From assembly GCA_012295275.1 (NCBI GenBank), contig CM022671.1, positions 35,898,001-35,962,000 on the forward strand: a DNA stretch of 64,000 nt, in the 5' to 3' direction. Each line of letters opens with the position of its first letter. The first letter of the stretch is position 1. Under the pieces are notes generated by a model. It did no database searches. It was not told the DNA's origin and saw only the letters and a list, made by a program, of their open reading frames with translations. Shown one piece after another: positions 1 to 64,000 of this stretch. The DNA comes from Chrysomallon squamiferum (lineage: Eukaryota; Animalia; Mollusca). Both the position numbers and the translations under genes were made by a program.

Positions 1-605
1 TTAAGACGTATACGTTCTGGGTTCACACCCCGTCTGCAGCACACTCTTTGAAAGGATGCAAAACTCTGCACTCACTTTTAACTAACTAACCCTCTAACAC
101 ACTAACTCTTATGATGCTTCTAAGAGCATGCAGACATGTATGTATATAAATGTGTGTCTACGCGCACATAGACCAGCCATATTCGAATATTCAATGCATA
201 CAAGTACATTACAAACAGTTGATTGATTAATATTTGAAAAAAATAATGTATGTATATATGTAAAGTTACCTGCGTGAATTATCCAACAGTAAAATACTGA
301 TCTACCTGTGTCTCTGTCGCTGTCTACAGGTGCTCGGTGTGACAACGAGCCATGCTGGTGAATGTGTGGAATAACTCAGAAACGAGGATGTGAAATTTGT
401 CTCAGTGTGTTGAACTTAGACAAACACACGAAGTTAGACTGACGAGTACGTGTGACCTACATACCAGTTAGAACGGAGTCGTCACGGAAATACGCGAAGT
501 GTGTCGTCACGTCATCTGTCCATGTTACATGTTTTCGTTTCATGTTTTCCCCATTGCAGTTGGCACTGATATGCGAAGAAGGAAAAGTCAAACCAGAAGA
601 TTCAG

Positions 606-645
<40 letters not shown>

Positions 646-1247
646 GAAGAACATAATGGATGAAAGAGACAGAGAGAGAGATCTCAGATTTGAGAAGTGA
701 AGCTTTTATTTAGGATTTTTAGGTGGGTTTTTTTGGTTTTAAAAAACGTCGGCCAGTGTCCGTTGTAGCACTATTATATTATGGTCCATGAGAACCGTGT
801 GTAAAGTTTCTGTAGTGACTTTTCATAAAGTTATAGTACCCAATTTGTCATGGGAACCTCCCTCATCAGAAAAGCTGGATCCACCACAGAAATACCTGTT
901 TAAGTAAATAAAAGTTTTAATAGATATTAAAATGTTTACTAATACTCTTGCACAGACTTGTATTTAAAAGATATTTTATTCAAGATTTTAAATTTTCTTG
1001 AGAAAACGGTATGAATCAATACTTATACATTTTACGTTTTTAAAAGTTACAGAATAAAGTGTGTGTGTAACCACTAAGGATTTATCCTCGTGACCAGTGC
1101 TGGTAGTCAGTTGCAGCAAATTGTATTAAATGACATCGTAATGTTATCTCGATAAATGAACGATTTCAGAAATCTTTGTACTGATGAAAGCTGGACAGCT
1201 TAAAATATGGGAATACGTGTGCACTAAATGCGTTAGAGACAATATCC

Positions 1248-1257
1248 GCGCATGCGC
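1248..1257. promoter_or_regulatory. NRF1-type palindrome GCGCATGCGC
   Basis: Exact consensus in a CpG-retaining region. Confidence 0.5.
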
Positions 1258-2537
1258 TGTTTTTCTGAGGATAACAGAAAACAAAGACAAGAGTAAGATG
1301 AAAATAGTGCATTTATTCTGAAAAAAGTAGTACCAGAAAAAAACACCTAAGTAGACAATTAAAAAAAAAAAAAAGAAGAAAAAAGTCTTGATTTACAATA
1401 TTCAGTGTCGATCTTTCTCACTGTAACAACAACAAAACAGTTTTAACTTTTGTAAACAACGTCTACCAATTTACCGATAATGTTTTGTGTAGTCTGCACT
1501 TCCGTTTACAATATCATTATCAAACATTTGTTTGCAAACATGATCTAACATGACTAATGTGTTTAGTTCTGCTCAGTGATTTCTTTACTGATAACACAAT
1601 TACGAAACAGATGTTTTGTTTACTGAACGTAACAACAGTTAGAAGAAAAGTTTGCTGTGCAGATGTTTTTTTTTTTTAACAAATCAAAATACAATATCGC
1701 AATTATTTACTTATTTGTTGTGATGCTGATACAAACAAACGTTTGCCAAAAAAAAACCGCTTGATCAAACATTGACTAAATAAATTTGCTGTGTTTTCAT
1801 CATGTTTGTTACTTTTCTGGCCATTTGTTTGGTTGTTTAGTGAATATGACATCATCAAACCTACATATCTACGGTAACAAACAAAAAAAAAATGTTTCTT
1901 ATTTTTGTTAATATGACTAAACATGATATTGTTTGCAAACAAAAGTTCGATGGCATAATAAGTTTTACACATCCAATATTTAAAAAAAAAAATCTGTTAA
2001 ATTAAAAACTGGAATATGTTATTATATGTTACACAATGAATTATTTTTACAGTAATAACTTACAGTATGAAAGATTTTCTGCTATATAAAGATCTTCATT
2101 ACTGTACATTGAAATTTTCAGTGAGAGGTAATGAAAATAAAACATTTATTTAAAAAAAAAAACAGATAGTAGATATATTTTGATAGGAACTCTGCCTAAA
2201 TCAAAAAGATGTGTTCAGACGCTTCAGATCTTTCAACATGACTTTGGACAACTGAACAACAAAATAAAACATGAATTTAAAATAATACAAAACCAAAGTT
2301 AAAAAAAAATAAAGTTCTGAATACCTGCCCAATAGTGTGATAAAAAAACAACAACATACAATTATTTATAAACACATGCACCTTATTTCTGATAGTGTTT
2401 TAAAAACATTTTTAAAATGCCATTCAAACAAGACAGATCTTTGAAACTGGTGGGAGAAAACAATATGGCCTTACAATAAAAAAAAGTTGCTACAAAAATA
2501 TACCAGTGTGCAATTTGACATCATACAAAAAGTTTAT

Positions 2538-2583
<46 letters not shown>

Positions 2584-2751
2584 GAATGTACAACATACAG
2601 GACACAACAAATGAATTAAAACAATGGAAGAAAACACAATGAATAATGAACTGTTGACAAATTTATTATGCCGTAAGTTTCATTTATTATTGTAGTTTTA
2701 ATTACTTTATTTGTATATAAAATTTAAAACTGCACAAGGAATTTATAATGA

Positions 2752-2810
<59 letters not shown>

Positions 2811-4074
2811 TTCTGTTTTTGTAAACTTGTCTAGGCATGACAGAACTGATGTGTAAAAAGACTAAAATAATTTTGTTTACTGTTAAGATTCCTAATTTCC
2901 AACATTACCACTGTCATTAGGTATAACAAAAAAATAGTTACTTCAGAATCATGAGAACTTGTATCAATTTAAACTTAAATGTGTGTCCAAGTGTTACCTG
3001 TCAGTGTTGTCTGTCATTGGTTTATCTGTTTATTTATTTATTTATTTATTTATCTGTTTATTTATTTATTTATTTATGTGTTCAGCAATGCCTCAGTGAG
3101 ACAGAGAATACACTTTTGTTTGCAAATAACAACATCAAGTACAAACATACAAACATACAAACATACATACATACATACATACATACATACATACATACAT
3201 ACATACATGTAGACTGTTTAATAATAATACATGTAACTATAGTGCATAAGCATTATTTTAAAATATATACACAGATCTGAGATATGTTCCCTTAACACAT
3301 GAAATCAAAATAAAAAAAAATAAAAAAGTATGTAGGAAGATGTGGGCTGGACAAGAAACATCACAAAAAAAAAATTAAAATTAAAATTAAAATATATATA
3401 AAATAACAGTAATGATTGTTTTTTTTGTAAATACTGATAGATTTAAATCAGGAACAGACAATTCTGTTACAAATAACCAATGTAAGCAAACTGTATGGTA
3501 TATAGTCTATGAACTGAAGTTTAAATATTTTGTATAAAAATAAAATGATGTGCTGATTCTAATCCAGTCTCTGATCTTTTTACTGTTTTTAAGTTTTTCA
3601 TGTAGTGATTCTGACGAATAACAAATAAATGTTAATTTATTTTAATCAAAAACTTAAAATATAACAATATGTTAAAAACTGTTATTTAAAAAAAATACAT
3701 TAGCAAGACAGTTTTACATTCAACATCATTTTCATGTCCAATATTAACTCAGTTTATTAATTTGATTAATTTTAAAAATGTAGGGTCTAATGTTTGTAAA
3801 GAGCTGTTTTAGCTTCCTTGTTTTACAAGAGATATAATTTCTGTTTGTTAAAAATGATCAATATAAACAATAAATATGTTTTCCTGTTTTTTTTTTCTTT
3901 TTTAAAAATATCTGTTTTTATTCTTCATTTTCACTAAATTTTAAATATTTAGTTTGGCAAATTAAAAAAAAAATTTTTTATTAATAATTTAATAGTTACT
4001 TATTTATTTTATAATAACAAAATAAGCAAATAAAATTCCTCAAATGTGAATAATACAAAAGAAATGACAATATT

Positions 4075-4109
<35 letters not shown>

Positions 4110-4889
4110 TGAACATTTTAAAATGTTTTAGACAGGTAATCTCAGATCTAGAACAATGGTTGACACATATAGAAAGTTTGTGACTGTTCCACAGAAAATG
4201 TGTTTATGGTAGCACCATGCAGTGACACTGAACAGTTTAGTGTATATATTACAAATTTATTTTTAAAATAAGTTGTTGTCACACCCTATCCCATCAGCAT
4301 ATTTAAATATTTGAACCATAACTGTAACCAGTCCCAAGAATTTCAGGGAAAAAAAAAAAAAAAAAAAAAAAAAAATGGGATGATTTTTGTAGTATGGACC
4401 TAATCCTCTATAATAAGAATAAGAATAATAATAATAATAATAATAATAATTTAAATTTAGTTTCGTTCAAATTTTAAATCGCTTTTTAAATGGACTACCA
4501 CCAATCAGTCAAGAATCTGCTATCAGCATGTTAAGAAACATGGCTGTGACAGGGGAAAGAAAAGTAAACAAATTTATCCACAACAATTCTCCTGCCTTAT
4601 GGTACTCTTTCATGATGCTGGTCACGTTCTTCTGAACCATCTTCAAGAATGAAGAGGTTTAACACAGTTTTCATCACATAAAATAATAATTAAAAAAAGT
4701 TCTGTTTATCATAACACTGATACATTGTGAGGGAAAACATCAATAAAATAATGCATATATATATATATTTACAAACATATATATAAAACAAAAACAAATT
4801 ACCATAAAAGGCAAAAAAATATATATATATAGCTTTGATATTATACTTGTGTGTTTGGATATATGTAAACACACTCACACACAAACTCA

Positions 4890-4944
<55 letters not shown>

Positions 4945-5669
4945 CCTTGTGGATGTACAAGTTTGAAAAATTTAAAAATGAGCAGAATAGTGCTAGTAAT
5001 TTACAAACAACAACAATTTATTACACAAAACTCAATAACAAATACTGAGCCAGAAAATAATAATAACAATAATAATAATAGTAACAATAATAATGCTAAC
5101 AATACTACTAATAGTAAAAATAATCATAATAATAACAGTAATAATAAAAAATAGTAAAATATAATAATTAAAATCGCTGAATTTGGCAGTTCAGAAATAA
5201 GATTTAGAATAAAGGGTATGTTTAGACAAACTATAATTTAAGAACTGGAAAATTTGTTTCTAAATTGTATTTATGTTATACTATTAGAAAATCTTTTGTG
5301 TTAATAAAAATCATGGATTCTGTATAAAGGGACTTCCAACAGTATTGAAGATTACAATATTTAATTTACTGTTTCGGATCAGTAAAACTAATAATGTGAA
5401 GTCTTAGAGAGAGAGAGAGAGAAAAAAAAAAATCTTGAATTAAACATTGATAAATTAAAAACAAATTATAATAAAATTAAAATCATGTCACAAGTTAAAT
5501 AATATGAAAATATACATCAAATTTATTTAATAATAAAAATGTTTTAATAATGTATTTAATAGAATTCGATACTTAATTCGTATAACTGTTTACATATAAT
5601 TAAAAAAAACCCATTTACACAGATATTGCAGCTGTAGTGTATACAAGAATGGTATTTAATGTCTGATGA

Positions 5670-5708
<39 letters not shown>

Positions 5709-7384
5709 AAATAAACTTAATATGATCATTGTTATAAACTTTGGTAGATATTACATTTTGTAATTATCTCAAAACAATGATACTGCATTTTAAAATCTTT
5801 CTTCAGAACTTCCTTATTTAATAAGTGCATTGTAAAAATATTTTCTATATTCTAAATGTGTTTGTTTCTTTTTATTTTGTCTTTTAAATTAAATATTACT
5901 GGTAATTTCTTTATAATAAATTATTGATAATATTTATTCAATATACTATAATAAGCAGATAAAAAATAAAATAAATCTTAAAAGTGAAACACATTCATGT
6001 TTTTGTTTGTGAAACAAAACAATGAGAACACAATGAGAGGATGTGTGTAAAGTACATACACACAGTTTCGGATTTTCATACTTAATAAACTTGTACCCTC
6101 TCTGTGTCTTGAACCACTACTCTCTACTCAAGTGATGAAAAATAAATAGGCAAAAAAGTAATTTTGAAACATTTATTAAATAGAAGTTACTTTTATTTAT
6201 TTAAGAGCTGTCACTTTTATTTTAACAGCAGAAGTTACAGTTAGTTCAGTTTTTTAAACCAAGTTGATTAGGATTTGAGTTTTACACTAATGAAATTTTC
6301 AAACACACACACACACACACACACATTCTATTGTCACTAAACAATCTCTCAGCCTATGTACTTTATAGATAATTTTTTGAACCTTAGAACAGTGAGATTG
6401 TGTCCCCTTAACACATATGTAAATAAATAATTAATGAATATTTAGTGATATCCCATTAGAAAAAATAAATTATGATGTTAAACGTTTGTCAGTAAATTTT
6501 AAATGCACTAATGTTTTGAAAATAATACTTATTTAGGAATGTGTGAAATAATATACTTGTAGGTGAATATTTTCACTTTAGAAAACACATCATAAAATTT
6601 TGAATTAAAATCTTCTGTAAAAAGAGAAGTAACAAAGATTGTTTTGTTGTAGGCATCAAGTGACATGAACTTTATTATTACTTTATTATTAATTAATAAA
6701 AAATAAAAATAAAAATACCAGAAAAGAAAAACAACAACTGAAAATCAATTAAAACAATAACAACATCTATTCCAGATTATTAATTTCTAGTTAATTATGT
6801 GAAAGAAAATTGAAAATTTAATTCTGTGTGTGATTTGGCATCCATATTGCTTCAGAGTAATTATTTAACATGTTGCTACATACAATCCAATCTGAAAATG
6901 TTCAATTAAAGATAAATCTCTTTATAAAACTGATTCTAAGTGATGATATAATTTTCTGGAAATGTTTTAAGTTTTCTAAATTTTTTTGTATTTTTATAAA
7001 TGGTCAAAGAGTTATTTTTAAAATGTATGTAATATCTTTTTTTTTTTACACATTGGCCCTGGCAGTTTTTGCTCCCCATCACACTTGCAGTCACAGGATC
7101 GCAAATAGTTTTACTTGAACATAACGAACACACACACGTACAGATGGAAGCAAAGAGAAAACACAACATCATGTTAAAAGTGCAGCTTGCCCATGTATCT
7201 AAAACCAGGGATACATGTTTGTCTAATAAACTTGATCTGTCAAATCGGAGAACCATTCTTTCTTCTGACTCAAATACATTGTCAGTAGAAATAATCTCAG
7301 AAAGCTTTCAGAGGAAATAACTCTGGCTTCCAGCTTTCCACTGATAAGTTATGTCCCTTTGCCAACATGCGGAGCACTGCTGAT

Positions 7385-38882
<31,498 letters not shown>

Positions 38883-38884
38883 TT

Positions 38885-39000
38885 TGAAATAGACTACCTA
38901 ATAGCAACAAACTCACACATCTGAGTGACTCTCACTCACATCCATTCGCTATCACGTGACATGCAGGGGGCGCTGTCATCGAGATCAGTCGGAATACATC
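38885..39000 (-). promoter_or_regulatory. CaMKI proximal promoter region
   Basis: CpG-retaining zone; GTCACGTGA E-box (38952-38960, USF/TFE-type); CTCF-like CAGGGGGCGC (38964-38973); GTTGCTA half X-box just upstream of the ATG. Confidence 0.55.
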
Positions 39001-39085
39001 AAGTTCTAATACTAGCGATCCGCTGCAGGACGAATTCGATTTCTTACTTCTGTGATACAGGCTGTACAAATGTCATAATAATAAC

Positions 39086-39123
<38 letters not shown>

Positions 39124-40339
39124 ATTATTTTATTAATTTTTATTTTATTTTTAGTACCAATGACAATTTATGTCCTCAGTTTTAGAAAGAAAAAAAAAAA
39201 AGTATATATATATATATAAAAGTAACAAATATAGTATTTATCATTAAATATTTTATCAACCTGTTTTTATTTTGTTTTATTTTACATATTTACACAAGAA
39301 ATATAATTACATCTATTATTAATCTAAGTTATTAATAATTAGTGGGCTCTTCCATTTCAGTAATTTTATTAATTTGCATTCGTATTCACAAAAACCAAAT
39401 TTGATAATAATTAAATGACTTACAGAGAAGAGTACCAAAACCTTTCATAATTGAATTCTGGCGAGCTATTTTATCTGATTAGACATAATTAGATGTAATT
39501 TAAGGTGACCATGAGTTTAATATTCCAACAATGCAGCTATTTATCATTATTTCTTTTAAATTCTACCTCTTTCATATATATATAACTTTTTTCTTCTTCT
39601 TCTTTGCTTATTTCTTCTTCTTCTTCTTCCTGTTCTGGTATAAATATAATGATTACTGTTTTGATATGCATACTCAGGTGCCTTATCCGATTGTGAGGTA
39701 ATTTACGAAGAAGAAAGAGGCAGCTAATGCATGCATAACAGGATTATCTAGTACACGCATTATATTATATTGCTTCGTTGCGGTTCATTTATGTTACGTC
39801 ATATATCATTATAACGTACCATATTAGATCACGTAGAGCGGATAATTGACTAGCTAAACCGATTTAAAAATTACAGTACTCATACGTCAAAGATTCCATT
39901 CCATACAGGACTGGTGTGCGTGCTTGTATACTATGTGTGTCCGCACGCGCTCGTCTTTGCATGGTCTTTCTCTCTTCTTTTGTTTTGTTTCTGTTTTTAT
40001 TTTAAATTTATTTTATTTATTTATTTATTTATTTATTATTATTTTTTGCTTTTTTTAATTTAATTTTTCTTCATAATGATTATCTCACTATTCAATAATC
40101 AAAAAATTATTTTCTTTTTTTACTTGTCGTCTTTATTATTGTTAGTAGTGTAATGTTGAGTAATGTTGTCGTAGTTGTTGCCGATGTTGCAGCAGTAACA
40201 TTTGTATGATTCTACAGTAAAGTAAGCCTCGTAATTATGTTGTTGTTTTTTTTTTTTTTTTTTTTTATTATTCTTTTTTATTGAAGCATAGCAATTTCCG
40301 GTGTACACAGTTTTTTCCCCGTTTTATTCTTCATTTTAC

Positions 40340-40515
40340 GTTTATCTTCTTGGCTACATCTCCACGGATGTAAAAAAGAAAAGTTCATAATCGGGTCTTT
40401 GTTAAACAAATCGTTATGGTGAGCCGGGGAGAGGATTACGACAGTGAACACCTGAGAAGGTTTGATCCTGTGACCTGTTATCCCTGAGATCAGCGCAGTA
40501 ATCACTGTTGGCTGT
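40340..40515 (-). mobile_element. Degenerate tRNA-SINE head fragment
   Basis: GGTCACAGGATCAAACC (40459-40475, minus) is shared with the copies at 29645-29661 and 26000-26016. Confidence 0.4.
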
Positions 40516-41419
40516 GTACTGTCATAAATATCAAGTTTTTTTTTTTTTTTTATTGCTGGCACATTTTTTTTAAATCTGCATTATTTATAACCTACCTGAA
40601 CAGTTCCTAATTTAAATTAATTTTTTATTTACTTTTATTTTTATTTCTTATTTTATTTTATTTCATCTTGTATTTTTTTTATTATTACTATTATTTTGCT
40701 ATAAAATGTCCGTGTAAAACTATATTTAATACTTTTTATTTACTTTTTAATTGTTATTAAATTTACTTTCATGAAATCGGATATTATGTGGATTTTTGGT
40801 TGTTTCAACACATTATATTAAATCGCCCTGAAATGGTTTCCCTACAAGAATGTCGTCTGTATGAAATAGTAATAATGATAAAATAATCGTAATTTTGAAG
40901 GGGGGGGAAACTACTCCACCCACCGACTCCCGCCAAAAATTAAAAAAAATAAATAAATAAATAAATAAATAAAACAAATTTTTAAAAAGAATAAAAAAAG
41001 ATGTGCAATATCACATTGCAATACCAAAATGAGCTGAAAAATGTTCAGTTAAAAATTCCAATTATGTTTAATCCGATTGTTTTCTTAGTAACAGCTGAAT
41101 CAGTGCAATATCCATAAAAGTTAATTTTACTCTTTTTTTACCCTTTATTTATTTATTTAATAAAAGTTTTTAATGGGCATTTTGTATTTCAGAGTAATGC
41201 TTCGGGGTTTGTTTGTTTTTTTCGAAATTTTTATTAAAATAATTTGTAATAATCAAATAGATAAACAGATTACGATACACGAATGTACTCACTCAACAGT
41301 AAGGTCCATTTAATATGGTTGAATATTCATAGACCTCCAAATGCAGGCTCGAATTTTATTTAAACCACATTAATGTGTATCATTGGTATTACGAAAAAAA
41401 AAAAAAAAAAAATAGAAAA

Positions 41420-41700
41420 AAGGAAGGTAATGTTTTATTAATCAATTCACTCAGTACATTTTATTCATAGTTATGTGGTATCGGACATGGTTACTGTGTC
41501 TCACATATCGAGATAGCTAAAAGCGATGTTATCACAACAAGGACTAATCTTTTATTTTAATATGTACTGACCAACAAACAGATTTTTTTTTTTTTTACCA
41601 CAGCCTTAGTTATCCAAGCCGATGAGCACTGGTTACGTGAAATTACTCTGAGTACAGTAAGTTCGATCGATCCGACCGCCAAACGTACGTTGAACTATTT
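41420..41700 (-). mobile_element. Degenerate tRNA-derived SINE copy
   Basis: B-box-like GGTCGGATCGATCGAAC on the minus strand and an AAGGAAGG..AATGTTTTATT tail; resembles gastropod SINEs from memory, not searched. Confidence 0.5.
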
Positions 41701-41839
41701 AATAGTTTTAATATGTTTTTCATATACTTCCAATTTATTTTCATTCATTTCGCCACATGTCATCTTACAATTAACAATGAAGTAAAACAGCAAATTAATA
41801 TGCGGTTAAAATATCTGGACGCCGCAATTTTTCTGTAGT

Positions 41840-41945
41840 CGTGACGTCATTGCATATGTTTTGCCCTAAATCATTTGTTATGGCGTAAAATGGCGGCGAT
41901 CCATTGTTCTGTAACAATTATTTTATTGTCACAAAGACGGTAAGT
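41840..41945 (+). promoter_or_regulatory. Plus-strand promoter and first exon candidate (CRE, YY1 motif, donor)
   Basis: TGACGTCA at 41842-41849, AAAATGGCGGC at 41887-41897, ACG|GTAAGT donor at 41940; CpG-rich context. Confidence 0.6.
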
Positions 41946-42199
41946 CGCCGAGAACAATAAAATAATAACTTGCAAGGATAAAGAATATTTTAAGACCATT
42001 TACTGATTTTGCCACAGTAAGCTTTTAACAGTTTGATTAAGTACGTGGCCACATTAATATGCGGATTACATAATATTAACTTATAATAATAATAACAACA
42101 ACAATAACAATAACAGTAACAACAGTAATATCGCTTATGAAGTAACATTTGCTTCTGGGGCCGTTAAATAATTATTTTAATCAATTTATTTATTTATTA

Positions 42200-42241
<42 letters not shown>

Positions 42242-43084
42242 TAAATTATAAAAAAATATAGTCTGTATTAAGTTCCAGCACGAAATAGGATTCACGTTAT
42301 ACAAACTACCTCATTCATATAGCTTCATACATCCTTTGCGTAAAAGAAAGCAACAAAAAAACTCTAGGATCGATTAATTCGTTCTCAGGCTAGTGTCAAG
42401 GTATTTTTGGTTTCAGTTCATTAAATTAAAATAAGTTGATGTTACCGACTTAGACAACAATAGGAAATTTCAGGAAAGATAGACGCGTCATATGGGGGGG
42501 GGGATGATTTTTGGCCTTATAGAGAAGCATATGACAATATGTACCGTTGAGTTTTATTTTTTAATTTTCTTATTTATTTTATTTTCTTATTTTATTTTTT
42601 TTATTTTTATAGAAGCAGCTACGTTTATCGTTTTACAGTGTTCAGAGGGAAGGAAGGATCCATTTAATGTCAAAATTAACAAACCATATCTGTTAAAATA
42701 ATTCCATTGTACAAACATTCGTAAAAACATGGGATAATTAGTTCATCTGTTTTTCATTATCAGTCAGCAAACTCTACCAGCAATAAAACCTGTCAATTGT
42801 TATTTTTCAGGGTTAACTAATGTAAGCTAATAAATATTGCAAGATATTTGTTCTAGTGACTGAAATTGTGAACACTACAGGAATTACGCAATGTCGCTTT
42901 TTCTTTGTTGTTTTCTTCTGTGTGTGTCAGAATCACATGATAACTGAATTATAATATGAAACTGAACACCTGAGTTACAGTGTAACACAAAATCATAGCG
43001 TGAATCAGCTGGTTAAAGTTTTCATTTTAAAATAATCAGGTAAGAAAAAAAAAATTCATAATAATAATAAAAATAGTAAAAAGA

Positions 43085-43139
<55 letters not shown>

Positions 43140-44151
43140 TACATGATGGATTATTAAAACTGAGTTACAAATACATGGATGCAAACACATACAAACATGC
43201 AAACACTGGTACAACTAATTTTGTTATATTTTGAAGAAACTCAGAGACAACTTTAGCCTTTGTGACAACAATGTCATCCTGAGTGTGTGTTAATGATACA
43301 TGCCCATTGTAGAAACCTGAAATGATCTCTACAGCAGCTGACAACAGAGACTGCTATGAACACCAGTGATTACTTGTTACAGTAAAGTAATAGCTGGGAC
43401 GCTGTTTATTCCTCCTATGAATCATTCTCAAATAACGAAACAGGGGAAAAAAAACAACAACAGTTTATGTATTTTTGCATAAAAATCTTTTCAACTTAAA
43501 CATTTTATTTGTCTGAGCAGTTTTGGATGTTTGAATTTATGCATGTATCGGCACACAGTTTTGTTTTCAATCAACACAATTTATTTTTGATTAGTTTTAT
43601 TAATCTGTCTTGGGTTCACAATGCACTGAGCTGTATGCCAGTATTAAATTGGTGAGACAAAATGAAGTGATTACAAAGTTAATGTTGTTTAGCACTAATC
43701 TAATCTTCCACTGTTAAAATGGGCAGTGTCCACTTTGCTGTCACGTCTGTTTAGTTTTGTGTGTGTTTATGACTTTGTGTTTGTGTAATAAACAGCACCA
43801 GAGGAATTCCCATATCACCACTGATGTTAAACAGTCTTACACAGAAAAAGTAATGGTAAAAAGTGAATTAAGAAAACTAAATATGTTATGTACTACATAT
43901 CATATATAACAATTTATTCTGGCAAGATATTCCCCAGATATTCCCTGTGACTAAGAAATATTTGATAGGCAATATAAAGAATGGGTCTCATTACACTAAC
44001 AGAAGGTCAAGCTGGCTTATGCTGTTGTGACAGGATGGCTGTGTCATACCAGAAGTCAGATGATGGTGATGATGATGATGATGATACTACAAACATACAC
44101 AGTTGTGTATTAATGTAAAATAGTAAATAAAACAATATAAAACAGATTTTG

Positions 44152-44157
44152 TTTATT
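44152..44157 (-). terminator. Candidate polyadenylation signal for the dynein gene
   Basis: AATAAA on the minus strand ~1 kb after the stop. Other hexamers exist, so this choice is tentative. Confidence 0.3.
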
Positions 44158-45122
44158 TATATCACAGTCAGAGATTTCACAAATCACATTATACAATTTT
44201 TATAAAACAATATATCTGTAAATTTTAAATATACACACATATAGCTGACACCACAAAATAATATTTTAATATACATTTGTCTGTTAACCTTCAACCTTTT
44301 ATATATATATAAGTACTTATATTCATTACATGGACAGTTTTTTCTTTTTTATTCCATTTTATAAAAATTTATCACAAAATATATGCCAACAATTCCTCCA
44401 AAATAAATAAATACAAATAGACATAAAATTATTTAAAACTAATTATAGACATTTGGACGGAAATGTATGAACAGATTTTCTAATTGCATGAAGCATGTCC
44501 TATGTTAGTTTCACTGACACAGTTACACATTACAGTAGGATTTCCTTTGAGGGTTGTCTGTATTTGAACCCACAGCTGTTGGAATATCAAACAGAAAAGG
44601 TGAAAACAATTCATCAGAATGGAGTGATAAAAAGTTATAAATTGTCTATTGCTGAAATTTTGAAATTATAAAATTTTTGTTTTATAAGAAAGAAAATACA
44701 TATATACATGTGGTATATTGTAGCTTATTTTTTTGTCTTTATTTTGTTTTTCTTCATTTACTTTCAAACAGTGGATGTTTTTACACAGCAGTGAATGATA
44801 TTATGTTTGTATCAGCTTTTTCATTATTACTTTTTTAATACTGATCATTTACTGGTATTTAAAACTATCACAGATATAATAGTGTTTTATTTACACAACA
44901 GCACAAACAAAGAAAGTCTGTAAAAGTTGTTTTTACTATTCTCTGAGCTTTAGAAAAAAAAAGAAGTTTATAAATAATAACGTGTGTAAATAAAAAACAG
45001 TAAAAATCCTTTTTTCCATGGCAAAGGACATTTTTAAAAATGGCTGCCATCACTTATTAAAAATCAGAAAACAAAGTTTTTTTTGTTTGTAGTCATTTCA
45101 GATAAAAACAAATACACAGCAA

Positions 45123-45384
45123 CTAATCATCAAGACAGCACAAAAGAGCGAGTCCTCGTTTTATCCAGTGTCGGACAGGTTTGTTTGTTGTGAGCAGCAT
45201 CGCCATGACAAAGTTGGTAGAGTGACCGGTGGTGGACAGCACTCCACGCCGCTCGCTGGTCTTGTAAACTGGACACTTGTAGCGTTTCTCTGATGTGTCA
45301 ATCTTGTCAGCCATGTCTGGGCGGAGCCAGATGATGGGCATCGCTTCGTACAGGATCTTTGGCATCTGTTCGGATATAACACGC
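45123..45384 (-). CDS. DNAH12: Dynein last coding exon (...[11 protein letters not shown]...[10 protein letters not shown]...LLCCLDD*)
   Basis: Conserved dynein C-terminus; TAG at 45123-45125. Confidence 0.96.
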
Positions 45385-46155
45385 CTACAACAACATCATA
45401 GCTCAGTTATTAAAACAAATTTTTATTTATTTTTATTACTGTAATAAAAACATACAACTATGATTATATGGATAAGTATGTCTATTAATGACAGAAGAAA
45501 ACAAACAACAGATTTTACTCTTTATTTTAAAGCATTATAAATATAAGTTTCAAAATTATATCTTAAAAATCTAGGCAAAGTCATAATTGTAAAACCCCCA
45601 AAACCCCCAAAACAAACAGACAAATTAAAAAAGAAATCAATAATAATAATAAAATTAAATTAAAAATAAAAAAAATATATAAAAAATCCCCAGAAAATTA
45701 GTTTTTATTCTTGCATTTATTTTTTACTGTTAAATTGAAATTATGAATTTTTCTTTCTATTTTAGTATGATATGTTAAAAAAAAAGAAGTAAAATAACAA
45801 CTTACTCTTTTCTATCCCAGCGACCACCATCAAGGAAAAGTCCAAACACGTAAACACCATCATCAGGTGGATCATCATGTGTGTCCACTGACAACACCTA
45901 GAAACACACACAAGTAAATCATTACCACATACTAGATATACACCATTTCTTACAGAATACTAGAAATATACCATTTAGTATAAAATACTAGATATACACC
46001 ATTTCTTACAGAATATTAGAAATATACCATTTATTACAGAATACTAGAAATATACCATTTATTACAGAATATTAGAAATATACCATTTATTATGGAATAT
46101 TAGAGGCATACCATTTATTATGGAATAATGCATTAGAAATATGTCATTTATTATA

Positions 46156-46190
<35 letters not shown>

Positions 46191-46517
46191 TGGTAAATGA
46201 TGTCTAACTGCAAATAAGTGATGATTATAGTAAACAATAATTTAATAAATCAATAAAAACTGACACCAGTGAAAATGTTTTTGATATTAACTATTGATTT
46301 TGCAGGTAAAATGTGAAGAGTTTTACCTCAAAATCGTTGGCGAGTTTGTCTATGGGGATGGTGTATTTCCTGGCATAATTCTGCATGGCGCCAGTGAGGA
46401 AGGCCTGAGTGAAGAAAAATCCTGAAATCCAGAATACTGCTGGTTTTCCTTTGTCATACCATTTCTGTAACAAAGCATGGAGTAGTGAGAATACAAACAC
46501 ATCATCTCAAGTTACAT

Positions 46518-46580
<63 letters not shown>

Positions 46581-49500
46581 ACAGAGACATGCACACACAC
46601 ATACAAACATTTTTTTCAATGAAAAGGACAAAGACCTGCAAGAAGTTGAGTCTTTCGAGGAAGTCATTGATGTAGCTGCCAAGGGGCTTGAGGGAGGGGT
46701 AGGATCTCTTCACCCACATGGCAGGTTGTTTACCAATGAGCAGACTGCCGGCCAGAGCCTCCAGTTCAGCTGACATAACCACCAGACCTTTGATAGCTTT
46801 CTGCAGATTCTGCAAACTGCTTCTTATAATACTGAGCAGTCTAAAAATATCAGAGACAGAGTAGTTAAGTGAGATAGTCTGTCACATCAACCACACAAAT
46901 AATCATGTTACTCACATCAGACAATAAAACACAAAATACCAAGGAAACAAATACACACAAGACAATTAGGAACAAGTTACCACAGAAACCAAAATATGCA
47001 TCAGTAATACAAAATTAAAAAGAATATATTTGTTTGTCTATGTAATTGTCAAAATGGAAATAACATTTCAATAGTATTGTGAACATTCTTATTTTTAAAG
47101 AAAAATAATAGCAGTAATAACAAATTATTTCATGAATTTTATAAACTTTGGTAAGAAGAAGTTTTACCTGTTGAATCGTTCCATCTCCTGGACAAGTACA
47201 GTGTTCATACTTTCAGAGTAGGTGACCGGATATTTCTTTGTGGCTGTCTCTATATCATAGTCTTTAGGTAACTGAAAATAATTGTCAAAATTTCTCAAAT
47301 TACCATCCAGAAAAACAGAGATCAACATCCACTTCCTTCATACATTAATTTTAACTATACACATATTTATTTTACAATACAGTAAAGAGCTGTTATTTTT
47401 TGGTAGTATTTTGGTTTCATTGTTTTCAAAACTGAACAATTTTAATTTCTTTAAAACAAATTGTAAATAATGACATAAAATAAAAAATAAAAAATAATAA
47501 AATATGTTGTCAAGATGAAAACATCAAGATATTTTTCATGTTTTGTATTCTTTATTTCAAAAGCCAAGTCATTTAATTTGGTTTAATTAAATAAGTAACG
47601 AAGTAGAAATACTGGACATAAACAGCTGAATACCTTGGCAAGAATGTCTGAGGCGATGTCTAACAAAGTTTCGTCTGACTTGCCAGACGCCCCCCCTTCT
47701 CCTCGCCCCTGAGTGAGCAGCACTGAGTCGAAGAGCAGTTTAGTTTCCTGCAACTCTCGAGTGATGTCAACATTCTCGTGAAGTCCAAACACTTCTGGGT
47801 TCTGTGTCTGAGGAAGATTCTGTCCAAAAAAATATTTAAATTCATATTCACACTGTCAGATTTGTCTTGTTGCTTGATTCACTGTAGCACATTAGTTAAT
47901 ATCAAGCACTGTTTAGTAACAAAAATTTAGAAAAACAGCAACACTTTAAAAATATTTTGTGTTTGATTGAAAAGTCAAACAATTAATGACAACACAAATA
48001 TACATTTATTCATTTTCTTTCATCACTGTTAGCACATCAACTTTCTATCTTTACTGTAATTTCTCTTTCTGACATGCAGCCTTCAGTTACAAATTAATAC
48101 TGTTTAATAACAACATCAGCCACTGGACATATAAATAAAACATGTAGGCTGTTAGTACCTGTACAGATATCCTTTTATTTATAATAAAAGAAATAATACA
48201 TGATCTCAAATATTAACTCTGTTAAACTGAGTAACAAAATTAAGACTACATTTAATAAAGTGACCGCATACCTTGATAAACTCGACGTATTTTTCATAGG
48301 AACTCTTGGGAGGTGCAAAGTAGATTCCGCTGGGAGAGAACTTGTACTTGGCTTCTGTGATCACCTGCGGGTTGTAGAAGTCATCCAGCAATGTCAGCAG
48401 ACAGCGTCTGTCCCAGTCGTCAGTGACACGGCCGCCGTAGTTACACTCGCCTGTCATGTATGAGATGGCATCAAAGGGAACATCGTCGTACTCGTTGATG
48501 AACATCTGTAGCTGACGTACGGAGATACGCAGGTCAGACTCGTTGAAGCCGTATGGAATGTTCCAGCCAATCGGCCCAACTTTCCTACGTTCCTGAACCA
48601 GTGCGTGGAAGAAACACAAGCCAAACAGCAGCTTTTCAAATTGCTGAAAGTAAAATCATTATAAGTTGATAATAAAATTATATAAAATAAACATCATCAC
48701 AAAATCTTATGAACATGACTTTAAAATATTGTTTTGTTGTTAAGTAATACCACTGAAATAAAATAATAATAAATTAAAAAATTATACTATGGGTATTTTA
48801 AAAAATTTGGTAAGGTGTCTCTTCAACAAAACAGTTTGATTTCTATTTTCTGCTCAGTGTGTATTTAACAATGCATGTTTGATAATAACTATTTTAAATA
48901 ATTAAAAACATGGAGATGACTTACGAGTTCTTTTCCGGGACACCCGCTGAAGAACTTCTCATCACTGATTGGGTCATTGAGGTAGGACTGTAACAGGTTC
49001 TGTCTGAGACCAGTCGGTGGCTCATTGGTCATCTTCACTCCGTTCTGTAACACCGACACAGGGAACTGCAAAACAAACACTCTAATAATCTACTGAACTG
49101 ACAGGCTGTCTGATACAGGGAACTGCAAAACAAACACTCTAATAATCTACTGAACTGACAGGCTGTCTGACACAGGGAACTGCAAAACAAACACTCTAAT
49201 AATCTACTGAACTGACAGGCTGTCTGTAACTGTCAAATGTGGTTAAACAAATTCTTGATTTTGTTAAAGAAAAAGAAAAATTCAGACAAGTTCAGTGGGG
49301 AACAAGGGATATTCTCATCTTTACTTTTACTGCATGATTTGCCCCCAATTCGAAATGGAATCCAGATTAAGATACATAAAACCATCCTAATACAACTAGA
49401 CCCAGGAGGATAAATTAAGATATACGATGACAATAAAGTTTTAGAAAATTAAGATGAGTAGTGTGATGAGATTTTTATATTTAATTAGAGAGATTTACTT

Positions 49501-52326
49501 TAGGAGACGGGTAGCTGGTGAGCCAGAGTCTGAAGTCTGCGTGAGTGTTTTCTGTGGTGAAATCCTCACAGATCTTTTCTAGTGGAGTCATCCACGACAC
49601 AGCTAAGTGACAGTTCTGCAGCAGAACCCAGGTTCCATCCTGCCGAGCTGCGTCTATCATTTTAGCTGCTATAGGACCCTGAAAATAAACACAGCAAGCA
49701 TGGGTCAGTCGCAGAAATATGATATTTTCAATTTATTTAACACCAAATGAGACACAAACAAAAACAGTTAAATAAATATTTACTCTTTAATCCTTTTGAT
49801 GAATACTTTTGTCTTTAATCTCCTTATCACTCCTCTCACCGTATCCAAATATTGACCTACTGATACATGCATTATGTAACTGTAAACACAAGTAAGACAA
49901 ATACCTGGCCCTGTCCAAGTGAGATGGAGTTGAATTTCTTTGCTCCGTATCCTTTGTCATCAGCAAACTTGAGCAGACTCATGGTGGGGTCAGCCCCAGG
50001 GGACAGGACAAAGATGAGGGGAGTGGTCTGGTTTGAATCAGCATAACTCTTTGCCAGGTCGAATGGTGGAGGCTCAACAAACTTCTTACCTAACTTCTCC
50101 ATCACAAAATCAGTGATAGCTGGAATTATCTGAAACACAAACAAACATCTGTAATTATAGAATTATCTTACTTGACATGTGCTTATTTCTTTTTTATTTA
50201 AAAGTGTATTACTTAATAAATGATTGTTAAATAACTCTGTATATTATAATATTGAAAGGTAAAATTAAATAAATAAATAACTCATACCCTGTATAAATGG
50301 GCCAGTTCTTACATTCAGAGAGCTTGAAGAGCATTAATATTATTTTAAATGGTAATTAGAAGTGAATAAATGACTATATATATTTAATTATATTAATAAT
50401 TATTAAAAATTAAAACAAAATTTCTGAAAAGAATGAGAAAACTGATTTTGATTAATCACTTTTTATGACAGATGAAGGTAAAACAATAATCTTTTACATG
50501 CAGTGGGAGTCCTGGCTGGAACTGGAGAAATGAAATGTCATGTGATTACCTTGTCAGGTCTGATACAGCGAAGCACCATCATCTTCTCAAAGTCAATGAG
50601 ATCTTTGTCCCAGGGGCTAGGCAGGGGCATCTTGTTCGGTTCCTTTGACGCATAATATTCTCTCCATTTGTCCAGATTCTTGGTGAAATGATCTCTAAAA
50701 ACATTTGTCAATATTTGTTACAGCAGAGACACACATCCACTCAGACACAGGACACTTACACACAGATATATACTTACACTTAGATATATATATACTAACA
50801 AACAGATAGATACTTAAATATATATATATACTTACAAACACATATACTTACACAAAGATGCGTACCTACACATAAATATATACACAGAAATGATCATGTT
50901 CATTATATGTCTATTTCGATTTGGATTTCTGTTTATATATGTTCATTTTACAGACATTAATTATATTGTTATGGATACAAGTAAAATAAAGATTTTGAAA
51001 AGGGAGTTACTTTTAATTAATTCTATAAACTAACAATGTGAATAATTTTTTTTTTTTTTAAATGCACGAAACAATACCAGTTAAAAATAAGAAATGGTAT
51101 TAAAATTTTAATTTTACACTAGGAATATTTTCATTAGCTCATGGACTTGTGTTCACAAAATGAAACTTTTTAAAAGGGTCATGATGAAATTACAGAAGAT
51201 GTTTGGTGCCATTACGACAGTATCCATGGTCTGAGAGATCTATTATTTATTGCTGCAGTGATCAGTGTCTCTGATGTTTTAGGAGTGTGTAAATAATACA
51301 TACAACTCTGACATTTCAACTACTCTGCTGGATGGATCCAGTTTTGTCTTCTTGTAGAAATTAATAAAATCTTTGTGTTGTATCACAAATTCTTAAACTA
51401 ATTACTTGTTTTTTAAACTGACACAAACACAGACAGCTAAAATATTGTTTTGAAAATGAAAGAGTAAATCAGAATTTTCTTAGACTATTAAAACTGAATG
51501 TATCGCCTGACCCTGAAACCATAATTCACTCACTCTCACTAACTTTCTCTCTCTCTCACATACACACACAATTTATATAACAAAGACATATACATATAAA
51601 ACACACAAACCACATATTTGATAACAAATTTTACCTGAACTTTTTGAAGTTGGTCAGTTCTGTAAGACGACAGATTTCATCCCAGGATTTATCTGTGAGC
51701 CACTGAGGGGCGGGGTTGGCCAGCTTGTTCTCCAGCCCCACCCCTCCAGTGAGCAAGAACATGAAATCATCGTGTTTTAGATCCTTCCTTGCTCTGAGAA
51801 ATTAAAACAAATTTGACAGTATTATTACCTAATCTGTGATTTTAATATTTTATATTTAATACACATAAAAGATGAAATATGCATTAGTGAAATGTAATAA
51901 TAATTAAAGTAAGCATCTTTGCAATAAGTTATGTTAAATGTACAAGAAACAAAATTATTCAAATGATATTCATATATTAATAGATAATTTTACTTTAATA
52001 TAAACACAAAATTTAACAGAACATTGAAAATTATAATCTTATATTTTACACGCACACACACACACACACACACATATCACAAACCCACACTTTTACCCAT
52101 TCACAGAAACACAATAGCACACATAAACACATTTAAACATGAAGTTAATACATAATGTGAATCACAACAAAACAAAACACAAAACAGTTAGTTACAACAC
52201 ACAGTATTAGACAAACACAACAACTCAGATACTACACTAGTTTCTGAAAACTAGTCCTATTTCTAAAGAAGAAAATAAACACTATCTTTGTTATCAAGGA
52301 AATAGATGAAATGTATGGTTATTGAA

Positions 52327-52381
<55 letters not shown>

Positions 52382-54451
52382 TATATATAAAAGACTGAAA
52401 TGAATAAAGAAAAAAGAAAACTAGAAAAAATGAGAAAATGTGAGAAAAAAAAAGAGGAAAGATCCAAACAGTGAATTTAGGCCATAAAAACACTGTAAAA
52501 ACCTGTAAAAACACCATACTCAACACTTTTCTAAATGTAAGAAACCTGATCACACCCTCTGCCCTCCCTGAGTACTTTCTTTTTAAATTTTTATAAATGA
52601 GTCAGTACTCTTTCCCCTTCCCGCCTGACTTATTTTTATTTGCTTTTAATAAATGTTTGTAAACAGAATAATAGTCAACTATTCACAGCTTGTTTGTTTC
52701 CTAAAAATAAATAAAAAAATACACATCCCATCCTTTACTGTACACTTGCATTTCAAGATTTAATAAAAAAAATAATACAAACAATAAAAATGTTAACAAT
52801 TTTTTATTAGTTTGTTAAATGACTGAAAACACCCAACTTTTTATTGATTACTTTTTTCTCTAGGTGTTGATATTTTTACTCCAGCTTTACTGAACTTTAA
52901 ATTTTTTAAATATTTTATATAAAACAGTTTCAGGTTCACTGTGCATTTGCTTGTTAAATATTTACAAAGTTGACTGTGCCCTTTACTTATTTGCTTATTA
53001 TGAGAATTGAATGTTCATCTCTGAGTCTATTTGAATATGTATTATAAAATGTTTCTCACATCTTAACACCCAATCTAGAAGTTTGTATATTTTGTTGTTT
53101 GACCATATATTTGTTTATCAGGTATTTTGAAAACCGGTCATACCCTCCTTTATATCAGATTATTAACAACTAGTATGTAAATCACAAATCTGGTTACTTT
53201 CTGTTAGTGACGCTCACTCAAGTTTCAAATTTTAAAAATGTGTTAAATTGTGCATCTTCTAAACAGCATGCTGTAGTGCAGGAAATAAACATTGTTGATG
53301 ATGTCATCACTTGTTGCCAAGACAACAGAAGTCAAAAACAAACTGTGGTGTCCATCACTTGTTTGGGTAAAAAATATTTAAAAAAACAAAAAAACAAAAC
53401 AAACAATAACAGCAGTGCACACCAATCTGTATAGTGATCATACTAGTACACACCATTTTGTGTTAAGTTCAACATTAAAAATGTAAAACACACTTAGTGT
53501 GAGTAGAAAATCAAAAATCACGGCAGCGATGCACACGTTTTTCTTGTGTGAGAAAAAAAAAGAAAAAACAACAGCAGTGCACACCAGTTCTGTGAGTTGA
53601 AAAAGAAAAATGACAACAGCATGGCAGGCAGGTCTGCCTGCAGGACGTGGCCTGTACTTACGACAGAATGTTGGAACAGAGAATGAAAGAGAAAAGAAGT
53701 TTGTCTTTCTCAAAGAGAGAACGACACACGCTGCAATAAAGGTTGTAGGTGAAATGGTCCGAGAGATAGCGTAATCGCTTTTCCAAGATCTTGGATTTGT
53801 TGCTGAAAAAACAGGAGACAAAGTCATTAGGAACTACAGAAGAAGATGACTAGATTAAACCCTGTCCACTAGGACACAGAGCAGGACCCAGTTCTTGTTG
53901 TCTGCAGAACGATTTGCTTGGTAAGGTAGTAAAATACTATTTTAAAAATTCAAATCTCAGATGCTTTTCTTATAAACCTAACTTACCAAACAAAATCACT
54001 GCTAACAACAAGAACTGTTTCTGAAAAAAGATGAAAGCTCTTCTATAAATTATTTCATGACAAACACAAGACAAAAATCTAAGTTTCCATGTCTGTTATT
54101 ACAAATTAAAGTTTAAAATTTATTCCTCTGTGTTTGCCAATGAAGTAACTATAGAGCAGCTTTCATCAGACACATATAAATACATGAATAATCTGCTGGT
54201 ATGACTAAATACTCACAACTGCATGTTGGCACACAGAAGGAAAGCAAACACGAGCTTGTGTTTGGCAAACAGAGAGCGAGATACATTGTCATACAACTGA
54301 TAGGAGAAATGATCCTTGAGGTAGCGCAGACGTTTCTCCAAAATCTTTGACTTATTACTGAAAAATTACCTCACAGCATGTTACACAGAAACTGTTATAT
54401 CTCTAGCTATTCGTTTATTTCCTACTAATTATATTTGTACTACTAGTAGTC

Positions 54452-54527
<76 letters not shown>

Positions 54528-54923
54528 AACTGTCATCATCATCATTTCATTACTAATTGCCCATCAGTAAGAATATTGAGAACTATGTTGTTATTATAAT
54601 GTGCTATTTTTAATTGAATTTATTTGTGATATATACATTATTATGTTGTTATTATTATTATTATTATTAATCCTGCTACTACTATTATTATTATTATTAC
54701 TACTATTGTTACTGTTTATTATTACTTATCATTATCATAATCTGCTGAAAGACAAACATACTCAGTATTATAAATATAAACAATTTACATGTTGACTCAA
54801 GGCATTTCTCCAAAATCTTTGACTTATTACTGAAAAATTACCTCACAGCATGTTACACAGAAACTGTTATATCTCTAGCTATTCGTTTATTTCCTACTAA
54901 TTATATTTGTACTACTAGTAGTC

Positions 54924-55011
<88 letters not shown>

Positions 55012-58000
55012 AACTGTCATCATCATCATTTCATTACTAATTGCCCATCAGTAAGAATATTGAGAACTATGTTGTTATTATAATGTGCTATTTTTAATTG
55101 AATTTATTTGTGATATATACATTATTATGTTGTTATTATTATTATTATTATTAATCCTGCTACTATTATTATTATTATTACTACTATTGTTATTGTTTAT
55201 TATTACTTATCATTATCATAATCTGCTGAAAGACAAACATACTCAGTATTATAAATATAAACAATTTACATGTTGACTCAAGGCATTCCAGCCTGGTCAT
55301 ATTAAATATTCAAATGATCAAACTGTTTTTGTTTGTTATACGAATCAGCTTACACAAACAACACAACATCTATCTACAATCTTGTCATTTTATTAACTTT
55401 CGGTCATGTTATCTTTAGTCTATTTCTTTTCTAAAGAGTGAGGAAAAACACCTGAGGAAGTGTATTGTTTAAACATGATTGTATCAGTGAGTTACACAAC
55501 ACACAGAGATGAATGTATCAACACAGCCTGCAGCCAATTACCAGATTGCATCAAAAAATAACACCCAGCTTTCTCTACCCACAGGCCCTTGTTTACAGTT
55601 CTTAGTCTACACTTCGTAAAGTAAATAAAATGACAAAAAACATTACCTGTAATATATATTTTCTAAGGTAAATGAAATGATTACAAATGTTATGTATAAT
55701 ATATATTTTGTAAAGTAAATAAAATTCTGATGAACATTTTACCATTAATATAAATTTTGTTAGGTGAATATAACAAAATTTTGATACAAATTTCACTGAT
55801 AATAAATATTTTCTAATGTGAATAAAACAGAATTAAGATAAGGTTCATTTATATCAAATATTCTGTAAGATGAATTAGAAAATGTTAATATTAAACATTC
55901 ATCTATAACAATACATCTTGTAACGTGGATGTAAGAAAATAAAGGTAAAAATTTAAGTACATATCATTCTATGATCTTGATTCATGGTTCTTAATACACT
56001 TTTTTAGATTTATTTATTTATTTATTTATTTATTATTTTCTGTTATATGACAAAAAGTAAAGACATAATCTATGACATTGTAAAATACAAATACATATTT
56101 ATGTTGACTTTTAGCCTTTTATTTAAATTTGCTGTTGTACAGATTGTAGTGATATGTAAATTTTGATTTCTGCAGGCAACATGCAACAGAAAAACTATTA
56201 TTAATTTTTTTTTTTTTAAATAACTGTTTATCATTTGAATTATGATTTTTCACTCCCTTGTTCTTGTAAATCTCAAAATCAATATAATCTGTTCCATACA
56301 TAATATACATATTCAAACTAAAATGATTGACTTAGGGCTGATAGGAGAATAGCTGAAAAATGTCTTTCTAACTTATGAAGTTGGTAGATAAAATATTTTG
56401 ATAATTTTTGGTTTAGATACAATTGATGGAAAAATAAATTCGAATTTGTGACTGTCTAAAAACATTTTGAAACTTAATAATTAATTAAAAAATAATAAAT
56501 AAATGACATAGACATAATATTGCATAGATATATAATGAAACAAATTGGAAATTAATTTAAAAAAAACACTGAAATAATAATAATAATAATAAAATAATAA
56601 ATTTAATGAAATAAATTAAAATTTAATAAATAAATACATTTAAATGTACATGAGAGAAAATAAAATAACAATTATAATAAAATTAAAAATAAATTAATCA
56701 TAAATATAATGTTTTCTGTAAATAATAAAACCAGCCATGATAGGTATAGTAAAACATTAAAAAGAATTAAGAAAGTAAAAAAATAAAATAAAATAAATAA
56801 TAAAATAATCATAAATATAATTTTCTCTGAATGTAAGAAGACAGTCCATGCTAAGTATAGTAAAACACTGAAAAGAACTGAGAAGGTAAAAGAAATTACC
56901 TGTCATGTATTGACATGATGAAGAGGTTGACAAACCAGATGAGAGAGTACTGGTACATGGGGTCAATGTTTGGCAGGTCAGCGATGGAGAAGAACAAGAT
57001 GGAGGAGTGTTTGGCTATTGGTCTGTAGCCCATTCGAGACGCTTCAATTTTCTTCTCTGTCTCCTCTGCAACCTGTCACAACAAACATTTGAGTTTTTAA
57101 ACATAACTTATGATTTACCATCAACATAAACAATTCCTTAATCTTCATATTTTGCAAAACATTTTGTGTGTGATGCCTAATCATAATATTTTAACAAGCA
57201 TTTAAGTCCAGTCCTATTAACTTAACTTCAGAATTTTACTATAGACTCAAATTAATTAATTTTACATAAATTTCATTACTTAACCCCAGTACTACCTAAG
57301 TTGCTTTGAATTAATATAGAGAAAAAAAAAAAATAATAAAAAAATTAATTAATTAATAAAAAAAACAATAAATAAAAACCCATCAAAGAATGTAAAAAGA
57401 AGTTAAGATAAAACATCTACCATCTGTTTCTTAGAGATTTCATCGGAGAGTATTTTTGAGGAGTCAAGGATCTGGATGGCGCTCTCGTCCTCCAGGATGT
57501 TTCCCTCTGATGCAGACAGTGTGAAGAGAATCTTGTCTTCTATCTCCTTCAGCTGTTTACGGTTGGCTGCACCCGTGACAATCAACACCTGACGTTCCTC
57601 CTCTAGTTCAGGTCTGAGAAAATTAAATATACAATTACTTACTCAAATTAAATGTACTATAACTTACTCAAATTAAATGTACATTTACTTAACCAAATAC
57701 CTGTTGAACAAACATCAGTTTGCATGTTTCTAAGTTATTCTTTTACCTCTTTGACACACCAATATCATTTTGTATGTTTCTAAGTTACTTTTAATTTTTT
57801 TTTGAAACACCAATATTATTTTGTACATTTTAAAGTTATTTTAAAATTTTTGACACAACAATATCATTTTGTACACTTCAAAGTAATTCTTTGAATTTTC
57901 TGATACACCAATATCATTTTGTATGCTTTTAGCTGATTTTTTTAAAATTTCTTAACACAAACTTTTCTAACAATAAAGTATAAAAATTGGTATTGGAGGC

Positions 58001-59448
58001 TGTCATTTTTCTTTCTTTCACTGCACATGTTAATCATATATAACACATCTAATAATTTTACAAGCAACAACTTTGTTAATTTGTTTTACTCAATAATAAA
58101 TTATTTGAAGTTAAATTCAGTGTAAAAATAAAATTTTGAAACCTTTCTTTTGCAACGACAATTCCCAGCAGCTGATCTTCCAGGCCCTCTGGCGTGATCA
58201 TGAAATTGAGGAGGGACACTTTGGTGGAGATTTCTGGCAGGTAGTGAGGGTTTCGGAGTTTGGTTGTGATGTAGAATCTGAAGTCCTGGCTGTACTCAAT
58301 GACGTTGTCACCCAAACGTATCATCTCCACTCCACCTGTAGTCAAATCAACATTTGTTTTAATATTTTACATAGCTGTCACAGAAAACATTCACGTTATG
58401 TTGTTATTTTATAAATTTAATTATCTTTAATATAGTTATTTTTATAATAATAATTTTTAAAATGAAAAACAGGTTTAATTTTTTATTAATCACAAATTTG
58501 AACATAATAAAAATCCATCAAAAGAAAAAATACTTTTAAAATATTAACATAAATGAATCCGTTTTTTTAATATTTAATGACAAGAAGAAAAAAATCATAT
58601 CTTGTTGATACAAGTAAATAATATTTATTGTATATCTGAAATTCTTTCCATGTAAACAAAGTATTTTTATTTATGGATGAAATGTTTAGGAACAAGTTTA
58701 GATTTAAATAACTAATTTAGTGTTTTCACAAAACAACAACAAAACAATGTCAAGAACTGCTAACATTACTACTTGGTCTTGTAATGGAATAATATTGATA
58801 ACAAATAAAAATTTAATCCTTGTTGACACATGTAGCATAAAATAATTAATAAACCAATAAAAAATACAAAATAAATAAATACTGATAAATAAAAACATGT
58901 GGTTCAGAAGCTTTTTAAAAGCAGCAGTAAACAAAAATAAACAAAAATATGAAGCTTAATGGATAAAAGCTGTTATTCATGTTTTTATTCTTAAGAAATT
59001 AATATTCAAAAAATAATAATAATATATATATATGTATGTATTTGAGCAAAGTATAAAAAGACAATATTTTACAAGAAAAATAAATGTAATATTAAATTGA
59101 CACAAACAAATTAAAATAATAATAATAATAATAATAATAATATTAATAACAATAAAAACAACAACAACAGCAAAGACTATTGATAAGAATAAAAATGCTA
59201 ATGTTTGATTGTATCTCATATTGTATTTTTTTTTTTTTTTTTTTTTTTCAGTTAACAGATAAGGATTAGATCTACTATTTGTAAAAGAAAAAAAATCAAT
59301 AAAAATATTTTATGATTTAAAGATTTCATTTCCACTGATGTAAAACAGAAAGGAGTTGGATGAATGGATGAAAAAATAGATAGCAAAAAAAAAGAAGTAA
59401 TAAGGCAAGAAATACAAACATTGAAACACACAGGATAATATTCAGATA

Positions 59449-59484
<36 letters not shown>

Positions 59485-59506
59485 AAATAAATAAATAAAT
59501 AAAAAA

Positions 59507-59556
<50 letters not shown>

Positions 59557-59582
59557 AAAAAAAAAAAAAAAAAAAAAAAAAA

Positions 59583-59625
<43 letters not shown>

Positions 59626-60680
59626 AATAAAATAACACACTGACAATGCTTCTGCTACATATACTTCAACTTACTGTCCCCTGTACCATGCAATGGTATT
59701 AATCAACAATGGATGCAAAATTAGAAAAATAAACAAACATTACATGCATTTCAAGTCAGTATATATTTGTTTGTTCATGAGCAAACTAAACAATCTAAAG
59801 GTAAAGGATGCAGCATTCAGTAAAATTAATTATTATTTTCAATGCTTTTCTAAATTAACGTTCTAAATTATGATGCTAATCTACAAAGACTGAACTAGAA
59901 ATGTAAAAATAAAATATTTCTAAAATCTACAGTTCATTCTTGTTTGAAACTATGAAAGTAACAAAGTAAAAACGAAAAACTTCTGTTAAAAATTCTACTT
60001 GTTTGTTCTGAAACTATAAAAGTAATAAAGTAAAGATAAGAAACTTCTGTTAAAAATTCTACTGTTAGTGCATACTTATTGATTATGATAACAAACACAT
60101 CTAAGAGATATGTGTATATATATTGTGTGATAACAAACACATCTAACTAAGACATGTGTAAATGTTGTGTTTACACTTGCATGGAAGGTATTATCGACAT
60201 TTTTACGTTTTTAATTATTCACAAAATATGAGCTTTGAGCAAAATAAAAAAAATATAAAAGAGCAATTTTTTTGTGAGAATACACATATGTCATGTAGAG
60301 GTAATTAATAACATAGAGACAGGTGTGGAAGATAAACATTCAAACTTGTGTTTAAATATTTTCATACAATCAGTATATTAACACTTGAAATGACAGTTTT
60401 TGAAATAAGCCAAAGATAAAGTAAACAAGTGAAAACTGAATAAAATAAGTGTTACATGTGTTGAGGTGATGTTTCTAAACGTTGTTTTGTGTCAGTAAAA
60501 ACTGATGTTTTAAATATAATTCTCATCCATGATTCAGTGCATCATCTTTGTCACACTGTGGTGGAATGTGCTACAAACACTTTGACAACTGTTACAATAT
60601 TTCACTATGTTAGAAATCCTAACAGCAACAAGCAGTCACAACATACACAGTGAATTATCTAATTCATTACAGCTGTTAAG

Positions 60681-60749
<69 letters not shown>

Positions 60750-63700
60750 TATTGTAAATTATGCTTTTTTTTTTTATTATTATCATTAACTCAGTTTTAT
60801 TACTGCTATTGCTTTTTATTCGTATTCTTTAGTAAATACATCTTACATTTCTTACTATGTTTTTAAAAAACATTTATTACTTCTTTTCATTTATATATTT
60901 TTTTAAATGAATAATACTACATAATTAACAATAACAAAACTATCACTGTAAACATCTACGTTAAATAATAAAAACGTGACGCTGTGATTGCCAAACAGTC
61001 ACGAGTACTGTCTTGTCACCAACATGAACTGTACACAACATTGTCAGCACCAGACAGCCAGTGAGTCATCTACACATCCTATCAGTTACTTCCAGTGTTC
61101 ACACAGACACACTTGTCTTTACAATGGACTCAGAATTACACCAAATACTTCACACTTTGATAATTACTTGTAGAACCAAAAACATCTGATTAAAGAACTA
61201 AATTTTATCAGAGTCCATTGTATTTAACTTACACACTGTTTCCGATTTTGCTATTAAATATTTGAAAATAATATTAGTGTTAACAGTTGTAGAAATCACC
61301 ATTATAAAAATAAATCATTACTAAAAAAAATAAAAATTGTATGTAATATTTAAATGAAGAAATAAAATTGAAAAGCCCCAGAAAATCACACAAAACATAA
61401 CAGTAACACACATACAAATGTATATACACCCACACTAACAGATACATGAGGAAAGGGATACAAAATAATTAAAACAAAGATGACTCAGTCAGTGTAGAAT
61501 TGTTGAAAATACATTTGTTCCTCCAGTAAACTTTTCTATGTAATTTCAGAGAAAGTAAAAGATGAAAACTACTAAATTTCTATTGGAAAACAACAAGAAA
61601 AAAACAACAAAGAACACAACATCAGTTAACATATATGGCCTAACCATTAATAAATGTGTAAAAGTAAAATGTTCTTATTAACAACCTGAAACAAACAATA
61701 GGTTAAAATTTCATGTATTTTAAAACAAGCTGTCTGGTCTGTGTAAATATTTAGTTGTGTGTATTCTTGGTCTCATTTTCAACAACATTACTGGCTAAAA
61801 TGTTTAGTAATTATTAAAATAATATCAAATGTGCACAAGGCACCTAAGTGATCTTTTCATATAAACAGTTTGTTAAAGTAAAAAATATGCAGTAAGTAAT
61901 GCAATAATTTTTAAAATACCTGTGCAACTAATTACAAAGATTCATGCATCCAAGCAAATACTAATATTAAAGAATGATTTTTAAAAGTCTACTTTACTAC
62001 TAATTATTAATAAATAAAATGTTTTACCAATTTGTTAATTTAAAGCTAAGTGAAAAAAGTCTAAATCTTCTATCATTCATTAAATCTAATATTAAATATT
62101 TTGCAGGCAAATATATCTTCTAAAACTCACCTTCTGTTCATGAGAAAAGATTTTGAAAAACAAAACATTTAACTTAGGACTGAACATGTATTAATGGATT
62201 ATTGTTTATTATTATTTATTTTAAATACATTTTTAAATATTCTTTTTTGAACATTGTATATATATGTAATGAAATTCAGACAACATGATAAAATAATGAA
62301 TGCTATTTTATTTGATTAATATTTGTGTCACAGATGAAAAACCAAAGTTAGAATATGCAGATAATGTAAACATTTTATAAATGCAACAGTTAATTATAAA
62401 TACATACCAACACTCACATATAAACACAAATATACATATATGTAAACACTGTAAACACACACACACACAAAAATATACCCCACCCCAAAACACACAAAAA
62501 TCCAAACAAAACCAGCACTGATTGTTATCTTCAGTAGTTTTAGTTATAGTTAAACACCAAATTTAAAATATTTTCTTAAAATTTAATAAACGTTAGTTTT
62601 ACAAACAATTTTTCATTTGTGTCTAATAAAACAATAAGTGATGTTTATAAAAGAGTATCTCATGTACTTACTCTGTTTGAAAGTCTGTTTATGTGACTAA
62701 TAAAACAATATCTGATGTTTATAAAAGAGTATCTTGTGTACTTACTCTGTTTGAAAGTCTGTTTGAGCAGCAGTGGCTCCAGGGAAGGGTCAAGCTCCTC
62801 GCCGACGTTCTCCAGCAGGAGAGGGTTGCCGAAGTTGATGCAGTTCTCGAGAGTTCTCATGTAGTCTGAGTCAGTCAGCTTGATCACTGAGAGTTTGTTG
62901 TCTTTCTCTGAGTTCTTCACCCACTTGTTAGCCTGGGCCTGTGGGTCAATCATCAGAGGCCTGTAAAATTAAATAAATAAATAAATACTTAAATATTAAA
63001 ATAAGTAAATAAATACTTAAATATTAAAATAAGTAAATAAATACTTAAACTATAAAATAAATAAATATTTAAAGAACAAAATAAAAAAAAAAAATTACTT
63101 AAACAATAAAACAAATAAACAAATATTTAAACAATAAAATAAATAAATACATAAACAATGAAATAAATAAATACTTAAACAATAATATAAATAAATAAAT
63201 ACTTAAACAATAAAATAAACAAAAAATACTTAAACAATTAAAATAAATAAAATATTTTTCATTATTAAAATAAAAAAAATTGAAATAAAAATAATCATGT
63301 AAAAAAAAAAGGAGAAATAATAATAACAACAATTTTAAAATAAACTAAATTTTCAACAAAAAACAAAGACAATAATATAAAATACAAAACAATGACTACA
63401 AAACAAAAGAAATAAAAATTACAAATAAATAAATAGGTAAATGAATAAATAAATAAAATGAACTAAAACAAAAATGAAGCATGCCCACCCTTTAGCAACA
63501 ACAAACAATTCTGAAATAAAATCTACACCATGTTTAAACTTGAGAAACCAACAGAATGTCAAAACATAAAATAAAAGATAAAATAAATGAATAAATTTGA
63601 AATTACCATCTGCGAGCATTAGCCACAATGACACCATTGTCGATGGAGAAAGCATCTTTTGGTAGTCCAGCGATATTCCACGCCTGAATTTTTATAGGCT

Positions 63701-63752
63701 CACCTAGAGTTTTACTTAGAGAAAAGTCTTTGGTGCATGGAATATCCTTTGA
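45123..63752 (-). CDS. DNAH12: Axonemal inner-arm dynein heavy chain, DNAH12-like; 3' part (AAA5, buttress, AAA6, C-terminal domain), 5'-partial, 1089 aa in window
   Basis: 18 exons per transcript (19 counting both alternative exons), all GT-AG and in frame. Contains [34 protein letters not shown] and [10 protein letters not shown] and ends LLCCLDD*. The segments [13 protein letters not shown] and [10 protein letters not shown] fit DNAH12 better than DNAH3/7 by my recall; this was not searched. Confidence 0.9.
45806..45897 (-). CDS. DNAH12: Dynein exon (VLSVD...[18 protein letters not shown])
   Basis: GT-AG, in frame. Confidence 0.95.
45925..46160. repeat. ~28-bp minisatellite (TAGAAATATACCATTTATTACAGAATAC) next to a dynein acceptor
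   Basis: About 8 copies. Confidence 0.88.
46327..46464 (-). CDS. DNAH12: Dynein exon (KWYDKG...[10 protein letters not shown]...DFE)
   Basis: GT-AG, in frame. Confidence 0.95.
46636..46840 (-). CDS. DNAH12: Dynein exon (LLSIIR...[11 protein letters not shown]...NFLQ)
   Basis: GT-AG, in frame. Confidence 0.95.
47168..47271 (-). CDS. DNAH12: Dynein exon (LPKDYD...[14 protein letters not shown])
   Basis: GT-AG, in frame. Confidence 0.95.
47634..47819 (-). CDS. DNAH12: Dynein exon ([16 protein letters not shown]...DILAK)
   Basis: GT-AG, in frame. Confidence 0.95.
48272..48643 (-). CDS. DNAH12: Dynein exon (QFEKLLFG...[13 protein letters not shown]...EFIK)
   Basis: Core of ORF 48206..48619; GT-AG. 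Confidence 0.96.
48925..49065 (-). CDS. DNAH12: Dynein exon ([17 protein letters not shown]...GKEL)
   Basis: GT-AG, in frame. Confidence 0.95.
49055..49226. repeat. 57-bp x3 tandem repeat containing the dynein 49065 acceptor
   Basis: Units start at 49055, 49112 and 49169. Confidence 0.95.
49499..49678 (-). CDS. DNAH12: Dynein exon (GPIAAK...WVLLQNCHL...[12 protein letters not shown])
   Basis: GT-AG, in frame. Confidence 0.96.
49905..50129 (-). CDS. DNAH12: Dynein exon (IIPAIT...[12 protein letters not shown]...ISLGQGQ), AAA6
   Basis: Core of ORF 49872..50144; GT-AG. Confidence 0.96.
50550..50694 (-). CDS. DNAH12: Dynein exon (DHFTKN...LRCIRPDK)
   Basis: GT-AG, in frame. Confidence 0.95.
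51635..51793 (-). CDS. DNAH12: Dynein exon (ARKDLK...FLLTGG...WLTDKSW...KKF)
   Basis: GT-AG, in frame. Confidence 0.95.
53313..53326. promoter_or_regulatory. RFX X-box-like GTTGCCAAGACAAC
   Basis: Motif match, adjacent to a TGATGTCA CRE-like element. Confidence 0.4.
53662..53802 (-). CDS. DNAH12: Dynein alternative exon B ([46 protein letters not shown])
   Basis: 141 nt, phase 2-2, TTTTTCAG acceptor, GTAAGT donor; canonical [14 protein letters not shown] motif. Confidence 0.93.
53889..54017 (-). other. Intronic RNA hairpin (arms ~53978-54017 and 53889-53929)
   Basis: CAGUUCUUGUUGUUAGCAGUGAUUUUGUUUGGUAAGUUAG pairs with CUACCUUACCAAGCAAAUCGUUCUGCAGACAACAAGAACUG. Three positions are G-U pairs on the transcribed strand but C-A mismatches on the other. 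Confidence 0.8.
53987..54020 (-). other. Candidate 34-nt poison cassette exon between dynein exons A and B
   Basis: CTTTCATCTTTTTTCAG acceptor and TG|GTAAGT donor; in-frame TAG and TGA; coincides with one arm of the inverted repeat 53889-54017. Confidence 0.55.
54217..54357 (-). CDS. DNAH12: Dynein alternative exon A ([46 protein letters not shown])
   Basis: 141 nt, phase 2-2, TTTTTCAG acceptor, GTGAGT donor, open frame; paralog of exon B. Confidence 0.85.
54333..55287. repeat. ~475-bp tandem duplication (54333-54804 and 54805-55287) including the exon A acceptor
   Basis: Near-identical copies differing mostly in TAA/TTA tract length; produces the twin ORFs at 54601 and 55085. Confidence 0.93.
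56900..57072 (-). CDS. DNAH12: Dynein exon (VAEETE...DPMYQYSL...SIHD)
   Basis: GT-AG, ends in phase 2. Confidence 0.95.
57421..57613 (-). CDS. DNAH12: Dynein exon (PELEEER...SEGNILEDE...KKQM), buttress
   Basis: GT-AG, in frame. Confidence 0.95.
57700..57960. repeat. ~53-bp degenerate tandem repeat (GACACACCAATATCATTTTGTA..)
   Basis: About 4-5 copies. Confidence 0.8.
58143..58335 (-). CDS. DNAH12: Dynein exon (GVEMIRLGD...[14 protein letters not shown]...VVAKER)
   Basis: GT-AG, phase 1 to 2. Confidence 0.95.
59945..60150. repeat. Two short local duplications (~63 bp and ~42 bp)
   Basis: AAACTTCTGTTAAAAATTCTACT twice; GATAACAAACACATCTAA twice. Confidence 0.8.
62622..62764. repeat. 74-bp tandem duplication containing the dynein 62746 donor
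   Basis: ACTTACTCTGTTTGAAAGTCTGTTT at 62666 and 62740. Confidence 0.92.
62746..62960 (-). CDS. DNAH12: Dynein exon (PLMIDPQ...[11 protein letters not shown]...KQTFKQ)
   Basis: AAA5 motifs; GTAAGT donor. Confidence 0.95.
63607..63752 (-). CDS. DNAH12: Dynein exon (SKDIPC...AWNIAGLP...NARRW)
   Basis: TTGCAG acceptor, GTAATT donor. Confidence 0.95.
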
Positions 63753-64000
63753 CTGCAAAATAAAATAAAATAAATAAAAACACAAATAAATAGATAAATA
63801 AATAAATAAATAAAAACATAAATAAATAGATAGATAAATAAATAAACAGAAATGACTAATAAGCATATATTGACAACAACAGACAAAACATTTTAAGTCA
63901 AGAATCAAATGTAATTTTAAGAATTAATTTTAAATTTAGTTATTAAATACTTAACAAATGCTGCTTGTTACTGTTTCATGTTGTCATAAAACAGCTTTAT

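Follow-up and report, generated by a model that had tools for sequence, protein, structure and literature searches.

Tandem paralogous exons, candidates for mutually exclusive use, in the motor domain of the axonemal dynein gene DNAH12 of Chrysomallon squamiferum and other molluscs

The DNAH12 gene of Chrysomallon squamiferum contained two adjacent paralogous exons (A and B) that constitute a real and ancient tandem mutually exclusive exon candidate, with both copies intact and under selection. The two exons are likely used one or the other, which would yield two DNAH12 motor forms with retuned coupling in different cilia. They were located in a window of 64,000 nucleotides (the whole stretch that was analysed; contig CM022671.1, positions 35,898,001 to 35,962,000), in which the following features were mapped:

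45125..63752, minus strand: 3' part of the DNAH12 gene (AAA5, AAA6 and C-terminal domain), with 18 exon positions, one of them doubled; the gene runs on past the right end of the window
56900..57072, minus strand: upstream constitutive exon, encoding the end of the buttress helix and the PMYQYSL helix; its 3' end is joined to A in RNA contigs
54217..54357, minus strand: exon A, the derived form, 141 nt, phase 2-2, with D23, A31, H33 and V36
53803..54216, minus strand: A-B intron, 414 nt, with a candidate branch point (CTAAT) 28 nt upstream of the B acceptor
53662..53802, minus strand: exon B, of the ancestral type as in human DNAH12 3179-3224, 141 nt, phase 2-2
51635..51793, minus strand: downstream constitutive exon, encoding the first extra helices past H9 of the AAA5 small domain (AAA5S); its 5' end is joined to A in RNA contigs

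The original prediction, which was made from the letters of the window, had described two open exons of 141 nt and phase 2-2 at these coordinates, and all of this was reproduced on the minus strand. The recount also returned its 32 of 46 shared residues (98 of 141 identical nucleotides) and its nine synonymous differences within the first 13 codons. Over the full exon, 13 codons were identical, 19 differed synonymously and 14 non-synonymously, and the Nei-Gojobori method gave a dN of 0.197 and a dS of 2.3, which is near saturation (dN/dS about 0.09). These values, together with the conservation of both classes in 15 molluscs, agree with the proposed old duplication and purifying selection. The acceptors of A and B were TTTTTCAG and the donors GTGAGT (A) and GTAAGT (B); the acceptor of A is the weaker one, as its pyrimidine tract contained 52% pyrimidines vs 78% in B. 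Adjacency, equal length, same phase, homology, and intact AG/GT sites, which are the criteria for tandem-duplicate mutually exclusive exons, were all found in the pair. The Gigantopelta protein matched 18 exon positions, of which the A/B position was the only one doubled, and a tblastn search found no third full copy of the exon in the window.

Sequence comparison identified the gene as the orthologue of DNAH12 (DHC7C; single-headed inner-arm dynein a) and not of DNAH7, DNAH3 or DNAH1, with the assignment based on best matches and percent identity, without a whole-gene tree. The best solved-structure match of both exons was human/bovine DNAH12 3179-3224, with an E-value of 6e-22 for B (next, DNAH7, 6e-14) and of 4e-16 for A (next, 1e-10). 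The dynein of the window shared 931 of 983 aligned residues (94.7%) with DNAH12 of Gigantopelta aegis over 16 exons; for these flanking exons, Haliotis came next with 86% identity, and the identity to vertebrate DNAH12 was 73-74%. The protein of exon B was identical to that of Gigantopelta XP_041350372, and exon A shared 44 of 46 residues with XP_041350373. By orthology with mammalian DNAH12, which is inner dynein arm a (PMC11779644, PMC11949491), the mollusc protein is inferred to occupy inner arm a (PMC11779644).

RNA contigs of C. squamiferum, assembled from four runs (X1-X4) of one study, were compared with positions 53400-54430 of the window. X2, X3, and X4 each contained a contig of 3.0-3.7 kb that covered exon A exactly, with A included and B skipped, and the loose ends of these contigs matched the terminal part of the 56900 exon and the initial part of the 51793 exon; no A contig came from X1. 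The predicted junctions 56900>54357 and 54217>51793 were thus both found, and the co-inclusion junction 54217>53802, whose dominance would have spoken against exclusive use, occurred in none of the three spliced contigs. The other two predicted junctions, 56900>53802 and 53662>51793, were found in none of the four contig sets; RNA contigs drop rare variants, so that this lack of spliced B is no evidence of absence. B was represented in two unspliced contigs only, with a depth of about 3 (X1, X4). The mutually exclusive use that had been proposed is consistent with the A-in, B-out contigs of three of the four runs and with equal-length RefSeq isoform pairs in eight species; in C. squamiferum itself, none of the four runs yielded spliced B. 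The proposal had also taken B as the canonical exon and A as the non-canonical one; the exon seen spliced in this species was A. A synonymous variant in a His codon at window position 56905, among the last codons of the upstream exon, was present in all three RNA contigs.

The intron upstream of A contained a further duplication that reaches into the exon:

54335..55287, minus strand: near-perfect tandem duplicate, with copies of 481 and 472 bp and 468 of 469 aligned bases identical

This duplicate, which is either a recent duplication or an assembly artefact, copies the acceptor of A (a decoy AG at 54830) and the first 25 nt of A. Use of the decoy would give eight residues of A and then a stop after 39 codons; the RNA contigs used the true A acceptor and not the decoy.

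A comparison with the DNAH12 genes of other molluscs had been recommended, and it revealed that the pair recurs in bivalves and gastropods. Among 120 listed full-length DNAH12-like proteins examined for the exon pair, 112 had a single copy, six had both in series (Sinanodonta, Plakobranchus, Pomacea, Nucella, Biomphalaria, and Lingula), and two were unreadable. Members were also taken from protein clusters, of which three large ones were covered in part (15 of 22, 15 of 16, and 15 of 16 members), and among the members listed, 35 RefSeq models came from 12 molluscs, of which 19 carried A, 16 carried a B-type exon and none carried both; nine of the 12 species were represented by both kinds and three by A only. 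RefSeq isoforms are models, which probably rest on RNA reads. In eight species (Biomphalaria glabrata, Mizuhopecten, Pecten, Mya, Dreissena, Gigantopelta, Haliotis cracherodii, and Physella), isoforms of equal length (about 4000 residues) differed at 13-18 positions, all of them within the exon. Inclusion of B with A left out was represented by RefSeq models in nine of 12 mollusc species and by the full-length protein P0312, which was derived from Logan contigs and contained B only; a second Logan-contig protein (P0350) contained A only. Both exons occurred together in 11 of 237 long proteins, namely nine submitter models and two partial Lingula RefSeq models, and 24 of the 237 fell outside the A/B tally of the motif script (21 without the anchor, three with neither motif). 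Several public gene models that concatenate A and B are probably wrong. The order A then B was the same in the window, in the contig L001 described below and in the concatenated models of Sinanodonta, Plakobranchus, Elysia, Pomacea, Nucella, Biomphalaria, and Lingula. All 24 A-only long proteins were molluscan save one Logan protein, the exon of which was Batillaria-like. Arthropod, deuterostome and Owenia models contained one B-type exon each, and all vertebrate models examined contained a single B-type exon and no A type; protein models cannot prove that A is missing from the genome (Lottia, Owenia, deuterostomes, and arthropods).

A-type exons with the same borders were also present as genomic ORFs in other assemblies. 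The JGI animal contig L001 contained an A-type exon (937-1077) followed by a B-type exon (2268-2408), both of 141 nt and phase 2-2. L002 (280-420) and L003 (584-724) contained an A-type exon only, with 1.6 kb following, in which B was neither shown nor excluded. These three metagenome assembly contigs, in which the A-type exons have E23 instead of D23, may come from annelids, because the end of the L001 B exon (LCTKLL) resembles that of the annelid Owenia (LCCKLL) and is unlike the mollusc B exons examined. L004 and L005 were rejected as carriers of the pair, being chance matches, and a high score in Timema was due to a duplicated upstream anchor and not to the A/B exon. Dreissena polymorpha XP_052285541 contained a second B-type exon (YALYCNVCRSLFERDKIL), which gives a three-member cluster. 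DNAH12 isoforms of starfish, sea cucumber, and acorn worm have an optional insert of 7-8 residues directly after the A/B-equivalent exon (isoform pairs P0229/P0323, P0313/P0215, P0326/P0324, and P0322/P0317), apparently a splice variation that arose independently at this site of AAA5S.

Several routes by which exclusivity can arise were rejected for the A/B pair. Frame shift and NMD do not provide it, as A and B together comprise 282 nt and remain in frame, nor does steric clash, given an intron of 414 nt with the candidate branch point 28 nt from B, and the U12 route does not apply. Since neither the frame/decay route nor the steric route can give exclusivity, the choice of A or B would likely be made by cell-type splicing factors that act on the weaker acceptor of A, perhaps assisted by an intron pairing that loops out A. 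A weak candidate for such a pairing was found:

55443..55456, minus strand: candidate 14-bp pairing arm in the intron upstream of A, which would loop out A
53956..53969, minus strand: partner arm in the A-B intron

The pairing energy was -17.8 kcal/mol, and one of 40 shuffles was as good. In L001, too, the best helix between the upstream intron and the A-B intron was matched by one of 40 shuffles, and the helices of the window and of L001 are not homologous; a looping out of A by RNA pairing is suggestive at best. For the A-B intron and the intron downstream of B, pairing did not exceed that of shuffles (38 of 40 and 33 of 40 reached the same value), and no conserved intronic block was found between the window and L001 or L002 besides simple repeats.

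The two classes differed consistently among 15 molluscs, in which no residue was shared between the 15 A and the 15 B exons at five positions: 20 (Q/L in A vs N/S in B), 23 (D vs C/S), 31 (A vs E), 33 (H vs D), and 36 (V vs L). In human DNAH12, these correspond to residues 3198, 3201, 3209, 3211, and 3214. The mean identity was 80% within A, 91% within B and 70% between A and B of one species, and the mean identity to human across molluscs was 87% for B and 71% for A. In 98 other dynein hits, position 31 was E in 90, position 33 was D in 52 and H in 44, and position 23 was D in one, and the combination A-x-H at positions 31-33 was found in none. The original prediction had noted the loss of two Cys and the change of EKD to AKH in A; A31 and H33 are indeed diagnostic, whereas the Cys at position 26 was kept in two of the 15 mollusc A exons.

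The residues, order, and borders of the exons give good support to a single origin that predates the split of bivalves and gastropods, and an origin of the pair in lophotrochozoans is likely. The exon would thus have been duplicated in tandem before the bivalve-gastropod split, and probably earlier, in lophotrochozoans, after which B would have retained the ancestral sequence and A would have gained new residues that later became fixed. The pair would be over 500 million years old. In a tree of 56 exon sequences (46 columns), all 24 A types were placed on one side of a branch with a support of 99/96 and the 32 others on the opposite side; upon removal of the diagnostic columns, the A exons no longer formed one group (three changes). 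It is possible, though in our judgment less likely than not, that the mollusc pair alone derives from one event and that the pairs of Lingula and L001 arose by separate duplications with convergent changes. Species-wise pairing was not rejected by the AU test for either Lingula (p-AU 0.45) or L001 (p-AU 0.13), the A exon of Lingula had only two of the five diagnostic states (A31 and V36), the models of Owenia contained B only, and the third copy gained in Dreissena indicates that re-duplication happens. On the other hand, order, borders, and A31 were common to all pairs, and the best tree united all A types. Over exon positions 1-17, A and B of the same species agreed at six variable N-terminal positions in 84 of 102 comparisons (17 species pairs), vs a mean of 75.6 when re-paired; this agreement was reached by 6 of 10000 shuffles, with relatedness uncorrected, hinting at co-evolution with neighbouring helices or at occasional gene conversion.

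The placement in AAA5S after the buttress and the PMYQYSL motif that had been proposed from the sequence was borne out by Pfam flanks, by two modelled helices and by structural alignment. The exon corresponded to residues 3221-3267 of protein P0394, between PF12781 (AAA5L, 2937-3157) and PF03028 (AAA6L, 3402-3516), and no Pfam family covered the exon. The A form of Gigantopelta was modelled with AlphaFold2 (471 residues, 39 sequences, mean pLDDT 77.7); the model had a pLDDT of 85-94 over the exon block and placed in order the buttress helices, the PMYQYSL helix, and two exon helices joined by RSLF. These modelled helices (297-317 and 322-339) correspond to exon positions 6-26 and 31-48. The model aligned to Dictyostelium 3660-4126 and yeast 3392-3773 (Z 12-22, rmsd 9-14), and this range alignment, with the domain boundaries in Table 1 of PMC4047620, puts the modelled exon late in AAA5S. 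With H8 and H9 labelled by helix order (PMC4047620), the exon is predicted to encode the final pair of core helices in AAA5S. In the model, the turn between H8 and H9 has the diagnostic residues on either side, behind the buttress, and R27, S28, and K34 were invariant in 39 of 39 aligned dyneins.

AAA5S bears the buttress and moves with AAA6L (PMC6600642, PMC4047620), and one proposal is that the AAA5S-AAA5L interface coordinates the ATPase with microtubule binding and with the mechanics of the linker (PMC6600642). Relative to B, exon A would lose negative charge where H9 begins (E31A, D33H) and gain it where H8 ends (C23D). Because AAA5S carries the buttress and moves with AAA6L, a swap of A and B would most likely alter the coupling between ATP turnover and the stalk, in rate or force, and the two inner-arm motors, differing in one AAA5S helix hairpin, would be tuned for different cilia. 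Two motor isoforms had been suggested from the sequence, and the A-in, B-out contigs and the one-or-other models in relatives make them likely. As to deployment, B might serve single flagella such as those of sperm, and A might serve multiciliated epithelia. This guess draws on two facts: mouse sperm depend on DNAH12 (B type in mammals), which tracheal cilia can do without (PMC11949491), and spiralians own specific ciliary-band components (PMC7441323). We advance only tentatively, and think it unlikely in full, that the pair is a lophotrochozoan-wide switch of more than 500 million years between a sperm-type B and an epithelial or ciliary-band A, with the five substitutions marking an unrecognised AAA5S tuning site. 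If this were true, splicing of one DNAH12 gene would take the place of the separate dynein genes that mammals have for sperm and for cilia, and the AAA5S site would determine how the ring of the motor moves its buttress and stalk.

The two isoforms might also differ through the surface of A, which would alter contact with a partner (the CFAP44 tether/tetherhead or an assembly chaperone) and not internal coupling; we regard this as possible, at well below even chances. In the prestroke state, the DNAH12 motor is in contact with the CFAP44 tether/tetherhead (PMC11779644); most of the diagnostic changes are polar or charged, and they are grouped at a helix turn. However, the relevant passage of PMC11779644 names no contact surface, L36V is hydrophobic, and the invariance of R27, S28, and K34 is as for an internal interface. 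That the copies are functionally equivalent, both kept by ordinary structural constraint as a frozen accident, is very unlikely: A tolerates more change than B, as seen in their within-class identities, but a redundant copy should drift or vanish, and four A-specific residues were invariant in all 15 molluscs, depart from a state conserved from insects to humans and belong to a copy that, among the members listed, was retained along with B in nine of 12 RefSeq species. Use that is not strictly exclusive appears very unlikely, whether A+B is a real product or B is dying here and A is effectively constitutive. Such use would be compatible with the shared frame of A+B, with the 11 of 237 long models that contain both (including the two Lingula RefSeq partials) and with the splicing of A alone in this species. 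It accords poorly with the skipping of B in all three spliced contigs and with the 0 of 35 mollusc RefSeq models, among the members listed, that contain both. Furthermore, B was intact, with the stronger pyrimidine tract and a protein identical to Gigantopelta B, and a second H8-H9 hairpin would have no place in a five-helix bundle, to judge from PMC4047620. One-or-other use with retuned coupling is the reading that we consider likely.

The A/B pair probably belongs to the known sort of tandem mutually exclusive exons that tune a motor and is notable for occurring in an axonemal dynein, for being phylum-wide and for the common use of the derived form. The orthologous pair was already contained, as automatic isoforms, in RefSeq/GenBank models of mollusc "dynein axonemal heavy chain 12-like isoform X1/X2" (for example, Gigantopelta XP_041350372/373, Biomphalaria XP_055865511/512, Mizuhopecten XP_021341821/822, Pecten XP_033745268/270, Mya XP_052780138/139, Haliotis XP_071083416/417, and Physella XP_059163826/834). 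These were annotated without remark, and several submitter models wrongly or doubtfully concatenate A and B. The cytoplasmic dynein DHC1 of Schistosoma mansoni has a mutually exclusive exon (Pillmann et al., 2011, PMC3228551), which resembles A/B in comprising equal-length, split-codon paralogous exons of a dynein heavy chain, but that gene encodes cytoplasmic dynein-1 and not an axonemal inner-arm dynein. Some DHC genes with alternative splice forms of the motor domain were mentioned and left unanalysed by Kollmar (2016, PMC5100056); DNAH12 (DHC7C) was not named as a case in the accessible parts of that article, nor mentioned in two of its three supplementary files. Muscle myosin heavy chain genes of arthropods and lophotrochozoans, including molluscs, contain clusters of mutually exclusive exons (Kollmar and Hatje, 2014, PMC3912159), which, like A/B, are ancient tandem duplicates in the motor domain of one gene. 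The myosin exons tune their motor with measured kinetic effects, whereas tuning by A/B is predicted, and myosin is an actin motor with many clusters, in contrast to DNAH12, a microtubule motor of cilia with one. Mammalian DNAH12 is orthologous to the gene of the window, and its human exon matches the mollusc B exons at the 87% average given above, but the vertebrate models examined have the one B-type exon and no A. No description of an alternative exon in any axonemal dynein of molluscs, DNAH12 included, was found in the literature consulted, in which subscription journals are thinly covered, and the pair is apparently undescribed there.

The different beats that one axonemal toolkit produces in sperm, gill and larval cilia are usually explained by paralogous genes; here, the motor ring of a single inner-arm dynein contains a cassette with two states that is phylum-wide. 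The pair may be viewed as a natural, long-selected mutagenesis of the AAA5S interface with five defined, transplantable substitutions. Should A prove to mark gills or ciliary bands, it would add to the few ciliary components that are specific to spiralians (PMC7441323).

Two further observations were made alongside these results. A divergent dynein-like family (P0006, P0007, P0008, P0009, P0047, and P0057) kept a 17-residue stretch and lost most of the neighbouring conservation. Downstream of the dynein, ORF exons of another gene were located on the minus strand at about 9808-31568 of the window, which we take, from its motifs, to be calcium/calmodulin-dependent protein kinase I-like.

Follow-up and report, generated by a model that had tools for sequence, protein, structure and literature searches.

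The locus studied here raises the question of whether and how the joining of two tandemly arranged alternative exons to each other is avoided, and what part the intron between them may have in it. The window, i.e. the whole stretch of DNA that was analysed, comprises 64,000 nucleotides of the mollusc Chrysomallon squamiferum (GenBank assembly GCA_012295275.1, contig CM022671.1, positions 35,898,001 to 35,962,000 of the forward strand), and all coordinates are counted from its first nucleotide. The two exons, named A and B, are separated by an intron of 414 nt (54216-53803, minus strand) that contains two back-to-back inverted repeats. A previous reading of this DNA, made from the sequence alone and hereafter called the sequence-only reading, had noticed one of these repeats and had proposed that a 34-nt piece hidden in it is a poison exon, which would send messages containing both exons to nonsense-mediated decay (NMD). 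The features discussed below are listed in Table 1.

Table 1. Features of the exon A to exon B region, in the order of transcription
Feature	Position	Strand	Basis
Upstream constitutive exon (DNAH12)	56900..57072	-	tblastn and open-frame model; 3' end is a loose end of RNA contigs at the start of exon A
Alternative exon A, 141 nt, divergent copy	54217..54357	-	Human DNAH12 residues 3179-3223; spliced between the flanking exons in X2 and X3
Predicted distant branch-point motif CTGAT, A at 54166 (intron +51), at the foot of hairpin 1	54165..54169	-	Motif scan; same motif class at +51 in L001
Hairpin 1, 5' arm	54105..54167	-	Folding
Hairpin 1, 3' arm, covering the start of the pseudo-exon pyrimidine tract	54030..54090	-	Folding
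34-nt pseudo-exon (second allele: 32 nt, stop-free)	53987..54020	-	Sequence; none seen spliced in 3 RNA runs
Segregating 2-nt indel that removes both in-exon stops	54002..54003	n/a	Deleted in X5 and X1 (X1 by its loose end); X2 has the window allele
Hairpin 2, 5' arm, holding the pseudo-exon body and donor	53978..54017	-	Folding
Hairpin 2, 3' arm	53889..53929	-	Folding
Two small stems and ordinary branch motif CTAAT of exon B (A at 53827, 24 nt before the acceptor, predicted paired)	53822..53876	-	Folding, motif scan
Alternative exon B, 141 nt, conserved copy	53662..53802	-	Human DNAH12 residues 3179-3224; up to 96% identity to animal homologues
Downstream constitutive exon	51635..51793	-	tblastn and gene model; 5' end is a loose end of RNA contigs at the end of exon A

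Gene model and alternative exon pair

By tblastn, a minus-strand gene was found to span ~63,750 to 45,150 in 19 exon blocks. It encodes an axonemal (ciliary, inner-arm) dynein heavy chain, DNAH12. The closest named protein to exon B is P0019 of the snail Batillaria (96% identity), and the best solved relative of P0019 is DNAH12, with 2,091 bits versus 1,874 for DNAH7. Exons A and B both match human DNAH12 starting at residue 3179, between the Pfam domains AAA_9 and Dynein_heavy, and share 70% amino-acid identity. Their equal length, their equal phase and a reading frame that is completed by either exon are the features of a tandem-duplicated mutually exclusive pair. In a hand-checked gene model the frame remains open over 1,002 codons with A or B and over 1,049 codons with both. 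As messages containing A and B thus stay in frame without a stop, NMD alone cannot remove them, in agreement with the sequence-only reading.

Transcripts were examined in three RNA runs of one study (X1, X2 and X3), as assembled contigs, which show presence and from which rare forms drop out. The contigs were mapped to 53620-54400, and joints to the flanking exons are therefore visible as loose ends. In X2 and X3 the contigs coincide with exon A from end to end, and the loose ends they carry match the terminal sequences of the two flanking constitutive exons; exon A is therefore spliced in, with the 34-nt piece and exon B skipped. X1 yielded a single unspliced low-depth contig that spans the intron and 45 nt of exon B, and a contig of a fourth run, X5, spans the whole mapped stretch, exon B included. 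The A-B joint was found in none of the contigs of the three RNA runs, and no joint of any kind was listed in the four runs mapped (X1, X2, X3 and X5). Splicing of exon B was not seen in X1 to X3, and the missing cover of exon B in X2 and X3 says nothing on its absence.

Homologous exons were searched in other genomes. L001, a metagenome contig from another animal, carries an A-type exon and, 1,190 nt later, a B-type exon. Three DNAH12-like isoforms of 4,016 residues are annotated in the clam Mercenaria mercenaria (XP_053377920-922) and differ only within this exon; according to the NCBI annotation, isoform X2 is A-type and isoforms X1 and X3 are B-type. A tapeworm gene model holds two copies of the exon. 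A tree built from 101 distinct rows of 46 residues places 11 A-type rows on one side of a 100/96 branch, which is supportive rather than independent evidence, as the A-type group was chosen by residues in the same columns as the tree and the bootstrap is unsettled. The claim of an alternative exon pair is thus borne out by the splicing in runs X2 and X3, by the A-then-B order in L001 and by the clam isoforms: the tandem-duplicated pair is real and old, and it is conserved in relatives. With such an alternative exon in the motor domain, shared by molluscs and probably by flatworms, a single gene could supply different cilia or flagella with two distinct motors.

The scan of metagenome contigs gave five loci, three of them with the exon; L002 and L003 represent one exon-A locus type, with exon B not within the contig. 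Eleven loci with single distant matches (at most 71% identity) were found in prokaryote genome contigs, and none in viral contigs. The dynein heavy-chain sequences in L006-L014, which are titled as bacterial or archaeal genomes, probably stem from eukaryotic DNA contaminating these assemblies. In the clam, three versions of the exon occur (P0324, P0325 and P0327), and the cluster has therefore expanded in at least one bivalve.

Several other features were observed next to the exon pair. The segments 55286-54800 and 54805-54328 (minus strand) form a near-identical tandem duplication of ~475 nt, which copies the acceptor and the first ~25 bases of exon A and yields a decoy acceptor 472 nt upstream as well as a 41-nt frameshifting pseudo-exon (54829-54789). 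This duplication may be recent, polymorphic or an assembly artefact. Each duplicated unit contains a 28-nt stretch (54764-54737 and 55245-55218) that resembles the start of the A-B intron, perhaps as the relic of an older copy, the likeness being not significant against shuffles (p 0.10). The intron after exon B harbours short direct repeats of 13-34 nt at ~53500-53620, which are putative protein-binding sites.

Two hairpins in the A-B intron

Almost the whole 34-nt piece and its donor had been described as complementary to 53889-53929, and this complementarity was confirmed to be far beyond chance. The resulting stem, named hairpin 2, comprises 34 Watson-Crick and 3 G-U pairs, no A-C, 2 other mismatches and 3 gaps, with a loop of ~50 nt. 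Its predicted folding energy is -48.5 kcal/mol (z -6.79), and none of 200 shuffles folded as well. The other inverted repeat, hairpin 1 (-46.5 kcal/mol, z -6.78), had been overlooked. It begins at +50 of the intron, lies 12 nt from hairpin 2 and shows no clear likeness to it. Hairpins 1 and 2 take the top two places, in this order, among 2,371 overlapping 150-nt windows of the minus strand, microsatellite windows being excluded (composition-adjusted z -4.51 for hairpin 1 and -4.48 for hairpin 2). When the 18 introns of the gene were folded as 22 segments, the A-B intron came out lowest (z -5.7). No long-range duplex other than the two hairpins rose above the shuffles in our search. The third-strongest local fold, a G/C-rich hairpin (51780-51631, z -4.0), is located inside the downstream constitutive exon.

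According to the predictions, hairpin 2 pairs the donor of the 34-nt piece (p 0.97-1.0 for 8 of its 9 nt), whereas hairpin 1 pairs the first 8 nt of the pyrimidine tract of its acceptor (p at least 0.88). The AG of this acceptor, located in the linker that joins the two hairpins, is partly paired, its two bases having unpaired probabilities of 0.57 and 0.30. The U1-like CUUACC pointed out in the 3' arm of hairpin 2 is indeed present, and it is simply the complement of the GGUAAG donor. The small stems described near the branch motif of exon B are present as well, and AGUCAU/AUGACU pairs with a probability of ~0.8-0.9 in context.

The introns of the relatives were folded similarly. Two stretches of the L001 A-B intron, partly consisting of simple repeat, fold well (z -3.6 and -3.0, with flanks at -0.2 and 0.4), and no pair of long hairpins was found after +51. 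The intron after the A-type exon shows no unusual folding in L002 or L003. Neither the L001 intron nor that of L003, both of them distant, has significant sequence likeness to the window intron. Some look-alikes between the window and L001 introns (AGCAG after the donor, AGCTTTC before an internal AG, and a stem over TTG/GTA) were discarded, since shuffled sequences aligned just as well (p 0.875 and 0.67). The L001 A-B intron contains a 15-pair stem (1772-1786 with 1944-1958) over a donor-like TTG/GTAGAT, loosely reminiscent of hairpin 2 with no homology shown. In L002, the acceptor junction of the A-type exon has an 83% complementary stretch in the intron that follows (268-285 with 506-523), which could be due to chance.

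A candidate branch point at +51

The A-B intron contains a CTRAY motif with its A at +51. The L001 intron has such a motif at the same offset, with 7 of 8 bases identical; by chance, a motif would be expected there with a probability of 0.6% at exactly this position and of 2.8% if a shift of up to 2 nt is allowed. In the gene as a whole, a CTRAY motif lies within 60 nt of the donor in only 2 of the 18 introns. The +51 motif was sought because of a steric model of exclusion and was thus partly set in advance, and its support comes from one relative, L001; in L002 and L003 no CTRAY motif was found within 120 nt of the donor.

The smallest distance between donor and branch point is given as ~50 nt in passages of PMC5740500 and PMC7969005 and as 60 nt in a passage of PMC13762713. 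Position +51 is at or just over this steric limit. A branch point at this position would be too close to the donor of exon A, and the joining of A to B would thereby be sterically blocked. With the intron folded down by the hairpins, the same branch point could serve the acceptor of exon B. The predicted folding shortens the path from +51 to the AG of exon B from 363 to 46 steps. In addition, the hairpins would mask decoy splice sites, the 34-nt piece among them.

There is no long AG-free zone between +51 and the acceptor of exon B. The intron contains 27 AGs after +51, of which 26 are internal, most of these being predicted to be paired; in 3 of the 27 both bases are predicted to be unpaired. 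The AG of exon B itself is predicted to be paired in the same fold, and the accessibility count therefore discriminates little. The AG of the 34-nt piece lies 11 steps from +51 in the predicted fold. According to a passage of PMC5224494, AGs 8-12 nt from the branch point are passed over, and this AG would come close to that range, provided that a hairpin is counted as a single step. An ordinary branch motif is also present for exon B, 24 nt ahead of the acceptor in the window and 38 nt in L001, and it speaks against a need for +51. The adenosine of this motif in the window (53827) is predicted to be paired (unpaired p 0.12), which would favour +51, but the adenosine at +51 is itself predicted to be paired (unpaired p 0.01), which speaks against its use.

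On balance, we consider it slightly more likely than not that the hairpins serve the splicing of the exon pair, by masking or by compaction. The explanation as a whole, in which the hairpins would hide decoys and fold the intron so that a +51 branch point serves exon B and blocks A-to-B joining, is a tentative one to which we give slightly less than an even chance. The distant-branch-point step, taken specifically, is doubtful.

The 34-nt pseudo-exon

The 34-nt piece is bounded by an acceptor and a TTG/GTAAGT donor, as had been described, and the two in-frame stops are present too: in the incoming phase, the window allele reads N S S C C stop Q stop. A 2-nt deletion found in X5 and X1, which belong to two studies, removes both stops, whereas X2 carries the window allele. 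The 32-nt allele still shifts the frame, and its inclusion leads to a downstream premature stop, so that a premature stop results from inclusion in both alleles.

The acceptor and donor of the piece score within the range of the real sites of the gene, and no other internal GGTAAG occurs in 15.2 kb of introns. Nevertheless, as scored with a crude matrix built from ~19 of the gene's own sites, it ranks 10th of 1,187 intronic AG-GT pairs, nine of which score higher, and its sites are equalled or surpassed by 18 intronic AGs and 34 GTs. No joints or loose ends at its borders were detected in the contigs of the three RNA runs, in which rare forms drop out. A homologous piece was not detectable in L001 or L003, which are both too distant to decide, and no alternative partner that could open the stems was found above chance.

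The sequence-only reading took this piece for the switch that makes exons A and B exclusive through NMD. Such a switch is unlikely. No joint was seen in the contigs of the three RNA runs, the in-exon stops are polymorphic and comparable pseudo-exons are common in the gene. Moreover, the logic runs in the opposite direction: a folded hairpin hides the 34-nt piece and thereby leaves A-B joining unpunished, and inclusion of the piece would destroy messages containing only A or only B as well. The second option of that reading, a decoy splice site, fits the data, and the piece is probably one of the decoy splice sites of the intron.

Other explanations of the hairpins

Apart from a role of the hairpins in masking sites and compacting the intron, they may be neutral or near-neutral inverted repeats, i.e. 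relics of foldback elements or miniature transposons or products of template switching, with exclusivity due to proteins or to elements located at other places and with the 34-nt piece being a product of chance. We consider this rather unlikely, although several results are in its favour. The untranscribed strand folds just as unusually as the transcribed one (z -7.52 and -5.80). The preponderance of G-U over A-C, which had been taken as an argument for an RNA-level stem, does not hold: it is 3 to 0 in hairpin 2 and 5 to 4 in hairpin 1, and the total of 8 versus 4 is not significant (p 0.19, or 0.5 given the base composition). Indels segregate in both stems. Three of the six intron differences between X5 and the window are located in the stem arms, which make up about half of the intron, and there is thus no sign of purifying selection; each hairpin loses ~4 kcal/mol by them. 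The lack of likeness to the L001 and L003 introns and the frequency of pseudo-exons of such strength in the gene also fit neutral repeats. On the other hand, no second copy of either arm was found within the 64-kb window, and a search of 5.2 million X5 contigs at 88% likeness, by which older or filtered copies would be missed, retrieved, besides this locus, nothing but 46 nt of a paralogous exon. No target-site duplication was seen by eye in the flanks of the hairpins. A match of the arms to a MITE with many genomic copies, named beforehand as an observation that would speak against a function, was thus not obtained, old copies being able to escape these searches. Neutral repeats would also require that two dissimilar hairpins, the strongest of the window, both landed in one short intron.

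The 34-nt piece may alternatively be a regulated poison exon, with hairpin 1 concealing +51 and the pyrimidine tract and hairpin 2 the donor, and with opening of the stems leading to NMD. We regard this as improbable, both as a control of dosage, as for SF3B3, and as an exclusivity switch, for which opening of the stems would have to be confined to the moment before an A-B joint is made. The premature stop in both alleles, the site scores and the single GGTAAG described above would suit a poison exon, as would the placing of its splice signals in a predicted stable stem with an only partly paired AG in the linker; owing to hairpin 1, this AG and +51 are 11 steps apart. Since NMD targets are scarce in ordinary RNA contigs, the lack of joints at its borders weighs little. 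The loss of both in-exon stops in a common allele, the many sites that score as well, the lack of a detectable counterpart in L001 and of an above-chance partner to open the stems, and the damage to A-only and B-only messages argue against it. A combined version, in which a +51 branch point would do three jobs, by blocking A-B joining, by serving exon B when both hairpins are folded and by serving the 34-nt exon, with decay of the message, when hairpin 2 is open, is a long shot. If true, tandem hairpins would replace the AG-free tract of known distant-branch-point introns and would gate the level of the B isoform.

Competing pairings of the docking-site and selector type, which is known from Dscam exon 6 and ATE1, have little chance of accounting for the exon choice. 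In such a scheme, the 5' arm of hairpin 1 could pair either with its 3' arm or, for example, with exon A or the acceptor region of A. The segment 54140-54126 is complementary to 54276-54262 inside exon A at 14 of 15 nt, and the 5' arm of hairpin 1 forms duplexes of -20 to -23 kcal/mol with several sites. These energies are, however, within the shuffled background (mean best -23.9 and second -22.2 in 15 shuffles), and no single element was found to have at least two strong exclusive partners. The central codons of exon A (54300-54276) are predicted to pair with its own donor region (54216-54197) with p ~0.9 or more, which would mask the donor, but no such pairing is predicted in L001 or L003.

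That the hairpins are precursors of small RNAs or editing substrates unrelated to exon choice, as their long imperfect stems and eight weak Rfam matches to microRNA precursors over both of them might suggest, is very improbable, because all eight matches are far below the gathering scores (e.g. 29 versus 90 bits) and some are on both strands, the loop of hairpin 2 is long, and no A-to-G differences on the transcribed strand were seen in the two RNA contigs that cross the stems (depth 3-4).

Comparison with known systems

Our preferred explanation, masking and compaction of the intron around a +51 branch point, was compared to documented systems. In Drosophila, Dscam exons 17.1 and 17.2 are likewise a two-exon exclusive pair, for which a passage of PMC7969005 reports that structure and a distant branch point act together; the mechanism was shown by experiment there and is predicted here. 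According to the same source, OGDH exons 4a and 4b are likewise separated by a short intron, with branch adenosines near the upstream donor and within a hairpin. In OGDH, branching occurs at +25 to +41, ahead of an extended pyrimidine tract with an AG-free zone; in the window the candidate lies at +51 with 26 internal AGs after it, and it is the hairpins that would have to take over the role of the AG-free zone. The A-B intron, short and almost wholly folded in the prediction, therefore offers a compact system for asking whether hairpins can do the work of an AG-free tract where the branch point is distant.

The sequence-only reading knew of no description of a hairpin-gated poison exon between two alternative exons. 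As a control of dosage, structure-gated poison exons are already known: passages on SF3B3 (PMC11162794), with a concealed branch site, and on BRD2/BRD3 (PMC10789245) describe stems that hide the branch site or splice signals of a stop-bearing exon. The exons described there are conserved, were seen spliced and tune gene dosage rather than exclusivity, in contrast to the 34-nt piece, which was not seen spliced and has polymorphic stops.

Among dynein heavy chains, Schistosoma DHC1 has a mutually exclusive exon that is likewise one of a tandem-duplicated pair of the same length (passages of PMC3228551 and PMC5100056). It belongs to a cytoplasmic dynein and not to the axonemal DNAH12, and these passages give no intron mechanism. 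No paper on an exon pair of DNAH12 or another axonemal dynein was found among the matches listed, which consisted of titles and abstract openings with few subscription journals covered. DNAH12, DNAH7, DNAH3 and dynein are not mentioned in 10 supplements of PMC5740500, and a word search of the text of PMC9741552 gave neither DNAH nor dynein. The clam isoforms are already in the NCBI annotation, while the exon switch itself is without a paper among the matches listed. The Mercenaria isoforms resemble the window pair in being of equal length and in differing only within this exon, and they differ from it in having three exon versions as opposed to the two found in the window. Steric exclusion, structure-masked sites and structure-gated poison exons are thus each already known, and the gain would be a new example, possibly a new combination, of them: an unusually structured intron within an old exon switch.
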